This document shows, piece by piece, positions 1 through 64,000 of a stretch of 64,000 nucleotides of DNA; the stretch's first letter is position 1, and every line of letters begins with the position of its first letter. Source of the DNA: a virus. The notes under the pieces are model-generated. The model searched no databases. It had not been told where the DNA came from and was given only the letters and a program-made list of their open reading frames with translations. The translations under genes and the position numbers were made by a program. Location of the stretch: positions 6,141-70,140 of IMG/VR virus record IMGVR_UViG_3300021356_000012; one strand, written 5' to 3'.

Positions 1-3000
1 CGTGATGTACTAGACTTCCGTCCAGTACGTAAACCAGACGCATTGAACGAATTCACCATGAGTGAACTACCACAGAATGCATCTGCGGTTAGTATTACTG
101 AGGTGTCCTACTACCTACCACGTATCGACATGTTAGTCGCAAACTCCGTGGACAGTCGAGGTGACATCGGTTTCGGTGAGTTACAGGTCATTCAGGGGCA
201 ACCAGCAGAATACCCACGTGAGCCAGAGATTCCAAGTGGCGCACTTTCTCTGTACAAGATACGACTAAACCCATACACGTTTGGTACTGAAGATGTCATC
301 ACGACAAACATCAGCAACAAGCGATACACTATGAAAGACATCGGTAAGATGTCCACTCGTATCAATAACCTATTTGAGTTGACCACGTTGAGTTTCCTAG
401 AACTTAACACCAACACTTTAACTGTGTTGGATGCGGACGGTCTTGCGCGTACAAAGGCAGGATTTATCGCGGACAACTTTACCGACTTCTCATTCTCTGA
501 TATCCAGAATGATAACTATCGTGCATCCCTAGACGCGGGTAACAACCTAAGAGCGTCATTCCGTATGCAGTCGGTACGTTTACAGTACGCAAACACCAAC
601 CCAACTTCTGTTAAAAACGCAGATGTTGCAACACTAAAGTACACTAACGTACCTATGGTTGAACAGTTACTTGCAACAGATGCAATGAACGTCAACCCAT
701 TCGCAGTTATCACCCAACAGGGTCACATCACACTATCACCGGCAAGTGATGAGTGGGTGGAGACTCGTACCCTACCGGCTCCAGTACAACAATTCATCCG
801 TCCTTGGGAGGACCTATGGATTGCAGAAGACCGCCGCGAAAGTGAATGGTTCGGTCAGGGTGAACTAACATGGATGACGGTCAACTGGAACCTAAACTTT
901 AACGAGGCATGGTTACCAGTACAAAACATGATGGGCGGACGAATCGCAGACATCGAGATTATACCGTTCATGCGTTCACGCCGTATAGCCTTTGCCGCTC
1001 GTGGACTGCGTCCAAATGCAAACATCTTCGCGTTCTTCGACGGTGTTGATGTGAGTGATTGGGTACGTCAAGAGTCCGCAGAGATTAGTTTCTCTAATGA
1101 CCCAGCAGAGATTGGTTCACAGTTTGCGAACGCAACTGAATACCCAGCTGCACTTGGTGGTAAGAGCGAACTAATGACTGACTCAAAGGGTGAGCTACTT
1201 GGTTCATTCTTCTTACCTAACACAGATGCGATTCAGTTCAGAACAGGTTCACAAGAATTTACTTTGATGGATGTAGACAGTGGTATACAGGACGATGCGT
1301 TGACTTTCGCATCTACTATGTATACGTCAAGCGGTTCATTAGTGACTCGCTTCGAACCACCATTCCGTCAGTTTGACCCATTGGCACAATCTTTCTTCAT
1401 TGACCAAATCGAGAATCCATACGGTGTATTCATTACAGGCGCGAACATATTCATGGCGTCAAAGGATTCACAGATTCCTCTACAGGTACAGATTCGTCCA
1501 GTAGAGAACGGCGTACCACAGGAACGTGCAATTGTAGGGTCAACTAAGTTTATCAACCCAGAGGACGTTGTTGTCACTCCGTTCACTGAAGACACAGATA
1601 TCGTAACTGTACAGGCTGCACCAACACGAGTAGATTTCAATCAACCAATCTACCTAGAGCCATCTAAGTCTTACGCGATTGTTCTACTTGCAGACAGTAC
1701 AGAGTACACTGCATACACTGCGCAAACTTATCAGTATGTTCTAGGACCAAGTCGTGATACTTTGGTATCAAAGCAACCAACTCTAGGTTCTCTATTCCTA
1801 TCGCAGAACGGTTCGACTTGGACTCCAGACCAAACACGTGACCTTATGTTCACACTGGACCGTGCAGAGTTTGAAGAGACTGGTACTGTTCTACTTGAGA
1901 ACACTGTACTACCTAATGTCATGCTCAACGCAGACCCATTCGAAACATTCGCGAATGACACTCTAATCTTTGTAAATCACGAAGGCCACGGTTTTGTATC
2001 GGGTGACGAAGTAGTTATCCAAGGTGTGACTGGCGGTGTAAGTGGTAACGAAGCTGAAGACTTGAACGGCACATTCCAAGTGGTAGAACCACGTTGGAAC
2101 GGTTATAAGATTAATACACAGAATGCACCTACTGGCGCATCCGTTGGTGGTGGTTCCGGTGTGGTTGTATCGCAACAGGTCATGTACGACCAATTCGTAC
2201 CACAGATTCAGAATACTATCCCACGCGGAACTGGTATCACTACAGTCGCACGATTGACTGAAGGTTCATCATACGGTTCAGGTCGAACTTTGTCAAGTAA
2301 CGCATACGTCACCAAGACGACAACTGCATTCTTGAATGACTTAAACATCAACGATTCACCAAAGGTTGTTGCATCAAGTGAGCAGGTCAATGGAGCGAAG
2401 ACTCTGGCGATGGAACTAAACTTGAATGCGAGTGATGACCGAAAGGTATCTCCAATCATCGACCTACAACGTTCATCTGTTCTTGCACTAGAAAACGTTA
2501 TCGATGATGCGAACGCCGCGCAACATATCACTATCCCGATTGCGATATCAGAGTCGTCGGTAGGATTGAAGATTATCTTCGCAGCTAACAAACCGTCAGT
2601 TGCAGACTTCGAGGTATACACCAAGACTGCAGTTGATGAAGACGCATTGTCTGCAACAGATGACAATGGTGACCCATTGGTCGATTGGGTACAGGCAGAT
2701 ATAGACTTTGCAGTACCAAGTGACGATAACCCAACAATCTTCCGTGACCATGAATATACGATTGAGGCAGACCCTTTCTCTGTATTCCAGATTAAGATTG
2801 TTATGAAAACAAGTAACACGTCTAAGACTCCAGTCGTACGCGACCTACGTGCAATCGCGTTGGTAACTCCGTATGGCGGTGGTGGCGGTTCAAGCAGTAG
2901 TACCACTAACACAGGTAGCGGTACCGGAAATGACACTGGTGATGGCAACGGAAGTGATACTGGTAGCGGTACCGGAGATGACACTGGCGATGGTACCGGA

Positions 3001-4101
3001 GGAGACGACCCATCACCATCTGCGACTGCATTCACAGATATAACATCGTTACCAGCGACGTTAAATATTACAGGCTCTCCACGAACGTTTGAGGGATATA
3101 ATCCAGAACAGGACACTAATCAATACGGAGAGTCTTGGAGATATTGGCACGATGAAGGTCGTTTGTTGAGATTGGCGATTCGGTTCCAACCATCTGGTGA
3201 TTTCCAACTTGTTACCAATACTAACAGGACAGCCGAAACGGTCGTTGGTGCAGATTACATAGACCAATTCACCGTTCTTGCAACGGGTAAGTGGTTAGAC
3301 CGCCCTGTCGTTGATGGAGAAACCTTTGAATGTGGCATGGAAATTGTCGAGGTTGATGGTCAGTCGGTTTCGTTCCGTCCAAATAATACGGTAGATAACC
3401 CACACCCAGAATTAAGAAATGTTGGAACGGGTGCGGACCTTGGTCATGACCCTGTGGTTTCAAAAACTGTTGACCATGACACTAACTGGGGCGCACACGG
3501 GTTTTTCATCACTGAACACAGCACTTGGATTGAAGACGGAAAACCGTCTTCGTGGGATTCACTTCACCTAAACCCTGCGCAAGATATCACAGGTTCATTC
3601 AAGATGAATTTGTTTGTCAGGGGAGACAACGTCACCGACGTTACTACAGCGCCTATCGAGGTAAATTATACTCTACAGGGTGAGGCGCAAGTGGACGACT
3701 CTCAAGGGTCGCCGTTAGTAATAGTAGGAGTAAGTGATAGAACGGGAGAAGACCCAGACCCAATCATTGCATCCTATGCATTAAGTGTATGGAAGCCTAG
3801 AACATTCCATGACGGCGCTACAGTATCAGACCAGACACTTGAAGTAGCGAGCGGTGCAACTGTCGATTTCCACATGACTTGGGGGTCTACTGACGGACAA
3901 ACCGTAACGGTCGTACCAAATGAAACATGGGACGAGACGGGTCAATCAATAACTGTTAACCGTGGTGATTTCGTACAACTAAATGTATCGGATACTGCAC
4001 AGATAGGAGATGATGCAAGCGTAACAGTGAGCGCCACTATATCAGGAGTACAGTATACTAAAGAAGTACCAATTCTGGTTATCTCCGGTGGTATGGGTTA
4101 A
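1..4101 (+). CDS. Large virion structural protein (VrlC/DUF4815-like of T4-like phages), 5'-truncated; C-terminal extension after a Gly/Ser/Thr/Asp linker
   Basis: Frame is open from base 1 (RDVLDFRP...), so the TTG at 43 is not the real start. Motifs YYLPRID, FDPLAQSF, GSLFLSQNGSTWTPDQ..DLMF and FQIKIVM...P.VRDLRAIA are typical of this marine T4-like family. Confidence 0.75.
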   Translation, partial: RDVLDFRPVRKPDALNEFTMSELPQNASAVSITEVSYYLPRIDMLVANSVDSRGDIGFGELQVIQGQPAEYPREPEIPSGALSLYKIRLNPYTFGTEDVITTNISNKRYTMKDIGKMSTRINNLFELTTLSFLELNTNTLTVLDADGLARTKAGFIADNFTDFSFSDIQNDNYRASLDAGNNLRASFRMQSVRLQYANTNPTSVKNADVATLKYTNVPMVEQLLATDAMNVNPFAVITQQGHITLSPASDEWVETRTLPAPVQQFIRPWEDLWIAEDRRESEWFGQGELTWMTVNWNLNFNEAWLPVQNMMGGRIADIEIIPFMRSRRIAFAARGLRPNANIFAFFDGVDVSDWVRQESAEISFSNDPAEIGSQFANATEYPAALGGKSELMTDSKGELLGSFFLPNTDAIQFRTGSQEFTLMDVDSGIQDDALTFASTMYTSSGSLVTRFEPPFRQFDPLAQSFFIDQIENPYGVFITGANIFMASKDSQIPLQVQIRPVENGVPQERAIVGSTKFINPEDVVVTPFTEDTDIVTVQAAPTRVDFNQPIYLEPSKSYAIVLLADSTEYTAYTAQTYQYVLGPSRDTLVSKQPTLGSLFLSQNGSTWTPDQTRDLMFTLDRAEFEETGTVLLENTVLPNVMLNADPFETFANDTLIFVNHEGHGFVSGDEVVIQGVTGGVSGNEAEDLNGTFQVVEPRWNGYKINTQNAPTGASVGGGSGVVVSQQVMYDQFVPQIQNTIPRGTGITTVARLTEGSSYGSGRTLSSNAYVTKTTTAFLNDLNINDSPKVVASSEQVNGAKTLAMELNLNASDDRKVSPIIDLQRSSVLALENVIDDANAAQHITIPIAISESSVGLKIIFAANKPSVADFEVYTKTAVDEDALSATDDNGDPLVDWVQADIDFAVPSDDNPTIFRDHEYTIEADPFSVFQIKIVMKTSNTSKTPVVRDLRAIALVTPYGGGGGSSSSTTNTGSGTGNDTGDGNGSDTGSGTGDDTGDGTGGDDPSPSATAFTDITSLPATLNITGSPRTFEGYNPEQDTNQYGESWRYWHDEGRLLRLAIRFQPSGDFQLVTNTNRTAETVVGADYIDQFTVLATGKWLDRPVVDGETFECGMEIVEVDGQSVSFRPNNTVDNPHPELRNVGTGADLGHDPVVSKTVDHDTNWGAHGFFITEHSTWIEDGKPSSWDSLHLNPAQDITGSFKMNLFVRGDNVTDVTTAPIEVNYTLQGEAQVDDSQGSPLVIVGVSDRTGEDPDPIIASYALSVWKPRTFHDGATVSDQTLEVASGATVDFHMTWGSTDGQTVTVVPNETWDETGQSITVNRGDFVQLNVSDTAQIGDDASVTVSATISGVQYTKEVPILVISGGMG

Positions 4102-4337
4102 TGCAAAAGAGATACTTGAAAGTAGAAGGTCATAATAATTTAGTGAGGGATAGTCGTACCGGCGCTATCCTAAATACGAACAAGGCAGAGATTGAAAGGG
4201 CAAAAAAACAAAAACAAGAAGCGCTCAAAAAGAATGCACATATCGACAAGCTGTCTAGTGATGTTGAATCACTTAAACAAGATATGTCACAGATAAAAGA
4301 TTTGCTTTTTCGTTTAGTAGAGGGTAAAGATGAGTAA
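4101..4337 (+). CDS. Small conserved hypothetical protein with C-terminal coiled coil
   Basis: KVEGHNNLVRD..TGAILN motif, commonly found just downstream of the VrlC-like gene; overlaps the upstream stop codon. Confidence 0.7.
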   Translation: MQKRYLKVEGHNNLVRDSRTGAILNTNKAEIERAKKQKQEALKKNAHIDKLSSDVESLKQDMSQIKDLLFRLVEGKDE

Positions 4338-6093
4338 TCCTATTTTACAAGAAATACATCTTGCGGATAATATAAACGCAGCGATACTAAAAATTAACCA
4401 GAACTTTGAGGGACTGGATTCTGCAGTTAGTAATATCACTATTAATATCGACTCTGCAGATATCACCAATATCATTAATAATGTATTAGACTCAGATTAT
4501 TTCTTAACTGTAATCGACTCTGACTATATTCAGCAGTTGTTATTGGATATGGAGTTGAACTTTGATGACTCTCAGGTTCAAGCCAATGCGACAAATATAT
4601 TAGAGTTATACAACCGCATCGATATTACTGACTCGGGTGTTCTTGTACTTGCAAGTCAAATACAACAGGTAGAAGCGGACCTTGCAAACTTAACACTTGA
4701 CGGTATCGATTCTGCATTTTTAGAATCTGCAGTTGCGGGTGCGATGTCATCATTGACTGCTAGAATAAATGTTAATAGCGATGGACTAACAATACTTGGT
4801 GAGGCTGTAGATTCAGTCAGTGCGTCATTAGTTCTTATCGATAGTGAATTAGGCGGTTTAGATGGTCGCATTACTGGAAACGCGAATGCGATCAGCACAC
4901 TAACCTCTCGTATCAATATCAACTCAGACCAGATTGATATACTGGGTCAGTCAGTAGATTCTATTCGCACAGACCTAAACAATATCGTATTGGATGCAAT
5001 CGACTCTGACTTAATTATAGATGCAGTTGCAGAAGCCCAGAGCGCATTAAGTGCACGAATCACTGTAAATAGTGATGGCATCACTTCCTTGGGTTCACAG
5101 ATAACTACCCTTAATGCAAACCTTAGTGCGATTAACTCTGATACTAACGAGAGAATTGACCTAAACGCAAGTGCAATATCTTCAGTAATCGCACGAGTCA
5201 ATATAAACTCAGATGAAATATCAGCGATAGCTGAGGCGACAGACTCTTTGAGTGTTAGTCTTGACCAAATCTTAGATGAAAACGGTAACGTAATCATTTC
5301 ACCTACCGATGTTGAGGCTGCGGCTGCGGATGCATTCAGTCAAGTGTATGCACGAATAGAAGCAGACAGCGCACGTTTAACGGTAATGAGTGGTCGAGTC
5401 GATAGTTTTCAAACCGAATTACTTGCTACTCAGGGTGATTTAGACGCAGAGATACTAGCGACTGGTCTTGCACGTCAACAACTTGAGAATCGAATTTCAA
5501 TCAACAGTGATACAATCACTAACGTTAGTTCTTTGGTCACTGAACTAGATAGTACTCTTTTGGTTCGTGACGCAGAAGGTAATGTGACAAGCACTGCACA
5601 CGCAGGTGCGGTAGAAGACCTAAGAACTGAGGTGGTTGCAGAAGACGGACTTATCCAGAGTGCACTATCGAGTTTTGAAACTACAATCGAAGCGATGATT
5701 GATAGTTCTAGGGCTGCGATTACTACAGACTATCAAACTTATGTAGATAATGCAACTGGTAATACTACCGCATCATGGCGTTTAAACGTAGAGGCGGGTG
5801 ACACAACTGACCCTTACGTTGCGGGTATCGAGTTGTCGAACAACTCTCAGGTTGCAGATTTAGTCATCACTGCAGATACGTTTAAGTTGGTAACCCCGAC
5901 TGCGACAGATGGTTCTGGTGGTATCAACCCGTTCACTGTAGATGCAACTGGAGTGAAACTATCTAACGCAACAGTTACAGGTTCTATAAGTATTGGTACT
6001 GGCCTAAGTGGTACAGACCACATGGAAATCACCAATGATAGGATTGATATCTTTGAGGGTAACGCAAGAAGAGTTCGATTAGGAATGTTATAA
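4330..6093 (+). CDS. Coiled-coil tail fibre/tail-tip protein with C-terminal DUF1983 (lambda J C-terminus-like) region
   Basis: Long heptad-rich repeats (ARINVNSDG...) followed by YVAGIEL...LVITADTFKLV...PFTV and terminal RVRLG. Confidence 0.6.
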   Translation: MSNPILQEIHLADNINAAILKINQNFEGLDSAVSNITINIDSADITNIINNVLDSDYFLTVIDSDYIQQLLLDMELNFDDSQVQANATNILELYNRIDITDSGVLVLASQIQQVEADLANLTLDGIDSAFLESAVAGAMSSLTARINVNSDGLTILGEAVDSVSASLVLIDSELGGLDGRITGNANAISTLTSRININSDQIDILGQSVDSIRTDLNNIVLDAIDSDLIIDAVAEAQSALSARITVNSDGITSLGSQITTLNANLSAINSDTNERIDLNASAISSVIARVNINSDEISAIAEATDSLSVSLDQILDENGNVIISPTDVEAAAADAFSQVYARIEADSARLTVMSGRVDSFQTELLATQGDLDAEILATGLARQQLENRISINSDTITNVSSLVTELDSTLLVRDAEGNVTSTAHAGAVEDLRTEVVAEDGLIQSALSSFETTIEAMIDSSRAAITTDYQTYVDNATGNTTASWRLNVEAGDTTDPYVAGIELSNNSQVADLVITADTFKLVTPTATDGSGGINPFTVDATGVKLSNATVTGSISIGTGLSGTDHMEITNDRIDIFEGNARRVRLGML

Positions 6094-6096
6094 TTT

Positions 6097-6996
6097 ATGT
6101 TTTATGTTTTATCTAGCCACAATATTTTTGCACTCAAGCGACAGTTTAAAACACTACCAATAGATAAGACGACAGTAATAATAAATACGACTCACGCTGA
6201 GTTTCGTGAACATGCGATAGCTTATTGTGAGGAAAATAAAGTTCGTTATTTTGTAACAGAGAGTGATGGCACTGCTGCCACGGGAAAGAATAGTTTTCTT
6301 GACCGATTTGATGAAGATGGTGTACCATATGCAGTGCTGATAGATGGTGATGATTACCTCACTAAGCGTGGAGTGGTCATGTATCAACGTCTAGTAGAAC
6401 GAGAAGATGTACCAGACGCTTTAGTGTTGTTTAATCAGGTCAATATAACTGAAACGAGACATGACCGTGTAGAAAGAAGTCAAGACCCGATTAGACCACA
6501 CGAAGACCCTACTAAGTTGACCTCTCGATACATACAGTCATCGGCAGTCGCAGACTGGAACGAGTTGGCTAAAGGTTTTTTGGTTGCAGATAATGTGCCA
6601 GATATTACAGCTGAAGAAGTAGAGATGTTTAAAAAATATATCTCAACTCTTCAACACTCGATGGGTATAGATGAGTTAAGCACACGACTTGTGTTTATGT
6701 CAAGAAAGGTTTTACCCTACAGATTCAATAAAGGTTTGACGGTAGGAGAGGATACTCTTCAATATCTTGAACTAAAAGATGCACATGAACGTGGTGAACT
6801 AAAATTGGCTGCGCATAATGAAAAGTTCCCGACATACATGTACGATGTACGTATATCGGGCATTGCATTAAAAGAAAGTCAAAAGGACCAAGGTAAAGGG
6901 TTCATTAACTGGATGAAAGTTCTTTTGGCAGAAATGGATTGTCTAAAAGATAATAATAAGTTACACAAAACACGTGTACCAATATTGGAGTTTTAA
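6097..6996 (+). CDS. Putative glycosyltransferase (GT-A-like)
   Basis: G.A.GKNS motif, LIDGDD (DxD-type) motif and a GED motif. Confidence 0.5.
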   Translation: MFYVLSSHNIFALKRQFKTLPIDKTTVIINTTHAEFREHAIAYCEENKVRYFVTESDGTAATGKNSFLDRFDEDGVPYAVLIDGDDYLTKRGVVMYQRLVEREDVPDALVLFNQVNITETRHDRVERSQDPIRPHEDPTKLTSRYIQSSAVADWNELAKGFLVADNVPDITAEEVEMFKKYISTLQHSMGIDELSTRLVFMSRKVLPYRFNKGLTVGEDTLQYLELKDAHERGELKLAAHNEKFPTYMYDVRISGIALKESQKDQGKGFINWMKVLLAEMDCLKDNNKLHKTRVPILEF

Positions 6997-7299
6997 ATGG
7001 CCGATTATGGTTTAAAAATATGGACCGCAGCTGGATATGTATCGTTTGATTCCAGATATATGCCATCCTATGTAAAAGTGGTTACGTCCGGAACGACTAC
7101 TGTTAGCGGTAACGGCACTAAAACCATATCCGTTCCAGAAGGATACACTTATCTTTATGTTAATGGTCCATCCGGTCCATATGAGTATCCCTTTGAATAC
7201 ACCAGAAAGAATTTCTCTGGAGGTAAGGCGTACGCATTTGAGCTAGAAAATAATCTTCCAACCACTGAATCGTTCGGTTACGTTTGTATTGTGCTATAG
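6997..7299 (+). CDS. Small tail-associated protein (N-terminal YGL motif)
   Basis: MADYGLKIW...FDS start, typical of small genes following J-like tail-tip genes. Confidence 0.5.
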   Translation: MADYGLKIWTAAGYVSFDSRYMPSYVKVVTSGTTTVSGNGTKTISVPEGYTYLYVNGPSGPYEYPFEYTRKNFSGGKAYAFELENNLPTTESFGYVCIVL

Positions 7300-7308
7300 G
7301 AGAATATC

Positions 7309-8184
7309 ATGTCGGATTATGGATTACAGGTAACAAATCAATCAGGTCGCGTTTTGTTCGATAGTCGTGAAGCGGGCCGTGGTACTTTTCAATACTCAAA
7401 GGGAACTATCTCGCCTGGCCAATCGCTAACTACCCTTATATCAGATTTGGTATTAATTAATATTGATAAGCCAAGTTCGGGAAGTCATAGATTTAGACTG
7501 GCAGGAACGCGTGTCGCCTCAGGTAATACTCTTACTTGGACTTTTAATTACACTTTCGCCACAGTTAATAACCACCCTATTAACTATGTTATTCTGAGAG
7601 ACGCGGCGCAGGCTACAACTTTTGGTGACTATGGTTTACAATGTAATGACCGTGAAGGAACATATACTGGTCCAGTTACTTTTGATAGTCGCATGTTCAC
7701 ATCAACTGAAGGGGAAATTTCACTCGACCCAAATGATGTTTACATAGGAAGATTCGGACATGGTCAGAGTATATCCAGTTTCAGACAAATCAATGGCGTG
7801 ACCATGACTGGATGGAACGGTCCAGATGGATTGGATTACTATAACGCAGGTATGTTAGAATACACTTCAGTATCGAGCTATGTAAGAGAATTTAGTATTG
7901 TTTGGGACAGTGGGACAAATATAGGTAATACTTATCAAGAAATATATAGTCGGCAAACAGGGTATTATGGTAATCCACCCTTTTCAACGATTTATGCATC
8001 TATTATAACAGTATCAACTTATGCAAACTCAGCTGCACCAAGCCCAGGCGGAGTATATTCCTTTTCCGAGGTTCACTCGGCAGGACAGGGATTTGAAACT
8101 ACATATTACCCGTCGGCACTACAACCACTGTATATTGGTAGACCCAACCCTAACTTAGGTTTATATGAACCAACAAATACTTAA
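7309..8184 (+). CDS. Tail-associated protein with two YGL...FDSR repeats
   Basis: MSDYGLQVTN...FDSR and internal DYGLQCND...FDSR; AGGAG Shine-Dalgarno (SD) upstream. Confidence 0.5.
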   Translation: MSDYGLQVTNQSGRVLFDSREAGRGTFQYSKGTISPGQSLTTLISDLVLINIDKPSSGSHRFRLAGTRVASGNTLTWTFNYTFATVNNHPINYVILRDAAQATTFGDYGLQCNDREGTYTGPVTFDSRMFTSTEGEISLDPNDVYIGRFGHGQSISSFRQINGVTMTGWNGPDGLDYYNAGMLEYTSVSSYVREFSIVWDSGTNIGNTYQEIYSRQTGYYGNPPFSTIYASIITVSTYANSAAPSPGGVYSFSEVHSAGQGFETTYYPSALQPLYIGRPNPNLGLYEPTNT

Positions 8185-8186
8185 TG

Positions 8187-8194
8187 TATAAATA
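8187..8194 (+). promoter_or_regulatory. T4-type late (gp55) promoter TATAAATA
   Basis: Exact TATAAATA in the intergenic gap before 8218. Confidence 0.8.
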
Positions 8195-8217
8195 AATTTT
8201 TATTTGGAGATTACAAA

Positions 8218-8691
8218 ATGCACCCTAAAATCGCCTTAACTAATCAGAATGGCGTAATTGACAGAACTGATATGGATAGCGGTCGCTGGCCAGAAGATGG
8301 AGAATGGCTTGATGGTTGGCGCATTCAAAGAATCTATGACCTAGAAGGTCTTGAAGTTAGCGAATACATCTCAACTCGCGTATGGTCAGACGACGCATAT
8401 GCGTTTGTCCCTGTCCCTCGCAGACCAAATCCAATCGCAGATTGGGACTGGTCCACTGAACAGTGGGTATGGGATTCTGAGGTTATTCTCAACGAGATTA
8501 GAACTGAACGTAACCGTATTCTTATGCAAAGTGACTGGGCATTAATGCCAGACTCACCTTTGTCAGATGAGCAGAAAGAAGAGATGAGGGCCTATCGTAA
8601 GGCTCTTAGAGACTTCCCTTCAACCCTTGATATGACTCAAGTAATGAGTCTACAGGATGTAGAGGATTGGCCAGTACACCCTGCTCTATAA
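8218..8691 (+). CDS. Tail fibre assembly chaperone
   Basis: C-terminal IRTERNRIL..SDW..MPDSPL...YRKALRDFP...WP motif of phage tail assembly chaperones. Confidence 0.8.
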   Translation: MHPKIALTNQNGVIDRTDMDSGRWPEDGEWLDGWRIQRIYDLEGLEVSEYISTRVWSDDAYAFVPVPRRPNPIADWDWSTEQWVWDSEVILNEIRTERNRILMQSDWALMPDSPLSDEQKEEMRAYRKALRDFPSTLDMTQVMSLQDVEDWPVHPAL

Positions 8692-8693
8692 AA

Positions 8694-8701
8694 TATAAAT
8701 A
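8694..8701 (+). promoter_or_regulatory. T4-type late promoter TATAAATA upstream of the giant repeat gene
   Basis: Exact consensus. Confidence 0.8.
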
Positions 8702-8805
8702 GGAGTATTGATTGGAGATGCGCAGATAGTGGTTTTCTGCGCACTAATTTATTATAAATAAAACCATCGTAAACCCTTTTTCATTCACTATAGAGAGCGA
8801 TAATT

Positions 8806-11800
8806 GTGTCAGCATCGAGCATTCCACTAAAAATCAAAAATTCGAATGGTGACCTACAGGAATTCACTCCGGCGGAAGAGAACTATCTTGCGTTCGCAGT
8901 GGGACAAGCATTGGCGTCTGCAGCGTCCAATGATGTCGGTAATATAAGTTTAACTGGTAACGTGAACATTGGTTCTTTCGTTGACACCTTCTATAATGAG
9001 GTCACCGGAACTCACCCAGCTTCACAAATAACTTCATCTACTACAACTACTACACTAACTCAGGTGGGTGGTCCAGCAGATGAATCCGGTGCAAACTTTG
9101 TACGCCCTGTAGGATACTACGACGGAACTAACCCTGGCTTCTACGAAATGGTAGACCCAGACGTAACCGCGTTAGCCAATCGTGTTCTGAGTAATCTTGC
9201 ACAGAATGATTACGTAGGAACTTTTAAACTAGCATCTTCCAGCCCAGGCGCTGATTACACATTGTTCATAGGAAATGTGTTTCAGGATACCCGTGGGGAT
9301 GGAACATCAACTTCTTACAACATTTATCTACGTAACAATATGTCTGCGATTGCGGCAGTTCGTCCAGTTGCGACTCGTTACGACGTTAATGGAGACTTCG
9401 ACGGTTTCCAAGAGATGAGTGATGCACAAATCCAATACACTATTGGTCAGCGCATCAAGACTCTACGTGCGACTTCAGGTAACATTGGTTCATACCAGTT
9501 GCGTTCTTCAACGCAAGGTGTACCTACTGCCCCAGGCACTTGGAAGTCCGTAGGCTCTGCAATCAACACTACTCGTGAAATTGCAGACCAGTCATATGCT
9601 CGTACTCGTAACTCTGCATATGTACGTACTCGTGTTTCTTCATACACTCGTGACCGTACCTCTACATACGCCCGAGTTTCTACTCGTACCAGTACTCGCG
9701 ACTTTGCAGGTAACTACGTAGGTAACTATACTCGCGATTTCACAGGTAACTACTCACGCAACTTTGCGGGTGAGTACACAGGTGACTTCGTAGGTAACTA
9801 TTCTCGCACTCGTAACAGTGCATATTCACGTGACCGTGTGACTAACTTCTCACGTACTTTTACTGGCGAATACATCCTAAACCGTCAGTCAACGTATACT
9901 CGTGTACGTCTACAGGCGTTCACTGGTGGATTTACTGGTTACTATTCTCGTGCACGTGTCTCTGTCTATACTCGTAACAGAATAACAGATTTCGCAGGAT
10001 ACTACACTCGTAACCGTGTATCCACATATGCCCGTGGCCGTGTTTCTTCTTACGCAGGTACTTACTCACGCAACCGCGTTAGTGCCTATGCAGGAACTTA
10101 CACACGTACTCGTGTATCATCTTACTCAGGAACATACGCTCGTACTCGTAACTCTGCATATGCAGGGACTTACACGCGTACACGCGTTTCTGCGTACTCA
10201 GGTACTTACTCACGCACACGCGTTTCTGCATATGCTGCAGATTATACTCGCGTTCGTGCGACTAACTACACTCGCGACCGTGTAACTAACTTTGCAGGTG
10301 TTTACTCACGCGCACGTGTATCGACATATGTTCGCAACCGTGTTACAAACTTTGCGGGTAACTTTATTGGTAACTATGCTCGTAACTTCGTAGGAAACTA
10401 TGCTCGCAACTTCGTAGGAAACTACGCACGTGCGTTCGCTGGTGACTACGTAGGTAATTACGCTCGTACTTCTACTCGCACATCAACTCGTACTCGTTAC
10501 TCGGCTTATGCACGTACTTCAACACGTACTCGTGTATCTGCTTACACTCGCGACCGTGTTACAAACTTTGCGGGTAACTTTATTGGTAACTATGCACGTG
10601 ATTTCGTTGGAAACTTTGTAGGTAACTACGCACGTAACTTTGCTGGGGACTTTGCAGGTAACTATGTTGGTAACTATGCAAGAGACTTCGTAGGCGATTT
10701 CGTAGGTAACTATGCACGTAACTTTGTTGGTAACTACGGCGGTAACTTCGTCGGTAACTATGCAACTACATTTACTGGTGACTTCGTAGGTAACTACGCT
10801 CGCGGTTTCGTTGGAAACTATGCACGTAACTTTGTCGGTAACTACACTAGAAACTTTGCCGGTAACTTCGTAGGTAACTACTCTCGTGGCTTCGCAGGAA
10901 ACTATGGCGGTAACTTCGTTGGTGATTATGCACGTACTCGTGCGACCAACTATTCGCGTAACCGTGTTTCTGCGTACAGCCGTACTCGTGCAACCAATTA
11001 CACCCGTACTCGTAACTCTGCGTACACTCGTACGTCTACTCGTACTCGTTACAGTGCATATGCACGTACTTCGACTCGTACGTCAACTCGTACTCTAAGT
11101 TACACTCGTACATTGTACTACACTGGTAACTACGCTCGTGCGTTTACTCGTGATCGTACTCAGACATTTACTGCAACTGGTACCTACACTCGTACTTTAT
11201 ACTACGCGGGTGACTTTACTGGAAACTACACCCGTAATGTTACTTACACTGGTAACTATACCCGTACATTGACTTACACTGGTGACTTCGTAGGTAACTA
11301 CACTCGTGGTGTCACTTATACTGGTAACTACACTCGTGGTGGCCCAGTAACATATACTGGCGACTATATTCGTTACCAGAACCCATATGACACCGTAAAC
11401 TATTATATCGGTAACTATATCGGCGGTGGTGCTACCTACACTGGTAACTTTGTTGGTAACTACACCAGCGCATATGCAGGCGCAGGTGGTGGTCGAGTAT
11501 CTTCATATACTCGATATGTTTATCCAACTGGTCTACAGTATTATACTCGTTCGTTCGGTACAACCACCTATTATACGCGTACATCGACTCGTACGTCAAC
11601 TCGTAACTCAACTGGTGCAGGCACGGATTATACTGGTGCATACACTCGTTCGGCAGCGTTGTACTACACTGGTAACTATATCGGTACTGTTACTGAGACT
11701 TACACTCGTAACCGCGCTGCGACACTAGACTACACTCGTACTCGTGTCACTAACTACACTGCAACAGGTACGTATACTCGTGGCCGTGGGGCGACACTAG

Positions 11801-13506
11801 ACTACACTCGTAACAGTACTCGTACTTCAACCAATACTGGTTACTACACACGTACATTGTACTATGTCGGCAACTTCGTAGGTAACTATGCGCGTAACTA
11901 CGCCGCAGACTACACCCGTACTGGTTACTACACACGTACTGGATACTACGCAGGTGACTTCGTAGGAAACTATGCGCGTGGATTTGCAGGAAACTTCGTA
12001 GGAAACTATGGTCGTTCATTCGTTGGCGATTACGTAGGTAACTTTGTTGGTAACTATGCGCGTACATTCGTTGGTGATTACGTAGGTAACTTTGTTGGTA
12101 ACTACGCACGTACTTCAACACGCACATCGACTCGCACACGTTACTCAGCATATGCCCGTACACGCGTAACTAACTACGCTGGCGCATACTCACGTACTCG
12201 TACATCAGCCTACGCTCGTACTCGTAACTCGGCTTACTCGCGTACTCGTGTAACTAACTACGTTGGTGATTTCACCCGTACGTCAACTCGTACTTCGACT
12301 CGTAACCGTTACTCTGCATACGCAAGAACTCGTGTAACTAACTACGTTGGTGATTTCACTCGAACATCTACTCGTACGTCAACTCGTACACGTGGTTCTG
12401 CTTACGCACGTACTCGTGCAACCAATTATGTTGGTGATTTCACCAGAGACCGCGTAACTAACTTCGCAGGTAACTTCGTAGGTAACTACAGCCGTAACTT
12501 CGCAGGTGACTTTGTAGGAAACTACGCTCGCGCATTTGCAGGTGACTTCGCTGGTAACTTCGTTGGTGAGTACACTCGTACGTCTACTCGTACTCGTTAC
12601 AGTGCATACGCAAGAACTCGTGTATCTGCATACAGCCGTACTCGTGGTTCCGCATATACTCGTGACCGTGTAACTAACTTTGCAGGTGACTTCGCAGGAA
12701 ACTATGCACGTACATTCACTGGAAACTACTCACGCAACTTTGCGGGTAACTTCATCGGTGATTATGTCGGTGACTTCACTGGTAACTACGTAGGCAACTA
12801 CAACCGTGGTTTCGTCGGTGAGTACACTGGCGCATATACTCGTCAATTCGGTGGTAACTATGTGGGTAACTACAGCCGCGGATTTGTTGGTGAGTACACT
12901 GGTGCATATTCTCGTAACTTCGGTGGAAACTACGTAGGTAACTACACTCGTGGATTCGTTGGAGAATACGCAGGTACTTACAACCGTACATTCGCAGGTG
13001 AGTACACTCGTGGGTTCACTGGTAACTATGCAAGACAGTTTGCAGGCGACTTCGCTGGTAACTACTCTCGCACGTTCGCTGGAGAATACGCAGGAACTTA
13101 TAACCGTGACTTCGTAGGTGACTTTACTGGTAACTATGCACGTACGTTTGCAGGTAATTACATCCGCAACCGTGTCTCTGCATACGCTGGCAACTTCATC
13201 GGAAACTACACTCGTGACTTCATCGGTAACTACTCACGTAACTCAACCGATGTATTCTCACGTACTCGCGTCTCTGCATACGCAAGACTACGTACCTCTG
13301 CTTACTCTGCAGATTATGGTAGAACTCGCGTATCAACTTACGCAGGTAACTATACTGGCGACTACGCCCGAGACTTCACTGGTAACTACTCACGTGATTT
13401 CACTGGTAACTACAGTCGCGCATTTGTCGGTAACTATGTTGGTGCAACTCTCCAGCCTACTTACCAGACGGTTGAAGGTTATACTCTATACGTAAGGATT
13501 GCATAA
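8806..13506 (+). CDS. Giant low-complexity repeat protein (1566 aa), probable virion fibre: globular N-terminal ~263 aa, ~1280-aa mirror-arranged tetrapeptide-periodic repeat region, short C-terminal strand
   Basis: Long ORF under a late promoter; repeats of RTRVSAY/RTST and GNFVGNYAR types. Confidence 0.85.
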   Translation: MSASSIPLKIKNSNGDLQEFTPAEENYLAFAVGQALASAASNDVGNISLTGNVNIGSFVDTFYNEVTGTHPASQITSSTTTTTLTQVGGPADESGANFVRPVGYYDGTNPGFYEMVDPDVTALANRVLSNLAQNDYVGTFKLASSSPGADYTLFIGNVFQDTRGDGTSTSYNIYLRNNMSAIAAVRPVATRYDVNGDFDGFQEMSDAQIQYTIGQRIKTLRATSGNIGSYQLRSSTQGVPTAPGTWKSVGSAINTTREIADQSYARTRNSAYVRTRVSSYTRDRTSTYARVSTRTSTRDFAGNYVGNYTRDFTGNYSRNFAGEYTGDFVGNYSRTRNSAYSRDRVTNFSRTFTGEYILNRQSTYTRVRLQAFTGGFTGYYSRARVSVYTRNRITDFAGYYTRNRVSTYARGRVSSYAGTYSRNRVSAYAGTYTRTRVSSYSGTYARTRNSAYAGTYTRTRVSAYSGTYSRTRVSAYAADYTRVRATNYTRDRVTNFAGVYSRARVSTYVRNRVTNFAGNFIGNYARNFVGNYARNFVGNYARAFAGDYVGNYARTSTRTSTRTRYSAYARTSTRTRVSAYTRDRVTNFAGNFIGNYARDFVGNFVGNYARNFAGDFAGNYVGNYARDFVGDFVGNYARNFVGNYGGNFVGNYATTFTGDFVGNYARGFVGNYARNFVGNYTRNFAGNFVGNYSRGFAGNYGGNFVGDYARTRATNYSRNRVSAYSRTRATNYTRTRNSAYTRTSTRTRYSAYARTSTRTSTRTLSYTRTLYYTGNYARAFTRDRTQTFTATGTYTRTLYYAGDFTGNYTRNVTYTGNYTRTLTYTGDFVGNYTRGVTYTGNYTRGGPVTYTGDYIRYQNPYDTVNYYIGNYIGGGATYTGNFVGNYTSAYAGAGGGRVSSYTRYVYPTGLQYYTRSFGTTTYYTRTSTRTSTRNSTGAGTDYTGAYTRSAALYYTGNYIGTVTETYTRNRAATLDYTRTRVTNYTATGTYTRGRGATLDYTRNSTRTSTNTGYYTRTLYYVGNFVGNYARNYAADYTRTGYYTRTGYYAGDFVGNYARGFAGNFVGNYGRSFVGDYVGNFVGNYARTFVGDYVGNFVGNYARTSTRTSTRTRYSAYARTRVTNYAGAYSRTRTSAYARTRNSAYSRTRVTNYVGDFTRTSTRTSTRNRYSAYARTRVTNYVGDFTRTSTRTSTRTRGSAYARTRATNYVGDFTRDRVTNFAGNFVGNYSRNFAGDFVGNYARAFAGDFAGNFVGEYTRTSTRTRYSAYARTRVSAYSRTRGSAYTRDRVTNFAGDFAGNYARTFTGNYSRNFAGNFIGDYVGDFTGNYVGNYNRGFVGEYTGAYTRQFGGNYVGNYSRGFVGEYTGAYSRNFGGNYVGNYTRGFVGEYAGTYNRTFAGEYTRGFTGNYARQFAGDFAGNYSRTFAGEYAGTYNRDFVGDFTGNYARTFAGNYIRNRVSAYAGNFIGNYTRDFIGNYSRNSTDVFSRTRVSAYARLRTSAYSADYGRTRVSTYAGNYTGDYARDFTGNYSRDFTGNYSRAFVGNYVGATLQPTYQTVEGYTLYVRIA
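9595..13437 (+). repeat. Imperfect coding repeats with 12-bp (4-codon) periodicity, e.g. ggtaactac/cgtactcgt
   Basis: Directly visible; in frame with 8806..13506. Confidence 0.9.
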
Positions 13507-13535
13507 TCCTCACAAATAGTGTATAATAGATACTA

Positions 13536-13565
13536 AAGTGGGTCAGTAATGGCCCACTTATTTTT
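13536..13565 (+). terminator. Rho-independent terminator after the repeat gene
   Basis: AAGTGGGTCA-GTAA-TGGCCCACTT followed by ATTTTT. Confidence 0.7.
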
Positions 13566-13611
13566 ATACTATATACGATTGACTTGAATTGATTTTTTGG
13601 AGAATGACTTA

Positions 13612-14073
13612 ATGAGTTACAGAAGATGGATGGATAACGCGTTCTGGGAGACAGATGCAAAAGAACAACTAAACTGCATCCTAGAAATGGAAGACGATGT
13701 TGGTCGAGTTACCCGTCAGGTAATGTTATTAAACAGGTTCGATAAGGACGGTAATCCTAACGAACTTTTTGATGAGGTGGTATCATCACTAGGTGAAGAA
13801 ACCATTGACAAAGAAACAACGGACCGTGTTGCTCGAAAAGAAGCCGAGGCCGAAGAAGAAAAACAACGTGACCTTGAACATCGAAAGGCGCGTAAATTAG
13901 AGAAGTTGTTCAACTACAAATTAGAGGCGTTCGAAGTCGATGAGATTAAGAACTCCAAAAACCGTAAGTTGAAGGCAAAACTACGTCGTGCGAAGTCACG
14001 TATCGAAGTAGACTTATACTCTATTATGATTCTTCAAGAAGTCTTAGAGGCAGAGGCAAATGGCGCAGAGTAA
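13612..14073 (+). CDS. Hypothetical charged helical protein (possible chaperone/partner of the repeat protein)
   Basis: ORF track 13597..14073; ATG at 13612 preferred because a GGAGA SD precedes it. Confidence 0.65.
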   Translation: MSYRRWMDNAFWETDAKEQLNCILEMEDDVGRVTRQVMLLNRFDKDGNPNELFDEVVSSLGEETIDKETTDRVARKEAEAEEEKQRDLEHRKARKLEKLFNYKLEAFEVDEIKNSKNRKLKAKLRRAKSRIEVDLYSIMILQEVLEAEANGAE

Positions 14074-14797
14074 AGGTTTCGTTATTGTCGCATCACAGAA
14101 ACATAACTTTTATCTGTATGCGGTTAACTTGGCAGAATCAATTCGAGACTTCTATGAACCAGAAGACGAATGTAAAATCTGTCTAGTAACAGAAGAAAGA
14201 TTTTTAGACGACCGTGGTCGTGAAGTTGCAGATGATATTATCTTTTGTGACGACCACTATCGTGCAAAATTATGGGGCATGGCTAAGTCACCTTATGACC
14301 TAACCATGTACATTGACGCTGACATGGAGTGTGAACACGAAGACATCGTTAAAGTGTGGGATGAGATGAAAGACCACGATGTGGTATTCTCCGCACTAAC
14401 CGATGACCGTGATTACATCTATGCAGAACGTGACTTCGATACACCGGAAGGTAAGGCGAAGTTTACATTATGTGGAGGTGTCTGTCTATATGATATGTCC
14501 AAACCAATTGTACGTGAATTCATGCAAGACTGGTGGGACTTAACGTATAAACAGATGAATGACACTTGGTGGCCCAATGGGTATGCGGACAGTCTCAAGT
14601 CTTGGGACCAGTTCTCACTCTGGTGGTTGACTGAGAAAGAAGAAAAGTATAAGGATCTCAAAGTCGGTATCTTTGATGACGACTTGAGATGGAACTATTA
14701 CAACGCCCTTAACTGGGCAATAACAAAACCTGAATCAGGGCCAGTGATTTTAAGACACTTCTCTGCAGGTTTGAATAAGGACACACCAATCGTATGA
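14060..14797 (+). CDS. Glycosyltransferase (GT8/GT-A-like)
   Basis: RAKLWG..KSPYD.TMYIDAD (DxD), GGV.LY, WDQFSL, WN motif and terminal H. Confidence 0.7.
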   Translation: MAQSKGFVIVASQKHNFYLYAVNLAESIRDFYEPEDECKICLVTEERFLDDRGREVADDIIFCDDHYRAKLWGMAKSPYDLTMYIDADMECEHEDIVKVWDEMKDHDVVFSALTDDRDYIYAERDFDTPEGKAKFTLCGGVCLYDMSKPIVREFMQDWWDLTYKQMNDTWWPNGYADSLKSWDQFSLWWLTEKEEKYKDLKVGIFDDDLRWNYYNALNWAITKPESGPVILRHFSAGLNKDTPIV

Positions 14798-15504
14798 CAC
14801 AGGTAAATGACCAATATCTGAAGCATGTCGAAGTCAATAATCCAGAACTTCTGGCAATTCTTGATGAGTATGCTCAATTGCACAAGTGGAGAGGTTTCCA
14901 AGATAACGTCTACTGTACTGCAATGGAACACGCACGTCAACGTCCTTATTACGTTGGCGAAAACTACATGAATGAGGTTGTATCTCAGGGTGCGGGACAT
15001 GACGGTTTTCCTGAGCACCTACTAGGTTACAATCTAAAGTTGGCAGACAAGTCACACGCAATCTTTGAAAAAGATGCGGACCCAGTATTTAAACGTGACT
15101 TTACTCATCACCTTGCGGACCTAAATGACCGCATGATGAATTTCTTGTCAACCAAGCATAATGCGTTGACTGCAGTATATCCACCAGAAGGTTTCATCTC
15201 GTGGCACAATAATCAGAACGCTCCTGGCTTTAACTTAATTTTCTCTTACTCAGAAGACGGCCAGGGTTACTTCGATTATATCCATCCAGTGACCAAAGAA
15301 GTTGTTCGTTGTCAAGATGAGCCAGGAAAGTGGACATGTAAGGCAGCATACTTCGGTTCATTTGATGAGCCAGAGAAGAGACTATATCACGCAGCCTCTG
15401 CGAATGATGGATGGAGAACTACTGTTTCTTATATCTTTGACTGGACCGAAGAAGGTGAAGCCTTCCGTGAAATGGTCCTAGAAGACATCTCTTCACACGT
15501 TTAA
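14794..15504 (+). CDS. Cupin/2OG-Fe(II) oxygenase-like protein
   Basis: YPPEGFISWHNN...LYHAA...R double-stranded beta-helix pattern; paralog of 38705..39352. Confidence 0.55.
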   Translation: MTQVNDQYLKHVEVNNPELLAILDEYAQLHKWRGFQDNVYCTAMEHARQRPYYVGENYMNEVVSQGAGHDGFPEHLLGYNLKLADKSHAIFEKDADPVFKRDFTHHLADLNDRMMNFLSTKHNALTAVYPPEGFISWHNNQNAPGFNLIFSYSEDGQGYFDYIHPVTKEVVRCQDEPGKWTCKAAYFGSFDEPEKRLYHAASANDGWRTTVSYIFDWTEEGEAFREMVLEDISSHV

Positions 15505-15524
15505 AATAATAAGACCCTAAGTCG

Positions 15525-15532
15525 TATAAATA
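15525..15532 (+). promoter_or_regulatory. Late promoter TATAAATA embedded in an inverted repeat
   Basis: Exact consensus inside ACCCTAAGT..ACTTAGGGT. Confidence 0.8.
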
Positions 15533-15568
15533 GAGGAAAACGTTTATACACTTAGGGTTCTTACCACA

Positions 15569-15925
15569 ATGGCGCATTACGAAGATTTTACAATTGACCA
15601 AGGTTCTGACCTAGCTCTAAAATTAGAACTGGTAAACACCGATGGGTCAACTAAAGATCTTTCCGGTTACTCGGCTGCAGCGAAGATGAAGAAAAACTTC
15701 AACAGTTCTGCAGACGATACCGTGGAGTTCAATGCTGTCATAAGTGCACCACCTGAAAGTGGCGTACTCTCATTATCTCTTACCAATCTCCAGACCGATG
15801 AACTATCTACACGCGGTCGATACGTATATGATGTTGAAATAAGCTATACCGATAGTGACGGTAACAACATAATAGAACGCGTATTAGAAGGTAAAATAAA
15901 AGTTAACCCTTCAGTAACGAGGTAA
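15569..15925 (+). CDS. Conserved virion protein (Ig-like/BppU-N-like)
   Basis: IDQGSD...DLSGYSAAAKMKK...G.L.LSLT..QT...GRYVYDVEI...RVLEG.I.V.P.VTR. Confidence 0.7.
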   Translation: MAHYEDFTIDQGSDLALKLELVNTDGSTKDLSGYSAAAKMKKNFNSSADDTVEFNAVISAPPESGVLSLSLTNLQTDELSTRGRYVYDVEISYTDSDGNNIIERVLEGKIKVNPSVTR

Positions 15926-15930
15926 TACCA

Positions 15931-16791
15931 ATGCCTATACATAGGGTCCCAACAATCAGCGGTATTCGCACCGATACAACTAGAGTACGACGAATAACAG
16001 TCGGCACTCCAATTAATCTTGCGGTGCAGAATTTATCATCTGGTCTTAAAACGTTCGACGGTATAGGTGATAAGCCAGGTATTGATGAATTAAAACTAGG
16101 TGAGATTGGTATTAATACCCAAGATGGTAAACTTTACATCAAACGAGCATATGATGGTGTAGAGACGATTGTCGAAATAGGTGCAGGTGGCGGTGGTGAT
16201 TTAAATGCAACCACTACATTCAATGCATACATCTATACGTCAGACGGAACGTTACAAACAATCGAGGGTCCAGACGATGCAACTAACGTATTGCAGTACG
16301 ACCCAGACCCAAATACTCCGTCACGAATTCAAGTATATTTGAACGGTGTCTTACTCCATCAAGGAATAGACTACGTTGCAAACGACGGGACAAGTATTGT
16401 CCTAACTCATATTGTAGGTGAAGAGCAAGTTGTCCAAGTTGCAGCCTATAATTCTACTGGTGTATCCCTAAATAATGACCTAATCATCGATGACCATTTT
16501 TCATTGACATTGGGCACGAACGAGGAAACTCGCTTCTATCATAATGGGGTTGACACCATCATTAAACATCTAGGGTTTAACGACGGTCAATTCAAAATAC
16601 AGTATCTTAATGACGAAAGATTTGTTATGGATAGTGGTGGGGTTCAACTATTGGGTCAATACAGACTCAATGGCGTAGAACTTGCAACCAAGACTGACTT
16701 TGAGCAACTGAACGCTAGACTTGACGCACTGGATAGTGACATTCAAAGTATTAAGAATTTAGAGTTAATTCAGAACTTGTTGTCAGAATAG
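15931..16791 (+). CDS. Fibre-associated structural protein
   Basis: LKLGEIGINTQDGKLY motif and a VYLNGVLL..G.DY domain common in phage fibres; C-terminal coiled coil. Confidence 0.6.
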   Translation: MPIHRVPTISGIRTDTTRVRRITVGTPINLAVQNLSSGLKTFDGIGDKPGIDELKLGEIGINTQDGKLYIKRAYDGVETIVEIGAGGGGDLNATTTFNAYIYTSDGTLQTIEGPDDATNVLQYDPDPNTPSRIQVYLNGVLLHQGIDYVANDGTSIVLTHIVGEEQVVQVAAYNSTGVSLNNDLIIDDHFSLTLGTNEETRFYHNGVDTIIKHLGFNDGQFKIQYLNDERFVMDSGGVQLLGQYRLNGVELATKTDFEQLNARLDALDSDIQSIKNLELIQNLLSE

Positions 16792-16823
16792 CGCGTATAA
16801 TGTCCGCTCAAACTCGTTTTTAA

Positions 16824-16831
16824 TATAAATA
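16824..16831 (+). promoter_or_regulatory. Late promoter TATAAATA
   Basis: Exact consensus, intergenic. Confidence 0.8.
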
Positions 16832-16867
16832 AAATCAGTATATTAACTGACCCTAGTATTCGAAGGT

Positions 16868-17227
16868 ATGATCAATAATAAGTCCTTTAACAGGGTACTT
16901 GCAGAGAGCCTATTCAACCTTGCAAAACAAAAGCAGGATGAAGTCTCTGCAACGCCCGGCCAAGAAACCGCGTTATTCGATTATATCGAAGGTACCTCTT
17001 CATCGACGAACGACCGCACAGTAATACCTGAGGCCCAAGCTATCATAGCCCCAGGCGATACAGCAGTCTTCGAGTTGAACGGTACTCCAACTCGTGATGA
17101 TTTGATTGATGTGTGGGTGAATGATGTACTACAACACCCTGAAGAGGTGTATGAAACTATTGGTAATACTATTCATTTTTTCGTGGTTCCGCCGCAAGGT
17201 ACGGACATCTATATTAAATTTCGTTAG
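16868..17227 (+). CDS. Small structural protein with VWVNDVLQHP fibre-type domain
   Basis: Motif resembles the V.VGGV.Q.P domain near the C-terminus of 17275..22743. Confidence 0.55.
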   Translation: MINNKSFNRVLAESLFNLAKQKQDEVSATPGQETALFDYIEGTSSSTNDRTVIPEAQAIIAPGDTAVFELNGTPTRDDLIDVWVNDVLQHPEEVYETIGNTIHFFVVPPQGTDIYIKFR

Positions 17228-17274
17228 TATATTATTAAACGTTTAATTTCAACCTAACTCTAGGAGATTCACAG

Positions 17275-20200
17275 ATGTCATTTAGACAGATTAAATCACC
17301 TGCTCTAGCCGATAAGGCGGTCATCAATACCAAACTTGACGAAAGTGCGGTACAAGGACAGAGCACCCTAACGGGAATGACCTCACCGGACCAGTGTTTT
17401 ACGCTGTTGTACGATGTAGGTACAGACTCGTTGAAGAAGATCGCGTCAGACGACTTCTTCGGATCGTTCTCAACTGACGATCTAGTGGAAGGGTCTAACC
17501 TATACTTCACCGATGCACGTGCAAAAACTGCAGTTGCACAAGACATCGCTGATGCGGTAGCGGTAGAAGAAGCTCGCGCACTAGCGGCAGAAGGCGTACT
17601 ACAATCTGCAATCGATGCAGAAGTAGTTCGTGCAACTGCAGCTGAGCAAGCAAACGCTACAGCAATCTCGAATGAGGTTACCCGAGCAACTACTCGTGAA
17701 AATGCAATCGAAACTGCGTACCAATCTGCAGACGCTGCATTGTCACTACGTATTGACAACATCCTTTCAAATACAGATGAAGTTGCACTAAATTCACTTG
17801 CAGAAATCGTTACTGCGTTCGAAGACGCGGATGACGTACTAACTGCATCAACTATCGCAAACTCAAACGCAATTCAGGCAGAGGTTACTCGTGCGACTGC
17901 GGCGGAAGCTGCAAACGCAACTGCAATCGCGAATGAGACTACTCGCGCAACTACCGCAGAAGCAGACCTACAGTCACAAATCAATACTGAAGTAGCTGCT
18001 CGTATCGCAGGCGACAACGCACTAGATACACGTTTGACTACAGAAGAAGGTAATGTAGACAACCTACAATCAGACCTTGCTGATGAGATTTCACGTGCAA
18101 CAGCGGCAGAAGCGGTTCTAACTCAGGACCTTGCAGACGAAGTAACTCGTGCAACAGCGGCAGAAGCTGCGAACGCTCAGTCTATCCAAGATGAAATCAC
18201 TGCACGTGCAGTAGCGGATACTCAAGTCCGTACTGACATGACTGCATTGATTAACTCTGGTGATGCTGCAACTCTTGCAGCTGCAAAGGCAAACGACGAC
18301 CTACTAATCGGTGACGCAACTGTTGATGGTACTGCTAGCAACACGGTAACCGACCGCATCGCAACTGCTAAGGCAGAGGCAATTGCAGACGCAGACGCAT
18401 CTGTAGCGACAGAGCAGGCAGCTCGTGAGGCGGCTGACTCAGACCTACAAGCAGGTCTTGATGCAGAAATTGCACGTGCAACTGCAGCAGAAGGTGTACT
18501 AACTACTGACCTAGCAGCCGAGGTAACTCGTGCAACTGGTGAAGAGTCGCGCATCGAAGCGAAAGTTGACAACATCATCTCTAATACTGACCCAGCTGCG
18601 TTGGATTCATTGACAGAAATTGTCGATGCATTCCAGAGCGTTGATAGTGACATTCAGGCACTTGTCAACTCTAACACAGTTGCAATCAGTAACGAAGCAA
18701 CAACTCGCGCATCTGCAGATACAGTTCTACAGGGTAACATCGACGCAGAGGCCGCAACTCGTGCAGCTGCAGATACTACTCTACAACAGAACATCGACGC
18801 AGAAGAAACTGCACGTATTGCAGGCGATGCGGCAACTCTTGCATCTGCCAAGGCGTACACTGACCAAGAAGCAGATTCTCATCTAGCAGCTGCAATCGCA
18901 CACGCAGACGCACAAGACGCGGCACTAATCGGTGACGCATCTGTTGACGGTACTGCAGGCAACACTGTTACTGCACGTATCGCAACTGCAAAGAGCGAAG
19001 CAAACGCATACACTGACGCAGAAATTGCAGCGGAAGCGGCAACTCGTCAGGCAGATGATGACGCACTATCTCTACGCACCACTTCACTAGAAGGTCGTAT
19101 GGATACTGCAGAAGCAGACATCACTGCAGTAGAAGGTGACTTGGCAACTGAAGTTGCAGCTCGTACTTCGGGTGACGCAACACTTCAGGCAAATATCGAT
19201 GCAGAAGAAACTGCACGTATTGCAGCTGACAACACTCTACAACAAAACATTGACGCCGAAGAGGCACGTGCAGTAGCTGCAGAGGCAGACCTACAAGGTC
19301 AAATCACTGCAGAAGTTACTCGTGCAACTGGCGTTGAAGCAGGACTACGTACTGATACAGATGCAAACACTGTAGGTGTTGCGACTAACGCAACTAACCT
19401 TGCAAACGAAATCACTCGTGCGCAATCAGCAGAGTCTACTCTACAATCTAACATTGATGCAGAAGCAGTAACTCGTGGAAACGCGGATACTACTCTACAA
19501 GCTAACATCGATGCAGAAGTTACTCGTGCAACAGGTGTCGAGGCAGGTCTACGTACCGATATCGACGCAAATACTGCTGCAATTGTTGGTAACGACTCAG
19601 ACATCGCGGCTGAAACTGCGGCTCGTATCGCAGGTGATGCATCACTACAGTCTCAGTTGAATGCAGAGATTACTCGCGCCACTGGCGAAGAGTCACGTAT
19701 CGAAGGACGTTTGGACACTGAGATTGCACGTGCAACTGGTATCGAAGCAGGTCTACGTACTGACGTAGATGCAAACGCAGTAGAAATCGCAGCAGTAGAT
19801 TCAGACCTATCTGATGAAATCGCTCGTGCAACTGCGGCAGAACTTGTACTAACTCAAGACCTAGCGGCAGAGGTAACTCGCGCAACTGGTGTTGAGGCAG
19901 GTTTACGCACTGACGTTGACTCAGTAACTACTCGTGTTGATGCAATTGTCGGTACTTCACCAGAGACTTTAGACACTCTACAAGAAATCGTTGCTGCATT
20001 CGAAGACGCAGACAGTGACCTACAAGCAGTTATCTCTGCAAACTCAGGTCGTTTGACTACTAACGAATCAGACATCGACGCACTAGAAGTTCGCGCAACT
20101 GACCTTGAGTCACGTGCAACTCTAGTAGAAGGTCGTGCAACTGCACTAGAAACTGAGCAGTCTGCTCAAGCAGGTCGCTTGACTGTCAACGAAGGTGACA

Positions 20201-22743
20201 TCGATGACCTAGAAACTAAGGTTGGTACTGCAACTCTACAAACTGTTGCAACTGACCTATCAGCTGCAATCAACGAGATTCACGCAGAACTAGACACTGA
20301 AGCAGGTCACGTCGATACTCTACAATCAGAGATGGACGCTGTTGAAGGTCGCGCTACTGTCCTAGAAGGACGTGCAGACGGTCATGATTCAGACATCGCA
20401 GCTCACAACGTTCGTTTGAACGGTGCAGAGCAGGATATCGATGACCTAGAATCAATCGTCGGTACTGCAACTCTAGCAACTGTTGCAATCACTACTACTG
20501 AAGCTATCAACGAACTACACAGTGAAGTTGATATCAACACTGGTAAGGTTGCTACTCTTGAGTCGGAGATGGACGCAGTTGAACTACGTGCAACTTCACT
20601 AGAGAACCGCATGGCGGGTGTTGACAGTGACCAAGTTGTACAGGACGGTCGTCTAACTGTTAACGAAAGTGACATCGATTCGCTAGAAGCGAAGATGGGT
20701 ACTGGTGCATTCGCAACTGTTTCACAAACTACTGTAGGCGCAATTAACGAACTACACGGTGAAGTAGACGCGGCTGTCGCACGTATCGATGGTCACGATT
20801 CTGACGTAGGTGATCTGCAAGCGCAAATCACTGCGGAAGTTAACCGTGCAACTACTCAAGAAGGTCTAATCCGTAGCGAGTTCGCTACAGAAGACACTGC
20901 GGTCCGTGCAGAATTCGCGGCGGCAGATGCAGTAGTATTGGCGTCAGCAGCGGCAGACGCAACTTCTAAGGCGGATACTGCGGAAGCGAATGCGAAAGTA
21001 TACGCAGACGGTATCGTTGCTGCTGAAGAAACTGCACGTGAGAACGCGGACACGGTACTACAGTCTGCAATCGATGCAGAAGTTACTCGTGCACAGTCTG
21101 CTGAGGCGACATTGTCATCTCGTGCAACTGCACTAGAAACTGAAATGACTGCAACTCAAGCAGGTGCTGGTCTTTCAACTGCAGGTAACTACATCACTCC
21201 AACTGGTACTTCATACCTAGACGCATCTGTCTCTCTAGCAGACGCAGACGCGAAGCTAGACGCTGCTATCGCGGCAGAAGTATCACGTGCATCGGGTGTT
21301 GAGGCAGGTCTACAAACTCAAATCACTAACGAAATCGCAGCTCGCATCGCGGGTGACAGTGATCTTCAGTCACAGATTGATGCAGAAATCGGTCGTGCAA
21401 GTGGTGTTGAGAGTGACCAGGCGGCACTTATCCAAGCGAATGCTGACGCAATCGCGGCGGAAGAAAGTGCACGTCAGGCTGCAGATTCAAATCTACAGTC
21501 ACAAATCGACTTCATTACGTCAAACACTGATTCTGCGGCACTAGACTCGTTGACAGAAATCGTTGCGGCATTCCAGTCTGCAGACGGTACTCTAACTGGT
21601 CTAATCTCTCAGAACCAGACAGACATCGCAACTAACACTGCGGGTCTTGCACAAGAAATCACCGACCGTATTGCAGGCGATAACGCAGTACGTGGTGAGT
21701 TCGCTGCGGCAGATGCGGGTCTACAGACTCAAATCGATGGTAAGGTAAGCAAGTCAGGCGATTCAATGACCGGCGATCTTGCAATGGGTGGAAACAAGGT
21801 TTCTGGTCTTGCAGTCGGTACTGATTCTGCTGACGCAGTTAACGTAGGTCAATTGACTTCAGGTTTGGCTGCACAGCACATTTCACAGTTCAGTACAACT
21901 GACCTTGCTGAAGGTGACAACCTATACTACACTGACGCACGTTCACGCGCTGCATTCTCTGTAACCGACGTAGACGGTGAAGGTAACGTTTCATACGATA
22001 GCTCAACTGGTGTTCTATCAGTATCAACTGGTAAGGCATTCCTAGAGTTAGAAGATGTAAGCGAGTCTTCATTCACTGGACACGAAGGTTTCGTTGCACG
22101 TGTTAAGACTGACGGTTCGGCGATTGAATTCATCGACCCAACTCAGTTGGCATTTAACAACGCACAACGTCAAACTATGAATGGTGACGGTGCACAGACT
22201 ACATTCGCATTGAACTTCTACACGCAAGACCAAAACGCGATTGTATTCGTAGGTGGTGTTATTCAGGATCCGTCCACTCACTACTCTATCGATGCTGCAA
22301 ACCAAACTATCACGTTTAACAGTGCAATCCCTGTAGGTACTCAGGCGGTTGTTATTGCACAGTCAACTAACTCAGTCGGCGTACTAGACCCAGGCTCAGT
22401 TGGCGTTGAAACATTCGCTGACAACATCAAGCCTGCAATACAGGGTGTAGACATTGTAGTTGGTACTTCACCAGCTGTAGTATCTTCATTCAACGCTACT
22501 GTTTCTCGTGCAGCCAAGTTCATCGTAACTGTTGACCTAAACGGCGAACACGAAGTACGCGAGTGTATGGTTATCCATGATGGCACTACTGCATACATAA
22601 ATGAGTACGGTATTGTATTTACTGGTTCATCTCTACTAGGTGATACAGACGTACAAATGAGCGGAGACACTGTCGAGTTAACTTATGAGGCAGTTTCGGC
22701 TGGCGCAGTTGTTAAGGTTGTCAAGACTACTGTAGACGTATAA
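17275..22743 (+). CDS. Very long segmented coiled-coil fibre (1822 aa), possible whisker/fibritin analogue or long tail fibre
   Basis: Ala/Glu/Thr-rich EVTRATAAE repeats, LDSL.EIV.AF nodes, TDDL.EG.NLYFTDAR motifs; lies just upstream of the neck genes. Confidence 0.75.
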   Translation: MSFRQIKSPALADKAVINTKLDESAVQGQSTLTGMTSPDQCFTLLYDVGTDSLKKIASDDFFGSFSTDDLVEGSNLYFTDARAKTAVAQDIADAVAVEEARALAAEGVLQSAIDAEVVRATAAEQANATAISNEVTRATTRENAIETAYQSADAALSLRIDNILSNTDEVALNSLAEIVTAFEDADDVLTASTIANSNAIQAEVTRATAAEAANATAIANETTRATTAEADLQSQINTEVAARIAGDNALDTRLTTEEGNVDNLQSDLADEISRATAAEAVLTQDLADEVTRATAAEAANAQSIQDEITARAVADTQVRTDMTALINSGDAATLAAAKANDDLLIGDATVDGTASNTVTDRIATAKAEAIADADASVATEQAAREAADSDLQAGLDAEIARATAAEGVLTTDLAAEVTRATGEESRIEAKVDNIISNTDPAALDSLTEIVDAFQSVDSDIQALVNSNTVAISNEATTRASADTVLQGNIDAEAATRAAADTTLQQNIDAEETARIAGDAATLASAKAYTDQEADSHLAAAIAHADAQDAALIGDASVDGTAGNTVTARIATAKSEANAYTDAEIAAEAATRQADDDALSLRTTSLEGRMDTAEADITAVEGDLATEVAARTSGDATLQANIDAEETARIAADNTLQQNIDAEEARAVAAEADLQGQITAEVTRATGVEAGLRTDTDANTVGVATNATNLANEITRAQSAESTLQSNIDAEAVTRGNADTTLQANIDAEVTRATGVEAGLRTDIDANTAAIVGNDSDIAAETAARIAGDASLQSQLNAEITRATGEESRIEGRLDTEIARATGIEAGLRTDVDANAVEIAAVDSDLSDEIARATAAELVLTQDLAAEVTRATGVEAGLRTDVDSVTTRVDAIVGTSPETLDTLQEIVAAFEDADSDLQAVISANSGRLTTNESDIDALEVRATDLESRATLVEGRATALETEQSAQAGRLTVNEGDIDDLETKVGTATLQTVATDLSAAINEIHAELDTEAGHVDTLQSEMDAVEGRATVLEGRADGHDSDIAAHNVRLNGAEQDIDDLESIVGTATLATVAITTTEAINELHSEVDINTGKVATLESEMDAVELRATSLENRMAGVDSDQVVQDGRLTVNESDIDSLEAKMGTGAFATVSQTTVGAINELHGEVDAAVARIDGHDSDVGDLQAQITAEVNRATTQEGLIRSEFATEDTAVRAEFAAADAVVLASAAADATSKADTAEANAKVYADGIVAAEETARENADTVLQSAIDAEVTRAQSAEATLSSRATALETEMTATQAGAGLSTAGNYITPTGTSYLDASVSLADADAKLDAAIAAEVSRASGVEAGLQTQITNEIAARIAGDSDLQSQIDAEIGRASGVESDQAALIQANADAIAAEESARQAADSNLQSQIDFITSNTDSAALDSLTEIVAAFQSADGTLTGLISQNQTDIATNTAGLAQEITDRIAGDNAVRGEFAAADAGLQTQIDGKVSKSGDSMTGDLAMGGNKVSGLAVGTDSADAVNVGQLTSGLAAQHISQFSTTDLAEGDNLYYTDARSRAAFSVTDVDGEGNVSYDSSTGVLSVSTGKAFLELEDVSESSFTGHEGFVARVKTDGSAIEFIDPTQLAFNNAQRQTMNGDGAQTTFALNFYTQDQNAIVFVGGVIQDPSTHYSIDAANQTITFNSAIPVGTQAVVIAQSTNSVGVLDPGSVGVETFADNIKPAIQGVDIVVGTSPAVVSSFNATVSRAAKFIVTVDLNGEHEVRECMVIHDGTTAYINEYGIVFTGSSLLGDTDVQMSGDTVELTYEAVSAGAVVKVVKTTVDV

Positions 22744-22756
22744 TGGAACACTGATG

Positions 22757-22781
22757 AGGTGGGGGTTTCCCCACCTTTATT
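22757..22781 (+). terminator. Terminator hairpin
   Basis: AGGTGGGG-GTTT-CCCCACCT then TTATT. Confidence 0.6.
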
Positions 22782-22826
22782 ATCGAAAACAAACATTAGT
22801 GTAACTCAACTCAAAGGTAAAGAAAA

Positions 22827-25800
22827 ATGAGTACAAACAAAAAGTTCAGAGTACAGAACGGTATCGATGTCACTGGTGAAGTGGTTGTCGGTGGTGTAAC
22901 TGTAATTGATGCTGACGGTACCGTTGTTTCCGATTTAAGTGACCAGTTGGTCCCTCTTCAAAATGAAGTCGCTGCACTAGAGGTCTCAATCGAAAACATC
23001 CTTGGTACGTCACCAGAAACTCTTGATACCCTTCAAGAAATTGTTGCTTCTTTCCAAGGGGCAGACGGTGATTTACAAACTCTAATCACCACTAACGCAA
23101 CCGGCATTGCAACTAATGCCACTGCAATAACTGACGAAGAAACTGCTCGTGTTGCGGCTGACGCTGCACTTCAAACAGCAGTGGATGCGACAAACGCACG
23201 TACATCTGGTATCAGTACATCTTCAGGTTCGTCTAACATCCAGATGACCGCTGAAGTTGACATGGACAGTAACGCAGTTACTAACATGGCTGACCCAAGT
23301 TCTGCACAAGATGCAGCAACTAAGGCATACGTTGATGCGGCAGATACTACTCTACAAGGTAACATCACTACAGAGGCATCATCTCGTGCATCTGGAGACG
23401 CGAACCTACAGAGTCAGGTTGACGCACTAAGCGGTAACGTTGGCGGTTTGTCAACTACAGATATTCCAGAAGGTTCTAACCAGTATTACACTGACGCACG
23501 TGTTCGTGCAGCAGTTCAGGCTGGTACTGGAATGTCATACGAACAAAGCACTGGTGAGTTCTCAGTCAGTCTATCTGGCGGAGACGGTATCTCTGTATCG
23601 GGTGGAACTATATCCATTGATGGTACTGCAATTGCGCAGGACCTAATTCCATCTGCAGACGATACTTACAGTCTAGGTTCACCAGATAAGGTCTGGAAAG
23701 ATGTTTACATCGGCCCAGGGTCTTTATACCTAAACGGTACTAAGATTCTTGAAGACAATTCTGGTACAATCACTATGTACGCAGACGCAGGTCAGAATCT
23801 ATCGTTCGGTGCAACCGGCGGTGGTACTATCGACTTGAACGCTGGTGACGAAAGTATCCAGATCAAGTCAGACCTAGTATTGTCAGCAGGAGAGACTATT
23901 TCTACTGTCGGTGGGGTTGCAACTCCATTCGGTGGTCAAATCGACATGCAGACTCACAAGGTCGTTAATGTTGGTACCCCGACTGCAGACGCAGATGCCG
24001 CAACTAAGGCATATGTTGATGGTCGTGTAGATGCAGGCTCAATCTCCGGAGATAAGACTTTCTCTAATAACGTTGTCGTTTCAGGTAACTTAACTGTTCA
24101 GGGTACTACTACCACTGTAAACAGCGAGACTATCTCTCTGGCAGATAACATCATCGACGTTAACTCAAACGTTACTTCAGGTAACCCAACTGAAAACGCT
24201 GGTCTACGTGTTATGCGTGGTGACTCTCCAGCATCACAGTTGCGTTGGAACGAAGCGAACGACTATTGGGAAACTTTCGATGGTAGTGATTGGACTAAGG
24301 TCGCACTATCTACGACTGACCTTGCAGAAGGTTCTAACCAATACTTCACTGACGCACGTGCTCAGTCAGCGGTTGCAGGAGATATTTCTTCGGCAGTTGC
24401 AGCTGAGGCAGTTCTACGTGCGGACGCGGACACTGCAGAAGCAAGTGCTCGTGCATCAGCTGATGCATCACTACAATCTGATATCGACGGTGAAATCGCT
24501 CGTGCACAGGGTGTAGAGGCAGGTTTGGATTCAGACATCTCAGTTAACGCTGCAGGTGTTGCATCTAACGCGGCTGCAATCGCACAGGAAGTGACTGACC
24601 GTACTGGTGCAGTTGCAACTGTACAGTCTAACGTTGACGCAGAAGAAGCGGCGCGTATCGCAGCAGATGGTGGTCTACAGACTCAAATCACTGCACTAGA
24701 CGCGAAGCATGATAGTGACCACGCTGCAATGATTTCATCATTGGCGGGTGAGACTACTGCACGTATCTCAGGTGATGGTAACCTACAGACGCAAATCGAC
24801 GCGGTCGAGGCTGCAGTAGAAGCAATCACTAACGGCTCAGTTGCATCACTAGACACTCTAGTAGAAGTTGTTAATGCATTCGAGAATGCGGACAGCGACC
24901 TACAGGCAGTTATCACTGGTAACACTTCAACTATCTCTGGTGTCAACACTCGTGTTGGTACTTTAGAAGGTGAGATGGATGCGGTTCAGGCATTGGCCTC
25001 AACTAACTCTTCTCTATTGGCTAACCACGGTCCACGCATCTCTACTAACGAGACTGACATTTCTTCACTACAGACTTTCTCTGGTGAAGGAACTGTACTA
25101 GGTACTGCTGCAGTATCACTTGCTGCCGCAATCAACGAGATTCACTCTGAGTTGAACTCTGTTGTTGCAGACCTAGGCGTTGAAGTAGGTCGTGCGACTG
25201 GTGTCGAGGCAGGTTTAGATTCAGACATCTCTGCTGAAGCTGTCGCTCGTGCAAACGCAGACACAAGTCTACAGTCTCAGATTTCTTCTGAGATTGCACG
25301 TGCAACTAGCGCGGAATCAGGTCTTTCAGGTGATATCTCAGCTGAGACTACTGCACGTGTTCAGGGTGACGCGAACCTACAATCACAAATCGACTCACTA
25401 TCTACGTCTATAACTGACGAAGGTAATGGTCGTGACAGTGATGTATCAGACCTACAGGCACAAATCAATAGCATCTTGTCTAACACAGACCAGGCTGCAA
25501 TTGACTCGTTGACTGAGGTTGTCGCTGCATTCCAGAGCGCAGACAACTCACTAGGTACCCTAATCACTCAAAACCAGACTACTCTAGGCCTACACGGCGG
25601 ACGTTTGGATGCGATTGAGGCATGGGATACAGATAACGTCTCAGAAGGTTCATCGAACCTATACTTCACTGAGGCTCGTGCACGTGGATGTGTATCTGCA
25701 GACGCAGGTTCATGCATCGACTACAATGAGTCAACTGGTAAGTTCTCACTAGACGTATCTGAAGTTGAGAGTGCGGTAACTCCAGACAACGCGACAAACG

Positions 25801-25877
25801 CGGATAAGTTAGACGGACAACACGGTTCACACTACCGTATTGACATCTACGATATCAACGGTACTGTTGTTAACTAA
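22827..25877 (+). CDS. Second segmented coiled-coil fibre (1016 aa), paralogous to 17275..22743
   Basis: Shares GTSPETLDTLQEIV, TTD..EGSN.Y.TDAR and DAATKAYVD motifs; GNLTVQGTTTTVNS fibre motif; ends with NADKLDGQHGS.Y. Confidence 0.75.
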   Translation: MSTNKKFRVQNGIDVTGEVVVGGVTVIDADGTVVSDLSDQLVPLQNEVAALEVSIENILGTSPETLDTLQEIVASFQGADGDLQTLITTNATGIATNATAITDEETARVAADAALQTAVDATNARTSGISTSSGSSNIQMTAEVDMDSNAVTNMADPSSAQDAATKAYVDAADTTLQGNITTEASSRASGDANLQSQVDALSGNVGGLSTTDIPEGSNQYYTDARVRAAVQAGTGMSYEQSTGEFSVSLSGGDGISVSGGTISIDGTAIAQDLIPSADDTYSLGSPDKVWKDVYIGPGSLYLNGTKILEDNSGTITMYADAGQNLSFGATGGGTIDLNAGDESIQIKSDLVLSAGETISTVGGVATPFGGQIDMQTHKVVNVGTPTADADAATKAYVDGRVDAGSISGDKTFSNNVVVSGNLTVQGTTTTVNSETISLADNIIDVNSNVTSGNPTENAGLRVMRGDSPASQLRWNEANDYWETFDGSDWTKVALSTTDLAEGSNQYFTDARAQSAVAGDISSAVAAEAVLRADADTAEASARASADASLQSDIDGEIARAQGVEAGLDSDISVNAAGVASNAAAIAQEVTDRTGAVATVQSNVDAEEAARIAADGGLQTQITALDAKHDSDHAAMISSLAGETTARISGDGNLQTQIDAVEAAVEAITNGSVASLDTLVEVVNAFENADSDLQAVITGNTSTISGVNTRVGTLEGEMDAVQALASTNSSLLANHGPRISTNETDISSLQTFSGEGTVLGTAAVSLAAAINEIHSELNSVVADLGVEVGRATGVEAGLDSDISAEAVARANADTSLQSQISSEIARATSAESGLSGDISAETTARVQGDANLQSQIDSLSTSITDEGNGRDSDVSDLQAQINSILSNTDQAAIDSLTEVVAAFQSADNSLGTLITQNQTTLGLHGGRLDAIEAWDTDNVSEGSSNLYFTEARARGCVSADAGSCIDYNESTGKFSLDVSEVESAVTPDNATNADKLDGQHGSHYRIDIYDINGTVVN

Positions 25878-25895
25878 TACATTTTATATGTGTAG

Positions 25896-25920
25896 AAAGG
25901 GGACTTCGGTCCCCTTTTTT
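25896..25920 (+). terminator. Rho-independent terminator
   Basis: AAAGGGGAC-TTCG-GTCCCCTTTTTT. Confidence 0.9.
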
Positions 25921-25928
25921 ATTGCTGA

Positions 25929-25948
25929 TATAAATAAACGTATAAATA
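25929..25948 (+). promoter_or_regulatory. Tandem late promoters (TATAAATA at 25929 and 25941)
   Basis: Two exact consensus copies upstream of gp13. Confidence 0.8.
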
Positions 25949-25974
25949 GTATTATTCAACCATGAGACCATCCA

Positions 25975-26745
25975 ATGTACGCAACAAGTAAAGAGGAATT
26001 GATAGACTATTGCCTACGCTCTCTAGGGCATCCGGTGGTGGATATCAACATTGATGAAGAACAACTAGACGACCGTGTTGACGAAGCCGTCCAGTGGTTC
26101 CGTGAGTTTCATCCAGATGGCTCAAAAAGGTTTTATCTGCAACATCAACTGACTGAACAAGATATCGCCAATAAGTATATTGATTTCCCAGACGACATGG
26201 ACCTACTGAGTGTTGTTCGTATGTTGCCTGTATCTTACACAGGGGCACAGACAGGGTGGTTCAGTGACGCATGGCAGTTCATGAAATTTACTGTTAGTGA
26301 CTTCGTCAACGGCCGTGGTATTCTTGGTGACCTTGCATATTACGAACAAATGCAACAACACTTGTCTTTGATTGACATGAAGTTGAGCGGGTTACCAGTC
26401 ATAACGTTTGACAGACAATACAACCGAATTAATTTGCATATCAGTACATCAAAACTTGAGGTAGGGGACTACGTTGTGTTTGAGGTGTACGGTGTGCGCA
26501 ACCCAGACGATACTGTAAACGAATACAACAACCTTTGGAATCATCGTTTTTTGAAGGCATATGCAACTGCACTAATTAAGAAGCAGTGGGGTCAAAACCT
26601 TATCAAGTTTGACGGTATGACACTCCCAGGCGGAGTCACCGTTAACGCTCGTCAAATCTATGAAGATGCACTTCAGGATATTGACAAGGTCATGGAGAAA
26701 TTCCGTGAAGAAGATGAGGAAGGCCCAATGTTCTTTATGGGGTAA
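25975..26745 (+). CDS. gp13: Neck protein gp13
   Basis: LIDYCLRSLGHPVVDIN...KKQWGQNLIKFDGMTLPGGVTVN; T4 synteny. Confidence 0.92.
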   Translation: MYATSKEELIDYCLRSLGHPVVDINIDEEQLDDRVDEAVQWFREFHPDGSKRFYLQHQLTEQDIANKYIDFPDDMDLLSVVRMLPVSYTGAQTGWFSDAWQFMKFTVSDFVNGRGILGDLAYYEQMQQHLSLIDMKLSGLPVITFDRQYNRINLHISTSKLEVGDYVVFEVYGVRNPDDTVNEYNNLWNHRFLKAYATALIKKQWGQNLIKFDGMTLPGGVTVNARQIYEDALQDIDKVMEKFREEDEEGPMFFMG

Positions 26746-26748
26746 ACC

Positions 26749-27636
26749 ATGGCGACGAATCCATATATTAGTCAAGGACATAGACCGGAGCAAAGTCTAT
26801 ACGAAGACTTGATAATCGAATCTATCAAGTTTTACGGTCAGGACATTTATTATCTACCGAGAGAAGTGGTAGAACGTGAAGACATTTTCCTTGATAGTAT
26901 TCAGTCACAATTTTCAGACGCATACAAAATCGAAGTGTTTATCGAGAACACTGAAGGTTTTGATGGTGAGACTAATATCTTCACTAAGTTTGGTATCGAG
27001 TTACGTGACCAAGCCACTTTTGTCATCGCACGTCGTCGATGGAGAGAGTTGGTGGGTGACAGATTATCTGAGCAGTATCAGTTCCGTCCACGTGAGGGGG
27101 ACTTGATATTCTTACCACTATCCCAATCTCTGTTTGAGGTTAAACTGGTGGAAACAGAAACACCATTCTATCAGTTGAACCAACTACCTTTATTCCGCGT
27201 ACAGTGCGAACTATTCGAATTCTCAGACGAAGATTTCGATACTGGTATTCCAGACATCGATATCGTGGAGAGAGAACACGCATTCCAGTACCACGTTCAG
27301 ATGGCTGCACCAGAATCAGGCCAAGGTGGATTTTACGAGATAGGTGAGACGGTGGTTCAAACCTACGATGACTTCGAGATGAAGGGCGAGGTTGCATCAT
27401 GGAATAGTGAGACCCGAATTCTTTCTATCGCACACTCAGGTGCAACCGATGGTAAGTACCACGAGTGGTCTACTGATAGGGTGATTGAGAGTGATTCGGG
27501 TGCAACGTTTATGCCTGTTACTGTGAGCGAAGACGTTAATGAAATACAACCATTTAGTCAGAATCAAATCTTTGATGACTTTGAAAATGATTTCTTAGAC
27601 TTCACTGAGGGTAATCCATTTGGAGATGTGTCGTAA
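26749..27636 (+). CDS. gp14: Neck protein gp14
   Basis: EQSLYEDLIIESIKFYG.D.YYLPR...KFGIELRD...RPREGDLI; ends NPFG. Confidence 0.92.
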   Translation: MATNPYISQGHRPEQSLYEDLIIESIKFYGQDIYYLPREVVEREDIFLDSIQSQFSDAYKIEVFIENTEGFDGETNIFTKFGIELRDQATFVIARRRWRELVGDRLSEQYQFRPREGDLIFLPLSQSLFEVKLVETETPFYQLNQLPLFRVQCELFEFSDEDFDTGIPDIDIVEREHAFQYHVQMAAPESGQGGFYEIGETVVQTYDDFEMKGEVASWNSETRILSIAHSGATDGKYHEWSTDRVIESDSGATFMPVTVSEDVNEIQPFSQNQIFDDFENDFLDFTEGNPFGDVS

Positions 27637-28409
27637 TGTTTGGGACTTATTTTTATAACAAAAGGGTCCGTACAAGTGTTTCTGTGTTTGGGTCTCTGTT
27701 CAATAACATACATGTTTTAAGAACAAAACAAGACGGTACCGTGATGTCTCAGGTCAAGGTCCCGTTGTCGTATGCACCTAAACGTAACTTCATGGAGCGT
27801 CTCGAAGAGATGTCACAGGGAGAGGAAGCAGAACGTAGAGTTGCGATTAAACTCCCTCGTATGTCTTTCGAGATTACGTCGATGACGTACGATGCGCAGA
27901 GACAGTTACCTAAAATTAATAGCTTCACATCGTCGATGGAAGATGCGGACGGTGCTAAACGACGCAGAGTCTACACAGGCGTTCCTTATAATATTAGTTT
28001 CCAGTTGAGTGTATATGCAAAGAGTCAAGATGATGCGCTACAGATTGTAGAACAAATCTTACCATACTTTGCTCCGCAGTATACTTTATCGGTAAAACCA
28101 TTTTCCGATCTACCGGATGTTACAGAAGATGTCCCAATCACTTTAACGGGCGTCGATTTTCAGGATGACTTTGAAGGTCCATTAGAGCAACGTAGGACTA
28201 TCATATATAATTTAAACTTTGACATGAAGATGAACTTCTACGGTCCAATACAAGATGACAAGATTATTCGTGAGGTTAACATGAACTTGCATCTAATGGA
28301 CCCAGATGAGTTTGTTTACAACATCGAGATCACACCAGTTCCGGCTGACGTAAGTCCGGACGATGACTATGGTTTCGGGATAGAGTATAATGACGAGAGA
28401 TACACGTAA
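27636..28409 (+). CDS. gp15: Tail sheath stabiliser/terminator gp15
   Basis: FG.LFNNI...KVPLSYAPK...LPRMSFE...QIVEQILPYF.P. Confidence 0.92.
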   Translation: MFGTYFYNKRVRTSVSVFGSLFNNIHVLRTKQDGTVMSQVKVPLSYAPKRNFMERLEEMSQGEEAERRVAIKLPRMSFEITSMTYDAQRQLPKINSFTSSMEDADGAKRRRVYTGVPYNISFQLSVYAKSQDDALQIVEQILPYFAPQYTLSVKPFSDLPDVTEDVPITLTGVDFQDDFEGPLEQRRTIIYNLNFDMKMNFYGPIQDDKIIREVNMNLHLMDPDEFVYNIEITPVPADVSPDDDYGFGIEYNDERYT

Positions 28410-28782
28410 ACCACCAGCGTTATTTGACGAAGAACAGAAGAAGAACTTCGTCCACGAACAAGACTACGAATACTCTAGGGACACTTACTATGACCTCATA
28501 GAGAAAGGTCGTGAGTCACTAGAACTTATGATTGAGGTCGCACGTGAAAGCGAACACCCTCGTGCGTTCGAAGTGTTGTCGAATATGATTAAAGGCATCG
28601 CAGATGTCAATGATAAATTGATGGACTTGAATAAGAAGCAGAAGGAATTACAGAAAGACGATTCCTCTGTTGAAAAAACCACAACAAACAACAATCTGTT
28701 TGTTGGGTCTACAACGGAACTGCAGCGTATGTTGCAGGGTCAGGATGAGAAAGTCATCGACCACGATGACAGTGATGAATGA
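28390..28782 (+). CDS. gp16: Terminase small subunit gp16
   Basis: DYEYSR...HPRAFEV...NNNLFVGSTTELQ. Confidence 0.9.
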   Translation: MTRDTRKPPALFDEEQKKNFVHEQDYEYSRDTYYDLIEKGRESLELMIEVARESEHPRAFEVLSNMIKGIADVNDKLMDLNKKQKELQKDDSSVEKTTTNNNLFVGSTTELQRMLQGQDEKVIDHDDSDE

Positions 28783-30404
28783 GTACGTACACTAAGAATT
28801 CCTACTTAGGTAATCCAAACGTAAAACGAGATGGTGTCGCAGAAGAGTGGGACGCCAAGAAACTGCGCGAGTATAAGAAATGCATGAAAGACCCCGCATA
28901 CTTCTGTCGCAAGTATGTGAAAGTCGTGCATCTTGATAAGGGTCTGGTGCCGTTCAAACTCTATCCGTATCAGGAGGAGATGTTTAAACACTTCAACGAC
29001 CACCGATTCAACATCGTGTTGGCCTGTCGTCAGTCGGGTAAGTCGATTAGTTCGGTCGGGTATCTGTTGTGGTATGCACTATTCCACCCAGAGAAGACTA
29101 TCGCAATCCTTGCGAACAAGGGGATGACTGCACGTGAGATGTTGGCACGGGTCACACTCATGTTGGAGAATCTTCCGTTCTTCCTACAGCCTGGCTGTAA
29201 GGCGCTGAACAAGGGTTCACTGGAGTTCTCTAACAACTCTCGTATTATCGCTGCGGCGACATCTGGTTCATCTATTCGTGGTATGTCGGTCAACTTACTG
29301 TTCCTAGATGAGTTTGCGTTTGTCGAAAACGCGGCCGAGTTTTATACGTCAACCTATCCGGTAATCTCATCGGGTAAGGATACTAAAGTCATCATCACGT
29401 CAACCGCAAACGGTATCGGTAACACCTACCACAAGATATGGGAAGGTGCAGTGCAAGGTGTGAACGAATACAAACCTTTTCGTGTGGATTGGTGGGATGT
29501 CCCTGGCCGTGATGAGAAATGGAAAGAACAAACAATTGCAAACACATCTGGTTTGCAGTTTGACCAAGAATTCGGTAATACATTCTTTGGTACAGGCAAC
29601 ACATTGATTGAGGGTCAGGTTCTTTTGGACCTACGTGCGCGTGAACCAATACAACGTCTGGAGGGTGGGGACCTTCTAGTATATCAAGAACCCGTTGCAG
29701 GACATCAATATATCATGACCGTTGACGTTTGTCAAGGGCGTGGTCAAGATTATTCTACGTTCAACATTATCGACGTAAGCCAGACACCGTTCAAACAGGT
29801 ATGCGTATATCGTAATAATATGATATCACCCATCCTGTACCCTAATATCATTTATAAGTACGCGACACTGTATAACGAAGCGTACACAGTCATCGAGAAC
29901 AATGACCAAGGAATGGTCGTGTGCGTGGGTCTATATCAGGACTTAGAGTACGAGAACATTCACCTTGAGTCTGCAATCAAATCTGACGCAATCGGTATTC
30001 GGATGGACCGAAAGGTGAAACGTATCGGATGTTCTCAGATAAAAGATATCATCGAGAACAACAAACTAGAGGTCGTCGATGAGAACACCATCCTAGAAAT
30101 ATCAACGTTTGTGTCTAAGGGACAGTCGTTCGAGGCGAGTGATGGTAACCACGACGACTTGATGATGAATCTTGTAATGTTCGGTTACTTCGTGGGTACA
30201 CAGGCTTGGGGTGACCTTACGGACGTTGATATCAAGCGCATGTTGTTCGACCATCGCATGAAAGAAATCGAGGATGATGTGCCCCCATTTGGTATTATAG
30301 ATGACGGTAGCGATTATATACCACAACAAGACTTGACAGACCCGTTTAATCAGGGATGGCATTCAGTAGAAGGAATAGACTTTTCACCGGCCGATGATTG
30401 GTGA
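28779..30404 (+). CDS. gp17: Terminase large subunit gp17
   Basis: Walker A RQSGKS, Walker B FLDEFAF, STANG coupling motif, RNase H-like DV..G..QDYS and HDDLMM. Confidence 0.97.
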   Translation: MSTYTKNSYLGNPNVKRDGVAEEWDAKKLREYKKCMKDPAYFCRKYVKVVHLDKGLVPFKLYPYQEEMFKHFNDHRFNIVLACRQSGKSISSVGYLLWYALFHPEKTIAILANKGMTAREMLARVTLMLENLPFFLQPGCKALNKGSLEFSNNSRIIAAATSGSSIRGMSVNLLFLDEFAFVENAAEFYTSTYPVISSGKDTKVIITSTANGIGNTYHKIWEGAVQGVNEYKPFRVDWWDVPGRDEKWKEQTIANTSGLQFDQEFGNTFFGTGNTLIEGQVLLDLRAREPIQRLEGGDLLVYQEPVAGHQYIMTVDVCQGRGQDYSTFNIIDVSQTPFKQVCVYRNNMISPILYPNIIYKYATLYNEAYTVIENNDQGMVVCVGLYQDLEYENIHLESAIKSDAIGIRMDRKVKRIGCSQIKDIIENNKLEVVDENTILEISTFVSKGQSFEASDGNHDDLMMNLVMFGYFVGTQAWGDLTDVDIKRMLFDHRMKEIEDDVPPFGIIDDGSDYIPQQDLTDPFNQGWHSVEGIDFSPADDW

Positions 30405-30416
30405 AAATCACTAATT

Positions 30417-30424
30417 TATAAATA
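30417..30424 (+). promoter_or_regulatory. Late promoter TATAAATA
   Basis: Exact consensus upstream of gp18. Confidence 0.8.
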
Positions 30425-30490
30425 GAAGTATTGAAAAAAAATCCGTATTATGTTTAACTTATTATTCGCTACCGATTAAAGGAAAAGGTT

Positions 30491-32314
30491 ATGGCATTAT
30501 CAAATCCATCTGCTTCGCCTGCCGTAACTGTAAGAGAAATTGATCTGTCTGGCGTTGCGCCAAACGTTCAAACTACTACAGGTGCATTTGTAGGCAATTT
30601 TCGATGGGGTCCAGTTGACAAAAAGGTTCTTCTATCCGGAGAAGGTGACCTAGCGTCAACGTTCCACACGCCATCGAAAACAAACGCTGTGGACTTTATG
30701 TCTGCGGCATACTTTTTAAAATATTCTAGTTCACTTTTTGTCGTACGTCAAGTAACGTCTGACGCACTGAACGCGGCCACTTCTATAGACGAGGCTGTCT
30801 TACTGTCCCCTGCACAACCGGAAGTCCCTGCAACATATGTTGTTGACTCAGACGGTAATCCAGTTGTTGACTCAGACGGTAATCCAGTTGTTGATACTCC
30901 GGCGGTACCTGCTGTAGATGCGGTTTATTCTAACCCAGACCAAGCGGTTGTCGTTAAGAACGCAGACGCTTGGGAGTCAATGGTATGGGATACTTCACTA
31001 GGTTCATTCGTTGCAAAGTACCCTGGCCTTCTAGGTAACTCACTGTCCGTACATGTATATACTGCAGAGATGACTTCTGCAAATTTCTCTGGATGGGCGT
31101 ACTCTAACTGGTTTACTGGTGCACCAGAGACATCTCCATTCGCAGAAGACCGTGGTTGTCACCATGATGAGGTCCACGTAGTTGTAACAGATAGACTAGG
31201 TCACATCACAGGTACTCCTGGCTCAGTATTAGAGACATTCCCATTCGTATCAGTCGCCGCCGATGCAAAGGCACCGGACGGTTCACCTAACTACATCAAG
31301 GACGTAATTGATACACAATCTGCATACGTATGGTTCGGTGGTTTTGGTGATGAACTATCATGGGGTGCAAATTCTGGTTCAGAGGCTATAGTAGGTTCTG
31401 ACACACACTTCGGTGGTTCTGGTGCAGCAAGCGCAGACTTCGACGGCGGTGCAGACTCAGGTCAATTAGGGACATTCGACTACAGTCCGTTTGCAGATGT
31501 AGACGACGTACAGGTAGACTTCCTAATTTGTCCAGCCGAAGGTGACATCTCCGCATTAAACGCTATCGCAGTTAAACGTAAAGATTGCGTTGCAGTCGCA
31601 TCACCACCAAGGGCTATGGTATCTAACCCAGTCCAAGTAGAGTCGTGGGCAAAGAGTCTAACATTTAGTTCATCATACGTTGTCATCGACAACAACTGGT
31701 TAAAAGTGTACGACAAGTACAATGACCAATATGTTACTATCCCAGCGGCATCGTCTACTGCGGGTGTTATGGCGGCAACTGACGCAAGTGCAGCGCCATG
31801 GTTCTCACCAGCAGGTCAGCGTCGTGGTCAGTACCTAGGCGTAACTGACATCGTCGCCCATCCAGACAAGGGTGACCGAGACATGCTATATAAAGTAGGC
31901 GTTAACCCTATCGCAAACATCCCAGGCCAAGGTGTCATCCTATTTGGTGACAAGACGTTCCTAAACCGTCCGTCTGCATTCGACCGCATCAATGTCCGTC
32001 GTATGTTCTTAGCGATTGAGCGTTCAATCTCAATTGCCGGTCGTAACGTAATGTTTGAGTTCAACGATGAGTTCACTCGTGCAGAGTTTGTAAACATCGT
32101 AGAACCACTACTACGTGAGATTCAGGGTCGTCGAGGTATCACTGACTTTAGAGTAGTCTGTGATGAAACTAACAATACTCCTGCTGTCGTTGACCGCAAC
32201 GAGTTCGTCGCATCTATCTTCATCAAGCCTGCACGTTCTATCAACTTCGTGACACTAAACTTTGTCGCAGTTCGTAGTGGTGTGGATTTTGAAGAAGTTG
32301 TTGGCGTAGTATAA
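30491..32314 (+). CDS. gp18: Tail sheath protein gp18
   Basis: SPAVTVREIDL...F.WGP; PWFSPAG; SAFDRINVRR; IKPARSINF. Confidence 0.96.
   Translation: MALSNPSASPAVTVREIDLSGVAPNVQTTTGAFVGNFRWGPVDKKVLLSGEGDLASTFHTPSKTNAVDFMSAAYFLKYSSSLFVVRQVTSDALNAATSIDEAVLLSPAQPEVPATYVVDSDGNPVVDSDGNPVVDTPAVPAVDAVYSNPDQAVVVKNADAWESMVWDTSLGSFVAKYPGLLGNSLSVHVYTAEMTSANFSGWAYSNWFTGAPETSPFAEDRGCHHDEVHVVVTDRLGHITGTPGSVLETFPFVSVAADAKAPDGSPNYIKDVIDTQSAYVWFGGFGDELSWGANSGSEAIVGSDTHFGGSGAASADFDGGADSGQLGTFDYSPFADVDDVQVDFLICPAEGDISALNAIAVKRKDCVAVASPPRAMVSNPVQVESWAKSLTFSSSYVVIDNNWLKVYDKYNDQYVTIPAASSTAGVMAATDASAAPWFSPAGQRRGQYLGVTDIVAHPDKGDRDMLYKVGVNPIANIPGQGVILFGDKTFLNRPSAFDRINVRRMFLAIERSISIAGRNVMFEFNDEFTRAEFVNIVEPLLREIQGRRGITDFRVVCDETNNTPAVVDRNEFVASIFIKPARSINFVTLNFVAVRSGVDFEEVVGVV
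30839..30894 (+). repeat. 24-bp perfect tandem repeat (about 2.3 copies) within gp18, encoding VVDSDGNP
   Basis: gttgttgactcagacggtaatcca x2 plus gttgttga. Confidence 0.9.
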
Positions 32315-32324
32315 GGAGATAGTC

Positions 32325-32846
32325 ATGTCACTTAGAGTCGATGATTTTAAAGCAAAACTAAAGGGCGGCGGTGCACGCTCCAATCTATTCAAAGCGACCG
32401 TTAACTTCCCTGCATACGCAGGTGGTGACGCGGAACTAACTTCATTCATGTGTAAGGCTGCACAGTTGCCTGCATCTGTAATGAACGTTATTGAAGTTCC
32501 ATTCCGTGGTCGTCAGTTGAAGATTGCAGGTGACCGTACATTCGAACCTTGGAACGTAACCGTATTGAACGATACAGGTTTTGAGGTACGTAACGCTATG
32601 GAACGTTGGATGAACGGTATCAATGCACACAGTGCAAACACTGGTCTAACCAACCCTGTTACATATCAAGCAGATTTGATTGTAGAACAACTTGACAAAG
32701 ACGGTTCAGTCATCAAAACTTATAACTTCCGTGGTTGTTTCCCAACCAACATGTCTTCGATAGACGTGAGTTATGAGAACGAAGCGATTGAAGAGTTCAC
32801 TGTCGAATTCCAAGTGCAATACTGGGAAGCGAATACAACAAGTTAA
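32325..32846 (+). CDS. gp19: Tail tube protein gp19
   Basis: GGGARSNLF...FRGRQLKIAGDRTFEPW...IEEFTVEF. Confidence 0.95.
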   Translation: MSLRVDDFKAKLKGGGARSNLFKATVNFPAYAGGDAELTSFMCKAAQLPASVMNVIEVPFRGRQLKIAGDRTFEPWNVTVLNDTGFEVRNAMERWMNGINAHSANTGLTNPVTYQADLIVEQLDKDGSVIKTYNFRGCFPTNMSSIDVSYENEAIEEFTVEFQVQYWEANTTS

Positions 32847-32867
32847 ATATGATATACATATAGAATC

Positions 32868-32887
32868 GGTGGGGGTAAAACCCCACC
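32868..32887 (+). terminator. Hairpin between gp19 and gp20 (weak terminator or processing site)
   Basis: GGTGGGG-GTAAAA-CCCCACC; no clear U-tract. Confidence 0.45.
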
Positions 32888-32907
32888 CATTCATAATGTG
32901 AGGCATC

Positions 32908-34422
32908 ATGGCAGAGAACAACAACATTTTTCAGGCGTTCGGATTCGAGTTAAAACGAATCGCAAAACAACGAGAGGAAGATAAGAAGGCACCATCCATC
33001 GTACCAAAAATCGATGAGGATGGGGCTGGTTATGTCACTGCATCTGGTTCCTATTTCGGTCAGTACATCGACCTTGACGGTACTGGCGCAAAGGACAATC
33101 AAGAGCTCATTCGCAAATATCGCGTAATTGCAGAACATCCAGAAGTTGATGCTGCGATTGAAGATATCGTGAACGAGGCGATTGTCGCGGGTGAGTTGGA
33201 ATCCACAATCACCATCAATCTGGACAAAGTAGAAGCTCCAGACCGAATTAAAAAGACTGTCACCGAGGAGTTCAACAACATTGTCTCAATGTTTAACTTC
33301 GAAGAATACGGGCACGATATATTTCGTTCGTGGTACGTAGACGGTCGTCTATACCATCACCTTGTGGTCAACGAGTTAAACTTAAAGGCGGGCATCCAAG
33401 AAATCCGTCCTATTGATTCAACTAAGATTCGCAAGGTAAAAGAAATCCAACATAAGAAAGACCCTAAGACAGGTGCAAAACTTGTAGATAAAGTCAATGA
33501 CTTTTACATCTACCAAGAACGCGCAGGCGCTAACAATGGTATCAAGTTGACCAGCGACTCCGTATCTTATGTTACTTCAGGATTGTTAGACACGTCGAAG
33601 AAGCGTGTACTATCATATATGCACAAGGCAATCAAGCCGGTCAATCAGTTGCGTATGATGGAAGACTCTCTAGTCATCTATCGTATGGCACGTGCACCAG
33701 AACGTCGTATCTTCTACATCGACGTGGGTAACCTACCGAAGGGTAAGGCAGAACAACACATCAAGGACATCATGTCGCGTTACCGCAACAAGGTGGTCTA
33801 TGATGCGAACTCTGGTGAAATTAAAGATGACCGCAAACACATGTCGATGCTAGAAGACTTCTGGTTACCACGTCGTGAAGGTGGACGTGGTACTGAGATA
33901 AGTACACTGCCTGGGGGCGAGAACTTAGGTCAGATCGACGATATCCTTTATTTCCAAAAGAAGCTGTACCGTTCATTGAACGTACCATTGAATCGTCTGG
34001 AGCAAGAGGCTCAGTTCTCACTGGGTAGGTCAACGGAAATCAACCGTGACGAAGTTAAGTTCCAGAAATTTATTGACCGTCTCCGTAAGAAATTCTCAGG
34101 ACTCTTCATCGGTGTTCTAAAAAAACAGTTAATCATGAAGGGTGTCTGCACCGAGCAGGATTGGGAAGAATGGAGAACGGAAATACAGGTTGACTACAAC
34201 CGTGATAACCATTTTGCAGAGATGAAGGACGCAGAGATTCTGCGTGAGCGTCTACAGACAATGGACCAGATATCACAATATGTAGGTGAATATTTCTCAC
34301 GTGAGTGGGTAATGAAAAACGTCATGATGTTTAATGACGAAGACATTGAAAATATGCGTAAGGAAGTTGAGGGAGAAAATTCCCGAGGCGAAGACAACGC
34401 GGATGAAGAACCGGAGATGTAA
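32908..34422 (+). CDS. gp20: Portal protein gp20
   Basis: YRMARAPERRIFYIDVGNLPK.KAEQ; EDFWLPRREGGRGTEISTLPGG. Confidence 0.97.
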   Translation: MAENNNIFQAFGFELKRIAKQREEDKKAPSIVPKIDEDGAGYVTASGSYFGQYIDLDGTGAKDNQELIRKYRVIAEHPEVDAAIEDIVNEAIVAGELESTITINLDKVEAPDRIKKTVTEEFNNIVSMFNFEEYGHDIFRSWYVDGRLYHHLVVNELNLKAGIQEIRPIDSTKIRKVKEIQHKKDPKTGAKLVDKVNDFYIYQERAGANNGIKLTSDSVSYVTSGLLDTSKKRVLSYMHKAIKPVNQLRMMEDSLVIYRMARAPERRIFYIDVGNLPKGKAEQHIKDIMSRYRNKVVYDANSGEIKDDRKHMSMLEDFWLPRREGGRGTEISTLPGGENLGQIDDILYFQKKLYRSLNVPLNRLEQEAQFSLGRSTEINRDEVKFQKFIDRLRKKFSGLFIGVLKKQLIMKGVCTEQDWEEWRTEIQVDYNRDNHFAEMKDAEILRERLQTMDQISQYVGEYFSREWVMKNVMMFNDEDIENMRKEVEGENSRGEDNADEEPEM

Positions 34423-34425
34423 ATA

Positions 34426-34779
34426 ATGAGCGATGAACAATCACAAGATGTTGAAACACTTGAGTTGGACAACGACGTAGAGACTACTGAAGAAGAGGTC
34501 GCCGTTGACCCTACTATGAGCTTTGTCGATGCACTTGCATCGGGAAACTTTAATGATGCAGAAACACTATTTAATGATATTCTAGGTGACAAGTTGCAAG
34601 ACACACTTGACGCAGAGAAAATCGCTGTCGCTGGACAGATATTTAATGGTGAACCAGATTATGAGGAAGACTTTACCGAAGATGATGTTGAGTATGGTGA
34701 AGAGGCCTCGGAGTTTGGTTCTGCTGAAGAAGTTGAGGTCGAAGAGACCGACGAAGAAGTCGTAGAAACTGAAGAGTGA
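34426..34779 (+). CDS. Acidic prohead core protein (gp67-like)
   Basis: Very acidic small ORF between portal and protease, as in T4. Confidence 0.6.
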   Translation: MSDEQSQDVETLELDNDVETTEEEVAVDPTMSFVDALASGNFNDAETLFNDILGDKLQDTLDAEKIAVAGQIFNGEPDYEEDFTEDDVEYGEEASEFGSAEEVEVEETDEEVVETEE

Positions 34780-34832
34780 TAAACATCGGGCAGCTGTCCG
34801 TTTAGTAAATTATTCCTTGTTAGAACCGTATC

Positions 34833-34855
34833 ACGCCTCTCTGTAGGGGCGTTTT
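34833..34855 (+). terminator. Terminator hairpin
   Basis: ACGCCTCT-CTGT-AGGGGCGT followed by TTT. Confidence 0.6.
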
Positions 34856-34897
34856 GCATTACGTTATAACAAAATGTTACGTTAAAAATTTTTTTTG

Positions 34898-34905
34898 TAT
34901 AAATA
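34898..34905 (+). promoter_or_regulatory. Late promoter TATAAATA
   Basis: Exact consensus. Confidence 0.8.
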
Positions 34906-34923
34906 ATACAAAAAGAGGGTGTT

Positions 34924-35121
34924 ATGAAAACATTTCGACAACTAAGAGAAAATAAGGCTGTCTTTAATAAAAAGATGGGCGGTTATCCGGTTGTCATCAC
35001 CAAGATGCCGAAAGGCTTCGAATTGAAGATTGACGGTGATAATGTAGATGTTTTCAAAACACAACGTGAGGCGGAGAAAACCGCGAAACAGGTCCTCAAG
35101 GACTTAGGAAAAATAAAATGA
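34924..35121 (+). CDS. Small basic protein (gp68-like prohead core position)
   Basis: MKTFRQLRE start typical of capsid-targeted proteins; synteny. Confidence 0.55.
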   Translation: MKTFRQLRENKAVFNKKMGGYPVVITKMPKGFELKIDGDNVDVFKTQREAEKTAKQVLKDLGKIK

Positions 35122-35777
35122 AACTGATTAGCGAATACGTAGAAGACGACATCGAATGCATCGTTGAAGCCAAAGAGAACGGCGAGAAGAACTATGTCAT
35201 TGAAGGTGTGTTCGCGCAAGCAGATCAAAAGAATCGTAACGGCCGTGTTTACCCTAAGGCAATTATGGAAAGGGCGGTAGGCACGTACGTTGAAAATCAG
35301 GTTAGCAAGAAAAGGGCCGTCGGTGAACTGAATCACCCAGAGGGCCCGACTGTTAACTTGGATAAAGTTTCCCACTTAATTACTGACTTGAAATTGGAAG
35401 GTAATAATGTGATTGGAAAGGCACAAATATTGGATACTCCAATGGGTCAGATTGTAAAAGGTCTCCTAGAGGGCGGTGTTCAATTAGGCGTGTCAACTCG
35501 TGGAATGGGAAGTCTTGAGAGTAGAAACGGCGTCATGTACGTCAAAGAGGATTTCATCCTTAGTACGGTAGATATCGTACAGGACCCCTCTGCACCAGAT
35601 GCATTTGTTAATGGTATAATGGAAGGTGTAGATTGGGTTTGGAATAACGGAATCCTAGAGCCTCAAGCGATTGAAGAGATAGAGACTGAAATCAAAACAG
35701 CACCGGCTGCAGTTCGACCTGAAGTGCAAATACGTGAGTTTAAGAATTTCCTCTCGTTAATCAAATCTAAACTATAA
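35118..35777 (+). CDS. gp21: Prohead protease gp21
   Basis: NRNGRVYP, GELNHP, LGVSTRGMGSL, DIVQDPSAPDAFV. Confidence 0.96.
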   Translation: MKLISEYVEDDIECIVEAKENGEKNYVIEGVFAQADQKNRNGRVYPKAIMERAVGTYVENQVSKKRAVGELNHPEGPTVNLDKVSHLITDLKLEGNNVIGKAQILDTPMGQIVKGLLEGGVQLGVSTRGMGSLESRNGVMYVKEDFILSTVDIVQDPSAPDAFVNGIMEGVDWVWNNGILEPQAIEEIETEIKTAPAAVRPEVQIREFKNFLSLIKSKL

Positions 35778-35787
35778 GGAGTCATCT

Positions 35788-36843
35788 ATGACTGATCTTA
35801 ATCAAGAAGTCGAAGTTGAAATCCGCGATACAGATGTTGAAACTAACGATGTAGCGGAGGAGACTCTTGACGAAGCGAAAGAGCCAGGTACTAACGGCGA
35901 TGCAAAATCTGTGAAGGGACAACCTGTCTCTGAGCCAGAGTCAATCGCATCTGTCGATAAAGCTGCAAAAGGCGCTACGACAAAACAATCACCACCAAAG
36001 ACTAAGGCAGGTATGTTGAACGCAATGTATCAGACTGCTTCAAAAATGAAGAAGACTGACCTAATGGCGGCGTACAAATCTGTATGTGAAGCGGCAGGTG
36101 TTGAGCTAGAAGATGTAGCGGAACTTGACACATCTGCAGAACTATCTGCAATCGTTGAAGGTGAAGCGACTCTATCTGAAGAATTCAAGGAAAAGACTGC
36201 GGTAATCTTCGAAGCAGCGGTAAAGACTAAGCTGTCTGAAGAAGTCACACGTCTTGAAGAACAGTATGCTGAAGAACTAGCCGAAGAGGTATCTTCTATC
36301 AAGGAAGACCTAGTCGGTAAAGTAGATTCATACCTAAACTATGTAGTTGAATCTTGGATGGAAGAAAACAAGTTGGCGGTACAGAACGGACTACGTACTG
36401 AAATCGCTGAAAACTTCATGAACTCAATGAAGGACCTATTCGTAGAGTCTTACGTTGAAGTTCCTGAGTCTAAGGTAGACCTAGTTGATGAACTAGCAGA
36501 GCAAGTATCTGAGTTGGAAGAGAAACTAAACTCAACTACTGGTGACGCTATTTCACTTGCAGAGGAACTAGAGACTTACAAGCGTAACACTATTATCGCT
36601 GAAGCCTCTCGTGACCTTGCAGACACTCAAGCAGAAAAGTTACGTGAACTTGCAGAGAGCGTAGACTTCGAGAGCGAAGACCAATTCGTCAAGAAAGTTG
36701 CGACTATCAAAGAATCATACTTTTCAAAAGAAATCCCAGAGCAAATTGAAGAATCAGTTTCAGAAGAAGCTGAAGAAGAAGTGGAAGTATCCGGCCTAAT
36801 GGAGAACTACTTGACTGCTCTACGTAAAACCTCTAAAAAATAA
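35788..36843 (+). CDS. gp22: Prohead scaffold gp22
   Basis: LSEEFKEK...IFEAAV; VDSYLNYVVE.W..EN.LAV..GL. Confidence 0.93.
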   Translation: MTDLNQEVEVEIRDTDVETNDVAEETLDEAKEPGTNGDAKSVKGQPVSEPESIASVDKAAKGATTKQSPPKTKAGMLNAMYQTASKMKKTDLMAAYKSVCEAAGVELEDVAELDTSAELSAIVEGEATLSEEFKEKTAVIFEAAVKTKLSEEVTRLEEQYAEELAEEVSSIKEDLVGKVDSYLNYVVESWMEENKLAVQNGLRTEIAENFMNSMKDLFVESYVEVPESKVDLVDELAEQVSELEEKLNSTTGDAISLAEELETYKRNTIIAEASRDLADTQAEKLRELAESVDFESEDQFVKKVATIKESYFSKEIPEQIEESVSEEAEEEVEVSGLMENYLTALRKTSKK

Positions 36844-36854
36844 GGAAGACTGAA

Positions 36855-38132
36855 ATGAATCAATCATTCGACAAATTGATCGAAAAGTGGTCTCCAGTTC
36901 TTAATGAAGAATCTGCGGGCACTATCACGGATCATCACAAGAAGGCTGTAACTGCAGCTATCCTAGAAAACCAAGAACGCGCAATGATCGAAGAGCGCAC
37001 TGCAATGTCTGGCTTCATCACTGAAGATGTAGCAGGTGGTGCGAACACTGGTTCTGCAGCGAACTGGGACCCAGTCCTAATCTCGCTAGTACGTCGTGCA
37101 ATGCCAAACCTAATGGCGTATGACATCTGTGGTGTTCAGCCAATGTCTGGTCCAACTGGCCTAATCTTCGCGATGAAGTCACGTTACGGTTCAGGTAAGA
37201 CTACTTCACCAGAAGCCCTATTCCAAGAAGCTGATACTGGTTTCTCTGGTCAAGGTGCTCACCCTGCAGGCGAAGCGATGCCAACTGCATCTGCTGAGTC
37301 TCTAGGCGCAGGCGGTGTTGACGTTAACGGCAACCCATCCGGCGATTTCTCAGAGATGGGTTTCACTATCGAGAAGGCGACTGTAACTGCTAAGTCACGT
37401 GCATTGAAGGCGGAATACTCGCTAGAACTTGCACAAGACTTGAAAGCGATTCACGGCCTAGACGCTGAAACTGAGTTGGCGAACATCTTGTCAACTGAGA
37501 TTCTAGCGGAAATCAACCGTGAAGTTGTTCACGCTATCAACTCTACTGCAATCCAAGGTGCAACTACTGGTAACATCAATGTCCCAGGCACTTTCGACCT
37601 AGACCTAGACGCTGATGGCCGTTGGTCTGCAGAGAAGTTCAAGGGTCTAGTTGTACAACTTGACCGTGAAGCAAACCAAATCGCGAAAGAAACTCGTCGC
37701 GGTAAGGGTAACGTCGTAGTATGTTCTTCTGACGTTGCAACTGCACTAGCAGCTTCTGGTATGTTGGACTACACTCCAGCGATGTCTACTTCATTGTCAA
37801 TCGACGATACTGGTAACACTTTCGCAGGTACTCTAAACGGTCGCATCAAGGTCTACATCGACCCATATGCATCAGCTGACTACATCACTGTAGGCTACAA
37901 GGGTACTAACGCATACGACGCAGGTATCTTCTACTGCCCATACGTACCACTACAGATGGTCAAGGCAGTTGGCGAGAATGACTTCCAGCCACGTATCGGG
38001 TTCAAGACTCGTTACGGCATGGTGTCAAACCCATTCGTAGGTGCAACCCCACCAAGCGGTATCGCACCAAACAACATCTACTACCGTTCATTCGCGGTAG
38101 CGAACATCATGGGTACTTCTGGTACTGTATAA
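36855..38132 (+). CDS. gp23: Major capsid protein gp23
   Basis: LVRRAMPNLMAYDICGVQPMSGPTGLIFAM; AKSRALKAEYSLELAQDLKAIHGLDAE; FQPRIGFKTRYG. Confidence 0.98.
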   Translation: MNQSFDKLIEKWSPVLNEESAGTITDHHKKAVTAAILENQERAMIEERTAMSGFITEDVAGGANTGSAANWDPVLISLVRRAMPNLMAYDICGVQPMSGPTGLIFAMKSRYGSGKTTSPEALFQEADTGFSGQGAHPAGEAMPTASAESLGAGGVDVNGNPSGDFSEMGFTIEKATVTAKSRALKAEYSLELAQDLKAIHGLDAETELANILSTEILAEINREVVHAINSTAIQGATTGNINVPGTFDLDLDADGRWSAEKFKGLVVQLDREANQIAKETRRGKGNVVVCSSDVATALAASGMLDYTPAMSTSLSIDDTGNTFAGTLNGRIKVYIDPYASADYITVGYKGTNAYDAGIFYCPYVPLQMVKAVGENDFQPRIGFKTRYGMVSNPFVGATPPSGIAPNNIYYRSFAVANIMGTSGTV

Positions 38133-38179
38133 GTCCCATTAGTTCAATAAAAAGAACTGGCTTCAAGCTAGTCATTTTA

Positions 38180-38206
38180 GGGGAGTCTTCGGACTCCCTT
38201 TTTTTT
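38180..38206 (+). terminator. Rho-independent terminator after gp23
   Basis: GGGAGTC-TTCG-GACTCCC plus a long T tract. Confidence 0.92.
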
Positions 38207-38209
38207 GTG

Positions 38210-38217
38210 TATAAATA
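38210..38217 (+). promoter_or_regulatory. Late promoter TATAAATA
   Basis: Exact consensus upstream of gp3. Confidence 0.8.
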
Positions 38218-38237
38218 TGGACTACTGAGGACATATT

Positions 38238-38708
38238 ATGAGTCTAACAACTAACAAAAACTTTTTGCAACCTACGGGATTCCGTGTCATCATCGACCGC
38301 GAGAAGTACGCGAACCTAGAATTCTTTGCACAGTCAGTGCAACACCCTGGCTCGTCTGTTGATGCGCGTGATATACCTATCCCTAAGTTTGCTGCAATAC
38401 CTATCGCAGGTGACAAGATTACTTACAGTGAGTTGAACATCAACTTGATTGTGGATGAAGACATGTCCGCATACAAGGAGATGCAGTCGTGGTTAGAAAG
38501 ACTCATAGATACGCCAGATACCCCAGACCTATATAATGATGTGACTGTCATTATACTTACCAGTCACAATAACACGAACAGACAGATACGTTATAAGAAT
38601 TGTATCCCAGTAATGATTGGGTCGATTGAGTTTACCTCAACAGTCGGAGACACGACGTTTGTTACCTTTGACGCATCGTTTAGGTTTAGTTCATTTGAGA
38701 TATTATGA
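38238..38708 (+). CDS. gp3: Tail completion / tube terminator gp3
   Basis: NFLQPTGF...FFAQSV..PG...GDKITY..L...VDEDM..Y.E...W; position after gp23 as in marine T4-likes. Confidence 0.85.
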   Translation: MSLTTNKNFLQPTGFRVIIDREKYANLEFFAQSVQHPGSSVDARDIPIPKFAAIPIAGDKITYSELNINLIVDEDMSAYKEMQSWLERLIDTPDTPDLYNDVTVIILTSHNNTNRQIRYKNCIPVMIGSIEFTSTVGDTTFVTFDASFRFSSFEIL

Positions 38709-39352
38709 GTTTAAAGAAATATGAGATTAGGAACGTTAACGTTCTTAATATCCTTGAAGATTTTCGCTTCACGTACCGTGAGCTCTATCAACCGGAAAAG
38801 ACGAACGAATGTTTGTTCGAACGTATGGCTGGTGAGGCTGATAAGTGGTGTGGTGATGAACACCTACAAACCCTATACAACATGGGTGAGGCGCATGATG
38901 GTGCGGCTGATACCTCTGTCTGTTATCCTATCAAACCAAAACACTACAACGGGACTCACCCCGAAGAATACCGTAAGACGTGGGAGGCTCTCGACCAACA
39001 ACTCAAAGAAGAGTTGGGGGTTCGATGCAGCGCACTATCTACACTTTACCCACCCGATGGTTTTATTGGGTGGCATAACAACGCGAACGCATCTGAACAC
39101 AATCTTATTTTCACATGGTCCGAAAGAGGAGATGGGTGGTTCAAGTTTATCGAACCATCTACTGGTGAAGAAGTCGTCATTCAGGATGAGCTAGGATGGA
39201 ATTTGAAGGCGGGATATTTTGGTGCCTATGGGTCAGATGACGTTGTCTACCATTGCGCACACACGAAATGTTTTCGCATGACGCTGAGTTACACCTTGGG
39301 TCATGACTTTGATTTTTGGCAAGATTGTATTGACTACATCACTAATCCGTGA
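38705..39352 (+). CDS. Cupin/2OG-Fe(II) oxygenase-like protein, paralog of 14794..15504
   Basis: YPPDGFIGWHNNANA...NLIF.WS..G.G.F...GW..KAGYFG...YHCA...R. Confidence 0.55.
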   Translation: MSLKKYEIRNVNVLNILEDFRFTYRELYQPEKTNECLFERMAGEADKWCGDEHLQTLYNMGEAHDGAADTSVCYPIKPKHYNGTHPEEYRKTWEALDQQLKEELGVRCSALSTLYPPDGFIGWHNNANASEHNLIFTWSERGDGWFKFIEPSTGEEVVIQDELGWNLKAGYFGAYGSDDVVYHCAHTKCFRMTLSYTLGHDFDFWQDCIDYITNP

Positions 39353-39358
39353 TATACT
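39330..39358 (+). promoter_or_regulatory. Sigma70-type promoter for uvsY
   Basis: TTGACT-17 bp-TATACT. Confidence 0.75.
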
Positions 39359-39385
39359 ATACCTTTTGCACCGTAGGTTTACACG

Positions 39386-39829
39386 ATGGATTTAGATTCT
39401 ATACAGAAGGAATGGGCCGAGGACTGTGAGATTCCTCAGCACCAACTTGATGAAGTATCACGACAGACCCCTAGTCTACACGCCAAATATCTACAGTATC
39501 TATCATTAGCGAAACTGCAACTCAAACGCGCAGAGAACTCACAAAAGACTCTGTTGTTGCAGAAGTGGAAATATTACAACGGTAAGATGGACCAAGAAGA
39601 GTTGGTTGCAACTGGCTGGGAGTTAGACCCGTTCAATGGACTGAAGATATTGAAGGGTGACATGGACCTCTACTATGATGCGGACCCTGAGATACAGAAG
39701 TCCGAAGAGAGAATTGCGTACCTTAAAGTTGTTATAGATACACTAAAGGATATTGTTGACACTCTAAAGTGGAGACACCAAACCGTAAAGAATATGATTG
39801 AGTGGCGAAAGTTTGAGGCCGGTGGATAA
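39386..39829 (+). CDS. uvsY: Recombination mediator UvsY
   Basis: W..D..I....LD......P.LHAKY...KWKYYNGK...Y.DAD...IKNMIEW.KF.AG-like C-terminus. Confidence 0.88.
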   Translation: MDLDSIQKEWAEDCEIPQHQLDEVSRQTPSLHAKYLQYLSLAKLQLKRAENSQKTLLLQKWKYYNGKMDQEELVATGWELDPFNGLKILKGDMDLYYDADPEIQKSEERIAYLKVVIDTLKDIVDTLKWRHQTVKNMIEWRKFEAGG

Positions 39830-41360
39830 CAAGATACGAATAAGGATGGTCAACCACAGTTACTTTTCTGTGGAGGCACATCCCGCACAGGAGAATGAAT
39901 TACGAGAGTATTTCTCGTTCTTCGTCCCTGGCTATAAGTTCATGCCTGCGTATAAACGTAAGGTTTGGGACGGCCGCGTAAAACTGTACAACACTGTAAC
40001 TAAACAGATGAACGTGGGTCTCTACACACATTTGCGTCGATTCTGCGCAGACCGATTCTACCAACTAGAAATTTTAGAACACGAACGGTTCGGTATCCCA
40101 TCATACAAAGACGATATTGACCACCCAACTCTAGTAAAATACCTCGCAAACCTTGGTTCCCCGTTTGAACCAAGAGACTACCAGTACAAGGCCATCACTC
40201 ACGGAATAGAACGATTGAGGTCAATACTACTGTCCCCAACAGGTAGTGGTAAGTCATTTATCATTTATAACCTAATGCGTTATTGTCATGACGTTACCGA
40301 AGGAAAAATCCTCGTAGTCGTTCCCACTACATCACTCGTAGAGCAGATGTACAAAGACTTCGAAGACTATGGGTATGACGTGAATGAACATTGCCACAGG
40401 ATATACTCTGGTAAAGAAAAGGTGACCGATAAACGTATCATAATCTCTACTTGGCAGTCTATCTATAAATTTGGACGCGAGTGGTTTGAACAGTTCGAAA
40501 CCGTATTCGGTGATGAGGTACATCTGTTCAAGGCCAAGTCACTTGCAACCATGATGGACAAGTGTATTAATGCACGTTACAGATTTGGTTTGACTGGTAC
40601 GCTCGACGGTACCGAAACCAATAAACTGGTATTGGAAGGATTGTTCGGACCTACCTTTACCGTCACACGCACAGTCGAACTCCAAAAAGACAAAACTCTG
40701 GCAGACCTTGACATCTCTGTTCTACTCATGCGATACCACAATGATGTGTGTCATTTCATGAAGGACAAAAAGTATCAAGACGAACTCGATTACATTGTAC
40801 AGTACGAACCCCGTAATCGGTTCATTAGCAAACTCGCGATTGACCAGACGGGTAATACACTCGTGATGTTTCAGTTCGTGGAGAAACACGGTAAGGTATT
40901 GTACGATATGATTCGTGACCTCGCTGGACCAGACCGTAAGGTCTTCTACGTATCCGGTGAAGTTGCCGCATCTGACAGAGAACAAATAAGAGGAATCGTA
41001 GAGAAACAAAATGACGCTATTATCGTCGCTTCTCTTGGTACTTTTAGCACTGGCATCAACATCCGCAACCTGCATAATATTGTATTTGCGACTCCGTCAA
41101 AATCTCAAGTTAAAGTTCTCCAATCAATTGGTCGTGGCCTTCGTCAGTCTGATGACGGTCGCACTACTAAGCTCTTTGATATTGCTGATGATCTTCATAT
41201 CAAATCTCACAAGAACTTTACTCTGAAACATAGTGCCGAAAGAATCAAGATATATACTAAAGAAGGGTTCAGATACAAAATCTATCCCATTGACCTAAAA
41301 CCAATGAAAGGCAGTACCAATGAAATCGAAGTATTCGATAAAGCAACTCAAACTAACTAA
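39822..41360 (+). CDS. uvsW: UvsW SF2 helicase
   Basis: SPTGSGKS, DEVH, GLTGT, QSIGRGLR; GTG at 39822 is the likely start. Confidence 0.95.
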   Translation: MDNKIRIRMVNHSYFSVEAHPAQENELREYFSFFVPGYKFMPAYKRKVWDGRVKLYNTVTKQMNVGLYTHLRRFCADRFYQLEILEHERFGIPSYKDDIDHPTLVKYLANLGSPFEPRDYQYKAITHGIERLRSILLSPTGSGKSFIIYNLMRYCHDVTEGKILVVVPTTSLVEQMYKDFEDYGYDVNEHCHRIYSGKEKVTDKRIIISTWQSIYKFGREWFEQFETVFGDEVHLFKAKSLATMMDKCINARYRFGLTGTLDGTETNKLVLEGLFGPTFTVTRTVELQKDKTLADLDISVLLMRYHNDVCHFMKDKKYQDELDYIVQYEPRNRFISKLAIDQTGNTLVMFQFVEKHGKVLYDMIRDLAGPDRKVFYVSGEVAASDREQIRGIVEKQNDAIIVASLGTFSTGINIRNLHNIVFATPSKSQVKVLQSIGRGLRQSDDGRTTKLFDIADDLHIKSHKNFTLKHSAERIKIYTKEGFRYKIYPIDLKPMKGSTNEIEVFDKATQTN

Positions 41361-41745
41361 TGGTGAAGAAATACTCTGTGAGGTTCTCGATGAGGCCCAA
41401 GAGTCTATTTGCATAAACAACGCTCTTATGTTGGCGTCGAATACCGCTAAAGATGGTTCTAAGTTTTTTACTTTTCGCAATTTTATGACGTACCAAGATA
41501 CACCAATGAATGTAATCATGTTGATGACCGATAAGATTATGTCTATCGCTCTACCATCTAACGATATGATAGAACAGTATGAAATTGCATTAGAACAGTT
41601 GGCTGACCAAATTGAGAAGGACCGCGAATATGGAACTATGTTCTTAACCGAAGATGAGGACAACCAGACTTTCGAAGAGTTTCTACGTGAGGTTAATGAT
41701 TATCGGTTGATGGATTCTGATACCGATGGGTTCACTCCACACTAG
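41320..41745 (+). CDS. Conserved hypothetical protein downstream of uvsW (Sm-like fold suspected)
   Basis: IKQLKLTNGEEILCEV N-terminus typical of this T4-like gene. Confidence 0.65.
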   Translation: MKSKYSIKQLKLTNGEEILCEVLDEAQESICINNALMLASNTAKDGSKFFTFRNFMTYQDTPMNVIMLMTDKIMSIALPSNDMIEQYEIALEQLADQIEKDREYGTMFLTEDEDNQTFEEFLREVNDYRLMDSDTDGFTPH

Positions 41746-41773
41746 CTATTATTCTCCCCTTTGGTTAAAGGAG

Positions 41774-41802
41774 ATTATACACTAATTTAAACGACCTGTC
41801 AA
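41774..41802 (-). promoter_or_regulatory. Perfect sigma70 promoter on the minus strand (antisense)
   Basis: Reverse complement reads TTGACA-17 bp-TATAAT. Confidence 0.7.
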
Positions 41803-41819
41803 CACTTTTTTAAAATATT

Positions 41820-42260
41820 ATGAAAATAGGTTTTACCTGCTCTACTTTTGACCTTTTACATTCCGGACACGTGCAGATGTTACGCAACGCAAAGGACCAG
41901 TGCGACTACTTAATTGTGGGTTTGCAGACTGACCCTACGATAGATAGACCGGATACGAAAAACAAACCAATACAGTCCTTGGTTGAGAGATACACTCAAC
42001 TGAGTGCGATTCGTTATGTCGATGAAATTATTCCTTATGAGTCTGAGAGAGATCTCGAAGATATCTTGTCACTATATAAGCTCGATATACAGATCCTTGG
42101 TGATGAGTACCGTGATAAAGACTTCACGGGGAAAGACATTGGACGCAAACGCGGTATTGAGTATTACTTTAATGATAGGTCGCATAGATTTTCGTCGAGT
42201 GAGTTGCGACAACGGGTTGCCTATAGAACGGGTGTTGGATTGACACCTCGCATAAAATAG
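41820..42260 (+). CDS. Cytidylyltransferase (glycerol-3-phosphate cytidylyltransferase/TagD-like)
   Basis: TFDLLHSGH (HxGH), LIVGL.TD, YVDEIIPY, SSS.LR. Confidence 0.88.
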   Translation: MKIGFTCSTFDLLHSGHVQMLRNAKDQCDYLIVGLQTDPTIDRPDTKNKPIQSLVERYTQLSAIRYVDEIIPYESERDLEDILSLYKLDIQILGDEYRDKDFTGKDIGRKRGIEYYFNDRSHRFSSSELRQRVAYRTGVGLTPRIK

Positions 42261-42268
42261 GGTATAAT
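42240..42268 (+). promoter_or_regulatory. Sigma70-type promoter for gp55
   Basis: TTGACA-17 bp-TATAAT. Confidence 0.8.
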
Positions 42269-42293
42269 AGCCTGTATTAAATGGGAGTTGTAT

Positions 42294-42875
42294 ATGAAAC
42301 CTAAAGAGAAACCACATTACGTAAATAACCGTGAATTTTCCGAATCGGTCGTTGCGTATTGCACACGGGTGCGGAAAGCAAAAGAAGAAGATACCCCCGT
42401 ACCGATAGTGCCTGATTATATCGCACAATGTTTCCTGCGCATTGCAGAAGGTCTCTCGCACAAGGCGAACTTCGTCCGTTACACATATCGTGAAGAGATG
42501 GTTATGGATGCAGTGGAAAATTGTCTAAAGGCGATTGAGAATTATGATATCGAGGCTGCGACACGTTCGGGTAAACCAAATGCATTCGCATATTTCACAC
42601 AGATTTCTTGGTACGCATTCCTGCGTCGTATCCAGAAAGAAAAGAAGCAGCAGGACATCAAACTGAAGTTTATCTCAGAGGCGGATGTGTCTGAGTTCTT
42701 GTTTGACAATGACGACACTGCACCTGTTGCGGGCTCACTGGTTGATACGTTGAGGTTTCGTATTGACACAGTCAAAGCTGCGGACGACGAGTTCAAGGAA
42801 TACGTTAAAGAAGAGAAGAAGCGCAAGAGACGTGCAGTGCATGTCGATTCAGACCTATCTGAGTTCCTTGAATAA
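42294..42875 (+). CDS. gp55: Late sigma factor gp55
   Basis: HYVNNREF...IAEGLSHKANF..YTYREEMVMDAVENC...NAFAYFTQI...AFLRRI.KEKKQ. Confidence 0.95.
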   Translation: MKPKEKPHYVNNREFSESVVAYCTRVRKAKEEDTPVPIVPDYIAQCFLRIAEGLSHKANFVRYTYREEMVMDAVENCLKAIENYDIEAATRSGKPNAFAYFTQISWYAFLRRIQKEKKQQDIKLKFISEADVSEFLFDNDDTAPVAGSLVDTLRFRIDTVKAADDEFKEYVKEEKKRKRRAVHVDSDLSEFLE

Positions 42876-42880
42876 AATAC

Positions 42881-42909
42881 TTTACAAACGCCCTAGACTA
42901 TAGTATAAT
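42881..42909 (+). promoter_or_regulatory. Sigma70-type promoter for gp47/46
   Basis: TTTACA-17 bp-TATAAT. Confidence 0.7.
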
Positions 42910-42945
42910 TGCCTAGTATTTTGTACAGTTTTACCTGAGAGTTTT

Positions 42946-44004
42946 ATGAGAGTTGCTATACTGAACGATACCCATTGCGGTATCCGTAACTCTTCTGATA
43001 TTTTTATGCAGTATCAGGAGAGGTTTTATACAGAAATTTTTTTCCCGTATCTACTAGAAAACAACATTACGCAGATTCTTCACCTTGGTGATTACTACGA
43101 TAACCGTAAGACAATCAACCTCAAGGCCCTGAATCACAACCGTCGTATTTTCCTAGACAAGTTGCGCGAGTATGGTATCACTATGGATATTATACCAGGC
43201 AATCATGATACCTATTTTAAAAACACGAACAACCTTAACTCGTTGAAGGAGTTGATGGGTCACTACATGAACGAAGTGAACATCATCGAAGAACCAACGG
43301 ACATGAAGTATGGTGATACCACTGTCGCGTTAGTACCTTGGATAAACCCTGAGAACGAAAAAGACATTCTTAATTTTCTATCTAAGACGAAGTCACCTGT
43401 ATGTGCGGGTCACTTCGAGTTGGCTGGATTTGAAATGGACAAAGGTCTTATTTGTAAAGAGGGGATGGACCCAAAACCACTAGAACACTTTGACCTTGTG
43501 TTGTCCGGACACTTTCATACGAAGTCGCACAGTAAAAACATTCATTACTTGGGTGCCCAGATGGAGTTCTTCTGGAACGATGCGCATGACCCTAAGTATT
43601 TCCATATCTTTGACACAGAGACCTACACGCTGGAGCCTGTGCAAAACCCATTGACAATCTACCACAAGATTTACTATAATGAAAATGAGGTGAGTCATTT
43701 CGAAAACTTGTCTTACCTTGATGATAAGTTTGTCAAAGTTATAGTGACTAATCGTTCAGATGTAAAAAAATTCGAACGGTATATTGAACGCATCAACAAC
43801 CAGAGAATACACGAACTCAAGATTGCGGAGGACTTCCGCGAGTTCCGTGGAGAGAACGTCGATGATGTAAACATTAGTGTTGACGACACGCAGACATTAG
43901 TGTATAATTATATCGATGAGGTTGATACTGACCTAGACAAAGACCGTATTAAGGGTCTAGTATCTGAGTTGATGGTTGAGGCGCAAAGCGTAGAGATTGC
44001 ATGA
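42946..44004 (+). CDS. gp47: Recombination endonuclease subunit gp47 (Mre11-like)
   Basis: DTH.G, HLGD..D, GNHD, SGHFH phosphoesterase motifs. Confidence 0.95.
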   Translation: MRVAILNDTHCGIRNSSDIFMQYQERFYTEIFFPYLLENNITQILHLGDYYDNRKTINLKALNHNRRIFLDKLREYGITMDIIPGNHDTYFKNTNNLNSLKELMGHYMNEVNIIEEPTDMKYGDTTVALVPWINPENEKDILNFLSKTKSPVCAGHFELAGFEMDKGLICKEGMDPKPLEHFDLVLSGHFHTKSHSKNIHYLGAQMEFFWNDAHDPKYFHIFDTETYTLEPVQNPLTIYHKIYYNENEVSHFENLSYLDDKFVKVIVTNRSDVKKFERYIERINNQRIHELKIAEDFREFRGENVDDVNISVDDTQTLVYNYIDEVDTDLDKDRIKGLVSELMVEAQSVEIA

Positions 44005-45725
44005 TTAAATTTCAGAAACTCCGTTGGAAGAATTTTCTTTCGACGGGGAACTACTTTAACGAAATTGATTTCTTAACAGAGCCAACTAATCTTATTGTTG
44101 GTGACAATGGTGCAGGTAAATCCACGATGTTGGACGCACTGTCATTTGCACTGTTTGGGAAGCCACACCGTAAGATTACCAAAGCACAGTTGATAAACAC
44201 TATCAACAACAAAGACTGCCGTTGTGAAGTAGAGTTCACCGTCAACGGTATGCAGTATCGTGTTGTCCGTGGTATCAAACCGAACAAGTTTGAAATCTGG
44301 AAAGACGGTACTATGATTAATCAGAACTCACACGCGAAAGAGTACCAAGAAGTTCTTGAGAAAAACGTCTTACAGATGTCCCACAAGAGCTTCCACCAAA
44401 TTGTTGTTCTCGGCTCCTCTTCGTTCATCCCGTTTATGCAACTCAACTCAACCTCTCGACGGGATGTAATCGAAGACTTGTTGGATATCAACATCTTCTC
44501 GAAGATGAACACTATCCTCAAGGAAAAAACCTCTCAACTCAAAACGGAGCTTGAGAACAACAACCATTCCATTGAGGTGGTTAAAACTAAGATAAATGCA
44601 CAGAAGAAATATATCCGTGATTTAACCGCCATCAATACTGCGCATCGCAAAGAGAAAGAGAATGAGATTGCGGAGTTGCAGAAAGAGATTACAGAGATTC
44701 AGGAAACCAATGCAGGTCTGTCATCCACGGTCAATGTGTTGTTACCTGAACTGACAGAGAATCTCTCCAAGGTTCGTGGACTGAAACAACAACTTGACAA
44801 ATACTATGCGACGTTTCAATCTCAAGTCAAGCAGGTCGTCAAGGAAGCCAAGTTCTTCGAAGAGAACGAACACTGTCCCACATGTGACCAAGAGATTGCA
44901 GAAGACCTTCGCGAAGATAAGAAGGACGCTGCAACTAAACGTGCGCGTGAACTAAAACACGCAATGAACAAGGCGGACGAAGAATTGTCTGCATATACTT
45001 CCGAGATTGAGGACCTTGAACTCCGTATGTCTCAGTGCATGAGCGACCAAAATACTCTGAACAATAACAACCAGACTATTTCGCGTCTGCAGAGAACCAT
45101 TGACAAAATTAATGGTGACCTCACTGAAATGGCTGATAGCTCAGGTGACATGGGTCAGGCAAATAAGGACCTGAACGTTCTGGACGAAGAACTATTAGAC
45201 TTAACCGATGAGAAGTTTACCCTTAACGAACGGTCTGCATACAATCGTATCGCGGGAGAGTTGTTGAGAGACACTGGTATCAAGACGAAGATTATTAAAC
45301 AGTACGTTCCTGTGATTAATCAGTTGACCAACCAGTATTTGCAGATACTAGATTTCTTTGTTCACTTTGAACTCGATGAGAGTTTTAACGAGACTATCCG
45401 TTCACGGTTCCGTGACAAGTTCTCTTATGATTCATTCTCTGAGGGTGAGAAACAACGTATCGACCTATCTCTATTATTTACTTGGCGACAGATTGCCAAG
45501 ATGAAGAATTCTGTATCTACTAACCTATTGATACTGGATGAAACGTTCGACTCTTCGTTGGACGGTGAAGGTGTTGATAATCTCATGAAGATTATTGAAA
45601 CATTGAAGGAAGACACGAACGTCTTCGTTATTTCTCACAAGACTGAGCTGGAGGACGCGCACTTTGAACGTAAGTTGTCGTTCTACAAAGAGAAGAACTT
45701 CAGTCGCATGAAAGAAATAACTTGA
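44001..45725 (+). CDS. gp46: Recombination ATPase gp46 (Rad50-like)
   Basis: GDNGAGKST, CPTC zinc hook, FSEGEK signature, LILDE, ISH. Confidence 0.96.
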   Translation: MIKFQKLRWKNFLSTGNYFNEIDFLTEPTNLIVGDNGAGKSTMLDALSFALFGKPHRKITKAQLINTINNKDCRCEVEFTVNGMQYRVVRGIKPNKFEIWKDGTMINQNSHAKEYQEVLEKNVLQMSHKSFHQIVVLGSSSFIPFMQLNSTSRRDVIEDLLDINIFSKMNTILKEKTSQLKTELENNNHSIEVVKTKINAQKKYIRDLTAINTAHRKEKENEIAELQKEITEIQETNAGLSSTVNVLLPELTENLSKVRGLKQQLDKYYATFQSQVKQVVKEAKFFEENEHCPTCDQEIAEDLREDKKDAATKRARELKHAMNKADEELSAYTSEIEDLELRMSQCMSDQNTLNNNNQTISRLQRTIDKINGDLTEMADSSGDMGQANKDLNVLDEELLDLTDEKFTLNERSAYNRIAGELLRDTGIKTKIIKQYVPVINQLTNQYLQILDFFVHFELDESFNETIRSRFRDKFSYDSFSEGEKQRIDLSLLFTWRQIAKMKNSVSTNLLILDETFDSSLDGEGVDNLMKIIETLKEDTNVFVISHKTELEDAHFERKLSFYKEKNFSRMKEIT

Positions 45726-45750
45726 CAACCCTTGTGTCTTATTATATAAT
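45722..45750 (+). promoter_or_regulatory. Sigma70-type promoter for gp45
   Basis: TTGACA-17 bp-TATAAT. Confidence 0.8.
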
Positions 45751-45779
45751 GGCTACCATGTTTAATCGAGGAATCACTA

Positions 45780-46457
45780 ATGGAACTATCTAGTCGCACA
45801 GTTGATATCTTGCGTAACTTTGCGAGTATCAACCCAAACATTGTTGTCTCTGAGGGCAACACCCTGAAGACCATGTCTATTGCAAAGAACCTTGTTGCAA
45901 AGGCAGTCATCGAAGAATCGTTTCCTACCACTTTCGGTATTTACGATTTGTCTGAGTTTCTCTCAGTAATTAATCTGGTTGATAACCCAACTATCGAGTT
46001 TGGTGAGAACAATTGTTCTGTCCGTGATGGTAGTGGTCTTTCGTCTGTCCGGTACTTCTACTCTGACCCAGAGATGTTGACCGCACCTAAGAAAGATATC
46101 GTTATGCCTGCTGCGGATGTCCAGTTTCTACTCACTAACGAAACACTAAGTAAGATAAAACGCGCATCGGCTGCACTTGGTCACGATGAGATTAACATCC
46201 GACCTAGTAGTGGTGCAATCGAAATTGCAGTAGTTGATGGTGCGGATTCTACTTCTAACTCATTCTCTATCACTGTTGACGGTGAGTACCCCGAAGGTGC
46301 CGACTTCAACTATGTTATGAGTGTGGGTAACTTAAAATTGATTGGTGAGGACTATGAGGTCTCAGTGAGTAACAAGCTCATCTCAAACCTACGGTCTACC
46401 GAATCAGAAACCGAATACTTTATCGCATTAGAAAAATCTTCAACATACGGAGTATAA
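45780..46457 (+). CDS. gp45: Sliding clamp gp45
   Basis: MELS..T..IL.NFASIN...FGIYDL.EFL...Y.IALE. Confidence 0.95.
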   Translation: MELSSRTVDILRNFASINPNIVVSEGNTLKTMSIAKNLVAKAVIEESFPTTFGIYDLSEFLSVINLVDNPTIEFGENNCSVRDGSGLSSVRYFYSDPEMLTAPKKDIVMPAADVQFLLTNETLSKIKRASAALGHDEINIRPSSGAIEIAVVDGADSTSNSFSITVDGEYPEGADFNYVMSVGNLKLIGEDYEVSVSNKLISNLRSTESETEYFIALEKSSTYGV

Positions 46458-46458
46458 C

Positions 46459-46674
46459 ATGTCACCTGAACAATCACAACTAAATGATCTCTCTAACCGT
46501 GTTGCGCGTTCTTGCGTTGCGGTCATTGACACCATTGTTGCGCGAGGCGCATTCAAAGGTGAAGAACTGACTACGATTGGTCAGTTACGTGATCAGGCAG
46601 TCCAAGTCGTCGCACTTTATGAAAACCTCGCGAAGGCTGCACTAGCCGCGCAGGAAGAAGCAGCAGAAGAGTAA
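46459..46674 (+). CDS. Small conserved hypothetical protein
   Basis: IDT...RGAFKGEEL..IG.LRD motif; GGAG SD. Confidence 0.65.
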   Translation: MSPEQSQLNDLSNRVARSCVAVIDTIVARGAFKGEELTTIGQLRDQAVQVVALYENLAKAALAAQEEAAEE

Positions 46675-46770
46675 TCCAGTTTGGACGGCGCAGGTTTCTT
46701 TACCTTCGATTGAATACACATTATTATGTCTATATCGCCTGTGTCGTCCCTTTTTTTTATACGTTAGAAT

Positions 46771-47025
46771 GTGAAACTAGATAAAGGTATTGCGAAAGAA
46801 ACCTCAATACATGTGTTGATGGGGACAGTGATTAACTATCCCCTGAACATAGTTTTCCTATATGTGATTATCGACATGTGGAATATCACCGACCCATTCT
46901 GGATATCAAATATTGTCACGCTTGGGTTTTCTATAGTCGCCTTCACTCGAATATACATAGTAAGGTCTATTGTAGAAAAAAGGAAATTACGCTCGAGTAG
47001 CTCAGCTGGCAGAGCATCGCATTAG
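46771..47025 (+). CDS. Small two-TM membrane protein (3' end overlaps the tRNA)
   Basis: Two hydrophobic segments, ending R.YIVR. Confidence 0.5.
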   Translation: MKLDKGIAKETSIHVLMGTVINYPLNIVFLYVIIDMWNITDPFWISNIVTLGFSIVAFTRIYIVRSIVEKRKLRSSSSAGRASH

Positions 47026-47066
47026 TAATGCGAAGGTCGTCGGTTCGACCCCGACCTCGAGCTCCA
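46991..47066 (+). tRNA. trnT: tRNA-Thr(AGT)
   Basis: Full cloverleaf: acceptor GCTCGAG/CTCGAGC, D-arm GCTC/GAGC, anticodon stem TCGCA/TGCGA with loop TT-AGT-AA, T-arm GTCGG-TTCGACC-CCGAC, encoded CCA; 76 nt. Confidence 0.92.
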
Positions 47067-47073
47067 TTCACGC

Positions 47074-47655
47074 ATGACTAATAAACTATCAGATTGGTTC
47101 GCAAAGTCGATGACCGCGTTCTTTCGATTTTTCGCAGATACTTTTTTTCGTAAACGCTACGGTCACCGTGCACTTGTTTTAGAAACAGTTGCAGGGGTCC
47201 CAGGCATGATTGGTGGGATGTTGACCCACCTAAAGAGCTTGCGTCGGTTACAACGTGGTAACGGACACAAGATACACGAGTTACTTGCGGAGGCGGAGAA
47301 CGAGCGTAAACACTTGATGTTCTTTATGGAGGTGGTACACCCATCGGTCCTAGAGAGATTCATCATCATTGTTGCGCAGGCTGTTTTCTGGCACTACTAT
47401 CTCGTTCTCTACGTTCTCTTTCCGAAGACTGCACACCGTATGGTGGGTTACTTTGAAGAGGAAGCAGTACGAAGTTATGACGCGTACTTGGTGGAGATTG
47501 AGGAGGGTCGTATCGAAGACGTTCCCGCACCCGAGATTGCAATAGAATATTATGGATTACTTGAGGACGCTAAACTGTCCGACATGATTAGATACGTTCG
47601 ACGTGACGAAGAACACCACGCAAAGGTCAATCACGCCTACGCGGACGAAAATTAA
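47074..47655 (+). CDS. aox: Alternative oxidase (ubiquinol oxidase, di-iron)
   Basis: LETVAGVPGM, EAENERKHL, GYFEEEA..SY and DEEHH di-iron ligand motifs. Confidence 0.93.
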   Translation: MTNKLSDWFAKSMTAFFRFFADTFFRKRYGHRALVLETVAGVPGMIGGMLTHLKSLRRLQRGNGHKIHELLAEAENERKHLMFFMEVVHPSVLERFIIIVAQAVFWHYYLVLYVLFPKTAHRMVGYFEEEAVRSYDAYLVEIEEGRIEDVPAPEIAIEYYGLLEDAKLSDMIRYVRRDEEHHAKVNHAYADEN

Positions 47656-47757
47656 TCACTGCCAGTGTTGCCCCCCGCACGGGGGGTCATCGTTTCGACC
47701 GATACTGTTTATCGGTTTTAACGATTGATTTTTCAATACCAATCGCCATAAATACTC

Positions 47758-47787
47758 TTTACAAATCATATGTACCTCGTGTATAAT
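47758..47787 (+). promoter_or_regulatory. Sigma70-type promoter for gp44
   Basis: TTTACA-18 bp-TATAAT with TG extended -10. Confidence 0.65.
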
Positions 47788-47813
47788 ACGTACATTATAT
47801 TATTGGAGGTTGT

Positions 47814-48758
47814 ATGAGTAAAGAGTTTTTGTGGGTTGAGAAGTATCGTCCTAAGACCGTCGCGGAGACTATCCTACCGGACGAACTAAAGAATACATTT
47901 CAGACCATTGTAAACGGTGGTGAAATTCCCAACATGATGTTTACGGGTACTGCAGGTACAGGTAAGACCACTGTGGCCCGTGCGATTTGTGAAGAGTTGG
48001 AACTTGACTACATCGTTATCAACGGTTCTGAAGAGGGTAACATTGATACCCTAAGAGGTAAGATAAAACAGTTTGCGTCGTCTGTCTCACTGTCCGGTGG
48101 GTATAAGGTGGTTATATTAGACGAGGCCGATTACCTCAACCCACAATCTACACAGCCGGCGTTGCGAGGATTTATTGAAGAGTTCTCTAAGAACTGTCGA
48201 TTCATCATGACATGCAACTTCGAGAACCGCATCATTGACCCGTTGCACTCTCGATGTTCGAAGTACCAATTCAACTTTGACAAGAAAACTATGGCCGCAC
48301 TGTGTGGTCAATTCATGGGTCGGTTGCGTATAATACTAGACACTGAGGGTGTCGCGTACGAGAACGATACTGTGGCTCAGATCATTATGCGTCATGCGCC
48401 AGACTGGCGACGTGTACTGAACGAGTGTCAGAAGGGTTCTATCTCAGGTACTCTGAATAATCCAGTAGGATTAGATAGTGACGTATCCGACCCGTATACG
48501 GTATTATTTAACGCAATTCGCGAGAAGAACTTCAAACGAATGCGCACTTGGGTTGTAAATAATATAGATATAGAACCTGTTGCGATCTTTCGTGGTATCT
48601 ATGACAGAATGTACGAGTTTGTCTCACCGTCTAGCATCCCGCAGTTAGTATTAATACTAGGTGACTACCAGTATAAAAATGCGTTCGTGCAAGATCACGA
48701 ACTAAACTTGGTTGCCTGTCTCACGGAAGTGATGGCAAACGTTGAGATCAAAGAATGA
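47814..48758 (+). CDS. gp44: Clamp loader large subunit gp44
   Basis: LWVEKYRP, GTAGTGKTT, ILDEAD, LHSRC. Confidence 0.96.
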   Translation: MSKEFLWVEKYRPKTVAETILPDELKNTFQTIVNGGEIPNMMFTGTAGTGKTTVARAICEELELDYIVINGSEEGNIDTLRGKIKQFASSVSLSGGYKVVILDEADYLNPQSTQPALRGFIEEFSKNCRFIMTCNFENRIIDPLHSRCSKYQFNFDKKTMAALCGQFMGRLRIILDTEGVAYENDTVAQIIMRHAPDWRRVLNECQKGSISGTLNNPVGLDSDVSDPYTVLFNAIREKNFKRMRTWVVNNIDIEPVAIFRGIYDRMYEFVSPSSIPQLVLILGDYQYKNAFVQDHELNLVACLTEVMANVEIKE

Positions 48759-49408
48759 GCACAAAAGCCTATGAGATGACTCCGGCCGACAATGTATTAT
48801 ACTTCCCTAACAACATCGACGTTAGGATGTGTCCAAAGAACGGAATGTCAACTCTTAAAGAACTCCATAGGCTACAACGCGGAGTTGGAGAATACATCGG
48901 TCGTATTGACCGATTAAATAAAGTAAGAAAGGAAGGTGACCAGTTTGATATTCCCTTCCGTAAAGGTAGCTACAGGATTGCAGTAAGACGTGACCCCGTA
49001 GACCGTTTTAAATCCGCGTGTGAGTACATTGTTGCGAACCACGCAAGTTATATCAGAGAAGGTCGTGCCGAGGAACTACCGTCATTAGACGCGGAGCTAG
49101 ACATGGTTCTGGACAAGATAGAAGACGGCACCACAAAAAACAATCACTTTTATACTCAGTCGTGGTATCTGGGTAAACCAAGTGATTATGATATGGTTGT
49201 TCATATTGACGAACTGACCCAACTTATGGTATTCTTAAACGAAGCTGCAGAACTTAACTTGTCTCCAGACCAGTTAAATATATGGGACAACAAGACCACA
49301 TTGAAAATGTACGGTGATTCGGTGACTATCATGCAGAGACGCCGCATCAAGAAACTGTACCGACGTGACTATGAAAATGGGTGGTGTAAAATTGAAGACC
49401 GAATCTAA
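48755..49408 (+). CDS. Sulfotransferase-family protein (Sulfotransfer_2-like)
   Basis: PKNGMSTLK (5'-PAPS loop), RDPVDRFKSA (3'-phosphate motif), HF..Q and LY..D. Confidence 0.7.
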   Translation: MSTKAYEMTPADNVLYFPNNIDVRMCPKNGMSTLKELHRLQRGVGEYIGRIDRLNKVRKEGDQFDIPFRKGSYRIAVRRDPVDRFKSACEYIVANHASYIREGRAEELPSLDAELDMVLDKIEDGTTKNNHFYTQSWYLGKPSDYDMVVHIDELTQLMVFLNEAAELNLSPDQLNIWDNKTTLKMYGDSVTIMQRRRIKKLYRRDYENGWCKIEDRI

Positions 49409-49790
49409 AGTAAGTCCCTTTGACTTTCTTAAAAGTATCAACGATACTAAAGTAAATTTAATAGACCAAGATGAGACGAACACTAAGTACTATAATAGCT
49501 ACATCGTGAATCGTTCCTTATCTTATTTTCCGGACACTGTGGCCATTGCAAATGAAATGAACAGGTTGCATCATCTGGATGAGAAACTTCAGAACGATTT
49601 TCTTATAAATATCATTAGAAAGAGAAAACGATTTTCGAAATGGGATAAGTCTACTGATTCAGAGTCTCTTGGCGCAATTAAAGAATATTATGGCTATAGT
49701 AACGACAAGGCGCGTCATGCACTTGCAATCTTGACCCAAGACGAAATAACAACTATAAAAAAGAAGGTATCAAAGGGTGGAAGAGAATAA
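49365..49790 (+). CDS. gp62: Clamp loader small subunit gp62 (start uncertain)
   Basis: PFDFLKSIN..K...Y..YIVNRSLSYF.D....ANEMN...RKRKRFSKW...IKEYYGYS..KA. Confidence 0.9.
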   Translation: MTMKMGGVKLKTESKVSPFDFLKSINDTKVNLIDQDETNTKYYNSYIVNRSLSYFPDTVAIANEMNRLHHLDEKLQNDFLINIIRKRKRFSKWDKSTDSESLGAIKEYYGYSNDKARHALAILTQDEITTIKKKVSKGGRE

Positions 49791-50187
49791 TCTAGTCCAA
49801 TGGAATCCGGAAATGATGTTGGAGATATCATTAGCGGAACCGGACGATTTTTTAAAGGTAAGAGAAACTCTTACTCGAATAGGTGTGGCCTCCCGACGCG
49901 ATAACACCCTATTTCAATCATGCCATATCTTGCACAAGCAGGGTAGGTATTTTATCGTCCACTTTAAAGAACTATTCCTACTTGATGGGAAGAAGTCTAA
50001 CTTAGAAGTGAGCGATGTCGAGCGTCGTAATACAATCGCAACCCTACTTCAGGATTGGGGGTTGGTTACTATTCTTAACAAAGAGGTTGCAAAAAACTGC
50101 GCACCTATGCGTCAAATCAAAATTATCGCATATCGTGACAAACCAAACTGGACATTGCAGCCTAAGTACAACATCGGTAACAGTTAA
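49777..50187 (+). CDS. regA: Translational repressor RegA
   Basis: PDDFLKVRETLTRIGVAS...QSCHILHKQGRYFIVHFKELF.LDG; TATAAATA at 49604 upstream. Confidence 0.96.
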   Translation: MEENNLVQWNPEMMLEISLAEPDDFLKVRETLTRIGVASRRDNTLFQSCHILHKQGRYFIVHFKELFLLDGKKSNLEVSDVERRNTIATLLQDWGLVTILNKEVAKNCAPMRQIKIIAYRDKPNWTLQPKYNIGNS

Positions 50188-50190
50188 TTT

Positions 50191-50730
50191 ATGACAGATT
50201 ATTATGGTATCTTTGAAGACCGTGATGACTACATCAAAGACAAGGTTCCATTCGTAGGTCGTCTACCTTTCAACATGCAAGAGACCTATGGATGGAACGA
50301 GTTCATGGAAATGATGGACTCTCATCCAGATGAGTTGTATGACCGCAACTCAGACAAAATGCGCATCGGCCTCAACTCTTTCCACTCTCGCGGTAGTGCG
50401 CCGGAGTTTGCAAAGAACATCTACGAGGAGATGCAAGACGTATTCGCTCTTCACGCCAACAAGATCACTAACATTGCGTTTAGTGGGTTCGGTCGTGAGA
50501 GCGGATCTTACCCGTGGCACAAGGATTCGATGGACGTATTCTTGGTTCAAGTTATTTCAACTGTCGGTCTCAAGGTAGAGGGCATCAATAACGAGGAACC
50601 ATTCGACTTCGAGCCTGGGATGTACGTATACTTGCCACGTGGGACACACCACCAAGTATTTCCAAAAATCTCAAGGGTCTCATTCTCTTTCGGTGTGGAG
50701 GGCGGCCCTGACCCATCGCAGTACTACTAA
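50191..50730 (+). CDS. JmjC/cupin 2OG-dependent hydroxylase-like protein
   Basis: WHKD..DVFLVQ...G...YLPRGTHH.V (HxD...H). Confidence 0.75.
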   Translation: MTDYYGIFEDRDDYIKDKVPFVGRLPFNMQETYGWNEFMEMMDSHPDELYDRNSDKMRIGLNSFHSRGSAPEFAKNIYEEMQDVFALHANKITNIAFSGFGRESGSYPWHKDSMDVFLVQVISTVGLKVEGINNEEPFDFEPGMYVYLPRGTHHQVFPKISRVSFSFGVEGGPDPSQYY

Positions 50731-50739
50731 GGACGAATC

Positions 50740-51003
50740 ATGACTGATAAAGAGAATAAGGTAGTTTCATTATCGAAAGTCTTGAAGAATAAGAAAGATA
50801 AAGAACGCGAACTTAGCATGTATAAAAACCATCTCGCAATGATATATGACCGCATGGCTTTTTTAGAGATGGACAGGAAGGTGACAGAAGAAATCATCGA
50901 GATGATTGAGAACGACAGTATAGTCGTTATTGATGATTCAGTACCATTAGTCGGCGTTCATGACGACGACTATCCAGACTTTGATGGCGATGATTCTGCA
51001 TAA
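50740..51003 (+). CDS. Hypothetical protein
   Basis: ORF with AAGGA SD; coiled coil with acidic tail. Confidence 0.6.
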   Translation: MTDKENKVVSLSKVLKNKKDKERELSMYKNHLAMIYDRMAFLEMDRKVTEEIIEMIENDSIVVIDDSVPLVGVHDDDYPDFDGDDSA

Positions 51004-51069
51004 CCCATAGAGGGTATGTAACTTTTTCGCACAAAGTGTTACTGAACTACACGTTCGGTATATATAGTA

Positions 51070-51132
51070 TCGACATGCCAAATAGTTGGGTGTCGAATCA
51101 TAACTTGCTTAAATTTAAGGAGTCAAAACATG
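51070..51132 (+). promoter_or_regulatory. Structured 5' leader of hsp20, ROSE-like RNA thermometer
   Basis: Hairpin TCGACAT..GTGTCGA, then ACTTGCTTA-AATT-TAAGGAGT pairing UUGCU against the SD. Confidence 0.55.
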
Positions 51133-51585
51133 ACATTAACAGCAAAACAACTGTTCCCACGTTCAGCATTCGTCGGATTCGATAGTATGATCGACGAATT
51201 GGATAGAGTCGCTAGACACTCGGGTGATACGTTCCCCCCGCATAATATTTTAAAGACGGGAGAGGATCAATACCTAATCGAGTTAGCAGTCGCAGGTTTC
51301 TCTGAAGACGAGCTCGAGATCGAAGTAAAGAACCGTACACTTACCATTCGAGGGTCTGTCAACGACACGAGAGAGTATATCCATAAAGGCATTTCGACGA
51401 AGAGATTTGAACGCCAGTTCCGTCTGTCGGAGTATGTTGAAGTAATGGGAGCTGATTTCAGGAACGGATTACTAGCCATTTCATTGGAAGTAATAATCCC
51501 TGAAAGTCAGAAGCCTCGTAAAATAACGATCAATCGATTATACGAGGAGAGCAATAATGGAGAGGAGAAGGTATCCCAAGAGTAA
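51130..51585 (+). CDS. hsp20: Small heat-shock protein (IbpA-like)
   Basis: FPPHNI...Y.IELAVAGF...YIHKGIS.KRFERQF.L...GLL.I.L....PE..KPRKI.I. Confidence 0.95.
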   Translation: MTLTAKQLFPRSAFVGFDSMIDELDRVARHSGDTFPPHNILKTGEDQYLIELAVAGFSEDELEIEVKNRTLTIRGSVNDTREYIHKGISTKRFERQFRLSEYVEVMGADFRNGLLAISLEVIIPESQKPRKITINRLYEESNNGEEKVSQE

Positions 51586-51664
51586 ACTTGAAGATATGGG
51601 ATTCTTCGTCGCAGCGTTTGTCAGTATGACTACCGTTGCGTACTGTCTAGCCCAGCTAGTCTAA
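51557..51664 (+). CDS. 35-aa single-TM micropeptide (not in the ORF track)
   Basis: GAGGAG SD then ATG; MERRRYPKSKLEDMGFFVAAFVSMTTVAYCLAQLV; stop just before a terminator. Confidence 0.5.
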   Translation: MERRRYPKSKLEDMGFFVAAFVSMTTVAYCLAQLV

Positions 51665-51670
51665 ATAAAG

Positions 51671-51692
51671 AGGGGACGTAAGTCCCCTTTTT
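51671..51692 (+). terminator. Rho-independent terminator
   Basis: AGGGGAC-GTAA-GTCCCCT plus TTTT. Confidence 0.85.
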
Positions 51693-51705
51693 CATTGGTG
51701 TTGAA

Positions 51706-52431
51706 ATGAATCTAATCTATCAGTATTGGGACGGAGATATTACTCCTGAAGTTTCTGCAGGGATTGATGCAATGGCCGCGTATGCCCGACGCATTGGTGT
51801 AGAGTACAGATTCGAACAAAACACAAATTATCTCGAAACGAGGAATTATACTACCAAAGGTCATGACCATTTCTTTGGTGCACTCAAACCGTTACTTGAG
51901 TACGAGTTCGACGATTATGATACGATTATGTTCGCGGATGTTGATATTTTCCCTATCACCGATGACAACATATTCGATACCTTCGCAGGAGAGGTTGGGA
52001 TGGTTCCCGAGCTGTTCTTAGATGCGATGCGTCCCATCACTCGTGAGCGATTCGAACACTGGAGAACCTTCCACCAATATATTCGCGAGAACCTTAACGC
52101 AGGCGTTTGTTTGTATTCAAAAGAACTAAGACGCAAGGCGCGTGATTGGTATAACCTTCCTGAGTATATTAACCACATGCGAACCATAAAGGTCAATGAA
52201 TACTTCTTGACTGACCAACCGTTCCTACAACAACTTTTTTATGGGAACAATGCGAACATACAACTATTGAGTCAAGAATGGAACTCACATGTATTCGATG
52301 AATACTGGGAGGAGTATGGGTCGTGGCGAGTAAAGAGACATGACTATAGAACACCAGATACTAAGTTTATACACTGCCGTTTAGAACACGGTGCACTTAA
52401 AGAGTTTATCAATGAATTACGATATCAATAA
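51706..52431 (+). CDS. Glycosyltransferase (GT-A fold)
   Basis: YARRIG.EY.F, MFADVD (DxD), LNAGV.L, TDQ..L, EWN, FIH. Confidence 0.72.
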   Translation: MNLIYQYWDGDITPEVSAGIDAMAAYARRIGVEYRFEQNTNYLETRNYTTKGHDHFFGALKPLLEYEFDDYDTIMFADVDIFPITDDNIFDTFAGEVGMVPELFLDAMRPITRERFEHWRTFHQYIRENLNAGVCLYSKELRRKARDWYNLPEYINHMRTIKVNEYFLTDQPFLQQLFYGNNANIQLLSQEWNSHVFDEYWEEYGSWRVKRHDYRTPDTKFIHCRLEHGALKEFINELRYQ

Positions 52432-53113
52432 ATTTGATGAACTTGGTTATGTTATAGTGAAAGATTTTATGGGTGTCGAAGAACACCAAGAAATTCACAT
52501 GGAGTGTCTACGACTGACCGAAGTGGGTATGGGACGAACACAGAACGGAGATAGTTGGGTCATGACTGCACCCAATAATCCGTGCAAGTTAGATGGTGCC
52601 ATGATGCGTTCTGGAGTATTCCGTAGACTTGGTCGTCATAGAAACCTAGTGCCTATCGCAAAGACGTTATTAAAACATGATAGGATAGATACCTACATAT
52701 CTAAGTTCTTTCCTATGCCACCTAAAGATGGCTTCTCTGTAGACTTTCACCAAGACAACCATTACATTAATGGAGACCCCAACTGTATAGTCAGTTGCGA
52801 TTTCTTTGTACACGGAGCAACCAAGGAGAGGGGGTGTCTTCGACTTATCCCTGGCTCGCACCATGAGATGAGGTCTCATACAAAGTCGTCGCACGGGGTG
52901 TTTAATTGGATGTATGTAGGCGAATCACCAGACATAATAGATATTGACATCAACGAACCTTTTGTGATATTCTTTCATCCAAATCTAGTTCATGGGTGTT
53001 ATCGCAATACAAGTATATCGTATCGTCCAAGTATCGCGTGGGAATATATACACAGGGACCATATTCCACCAACGCACAACGGGCATCAATCACAAGATAG
53101 AATAATGGTATGA
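52412..53113 (+). CDS. Phytanoyl-CoA dioxygenase (PhyH)-family 2OG-Fe(II) oxygenase
   Basis: F.ELGYVIV, FHQDNHY, GCLRLIPGSH, FHPNLVHG...N.S...R. Confidence 0.85.
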   Translation: MNYDINKFDELGYVIVKDFMGVEEHQEIHMECLRLTEVGMGRTQNGDSWVMTAPNNPCKLDGAMMRSGVFRRLGRHRNLVPIAKTLLKHDRIDTYISKFFPMPPKDGFSVDFHQDNHYINGDPNCIVSCDFFVHGATKERGCLRLIPGSHHEMRSHTKSSHGVFNWMYVGESPDIIDIDINEPFVIFFHPNLVHGCYRNTSISYRPSIAWEYIHRDHIPPTHNGHQSQDRIMV

Positions 53114-53904
53114 AGGTAAAACAAATTGTAATGAAAGGTGACGCGAGGTCGGAAGAATATGCCGCAATCTCTCGTGAGTCTTTTGCTCCCGCAATACGTG
53201 ATGGTTACATCGAATCGATTGAGACCTTCGACGCCATAACTCCGGACAGTCCAGACTTTGCCGAACATTGTGCGAAGTATAACTGGGCACCTAGTCTCAT
53301 GTCATTAGACACTTCGTCTGGTAAGAACAAGGACGACCATTCACCAACAGAGAAAGCTGGGATGTGTTCTCATTGGGAGTTGATGCGTCAACAGGGTGAA
53401 CAGGATGAGATGTTCTGGATTATTGAACATGACACGTTCTTACTACCAGAACGTTACGGTGTCTTTAAGGCACTTGTCTCTATGGCACCAAATATGTTAT
53501 ACTCCAATATTGGTCTATTCATGGGCATGTACTCTATGGACCAACGCGCGGCGCACTGGATGTACCATATACTAACCAACAAACGCTTCCCTATCAACTG
53601 TGGGCCATACTGCACACTACAGAGACTGTATCGTACTTTCACGACCGACTATCTTCACCATAATGATTACTTTGGTTTGAACAACACTGCGATTTTCCCG
53701 TGGCACAACTGTGACACTTTAACGGTCTGTCGTCACATCGGGACTCCGTTTAACGGAATGGACCAGTTGAAGCGAGGTATCCCAACACCGACGACTCAGG
53801 TGATTTCAAAACGTCTATGTGTTACTCAGGACCATCACGGGTATAATGACAGGCATATTGAAGAGCCGTGGACTCGTCATCACTTTTTTCACGTAATCGA
53901 CTAA
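53110..53904 (+). CDS. Glycosyltransferase family 25-like protein
   Basis: FDAITP, SPTEKAGMCSHWELM, IIEHD. Confidence 0.65.
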   Translation: MKVKQIVMKGDARSEEYAAISRESFAPAIRDGYIESIETFDAITPDSPDFAEHCAKYNWAPSLMSLDTSSGKNKDDHSPTEKAGMCSHWELMRQQGEQDEMFWIIEHDTFLLPERYGVFKALVSMAPNMLYSNIGLFMGMYSMDQRAAHWMYHILTNKRFPINCGPYCTLQRLYRTFTTDYLHHNDYFGLNNTAIFPWHNCDTLTVCRHIGTPFNGMDQLKRGIPTPTTQVISKRLCVTQDHHGYNDRHIEEPWTRHHFFHVID

Positions 53905-53911
53905 AAAACAT

Positions 53912-53940
53912 TTGACAACCTTAGCCCAGTGCTATATAAT
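53912..53940 (+). promoter_or_regulatory. Sigma70-type promoter for the methyltransferase operon
   Basis: TTGACA-17 bp-TATAAT. Confidence 0.8.
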
Positions 53941-53967
53941 ATGCACTGTAACTATTAAAGGTATCAA

Positions 53968-55116
53968 ATGTACAGACCATATACACTACAAGATGTTTAT
54001 GATGCCGCTGCACAGAAAAAGTTCAGCGTCATCTCTACGTTTGCGGGAGGTGGTGGCTCGTCTACGGGTTACCGTCTTGCGGGTGGTGACATTCTCGCTA
54101 TCAATGAGTTTGTTGAAGAGGCGCGAAACACCTATCGTGACAACTACCCTACCACTCCCATCGTTCCGGATGATATCAAACAACTTACGGGACAATCCTT
54201 TCTCGACCTTACAGGTCTGCAGAAGGGTGAATTGGACATCCTAGACGGGTCACCCCCTTGTTCTGCATTCTCTGTTGCTGGTAAATTGTCTCACTCCAAG
54301 GGCGGTAACCACTCTGACGGGTGGGGACAGACTAAGACTTACTCTGACGGTATGGTCGTTGAGAACATCGAAGACCTGTTCTTTGAGTTCTTGCGAGTCG
54401 CGAACGAGATTCAGCCTAAGGTCATCATCGCAGAGAATGTAAAGGGTCTCACTATCGGTGAGGCAAAAGAATATTACAATCGCATCCTGAATGAGTTCGA
54501 GAATATCGGGTATGAGGTTGTGTCTGAGGTTATGGACGCACGTTACTATGGTGTGTCACAGACGCGAAGTCGCGTTATCTTCATCGCAGTGCGCAATGAT
54601 GTTGCAGAAGAAGTGGGTCTTAATTTCCTAACGATGAACCATTTATTCCCAACTCCGTCGCGTAATGTCATCCCGCTCAAGGACGCTCTGGTCGATTTAG
54701 AGTACGACCAAGAAGAGGTAGACTATCTACGCGAGAAGTTCGAACGCACCGCGTACTGGCGCGACACGGGGTCTAAAATGGAGGCCTACCCTAGTAAGGT
54801 ATTGACGGGTATGGACTATCACCCGAAGGGTCACCACTTCAATCTTAAACGCGTATCACTTGAAGTACCCGCACCAACACTGACTGCGATGGGTAATGGT
54901 GATACGACTGCGGGTGCATTCCATTGGGCTGAACCAAGGAAGTTGACACTCGGCGAATTAAAGCGTATAATGTCCCTACCAGATGATTTCAAACTTACGG
55001 GTAAGTGGAATCAGAAGGCAGAACGAATCGGACGGATGGTACCGCCATTGATGATGAAGTCAATCGCGGAGTCTGTTTATGATAACGTATTGAGGGTATA
55101 CAATGAAAGACCGTGA
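53968..55116 (+). CDS. DNA cytosine-C5 methyltransferase-fold enzyme (probable carboxymethyltransferase)
   Basis: Motif I FAGGGG, IV GSPPCSAFS, VI ENV, VIII Q.R.R; motif X reads IGRMVPP instead of IGNAVPP. Confidence 0.9.
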   Translation: MYRPYTLQDVYDAAAQKKFSVISTFAGGGGSSTGYRLAGGDILAINEFVEEARNTYRDNYPTTPIVPDDIKQLTGQSFLDLTGLQKGELDILDGSPPCSAFSVAGKLSHSKGGNHSDGWGQTKTYSDGMVVENIEDLFFEFLRVANEIQPKVIIAENVKGLTIGEAKEYYNRILNEFENIGYEVVSEVMDARYYGVSQTRSRVIFIAVRNDVAEEVGLNFLTMNHLFPTPSRNVIPLKDALVDLEYDQEEVDYLREKFERTAYWRDTGSKMEAYPSKVLTGMDYHPKGHHFNLKRVSLEVPAPTLTAMGNGDTTAGAFHWAEPRKLTLGELKRIMSLPDDFKLTGKWNQKAERIGRMVPPLMMKSIAESVYDNVLRVYNERP

Positions 55117-55831
55117 GGCTTATATGAGTAGAGAACCAGACTTTTCCTTCGCACACCGTGACGAAGGTTTCGATAATCATATTGACCAATCAATTCGCGG
55201 GTATGATAATCTCCATGCGGATATAGTCTCTATGTCACAATACTTTGTTGAAGACGACAAGCAGGTTGTGGATATCGGGTGCTCTACAGGTAAGACCATT
55301 TATGAGATGATGAAACAGAATCACAACTTTGCACCCAACGCAATGTACACGGGTGTCGAGTACGCATCTGGTTTCAAGGATGCCATGGACCATCGAACCG
55401 AACAGATTGTTGATGAGGAGTTGGGTATCGCACGATTCATGAATATGGACGTGCGTGACTATACCTTTGACAACTGCACACTGATTACGTCGTTGTTCAC
55501 GTTACAGTTCATGCCACCGCATTGTCGTCGAGACGTTCTTAAACAGATATACGCAGGTTTGGATTGGGGCGGTGCGTTCATCTTCGCAGAGAAGACTGTA
55601 AGTGAGTGTGCACGAATTCAGGAGATTATGACGTTCCGGTTCTATGACCACAAACGTCAACACTTCTCTGGTGACGACATCTTATCAAAAGAAGTTGAAC
55701 TGCGTCACATGTTGAAACCAAACACGTGGAGAGAAATACATAGCCTATTGATGACTGCAGGGTTTGACGCCAAGAAAATCCAGCCGTTCTGGCAGAACCA
55801 TTTATTCGTTGGGGCGATTGCAATCAAATGA
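55103..55831 (+). CDS. cmoA: CmoA-like carboxy-S-adenosylmethionine synthase
   Basis: F.F......FDNHI.QSIRGY, VDIGCSTG, LFTLQF.P...R..VL.QIY.GL..GGAFIFAEK match the CmoA layout. Confidence 0.75.
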   Translation: MKDREAYMSREPDFSFAHRDEGFDNHIDQSIRGYDNLHADIVSMSQYFVEDDKQVVDIGCSTGKTIYEMMKQNHNFAPNAMYTGVEYASGFKDAMDHRTEQIVDEELGIARFMNMDVRDYTFDNCTLITSLFTLQFMPPHCRRDVLKQIYAGLDWGGAFIFAEKTVSECARIQEIMTFRFYDHKRQHFSGDDILSKEVELRHMLKPNTWREIHSLLMTAGFDAKKIQPFWQNHLFVGAIAIK

Positions 55832-56631
55832 TGTTACATATCACCAACAATCCTAACCCTAGAGACTTTCAGGGTTCTGCGAACGATACTAACCTAGATA
55901 TCTTCGCGGCGTACTCCATCCAGAATCCGTTTCTGAAAGAGTACCAGAAACACCTAGATGATGTCATGGGTTGGTTTACTGTCGGTGATCTCAAGATGCT
56001 CGATTGGGTCAGTCAGAGAGAGATTAATACCGAAGGTGGTATACTGGAGCTGGGTGTGCATCTAGGTAAGATGTTCATCCCGCTCAACATGACTGTCAAC
56101 GAAGGTACGTCTTACGCAGTCGATATCTTCGGGAAGTTGCAGGACTACAACGTGAGTCACTCTGGTGGCGACTGTCTTAATCAGGCAATGGGATTTAGAA
56201 ATAACGTCGAGAAGTATGACAAGCGTTGGAGTGGATTCAACGTGCAGATCATAAACGAAGACACGATGATGTTGGACCCGTCACACTTTGAGGGTAACAA
56301 GTTCAAGATCATCTCCATCGACGCAGGTCACCATCGACCACACGTACTAAACGATCTGTATCTTGCGGAGAAGTTAGTAACGCGGGACGGTGTGGTTATC
56401 GTCGATGATTGGTTCTGTAACGGATGGCCTGGGGTCACCGAAGGGACCATAGAGTACTTGTCTCGTGGCGAGGGACTTGTACCGTTTGCATCTTATCAAA
56501 ACAAGTTGTATCTGTGTAGATACGGTGCGCACTATAAGTGGATGTATGAAATGAAGCATTTCAAGTACAAACGCTTACCCACCAAGTTATGTGGCACAGA
56601 GATGTACGATATATGTGAACATACACATTAA
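55828..56631 (+). CDS. Class I SAM-dependent methyltransferase (Methyltransf_24-like)
   Basis: ILELGVHLGK, AVDIF, ISIDAGH...V.NDL, G.VIVDD.F...WPGV.EG. Confidence 0.78.
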   Translation: MMLHITNNPNPRDFQGSANDTNLDIFAAYSIQNPFLKEYQKHLDDVMGWFTVGDLKMLDWVSQREINTEGGILELGVHLGKMFIPLNMTVNEGTSYAVDIFGKLQDYNVSHSGGDCLNQAMGFRNNVEKYDKRWSGFNVQIINEDTMMLDPSHFEGNKFKIISIDAGHHRPHVLNDLYLAEKLVTRDGVVIVDDWFCNGWPGVTEGTIEYLSRGEGLVPFASYQNKLYLCRYGAHYKWMYEMKHFKYKRLPTKLCGTEMYDICEHTH

Positions 56632-56657
56632 CCGTCATAGACTAGAGGATACGAAAT

Positions 56658-57566
56658 ATGGCATACGATGAACTGCTGGGGTTTGACCCAGCGACTGAGA
56701 AACGTGACGCATTCCATTACGTCATGACTCCGGAAAAGGCTGCATATATACTCGACGAGTGTAATAATGACAACAGACCTTTTTCAGCTGCCCAAGCGCG
56801 CAGAATTAGACATTCTGTTAATGACGTTGGGTACATATGGGATGGAGACCCAATTCGTTTCAACACTAATGGGCATCTAACTGAGGGTCAACATAGACTG
56901 ACAATCATACGCGAGCAAAAGATAACAGCAGAACTCCCTGTCGTAACTGGTGTACTACCTGACCACTTCACTGAAGGTGCAGAGGCAAAGAAGAGGACAG
57001 CCGGATGTGAGATTGGTAGGAAATACCCTGAAGCATTGTCTTCTCAGATTGCGGTTCTAGGTGATATTGTAAAACGTCGTCACTTAGAAAAGTTGACTCT
57101 GCAAAATGCAATTTCTTACTGGGAACTTTATTCCGATAATGTAGTTGCAGGTTGCAGGGCGATTGATGACTTCATGACCAATGTCAGTGAGTATAGTCAT
57201 TTCGCTCGGAATTTTGGGTCATGGGCCGCACTCATGAATCTAACAAACCAAGATGATATTGCGACAGAGTTTTTAGATTATCTCAAAGAAGAAATTGTCG
57301 GTAGGGAATCGTACGCCCTCACTAAAAACTTCACCGAGTTTTTTAAACAACATTCAGATACGATGGCGAATGCGACCCGCTCGACTTTCATGTTTCAACT
57401 TTTGTGTCATGCGACTGATATGTTGATAAAGTCTAAGCATAACGCTAGAAACCACAATGGTCGTCCTGCGGAGATTCTATTAGAGAGGTCAATCGCATCG
57501 TACAACCATAAATCATTGAGACAGAATGGTACATATAGGAAGTTTCTTGCGGACCCAAGAAAATAA
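56658..57566 (+). CDS. ParB/Srx-like (DGQHR-type) N-terminal domain protein
   Basis: N..NRP...W..DGDPI.F...G.L.EGQHRL. Confidence 0.6.
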
Positions 57567-57578
57567 TTCTATCACACG

Positions 57579-57602
57579 GGGGGTTGACAACAACCCCCTT
57601 TT
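57579..57602 (+). terminator. Terminator hairpin overlapping the -35 box of the gp43 promoter
   Basis: GGGGGTTG-ACAA-CAACCCCC-TTTT. Confidence 0.75.
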
Positions 57603-57612
57603 CATTTATAAT
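57584..57612 (+). promoter_or_regulatory. Sigma70-type promoter for gp43
   Basis: TTGACA-17 bp-TATAAT. Confidence 0.8.
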
Positions 57613-57619
57613 GGTGCCC

Positions 57620-60085
57620 ATGACTGAATTTTATACATCCGTGCTTCGTAGAGGCAACCAAATCTACTATCGGGGTGTTCGCAACGGCGAACGCGTTAAG
57701 AAAAAAATTCCTTTCCAACCACATCTTTATGTGACGGGTGACAGTGCGAGTAAGTGGAAAACACTTGAGGGTCAGTCCGTCATCGAAATGCAGTTTGACG
57801 ACATGTCGGCTGCGACTGAATATATCCAAACGTATCGTGATGTCGCAAACGTCGATGTTTACGGTAACAACAACTACGTTGCGCAGTTCATTACTCGCAA
57901 GTTTCCAAAACGTATTGACTTCGACCGTTCGTTGGTGCACGTCTGCAACATCGATATCGAGGTCGCATCTGACCAAGGGTTTCCAGAACCCGCAGAGGCT
58001 GCACATCCGGTAATCTCTATTGCACTTCGTGCGCACGACGGTACCTACTGGGTTTGGGGTATGGGTGACTACACTCCCGCCGATGGTGTTCTCTTCATCA
58101 AGTGCAGTGATGAGTTTGACCTACTGACTAAGTTCCTGAACTACTGGAGTACACACACTCCGGACATCATCACCGGATGGAACACGCAGTTCTTTGATAT
58201 TCCGTATCTGGTCAACCGTATGCGCAGAATCACGGGTGATGAGAAGATGTCGAACCGCATGTCTCCGTGGGGAATCATTCGCGAACGTAACGTCATGATT
58301 AATGGTAAGGCGAATCAGGCATATGTCCTTGAGGGTATCGAACAACTCGACTACCTTGACGTTTACAAGAAGTTCACCTACACGCAACAGGAATCGTATC
58401 GTCTTGACCACATCGCGTTTGTCGAACTGGGTGAACGCAAACTCTCGTACGAAGAACACGGGAACTTGTTCACTCTGTACAAGGAAGATTACCAGAAGTT
58501 TATCGACTACAACCTGAAAGACGTTGAGTTGGTGCACCGTCTCGATGAGAAGATGGACCTCATCTCTCTGGTATTGACCATGGCCTACAAGGCGGGTGTG
58601 AATTACACCGACACTCTGGGGACCACCAACATCTGGGACTCAATCATCTATCGCATGTTGAACGAGAAACACATCGTTGTGCCACCCAAGGTGGAGAAGA
58701 CCAAGACACCATATCCAGGCGGTTATGTGAAAGAACCACAGGTGGGGTCGCATGATTGGGTCTGTTCGTTTGACCTGAACTCTCTGTATCCTAACATCAT
58801 TGTGCAGTATAACATGTCACCCGAAACGGTGATTGACGGTCTTGTTCCTAATATCTCTGTCGATAGTTTCCTTGATGGTACCACCAAAGTGACCGAAGAC
58901 GGGTACTCTCTCGCACCTACGGGTGTGCGATTCTCTCATGAACGCAAGGGTGTCGTTCCCGCAATCATTGAACAGTATTACGCGGAACGTCGCATCATCA
59001 AGGACCAGATGCTCGCGGCTGAACAAGAGATGCAGAAGAACCCGTCAAAACAACTGGAGTATCGTATCACCGCACTCAACAATCAACAGATGGCGATTAA
59101 GATTTTGATGAACTCACTCTATGGTGCATTGGGTAACAAGTATTTCCGCTACTTTGACCAACGCGTTGCAGAGTCAATCACTCTTGCTGGTCAGTTGTCG
59201 ATTAAGTGGGCAGAACGTACAGTGAACACTGAGATGCAAGGTATACTCCAAACCGATGAGGACTATGTCGTTGCAATCGACACTGACTCCGTTTACATTC
59301 GCATGGGTGGTCTGGTCGATAAGTTCCAACCCAAAAACCCTGTTGCATTCCTTGACAAGATTTGCTCCACGCATTTCGAGAAACAACTGCGCAAGTCATA
59401 TGATAAGATGGCCGCGGTCTCTGGTGCATATGTCAATCGTATGGAGATGGGTCGTGAGGTTATTGCAGACCGTGGTATCTGGATGGCGAAGAAACGATAC
59501 ATCCTCAACGTCCACAACAACGAGGGCGTGGCGTACGCGACTCCGAAACTGAAGATGATGGGCATCGAGGCGATTAAGTCTTCCACGCCTGCGGTTGTCC
59601 GCGACAAGATGAAAGAAATCTTCCGCGTTATCATTGAGGGGACGGAGTCGGATACGCAAAACTTTATCCGCGACTTCAAGGGTGGGTTCAAGACTCTCCC
59701 GCCTGAGGACGTATCGTTCCCTCGTGGTGTGAGTGACCTCACCAAGTGGTCTGACCGCGACACCGTGTACAAGAAGGGTACACCCATCCATGTCCGTGGT
59801 GCCTTGTGTTTCAATAATGCAATCGCGCAGGCTGGTTTGCAGAACAAGATAGAACTCGTGAAACAGGGTGAGAAGATTCGTTTCTGTTACTTGCGCGTCC
59901 CTAATCGTTTGGGTGAGAACGTGGTGTCGTTCCCGCTAAACCTTCCGAAAGAACTAGGTCTACATACCCACATCGATTACGACATAATGTTCGAGAAAAC
60001 TTTCCTTGACCCACTCGAACCAATCTTAGATGCAGTAGGGTGGTCGGCAGAACCTAAGGCATCACTGGAGGACTTTTTCGGTTGA
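57620..60085 (+). CDS. gp43: Family B DNA polymerase gp43
   Basis: Exo DIEV, GWN...FD.PY; Pol [10 protein letters not shown]...NSLYG, DTDS; C-terminal clamp-binding SLEDFF; start placed at ATG 57620. Confidence 0.98.
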
Positions 60086-60110
60086 CAATAACAGTCTGGT
60101 GTGGTATACT
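60082..60110 (+). promoter_or_regulatory. Sigma70-type promoter
   Basis: TTGACA-17 bp-TATACT. Confidence 0.75.
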
Positions 60111-60116
60111 CCCCTT

Positions 60117-60917
60117 ATGAAACTGGATTTAATATGCAAAAAGGTTAGGAAGGATATTGCGATTGACTTTATCCAGAAACATCATTACTCACCTGTCCTA
60201 CCTAGACTTACCAAACACTACTTGGGGTTTTACCTTGATAATGAGTTACGTGGTGTACTGACTCTTGGTTGGGGGACTCAACCCAAGGCAACCATCAACA
60301 AAATGTTTGAGGGTCTGGAATCTCAACACTACTTTGAGATTGGTAAGATGTGCATGGACGATGACATGCCTAAGAACTCTGAGTCTCAGATGATGTCTCT
60401 CACGGTCAAGTGGATGAAAGAGAATACTGACTGTCTCTTTCTTTACACCATGGCCGATGGTATCATGGGCAAGTGTGGTTACGTATATCAGGCATCTAAC
60501 TTTTACTTTGGTGAGAAATACCTTACCGATGTATACATGATGGAAAATGGTGAGAAACTACATCCTCGCTCAACAAAAGCCCTGTGCAAAGAAAACGCAC
60601 AACTCCTTGGTAAGGATAAAGTTTTTTGGTTAACGTCCGACTTTATGGTATCTAAGGGTATATCGAGAATCAAGGGTTATATGTTTCGATACATCTATCC
60701 ACTGAACAAGAAGGCGAAGAGACTCCTAAAGAAATCTACAATGAACTGGACGTTGGGTGAATATCCTAAAGACGATAGTTTAGAGTGGTTCGATGCAACC
60801 GTTGCACCCAAGAAAAAAATTGACCAACCTAAATTTGTTTTGGAGTTGGAAAACATTAAATATAATAGTAGTAACGTGGGAAACTCTAAGACTTCCTTGG
60901 AGCAGTTTTTCAGTTGA
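60117..60917 (+). CDS. Mom-like (GNAT-fold) DNA modification protein
   Basis: FIQKHHYS, GVLTLG, EIGKMC....PKNSES..MS, TMADG..G..GYVYQASNF; C-terminal SLEQFF. Confidence 0.65.
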   Translation: MKLDLICKKVRKDIAIDFIQKHHYSPVLPRLTKHYLGFYLDNELRGVLTLGWGTQPKATINKMFEGLESQHYFEIGKMCMDDDMPKNSESQMMSLTVKWMKENTDCLFLYTMADGIMGKCGYVYQASNFYFGEKYLTDVYMMENGEKLHPRSTKALCKENAQLLGKDKVFWLTSDFMVSKGISRIKGYMFRYIYPLNKKAKRLLKKSTMNWTLGEYPKDDSLEWFDATVAPKKKIDQPKFVLELENIKYNSSNVGNSKTSLEQFFS

Positions 60918-60943
60918 CTCGTACACTAAGTGTATGATATAAT
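60914..60943 (+). promoter_or_regulatory. Sigma70-type promoter
   Basis: TTGACT-18 bp-TATAAT with TG extended -10. Confidence 0.7.
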
Positions 60944-60950
60944 ACAGCAC

Positions 60951-61892
60951 ATGTATGAATTAACTATATTCAAAAACCAGTACGACAACAAGACGCACCG
61001 CCGCGTATCATTTGATTCGTGGACTAAGTTCGTGCGTACACTTAATGGTCTGTACAATCAAAGAGGGCAAAAAGGTGGTCGCGATAGTTCTGTTCTTATT
61101 ACTCCTGCTGTATTTGTTGACGGAGAAACACGCTCTAATCGAGCGGTTACTCATTGGGCTGGTTGGGCTGCCGTTGATGTTGATGACCACGATTATACTG
61201 CAGGGTCTCTTCGGGATTTAGAGGACGCCCTTCGCGAGGACTTTGGTCAGTATGAGTACGTGGTTTACAACACTGCAAGTTCTCGTGAAGAGATGCCCAA
61301 GTTCCGCATCATATTTAAACTTGACGATGTTGTAGAACAGGACAACATCAAGGCGTTCTGGTATGCACTTAATACTGAGTTGGGTGACATAGGTGATGCG
61401 CAGACTAAAGACATGGCTCGCATGTATTATGTCCCTGCCCAGTATCCGGACGCACATTCGTTCTTCTTCACCAACTCCGGTAACCCCGTTAACGTTTCTG
61501 AGTTGATGGCGAAACATCCGTATCACGAAAAGACTGGTAATACTTTCCTAGATAGGCTACCACCCGCACTTGCATCTGTGGTAATACAACACCGTAAGGA
61601 TAGTCTAAATAACACCGACTACAGATGGTCGTCATACCGTGATTGTCCTTTCTGGCCTAAGAAGATGGGTGCGAAATACATGCAAATCACGGGCGAGGGA
61701 TGGTATCGTGGTATGTACGCAATCATGGTCGCAATTGCGGGTAATGCATATGAGAAGGGGTATCCCATCACCGCAAAACAAATAGAAGACCTCTGTCGTG
61801 AGTTCGACCGTGACACGGGTAACTGGTACGAGTCCAGACCCATGGCGAAAGAGGCAGACAGGGCACTTGAATACATTTATAGGAATGGGTAA
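60951..61892 (+). CDS. AEP-superfamily primase-polymerase-like protein
   Basis: W.AVDVDD (DxD), Y.TASS....PKFRII, D..TKD.AR.YY. Confidence 0.6.
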   Translation: MYELTIFKNQYDNKTHRRVSFDSWTKFVRTLNGLYNQRGQKGGRDSSVLITPAVFVDGETRSNRAVTHWAGWAAVDVDDHDYTAGSLRDLEDALREDFGQYEYVVYNTASSREEMPKFRIIFKLDDVVEQDNIKAFWYALNTELGDIGDAQTKDMARMYYVPAQYPDAHSFFFTNSGNPVNVSELMAKHPYHEKTGNTFLDRLPPALASVVIQHRKDSLNNTDYRWSSYRDCPFWPKKMGAKYMQITGEGWYRGMYAIMVAIAGNAYEKGYPITAKQIEDLCREFDRDTGNWYESRPMAKEADRALEYIYRNG

Positions 61893-61896
61893 GTAA

Positions 61897-62835
61897 ATGA
61901 GAATCTTAGTAACAGGCGCGGCAGGTTTTATTGGTTCGCAACTAGCAAAAAGTCTAATGGATGCAGGACATACCGTCAAAGGCATCGATAACTTCAACAA
62001 TCACTTATATGAACCGCAACTCAAACGTGACCGTATGGTTCACTTTGGTCTCGACATTTGGGGTTGTGATTTAAAGGACAACATTAAGACCGAGGCGTTG
62101 TTGCGAGACTTCGAACCTCAAGTCATCATCCACTTGGCCGCACTCGCGGGTGTACGTGACTCTCTAGGTAAAGAGAAACACTATCACGCCAACAACATTG
62201 ACGCAACACAGAATCTTATCGACATCTGTAAGACACATCTACCCGACGTGCGTATCATCTACGCATCAACGTCTTGTGTCTACGCAGGGTCTCAGACTCC
62301 GTGGACAGAAGGTCAAGAGACAGGTAAACAGTTGAACGCATATGGATACACCAAGTGGGCGAACGAGTGTCAGTTCCAATCGTCGGGACTCAACACGGTC
62401 GGTCTGCGATTCTTTACGGTCTATGGACCTTGGGGTCGTCCGGACATGGCATTGTTCGATTTCACTAAAAATATCCTTGCAGGAAACGAGATTACCGTGT
62501 ATAATTACGGTGATATGAAACGCGACTTTACGTACGTGGACGATATCATTGATGGTATCGAATGCGTACTTCGTCACGCAGAGATTCCTTCGGGAGAAAT
62601 TTTCAACATCGGTCGTGGTGAACAAGTCAACTTGATGGACTTCATTGCAGAGATTGAGAAGAACACGGGTAAAGAGGCCATCAAGAACTTGGCACCTAAA
62701 CATCCGGCAGATACCAAGGAGACTTGGAGTAACACTGCGAAACTTGAACAGTATGGATATTCACCCAAGGTAAGTATTGGGGAAGGTGTCCGTCGTTTTT
62801 ATGAATGGTACAAAACTTATAATGAGGTAGACTAA
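61897..62835 (+). CDS. NAD-dependent epimerase (UDP-glucuronate 4-epimerase-like)
   Basis: TGAAGFIG, HLAALAGVR.S, Y...K, LRFFTVYGPWGRPDMA, RDFTYVDDI. Confidence 0.9.
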   Translation: MRILVTGAAGFIGSQLAKSLMDAGHTVKGIDNFNNHLYEPQLKRDRMVHFGLDIWGCDLKDNIKTEALLRDFEPQVIIHLAALAGVRDSLGKEKHYHANNIDATQNLIDICKTHLPDVRIIYASTSCVYAGSQTPWTEGQETGKQLNAYGYTKWANECQFQSSGLNTVGLRFFTVYGPWGRPDMALFDFTKNILAGNEITVYNYGDMKRDFTYVDDIIDGIECVLRHAEIPSGEIFNIGRGEQVNLMDFIAEIEKNTGKEAIKNLAPKHPADTKETWSNTAKLEQYGYSPKVSIGEGVRRFYEWYKTYNEVD

Positions 62836-63806
62836 TGTCTAACGACTTGCCACTGAGTCCAACGAATCCGTTTCGTATGGGCATTGTGGGTCATGGCTTT
62901 GTTGGTCAGGCGCTCGAGTATGCGTTTACGCATCCGATGCTGGACTTCAAACTAATTGACCCCAAATACAACACGAATGTCGATGACCTAAAGTCATACG
63001 ACCCTCATTGCGTCTTTATATGTGCACCGACTCCGTCACTGGACTCGGGTCACGTAGATTCTTCTATTGTAGAAGACGCAGTGTTGAAGTGTTTGAAACA
63101 CACTAACGCACTGGTAGTAGTTAAATCAACAATTACTCCAGACGTTATCACGCGACTCTACAACTCGATGAGTCGTCGCGAGACAGACCGTTTCGCATAC
63201 AATCCTGAGTTCTTGACTGAGAAGAACGCGAAGGCAGACTTCGTGACTGCAAAGTATCATGTCATCGGTGGGTCACCACAGGCGACACAAGAACTAATCG
63301 AAATTTACGATATCTTTTCTGGTTGTGAGTCTAACGACTATCATCGCATGACTGCGTTTGAGGCATCGTTTGTTAAGTATGCAATCAACTCATACTTGTC
63401 AACTAAGGTGACTTTCTTCAACCAGTTATATGACCTTGTCAATGCGTACGGGTGTTCTTATAATATAATCACTCGTGCAGTAGGTCTTGACGACCGCGTT
63501 GGTATGGGTCACACCCGTGTCCCTGGCTTCGATGGTAAACGCGGATTCGGTGGAGCATGTCTACCAAAAGACACTAAGGCATTCCTTGGGTTCTCTACAG
63601 TGGAGACTGAGGACGGTGAGGCGTCTTTTGATTTACTTGAAAAAGTTCTTGACATCAACACCCGTTATCGTGTACAGTATGAGCTTGATGAACGTGAAAA
63701 AGTAAACAATATTACTTTCGTAGATTTTGGAGACAAACATGTCGATAATGGACAAACTGAAGAAGAACTCAAAAATCAAGGAGACGGAGACGCTCTCCCA
63801 GAGTAG
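62835..63806 (+). CDS. ugd: UDP-glucose/GDP-mannose dehydrogenase family protein (short form)
   Basis: GHGFVG, FICAPTP, KSTITP, YNPEFL.E, KY..N.YL..KVTFFN, GFGGACLPKD. Confidence 0.85.
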   Translation: MSNDLPLSPTNPFRMGIVGHGFVGQALEYAFTHPMLDFKLIDPKYNTNVDDLKSYDPHCVFICAPTPSLDSGHVDSSIVEDAVLKCLKHTNALVVVKSTITPDVITRLYNSMSRRETDRFAYNPEFLTEKNAKADFVTAKYHVIGGSPQATQELIEIYDIFSGCESNDYHRMTAFEASFVKYAINSYLSTKVTFFNQLYDLVNAYGCSYNIITRAVGLDDRVGMGHTRVPGFDGKRGFGGACLPKDTKAFLGFSTVETEDGEASFDLLEKVLDINTRYRVQYELDEREKVNNITFVDFGDKHVDNGQTEEELKNQGDGDALPE

Positions 63807-64000
63807 GTTCTTTAACGAAAATGAGATGGTGCCGACCGACGTTCCGATGGTGAACGTCGCGTTATCCGGTTCTGTCAATGGTGGTGTCATGCCTGGGCTC
63901 ACTGTCCTCGCGGGACCATCGAAACACTTCAAGACATCATTCGCATTACTCATGGCAGGTGCGTATCTAAACGCTAAACCAGATGCGGTGATGTTGTTCT
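63739..64000 (+). CDS. uvsX: RecA-like recombinase UvsX, 3'-truncated (not in the ORF track)
   Basis: MSIMDKLKKNSKIK...TDVPMVNVALSGS..GG..PGLTVLAGPSKHFKTSFAL; GGAGA SD. Confidence 0.92.
   Translation, partial: MSIMDKLKKNSKIKETETLSQSRFFNENEMVPTDVPMVNVALSGSVNGGVMPGLTVLAGPSKHFKTSFALLMAGAYLNAKPDAVMLF

What the first reader, a model, noticed from the sequence alone, without database searches (positions are those of the whole stretch)
9595..13437. Self-complementary 'palindromic' protein: ~1280 aa of repeats arranged as an exact complementary mirror
Seen in the sequence (manual residue counting from the GTG at 8806): the repeat region alternates two block types on a 4-residue register. Type A is Arg/Thr/Ser-rich (YxRTRVSAY, RTSTRTST) and type B is Gly/Asn/aromatic-rich (FVGNYARNF). 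Each A block in the N-terminal half faces a B block of matching length in the C-terminal half, and vice versa. Boundary aromatic residues sum to the same value, 1808: 332/1476, 348/1460, 356/1452, 516/1292, 552/1256, 588/1220, 708/1100. The outer pair 264/1544 and central tyrosines 766/1042, 772/1036, 794/1014 and 808/1000 fit too. Matched block lengths are about 35/33, 33/35, 15/17, 9/7, 159/161, 37/35, 35/37, 121/119 and 55/53. The axis is about residue 904 (nt ~11515), in a unique Gly/Tyr/Pro segment. The DNA is not an inverted repeat, so the symmetry appears to be maintained at the protein level. Inference: one chain folds back into a giant antiparallel beta-hairpin or ribbon of about 545 residues per strand, roughly 180 nm if extended. 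Arg would pair with Phe/Tyr/Asp/Asn and bulky residues would face Gly, with the N-terminal domain and last 20 aa forming the base and residues ~810-1000 the tip. Indels would have to be compensated on both arms, as in an RNA stem. I do not know of a described fibre with this design.
Basis: partly seen in the sequence, partly recalled or inferred. Interest (0 to 1): 0.93.

Follow-up and report, generated by a model that had tools for sequence, protein, structure and literature searches.

The report
Fold-back phage fibre with mirror-paired arms
A 1566-residue tail-fibre-type protein of a T4-like marine phage has two long repeat arms that match each other in reverse order, and relatives lengthen or shorten both arms together, so the chain most likely runs out, turns and pairs with itself all the way back.

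Summary
ORF 8806-13506 (1566 aa) has a 4-residue repeat region (aa 264-1544) in which Arg/Ser/Thr-rich blocks (YxRxRxSx) face Gly/Asn/Phe-rich blocks (FxGNYxRN) under i <-> 1808-i. A blind mutual-information scan peaks exactly at S=1808. On a simple rung code, 246 of 319 pairs fit, against at most 148 in 2000 block shuffles. The DNA is not an inverted repeat.

In 11 homologues of 1527-2282 aa, indels in one arm are matched by equal-length indels at the mirror position. Non-repeat globular inserts sit in the return arm only, as bulges.

The repeat type occurs in 545 protein clusters. Of 60 distant complete members I could analyse, 40 show the same mirror order at z>=3.

My best reading is an out-and-back, antiparallel, self-paired fibre shaft. 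A tail-fibre chaperone gene lies upstream and late-promoter motifs precede the start. No structure supports this yet: AF2 gave pLDDT 27.8. Substitution-level covariation is weak. The closest known design is the T4 gp37 needle, but this protein is not a member of that family, having no His. This scan has already noted the same design in at least 53 other genomes.

The parts
8218..8691 (+). Upstream gene: tail-fibre assembly chaperone-like protein (157 aa)
   Evidence: Pfam PF16778 Phage_tail_APC, E 8.1e-16. phrog_4912 tail fiber assembly, E 1.3e-13. A relative lies upstream of the fibre gene in most related loci.
8694..8760 (+). Two TATAAATA motifs (8694-8701, 8753-8760) upstream of the start; T4-type late-promoter consensus (the consensus is recalled)
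   Evidence: 11 copies in the window, all on the + strand, against 2.41 expected; 0 of 100 shuffles reach 11.
8806..13506 (+). Whole ORF, 1566 aa, GTG start, stop included
   Evidence: The same start and the same C-terminal ..TYTLYVR[VIT]A end occur in 24 complete IMG/VR homologues.
8806..9594 (+). N-terminal globular domain, aa 1-263 (alpha/beta; aa 226-263 are not confidently modelled)
   Evidence: AF2 with a 17-row alignment: pLDDT 74.2, pTM 0.72. No convincing fold match: Foldseek finds nothing at E<=0.001, and the best VIA Z is 3.9.
9595..11367 (+). Outgoing (N) arm, aa 264-854, alternating A (YxRxRxSx) and B (FxGNYxRN) blocks
   Evidence: The gapped complement alignment pairs 264-854 with 1544-954 without a gap. 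Rung table; shuffles.
11368..11664 (+). Tip or turn, aa 855-953 (Gly/Tyr/Thr/Pro-rich, irregular). It is the most length-variable part among homologues
   Evidence: Uncompensated indels cluster at aa 855-960 in homologues.
11665..13437 (+). Returning (C) arm, aa 954-1544, block types complementary to the N arm in mirror order
13438..13503 (+). C-terminal 22 aa, non-repeat, with a conserved end motif. It would lie next to the N-terminal domain if the chain folds back (inference)
   Evidence: The end motif L[YW][VL][RK]xx occurs in 96 of 150 listed family representatives that also start with M.
13597..15504 (+). Three downstream genes that travel with the fibre gene: a 158-aa charged helical-looking protein, a 245-aa glycosyltransferase-like protein and a 236-aa protein of unknown function. 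Association only; any role in fibre maturation is inference
   Evidence: Found directly downstream in 24 of 25 loci with a complete fibre ORF. Atlas lead to PF03407-bearing clusters at 0.97. Only weak leads at 0.87 for the third gene. Pfam gave nothing.

Best explanation
The gene encodes a late, tail-fibre-type virion protein of a T4-like marine phage (Kyanoviridae-like).

Proposed layout:
- The N-terminal domain (aa 1-263) is the attachment end.
- The chain runs outward as a repeat arm (aa 264 to about 854).
- It turns in a variable tip of about 100 residues.
- It runs back antiparallel (aa about 954-1544), paired in register i <-> 1808-i. The last 22 residues therefore end beside the N-terminal domain.

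The register is set by two block types on a 4-residue unit. Type A (YxRxRxSx) always lies opposite type B (FxGNYxRN read backwards). This gives rungs Y:Y, R:F, R:G and S:R on one face, and small or polar residues (V/A/T against N/T/D) on the other.

Shaft length is tuned in evolution by adding or deleting whole units (multiples of 4 residues) in both arms at mirror positions. Relatives hang globular domains on the returning arm as bulges.

Shown: the mirror complementarity, the compensated indels, the family-wide pattern and the gene context. Inferred: physical contact, beta conformation, intra-chain pairing, probable trimer (which would give a six-stranded needle), and receptor binding by the tip or the inserted domains.
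For: (1) Single sharp register: the MI peak is at S=1808 with z=6.9. 246 of 319 rungs are on code against a null maximum of 148 in 2000 shuffles. Shifts of 4 or 8 residues destroy it.

(2) There is no DNA inverted repeat, so the pattern is kept at protein level.

(3) Compensated indels from ordinary BLOSUM62 global alignments that know nothing of the mirror:
- L015: +28/+28, +12/+12, +4/+4 at 440/1368, +20/+20 at 516/1292, +16/+16, -44/-44.
- L025: +4/+4, +20/+20 at 442/1366, +20/+20 at 466/1342, +12/+12 at 478/1330, +4/+4.
- L004 +176/+176; L006 +352/+352; L008 +112/+112.
- L018: -32/-32, +4/+4, -12/-12, -30/-30.

(4) Window pairs (i, 1808-i), mapped independently to each homologue, keep one constant sum: 460/497, 430/497, 261/391, 394/448, 378/382, 365/391, 375/384, 363/389, 370/384, 313/447 and 279/468 pairs.

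(5) Cumulative arm offsets are equal in 122 of 180 cells, 32 of them trivially 0/0. Fragments 508-624 and 1184-1300 have equal lengths in 9 of 11 homologues: 117/117 seven times, 129/129 and 137/137.

(6) The axis sits at L+242 (within 4) in 16 of 20 distinct complete proteins of 1527-2282 aa.

(7) In phage C48C1 (3347 aa), N arm 265-1292 pairs with only 13 unpaired residues. The C arm carries five large unpaired non-repeat inserts. The only uncompensated extra length in L025 and L030 is a globular insert.

(8) P0161 (581 aa) pairs gaplessly over 121 rungs. Its otherwise identical relative P0030 lacks one 12-aa unit and shows a 12-aa bulge opposite it.

(9) Family breadth: 545 clusters at E<=1e-3. 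Of 60 analysable complete members, 40 have z>=3 and 21 have z>=5 against a chunk-shuffled return arm.

(10) Context: a chaperone gene upstream, a tail and neck module around it, and late-promoter-like motifs.
Against: - No structural support. AF2 of aa 700-1108 gave pLDDT 27.8, so neither beta structure nor contact is shown.
- Substitution-level covariation is weak. There are 10 double changes that stay on code against 7 that leave it, and 137 single changes off code against 35 on code.
- The block-level correlation alone is not unusual if all registers with short overlap are allowed: 506 of 1000 shuffles reach it.
- Parallel offsets of 812-920 residues give bias-corrected MI of 0.82-0.89 over partial overlaps of 361-469 pairs. 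MI alone therefore does not exclude parallel pairing; only the mirrored indels do.
- One-arm indels exist: L010 with 24 aa and P0030 with 12 aa.
- In the wider family 9 of 60 members have z<2, and 36 of 96 complete members could not be analysed by my start rule.
- L032 shows only patchy pairing.
- The rung code and the scoring matrix were derived from this protein.
- Sequence alone cannot tell pairing within a chain from pairing between chains.
Confidence: 0.7

Rival explanations
1. The same antiparallel A:B pairing holds, but between different chains. The N arm of one subunit pairs with the C arm of another, either in an antiparallel dimer or rod with attachment domains at both ends, or as strand swapping inside an oligomer.
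For: All sequence evidence fits this equally well. Earlier notes of this scan report split versions in which the two arms are separate neighbouring genes (e1-5790867 and e1-5784373; not tested here), so pairing between chains is possible for this repeat type.
Against: The central ~100 residues are irregular, poorly mirror-paired and freely variable in length, as expected for a loop rather than the middle of a continuous duplex. The N- and C-terminal non-repeat ends are both conserved, which fits a common base. A rod with attachment domains at both ends is unusual for a phage fibre (my inference).
Confidence: 0.17
2. The arms do not touch. Each is an independent parallel trimeric beta-helix or solenoid built of octapeptide repeats, as in T4 gp5C or gp12. 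The arms are kept equal in length only because both ends of the chain are anchored at the same place.
For: Both block types have an 8-residue period, like the octapeptide repeat of the gp5 beta-helix (passage in PMC3004832). No structure contradicts it (one search was uninformative).
Against: Equal total length would not require compensation at the exact mirror position. Yet indels at 440, 442, 466, 478 and 516 are matched at 1368, 1366, 1342, 1330 and 1292. It would also not require opposite block types or the 4-residue phase lock, R:F 46 and Y:Y 48 with no R:R.
Confidence: 0.09
3. Chance or artefact: low-complexity repeats that happen to look mirrored, or repeat mis-assembly.
For: The coarse correlation statistic is not significant when all registers are scanned. 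Repeats are prone to assembly collapse, and L010 and P0030 may be such cases.
Against: The fine-scale null gives 0 of 2000. An independent contig carries the same 1566-aa protein at 99% identity in the N-terminal domain (L003). Compensated indels appear in 11 homologues, and the pattern appears in distant members.
Confidence: 0.02

Closest known systems
Needle domain of the phage T4 long-tail-fibre protein gp37 (Bartual et al. 2010, as described in a passage of PMC9659904; iron sites as in a passage of PMC6957217)
   Same: It is a phage fibre in which the chains run towards the tip and back, giving antiparallel strands in a thin needle. It depends on a fibre chaperone. The receptor-binding part lies at the turn and not at the C terminus (this last point is recalled).
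   Different: The gp37 needle is about 15 nm long (150 by 25 A; passage in PMC3004832) and is held by seven iron ions bound by His. The repeat region here has no His at all and has 590 residues per arm. It has a two-type block code and evolves by compensated unit indels. There is no sequence match to any PDB chain at E<=1.
Fold-back antiparallel coiled-coil arms of SMC/Rad50/MukB proteins (recalled, not tested)
   Same: One chain runs out, turns at a hinge and pairs with itself antiparallel over hundreds of residues. Arm lengths must match, so the two halves co-vary in length.
   Different: Those arms are alpha-helical heptad coiled coils in chromosome proteins. Here the period is 4 or 8 residues, rich in Tyr, Arg, Gly and Thr, with no heptads, in a virion fibre.
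Triple-stranded beta-helices with octapeptide repeats (T4 gp5C; passage in PMC3004832)
   Same: An 8-residue sequence period with Gly and small residues at fixed positions, in a phage tail protein.
   Different: gp5C is parallel and intertwined with only local contacts. It has no second arm, no mirror order and no need for compensated indels.
RNA stem-loops (analogy only)
   Same: Self-complementarity in mirror order, bulges, a variable loop and compensatory changes that keep the stem.
   Different: The compensation here is mainly by indels of whole units, not by substitutions: 10 on-code against 7 off-code double changes. The chemistry is unrelated.

Membership tests
T4 gp37-type fibre needle | His-x-His motifs that bind iron along the needle axis | tested here: not met
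   No His in aa 264-1544. The iron and His feature is taken from a passage of PMC6957217.
T4 gp37-type fibre needle | Sequence similarity to gp37 or to any solved fibre | tested here: not met
   phmmer against all PDB chains found 0 hits at E<=1. Pfam and PHROGs found 0 families for the whole protein.
T4 gp37-type fibre needle | Chains run out to the tip and back, giving antiparallel strands | tested here: inconclusive
   Mirror complementarity and compensated indels argue for it. No structural model exists (pLDDT 27.8).
T4 gp37-type fibre needle | Homotrimer | not testable with these tools
Phage tail fibre (generic) | Encoded in the tail or baseplate module next to a fibre assembly chaperone | tested here: met
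   PF16778 / phrog_4912 gene at 8218-8691. Tail, adhesin, neck and sheath-stabiliser genes lie around it. C48C1 has the same order, with annotated 'tail fiber protein' and 'tail assembly chaperone' genes.
Phage tail fibre (generic) | Present in the virion and binds the host | not testable with these tools
   No proteomic or imaging data were found. Searches gave nothing on this family.
Parallel triple beta-helix (gp5C/gp12 type) | Octapeptide repeat | tested here: met
   8-residue periods YxRxRxSx and FxGNYxRN.
Parallel triple beta-helix (gp5C/gp12 type) | Only local, parallel contacts, with no dependence between distant parts of the chain | tested here: not met
   Distant mirror positions gain and lose the same number of residues.

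The most novel reading that the evidence does not exclude
A protein counterpart of a nucleic-acid stem-loop. This would be a sequence-coded, register-specific beta duplex of more than 500 rungs, with Y:Y, R:F, R:G and S:R acting as 'base pairs'. It would evolve by compensatory unit indels, tolerate bulged globular domains on one strand, and let phages tune fibre length from about 120 to about 1030 residues per arm. At 0.33 nm per residue that is roughly 40 to 340 nm (my estimate). It would define a large, undescribed class of virion fibres with at least 545 protein clusters.
Probability: 0.5. Interest if true: 0.92.

Novelty: new variant of a known kind. Interest (0 to 1): 0.8.

Why it matters
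If the arms really pair, this is a fibre whose length and register are written in a simple two-letter block code and changed by paired insertions. That would be a new principle for building very long, thin protein rods.

It would explain how marine T4-like phages vary fibre length and hang receptor-binding domains along a shaft. It would give a natural template for designing long beta ribbons of set length. It would also add a protein family in which long-range contacts can be read from indel compensation alone.

The family is abundant in metagenomes (545 clusters). It has no Pfam or PHROG family, no name beyond 'hypothetical protein' and no solved relative.

Tried and rejected
- DNA-level explanation (ancient inverted duplication read in another frame): rejected. 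There is no reverse-complement peak at or near the sum 23032, and the repeat finder found only one 16-nt pair.

- Block-level correlation as the sole statistic: rejected as too weak. 506 of 1000 shuffles reach it when all registers are scanned. I replaced it with the phase-aware rung count and with indel compensation.

- Mutual information as proof of direction: not sufficient. Parallel offsets reach 0.82-0.89 over partial overlaps.

- Substitution covariation: looked for and found weak. One search used a wrong fixed sum for six homologues; one search corrected this.

- AF2 of the tip fragment aa 700-1108 with 13 rows gave pLDDT 27.8 and is uninformative.

- Complex prediction of aa 508-624 with aa 1184-1300 (alignments A3, A4): verdict 'no answer', score 0.00, controls not run. 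This counts neither for nor against.

- Fold of the N-terminal domain: the model is usable (pLDDT 74.2), but Foldseek against PDB and BFVD found nothing at E<=0.001. VIA-align wide gave a best Z of 3.9 to T4 gp11 over 45 residues, which is too weak to use.

- Pfam on the globular inserts of L025 and C48C1 found no family above threshold. My impression that one of them looks lectin-like is therefore unsupported and dropped.

- Literature: searches found no paper describing this family or a mirror-complementary fibre. 'C48C1' matched only unrelated papers in the search listing. I saw passages only of PMC3004832, PMC6957217, PMC9659904, PMC12143355 and PMC9608196. Supplements were not consulted.

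Sequencing-run and read-laying tools were not used.

- In one search I left out 54 of 150 representatives that did not both start with M and end in the family motif, and 36 of the remaining 96 that lacked my A-type start pattern.

Full report
WHAT IS THERE. The window is a structural-gene stretch of a T4-like phage. Nearly all large ORFs are on the + strand. They include tail, adhesin, neck, sheath-stabiliser and terminase genes. The only related GenBank phage record, C48C1, is classified in Kyanoviridae.

The finding lies in ORF 8806-13506, 1566 aa, with a GTG start. Two TATAAATA motifs lie 45 and 104 nt upstream. The motif occurs 11 times in the window, always on the + strand, against 2.4 expected. 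That this is the T4 late-promoter consensus is my recollection. The gene immediately upstream (8218-8691) is a tail-fibre assembly chaperone by Pfam PF16778 (E 8e-16) and phrog_4912. The big protein itself matches no Pfam or PHROG family and no PDB chain at E<=1.

THE OBSERVATION. Printed in fours from residue 256, the sequence keeps one 4-residue register for most of aa 264-1544. There are two block types:
- Type A, period 8: Y-x-R-x-R-x-S-x, with an STRT variant.
- Type B, period 8: F-x-G-N-Y-x-R-N.

The region has net charge +118 and contains no Lys, His, Cys, Met or Trp.

When the C-terminal half is written backwards under the N-terminal half with i+j=1808, A faces B all along. Three scans agree on that register:
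- Smoothed block type: r=-0.654 at exactly 1808.
- Residue-blind mutual information: 1.099 bits at 1808, z=6.9 among 960 registers.
- Rungs at unit positions 1 and 3: Y:Y 48, R/S:F 55, R/S:Y 7, Y:F 10, F:F 5 of 125; and R:G 67, S:R 31, T:G 15, G:G 6, no R:R of 124.

Shifting by 4 inverts the phase, and shifting by 8 halves the on-code counts. In the less regular stretch aa 761-860 the same register gives 13 aromatic coincidences, the best of 101 registers. The gapped complement alignment extends the ungapped pairing to 854/954.

HOW MUCH IS CHANCE. The coarse statistic is not enough. With 22 blocks, shuffled block orders reach r<=-0.654 at some register with overlap of at least 300 in 506 of 1000 trials. 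At the full-overlap register alone the observed value is z=-2.9, and the lowest of 5000 shuffles is -0.686.

The phase-aware count is decisive. 246 of 319 rungs are on code. Shuffles of whole 8-residue-chunk blocks give mean 108.7, sd 10.8 and a maximum of 148 in 2000. The maximum is also 148 when each of 400 shuffles may choose its best of 129 registers. The code was read off this protein, which inflates the observed count somewhat. The null uses the same code and the same chunks.

The DNA is not an inverted repeat.

THE EVOLUTIONARY TEST. The N-terminal domain retrieved 31 IMG/VR loci. Of these, 24 carry a complete ORF and 7 run off the contig. Lengths are 1062, 1527, 1566, 1575, 1580, 1585, 1639, 1651, 1675, 1786, 1800, 1826, 1911 and 2282 aa, plus 3347 aa in C48C1. 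All end in ..TYTLY[VC]R[VIT]A.

In 16 of 20 distinct complete proteins the mirror minimum lies within 4 of L+242. The first repeat residue therefore still faces residue L-22 whatever the length. The exceptions are C48C1, L010, L025 (a tie) and L032.

Ordinary BLOSUM62 global alignments to the window protein place indels in mirror pairs of identical size:
- L015: +28/+28, +12/+12, +4/+4 (440/1368), +20/+20 (516/1292), +16/+16, -44/-44.
- L025: five pairs, three of them at exactly mirrored positions (442/1366, 466/1342, 478/1330).
- L004: +176 against +156+20.
- L006: +332+20 against +112+240.
- L008: +12+100 against +112.
- L018: -8-24 against -32, +4/+4, -12/-12, -20-10 against -30.

The sums are constant at 1808 while the differences are not (776-928). 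The pairing is therefore antiparallel, not parallel.

Mapped through these alignments, window pairs keep a single constant sum in each homologue, from 378/382 (L018) down to 279/468 (L030). Cumulative offsets of the two arms agree in 122 of 180 sampled cells, 32 of them trivially 0/0. Almost all indels are multiples of 4 residues.

WHAT BREAKS THE SYMMETRY. Two kinds of exception appeared.

First, globular non-repeat inserts. L025 and L030 carry an insert of about 150-190 aa in the returning arm. C48C1 carries five such inserts there. Its N arm 265-1292 pairs with only 13 unpaired residues. None of the inserts has a Pfam family. They behave like bulges on one strand of a stem.

Second, single-unit differences between near-identical proteins. 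L010 lacks 24 aa of one arm relative to L008. P0030 lacks one 12-aa unit relative to the otherwise 100% identical P0161. P0161 pairs gaplessly over 121 rungs while P0030 shows a 12-aa bulge. These may be real polymorphisms or collapsed repeats in assemblies.

The tip (about aa 855-953) varies freely in length.

BREADTH. phmmer with aa 264-1463 against 1.84 billion representatives found 545 clusters at E<=1e-3, 214 at 1e-10 and 79 at 1e-30. Of the 150 listed, 96 start with M and end in the family motif. My start pattern fitted 60 of them. For those, the complement-alignment score was compared with 30 shuffles of the return arm in 8-residue chunks. The median z was 3.65, with 40 at z>=3, 21 at z>=5 and 9 at z<2. 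All 60 scored higher antiparallel than parallel, but the matrix was trained on antiparallel pairs.

Examples: P0003 pairs 198 residues without a gap. P0006 pairs 219 with two 1-residue bulges.

Sources name these proteins at most 'hypothetical protein'.

WHAT IT MOST LIKELY IS. I read it as an out-and-back fibre shaft. The attachment domain and the C-terminal tail sit at the base. The two arms pair antiparallel in a register fixed by the A/B block order, with a variable tip. I put about 0.87 on antiparallel arm-arm pairing of some kind and 0.70 on pairing within one chain. A trimer giving a six-stranded needle is plausible by analogy with phage fibres but untested.

Positions 1 and 3 of each unit would lie on one face, forming a Tyr/Phe/Arg ladder with Gly or Ser opposite Arg. 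Positions 2 and 4 (V/A/T against N/T/D) would lie on the other face (the geometry is inference).

Weak points:
- No structure. AF2 gave pLDDT 27.8.
- Weak substitution covariation: 10 on-code against 7 off-code double changes, and 137 off-code against 35 on-code single changes.
- Sequence cannot separate intra-chain from inter-chain pairing.

COMPARISON WITH WHAT IS KNOWN. The T4 gp37 tip is described as a six-stranded antiparallel needle formed by three chains (passage in PMC9659904). It is about 150 by 25 A (passage in PMC3004832) and has seven His-bound iron ions (passage in PMC6957217). The topology is the same in principle. However, the defining His motifs are absent here and there is no sequence similarity. 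The protein therefore works like that needle but is not a member of the family.

The fibre-class atlas (passages in PMC12143355) mentions the needle domain only in connection with T4 and one other fibre, in the passages I saw. Six literature searches found no description of a mirror-complementary fibre.

Earlier AI notes of this scan report the same design in at least 53 other genomes, with the same closest relative, and also split two-gene versions. I did not test those.

VERDICT. I class it as a new variant of a known kind (phage fibre with out-and-back topology) and rate interest at 0.8.

Noticed in passing
window 13597-15504: Three genes follow the fibre gene and travel with it: they lie directly downstream in 24 of 25 loci with a complete fibre ORF. 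The middle one (14060-14797) has Atlas leads to nucleotide-diphospho-sugar transferase clusters, with PF03407 on 30-51% of members at score 0.97. The third has only weak leads at 0.87 to 2OG-Fe(II)/Asp-Arg hydroxylases. Pfam found nothing. They may be a fibre-modifying cassette.
   Followed up: partly
window 17275-22743: An 1822-aa protein, Ala 19%, Thr 11%, Asp 10%, Glu 8%, with repeats of the AEVTRATAAEA kind and a non-repeat C-terminal part. It looks like a long coiled-coil fibre. Its only match is phrog_13589, of unknown function.
   Followed up: no
window, 11 sites (e.g. 8187, 8694, 8753, 15525, 25929): TATAAATA occurs 11 times, always on the + strand and mostly just upstream of ORFs, against 2.4 expected. 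This is consistent with T4-type late promoters (the consensus is recalled).
   Followed up: partly
L002 (phage C48C1) aa 2020-2150 of the 3347-aa homologue: A stretch of about 66 aa at the end of the first globular insert, together with the start of the following repeats, is present twice in tandem. It is either a real duplication or an assembly artefact.
   Followed up: no
P0002 (1798 aa, ends at its contig end): This homologue has an insert of about 600 aa inside the N-terminal domain. The insert carries precomputed Pfam hits PF14312 (FG-GAP-like repeat) and PF13385 (Laminin_G_3). The attachment domain can therefore also host extra modules.
   Followed up: no
P0003 aa 490-512, 545-566, 818-838 and 871-890: Four copies of a short non-repeat motif (the ..AQGTGxSIVxGEG.. 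type) sit in both arms at mirror positions, so like faces like there instead of A facing B.
   Followed up: no
L010 against L008; P0030 against P0161: Near-identical proteins differ by one-arm indels of 24 aa and 12 aa, which leave a bulge in the partner arm. These are either natural intermediates of compensated length change or collapsed repeats in assemblies.
   Followed up: partly
window 6997-8184: Two upstream ORFs (100 and 291 aa) begin with a similar motif (MxDYGL.. ..FDSR) and match no Pfam or PHROG family. Relatives occur upstream in only some of the related loci.
   Followed up: no

Follow-up and report, generated by a model that had tools for sequence, protein, structure and literature searches.

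A predicted CmoX-CmoA DNA cytosine carboxymethylation cassette in an uncultured marine T4-like phage

The stretch of DNA analyzed here (the window, 64 kb) is part of a 70,140-base IMG/VR virus contig that is 39% complete by CheckV and whose source is an uncultured marine T4-like phage. By its polymerase the closest GenBank phage is Phage C48C1 (PolB 74% identical; Kyanoviridae, host field empty), identity to the polymerases of cultured cyanomyoviruses is 48% or less, and a megablast search of the locus against GenBank phages yielded zero matches. All genes of the window lie on the + strand, and the features of the region under study are as follows:

51130-51585, + strand: Hsp20
51706-52431, + strand: weak GT8-like protein
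52391-53113, + strand: PhyH dioxygenase
53110-53904, + strand: 264-aa protein, GT25-like glycosyltransferase by its modelled structure
53912-53940, + strand: perfect sigma70-type promoter ahead of cmoX, TTGACA-N17-TATAAT
53968-55116, + strand: cmoX, C5 methyltransferase homologue of 382 aa, matching PF00145 and PDB 8YF3
54943-54971, + strand: second perfect sigma70-type promoter, within cmoX, TTGACA/TATAAT 12/12
55103-55831, + strand: cmoA, carboxy-SAM synthase homologue of 242 aa (TIGR00740 2.8e-28, below cut-off; 54% identical to SpCmoA)
55828-56631, + strand: Methyltransf_24 protein (O-methyltransferase)
56658-57566, + strand: 302-aa protein, candidate accessory gene, phrog_5931
57584-60085, + strand: family B DNA polymerase
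60099-60917, + strand: Mom-family protein

The two central genes resemble a pair of enzymes, CmoX and CmoA, that were reported in December 2025 to write 5-carboxymethylcytosine (5cxmC) (Yang et al., Nat Commun; PMC12783734). CmoA of Synechococcus phage S-B43 (SpCmoA) converts SAM and prephenate to carboxy-SAM (Cx-SAM), and SpCmoX, a C5 methyltransferase homologue, places the carboxymethyl group onto cytosine at GC sites; both activities were demonstrated in vitro and in E. coli (PMC12783734). Wild-type SpCmoX takes Cx-SAM only, the R350N mutant takes neither donor, structure 8YF3, solved at 1.9 A, places Arg350 in contact with the carboxymethyl group, and the kcat of SpCmoA is 2.33 per s versus 0.23 for E. 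coli CmoA (PMC12783734). A further S-B43 enzyme, CmoY, is an Asn-synthase-like ATP-dependent amide ligase that joins glycine to 5cxmC, and the virion DNA holds the glycine amide only, free 5cxmdC being absent; ligase families besides CmoY are also mentioned, and the protection that the paper shows for 5cxmC itself is HhaI resistance only (PMC12783734). The earlier note had mentioned a related system reported in a cyanophage; this is correct, S-B43 being that system, and because of that report the note's suggestion of novelty fails.

The 382-aa cmoX product matches PF00145 over its full length (2.6e-55, profile positions 1-322 of 324) and scores 149.6 bits on TIGR00675 against a cut-off of 100.65; the C5-cytosine methyltransferase fold and all catalytic motifs are present by these two families. 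The complete Dcm-fold enzyme with motif X reading IGRMVPP and R356 at nucleotide 55033 that had been read from the sequence at first is borne out, motif X being ERIGRMVPP with the R356 codon cgg at 55033-55035. In phmmer the protein aligns with the 8YF3 sequence of SpCmoX at E 1.5e-150 (residues 3-375 versus 3-369), an alignment that pairs ERIGRMVPPLMMK of the cmoX product with ERVGRMVPPLMMK of 8YF3 and SpCmoX R350 with R356; identity is 63% to both the S-B43 and the S-CRM01 proteins. The SPPC motif (S95, P96, P97 and C98) and the cofactor contacts of 8YF3 (F25, E47, F48 and D69) are all identical in the two proteins and carry the same numbering. Together these features support the view that the cmoX product is a Cx-SAM-dependent DNA cytosine C5-carboxymethyltransferase homologue, an orthologue-level relative of SpCmoX. 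Residues 211-320, the variable or target-recognition part, are just 41% identical to SpCmoX, and because of this low identity the GC target motif of SpCmoX is not transferable to this phage. Palindrome statistics gave no clear footprint of GC-site protection: the observed to expected ratio of 4-mer palindromes is 1.05 with GC versus 0.83 without, and 6-mers show the opposite, 0.77 with GC versus 0.84 without.

The cmoX gene overlaps cmoA by 14 nt, as had been noticed at the outset, and the cmoA start, ATG at 55103 (MKDRE...), is kept in close relatives. The first description of the product as CmoA-like was right in kind, identity to SpCmoA being 54% over residues 13-242 (95% of the length), but the protein falls below both NCBIfam equivalog cut-offs, with 99.2 bits versus 193.3 for TIGR00740 (E-value 2.8e-28) and 80.1 versus 285 for NF011995. 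It matches phrog_4752 at 7.7e-55 and the E. coli CmoA structures 4GEK/4IWN at 1.8e-20, and it retains the SAM-binding loop D-x-G-C-S-x-G (VVDIGCSTG aligned with VYDLGCSLG). The earlier note had also raised the caveat that the catalytic Arg of E. coli CmoA appeared to be missing. The caveat is real: the Arg of QKRSML in 4GEK, counted as Arg199, which is described as forming a salt bridge to the carboxylate (in the account of E. coli CmoA in PMC3663124), faces E197 in SKEVELRHM by phmmer. It is answered by SpCmoA, the activity of which is proven and which has the same K-E-x-E-L-R stretch (DKEKELRDML, against SKEVELRHML here), so that a Glu at the Arg199 position is no argument against activity; since SpCmoA likewise lacks the Arg, Arg199 is not a defining feature of the phage CmoA clade. 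R201, four residues past E197 and thus one helical turn on, may stand in for Arg199. The cmoA product is accordingly best supported as a carboxy-SAM synthase homologue, an orthologue-level relative of SpCmoA by sequence.

The promoter ahead of cmoX (53912-53940, TTGACA-N17-TATAAT, 12/12 bases) lies 28 nt before the ATG. Six perfect sites of this kind occur in the window, compared with 0.01 expected in shuffles; of 59 unique regions ahead of cmoX in relatives, 18 have such a site no more than 150 nt from the gene. The promoter had been taken to be the single one of the locus; the site itself is perfect, but it is not single, since a second perfect site at 54943-54971 lies inside cmoX, 132 nt before the cmoA ATG. 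This embedded site is spelled by the codons of L326-T327 and R333-I334-M335 within motif IX of cmoX. The amino acids concerned are kept in 41 of 56 unique sequences of relatives and all twelve promoter bases in 25 of the 56, with 11 different spacers, counts that are inflated by kinship; the joint codon choice has a predicted frequency of 0.0033 from the codon usage of the window. The embedded candidate promoter in the 3' part of cmoX probably feeds cmoA. Sequencing runs containing the stretch come from 15 studies, three runs being recorded as metatranscriptomes; the RNA-library data are contigs, from which starts, strands and levels are not readable and in which DNA may be represented. RNA-library contigs of two studies start at 53968 and 53970 and a DNA run continues past that point, which hints weakly that a transcript boundary lies close behind the first promoter. 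Positions 53800-53896 are covered by zero RNA-library contigs, which proves nothing under the rule of the tool. At the embedded promoter one RNA-library contig starts at 54955, inside the site, and another (54892-55042) spans it, so that these contigs speak neither for nor against this promoter.

A cmoX alignment scan of IMG/VR gave at least 513 relatives, the best 80 loci of which were kept and surveyed in tblastn searches that took the proteins of the window and SpCmoY as queries (E at most 1e-5). These 80 include several loci from one contig, as no de-duplication was applied; 35 have full context, their flanks reaching 1500 nt or more upstream and 4500 nt or more downstream. cmoA adjoins cmoX in 72 of these best 80 of at least 513 and in 34 of the 35 full-context loci. 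In the same best 80 of at least 513, with full-context counts in brackets, a CmoY homologue accompanies cmoX in 37 (22/35), the 264-aa protein in 23 (13/35), the 302-aa protein in 9 (6/35) and the Methyltransf_24 protein in 3 (1/35). A control set of 80 loci was fetched by way of the 264-aa glycosyltransferase, and 67 were usable, having 1300 nt or more downstream: cmoX is present in 20, and the 47 of 67 without it run straight on to the polymerase region. PhyH occurs in four control loci with cmoX and nine without, the 302-aa protein in 8/20 with cmoX and 0/47 without, and the Methyltransf_24 protein in four with and one without. In this last locus (L088) the order is GT8-like, PhyH, 264-aa protein, methyltransferase and polymerase, with cmoX and cmoA absent. 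Phage C48C1 similarly has the Hsp20 gene, the 264-aa glycosyltransferase gene and the polymerase and is devoid of the cassette. With 47 control loci and C48C1 devoid of it, cmoX-cmoA is an insert that only some members of this lineage carry between Hsp20 and the polymerase.

The neighboring genes were weighed as possible members of the same pathway. The 264-aa family matches PF01755 in 5 of 18 members, the AlphaFold model of the protein has a pLDDT of 89.9, and Foldseek returned mimivirus R655, a beta-1,4-galactosyltransferase and GLT25D1 as top matches; the protein is, as modelled, a GT25-like GT-A glycosyltransferase. A role for it and the PhyH dioxygenase in a new hypermodification pathway was rejected, both being found without cmoX (47 of 67 loci being without it): the two genes belong to the backbone of the lineage and show no linkage to cmoX. 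The two flanking proteins of ~265 aa were rejected as disguised CmoY, their similarity to SpCmoY being nil. The Mom-family gene at 60099-60917 was rejected as a second Cx-SAM user, since few loci are shared: the 62 Mom loci, taken with flanks of at most 9 kb, include four that have cmoX and cmoA and one more that has only a 37% C5 methyltransferase match.

The 302-aa protein belongs to a large marine-virus family (phrog_5931) and has no sequence match in Pfam (searched up to E 10), NCBIfam or the PDB, nor is there a precomputed Pfam domain among the 120 homologue clusters listed. A PF02195 ParBc/ParB_N protein has been reported as CmoX-associated (PMC12783734). For the 302-aa protein such a ParB identity found no support, there being no PF02195 match and no PDB ParB found by profiles of 4 and 33 members; PF02195 is also absent from five records that bear cmoX, among them one with a 48% homologue of the 302-aa protein. 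The lone ParB lead is an Atlas neighbor cluster with ParB_N in 16% of its members. From its distribution the 302-aa protein could be a working partner of cmoX.

The locus as a whole is best read, with a probability of about 0.9, as a cassette of CmoX and CmoA that serves DNA cytosine carboxymethylation in this uncultured marine T4-like phage. The basis is sequence homology, conserved residues and gene arrangement, the chemistry being taken from phage S-B43; that the pair is active in this phage, which motif it targets and which product results are inferred. The two-gene 5-carboxymethylcytosine pathway that had been proposed at first gains support in the same way, through homology to SpCmoX and SpCmoA with the named residues all kept. 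CmoA would convert SAM and host prephenate to carboxy-SAM; Cys98 of CmoX would attack C6 of cytosine and C5 would receive the carboxymethyl group of carboxy-SAM, a donor whose carboxylate Arg356 would hold. The resulting 5cxmC would shield phage DNA against at least some restriction enzymes, and anti-restriction is the presumed purpose of the modification. Both genes would be early genes read from the consensus sigma70 promoter before cmoX, with the promoter embedded in the 3' part of cmoX probably feeding cmoA, and the cassette would be one of the optional contents of the variable region that runs from the Hsp20/glycosyltransferase genes to the DNA polymerase gene. The end product here would most likely be bare 5cxmC.

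Two other readings bear on these steps. The transferase might simply make 5mC from SAM, as ordinary enzymes of its kind do, with the CmoA homologue serving tRNA modification or SAM depletion. This is favored by the C5 methyltransferase fold of the cmoX product with its full set of catalytic motifs, by the equivalog cut-off missed by the cmoA product and by SAM depletion, raised as a possible side effect (PMC12783734, Discussion). However, the nearest characterized enzyme, SpCmoX, uses Cx-SAM only, its Arg and every one of its pocket residues recur here, and cmoA adjoins cmoX in all but one of the full-context loci, making this reading extremely improbable. The other reading accepts carboxymethylation and holds 5cxmC to be an intermediate only, tailored further by an enzyme of the unseen part of the genome, by the O-methyltransferase to a methyl ester, or by the 302-aa protein. 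In its favor are the S-B43 virion DNA with the glycine amide alone (PMC12783734), the CmoY homologue in 22 of the 35 full-context loci and the incompleteness of the contig: a ligase or other tailoring enzyme could sit in the missing 61% because the contig is a fragment. Yet where CmoY is found it adjoins cmoX, in 37 of 37 such loci among the best 80 of at least 513, and of five records searched whole both with a PF00733 match have the ligase next to cmoX; a complete 200,733-base cmoX-cmoA genome has a PF00733 match nowhere. Neither PF00733 nor SpCmoY finds a match in the 70,140-base contig, which is 39% of the genome, and 13 of the 35 full-context loci are likewise without a CmoY homologue. 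Further tailoring is on balance unlikely, and because a CmoY-type ligase is absent from the contig bare 5cxmC is the most likely end product here.

Methylation of the 5cxmC carboxylate by the O-methyltransferase (55828-56631), coupled translationally to cmoA, would yield 5-methoxycarbonylmethylcytosine, a base not yet described and, if the reading is true, the DNA counterpart of the CmoM tRNA step. The gene overlaps the cmoA stop (ATGA at 55828-55831), and the protein adjoins cmoA in four of the five other contigs carrying it. Against this, the methyltransferase stands in L088 without cmoX and cmoA, directly after the glycosyltransferase, and its model, of modest quality (pLDDT 62), resembles Mg-dependent hydroxyl O-methyltransferases (MeT1, COMT, MycF and TrmR) and not carboxyl methyltransferases. 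A search of IMG/VR with this single protein found only three near-identical loci, and a search of 5.8 billion proteins six clusters of homologues. The one occurrence without cmoX weakens the protein as a hypermodification partner and does not discard it; a grouping with the glycosyltransferase genes is more likely for it, and the methyl ester is very unlikely. That virions of the ligase-less lineage carry bare 5cxmC as the final base is more likely than the methyl ester, and a bare 5cxmC of this kind is so far shown for no native phage, S-B43 DNA having contained nothing but the glycine amide.

This system is already in print, with its chemistry, its structure and a census, and the locus is a further example and not a discovery. 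The census counted 5,615 CmoX candidates (SPPC motif and R350) among IMG/VR v4, UniProtKB and MGnify-derived phage sequences, with 4,257 CmoA, 2,251 ligases and 1,660 ParBc proteins on the same contigs (PMC12783734), and it thus drew on the collection that holds the present contig. The locus may be of use as a natural ligase-less cassette for asking if the modification of virion DNA can end at bare 5cxmC, as a case in which the codons of a methyltransferase motif also spell a conserved promoter, and for the 302-aa protein, which was seen solely beside cmoX in the samples surveyed and is a possible working partner.

Among known systems the closest likeness is to S-B43, which has the same two enzymes with the SPPC motif, the Arg and the cofactor-contact residues (63% identity for CmoX and 54% for CmoA); both phages are T4-like and carry the genes within the replication-gene region. 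However, the order here is cmoX-cmoA with the 14-nt overlap, whereas in S-B43 it is cmoA-cmoY-cmoX; CmoY belongs to the S-B43 locus and is not found in this contig, and the target motif may differ given a CmoX variable region 41% identical to that of S-B43. The two-gene form is shared with S-CRM01 (NC_015569; identity 63% for CmoX and 53% for CmoA), the genes of which are annotated as a tRNA methyltransferase and a DNA methyltransferase; an annotated ligase and a SpCmoY match are both absent from its 13-kb locus. In S-CRM01 the order is cmoA-cmoX between the clamp-loader genes and regA, in contrast to the position directly before the polymerase here, and the phage lineage differs because the DNA polymerases are only 39% identical. 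S-B43 and S-CRM01, in both of which cmoA lies upstream of cmoX, showed no consensus promoter at the position of the one embedded in cmoX here. The engineered M.MpeI N374K, cited as evidence that a C5 methyltransferase can use Cx-SAM once its motif X Asn is replaced by a basic residue (as related in PMC12783734), resembles the present CmoX in its fold and in having a basic residue at that position; it differs in being engineered, in its Lys where CmoX here has Arg, in its CG specificity and in relying on host CmoA. The bacterial CmoA/CmoB pathway for tRNA cmo5U shares the Cx-SAM synthase fold and SAM-binding loop with the cmoA product; the residue at the Arg199 position is Arg in E. coli CmoA (as described in PMC3663124) and Glu in both the cmoA product and SpCmoA, and the acceptor enzyme is CmoB in the tRNA pathway, whereas here it would be a DNA C5 methyltransferase homologue.

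The DNA polymerase gene is followed immediately on its 3' side by a homolog of Mom:

60099-60917, plus strand, Mom-family protein (PF25680, 2.6e-55)

Its presence predicts that the phage may modify adenine as well as cytosine. Most Mom loci lack cmoX and cmoA (the predicted cytosine carboxymethyltransferase and carboxy-SAM synthase), both being found near the Mom homolog in 4 of 62 loci. Across the whole window GATC is strongly under-represented (41 observed vs 286 expected; O/E 0.14, z -19) and, of the 6-mer palindromes, eight occur seldom or never; TCTAGA, GTCGAC, ACTAGT and GACGTC are four of these eight, with zero occurrences each. This avoidance points to restriction pressure from the host, exerted by systems outside the cover of the predicted 5-carboxymethylcytosine mark.

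One further gene product is a member of a large family from marine viruses:

56658-57566, plus strand, 302-aa protein

The homolog search (E up to 0.001) gave 319 clusters, and none of the 120 listed carries a Pfam domain. A D-G ... E-x-Q-H-R stretch is invariant over 33 family members and is a candidate counterpart of DGQHR/ParB-type motifs.

Perfect TTGACA-N17-TATAAT (sigma70-type) sites number six across the window, vs 0.01 expected from shuffles; in addition to two at cmoX these are:

41774-41802, minus strand
42240-42268, plus strand
45722-45750, plus strand
57584-57612, plus strand, overlapping a terminator-like hairpin immediately 5' of the polymerase gene

Profile and fold matches identify an enzyme pair whose occurrence is independent of cmoX:

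52391-53904, plus strand, PhyH-type dioxygenase and GT25-like GT-A glycosyltransferase

The dioxygenase gene overlaps the start of the glycosyltransferase gene, the fold of the latter resembling collagen hydroxylysine galactosyltransferase and mimivirus R655. The pair recalls protein hydroxylation followed by glycosylation, the predicted target being perhaps a virion protein. Sugar for the phage glycosyltransferases could be supplied by the predicted products of two genes that follow a primase-like gene:

61897-63806, plus strand, nucleotide-sugar epimerase and UDP-glucose dehydrogenase-like gene

Phage C48C1, the nearest GenBank phage by polymerase, shares this arrangement.
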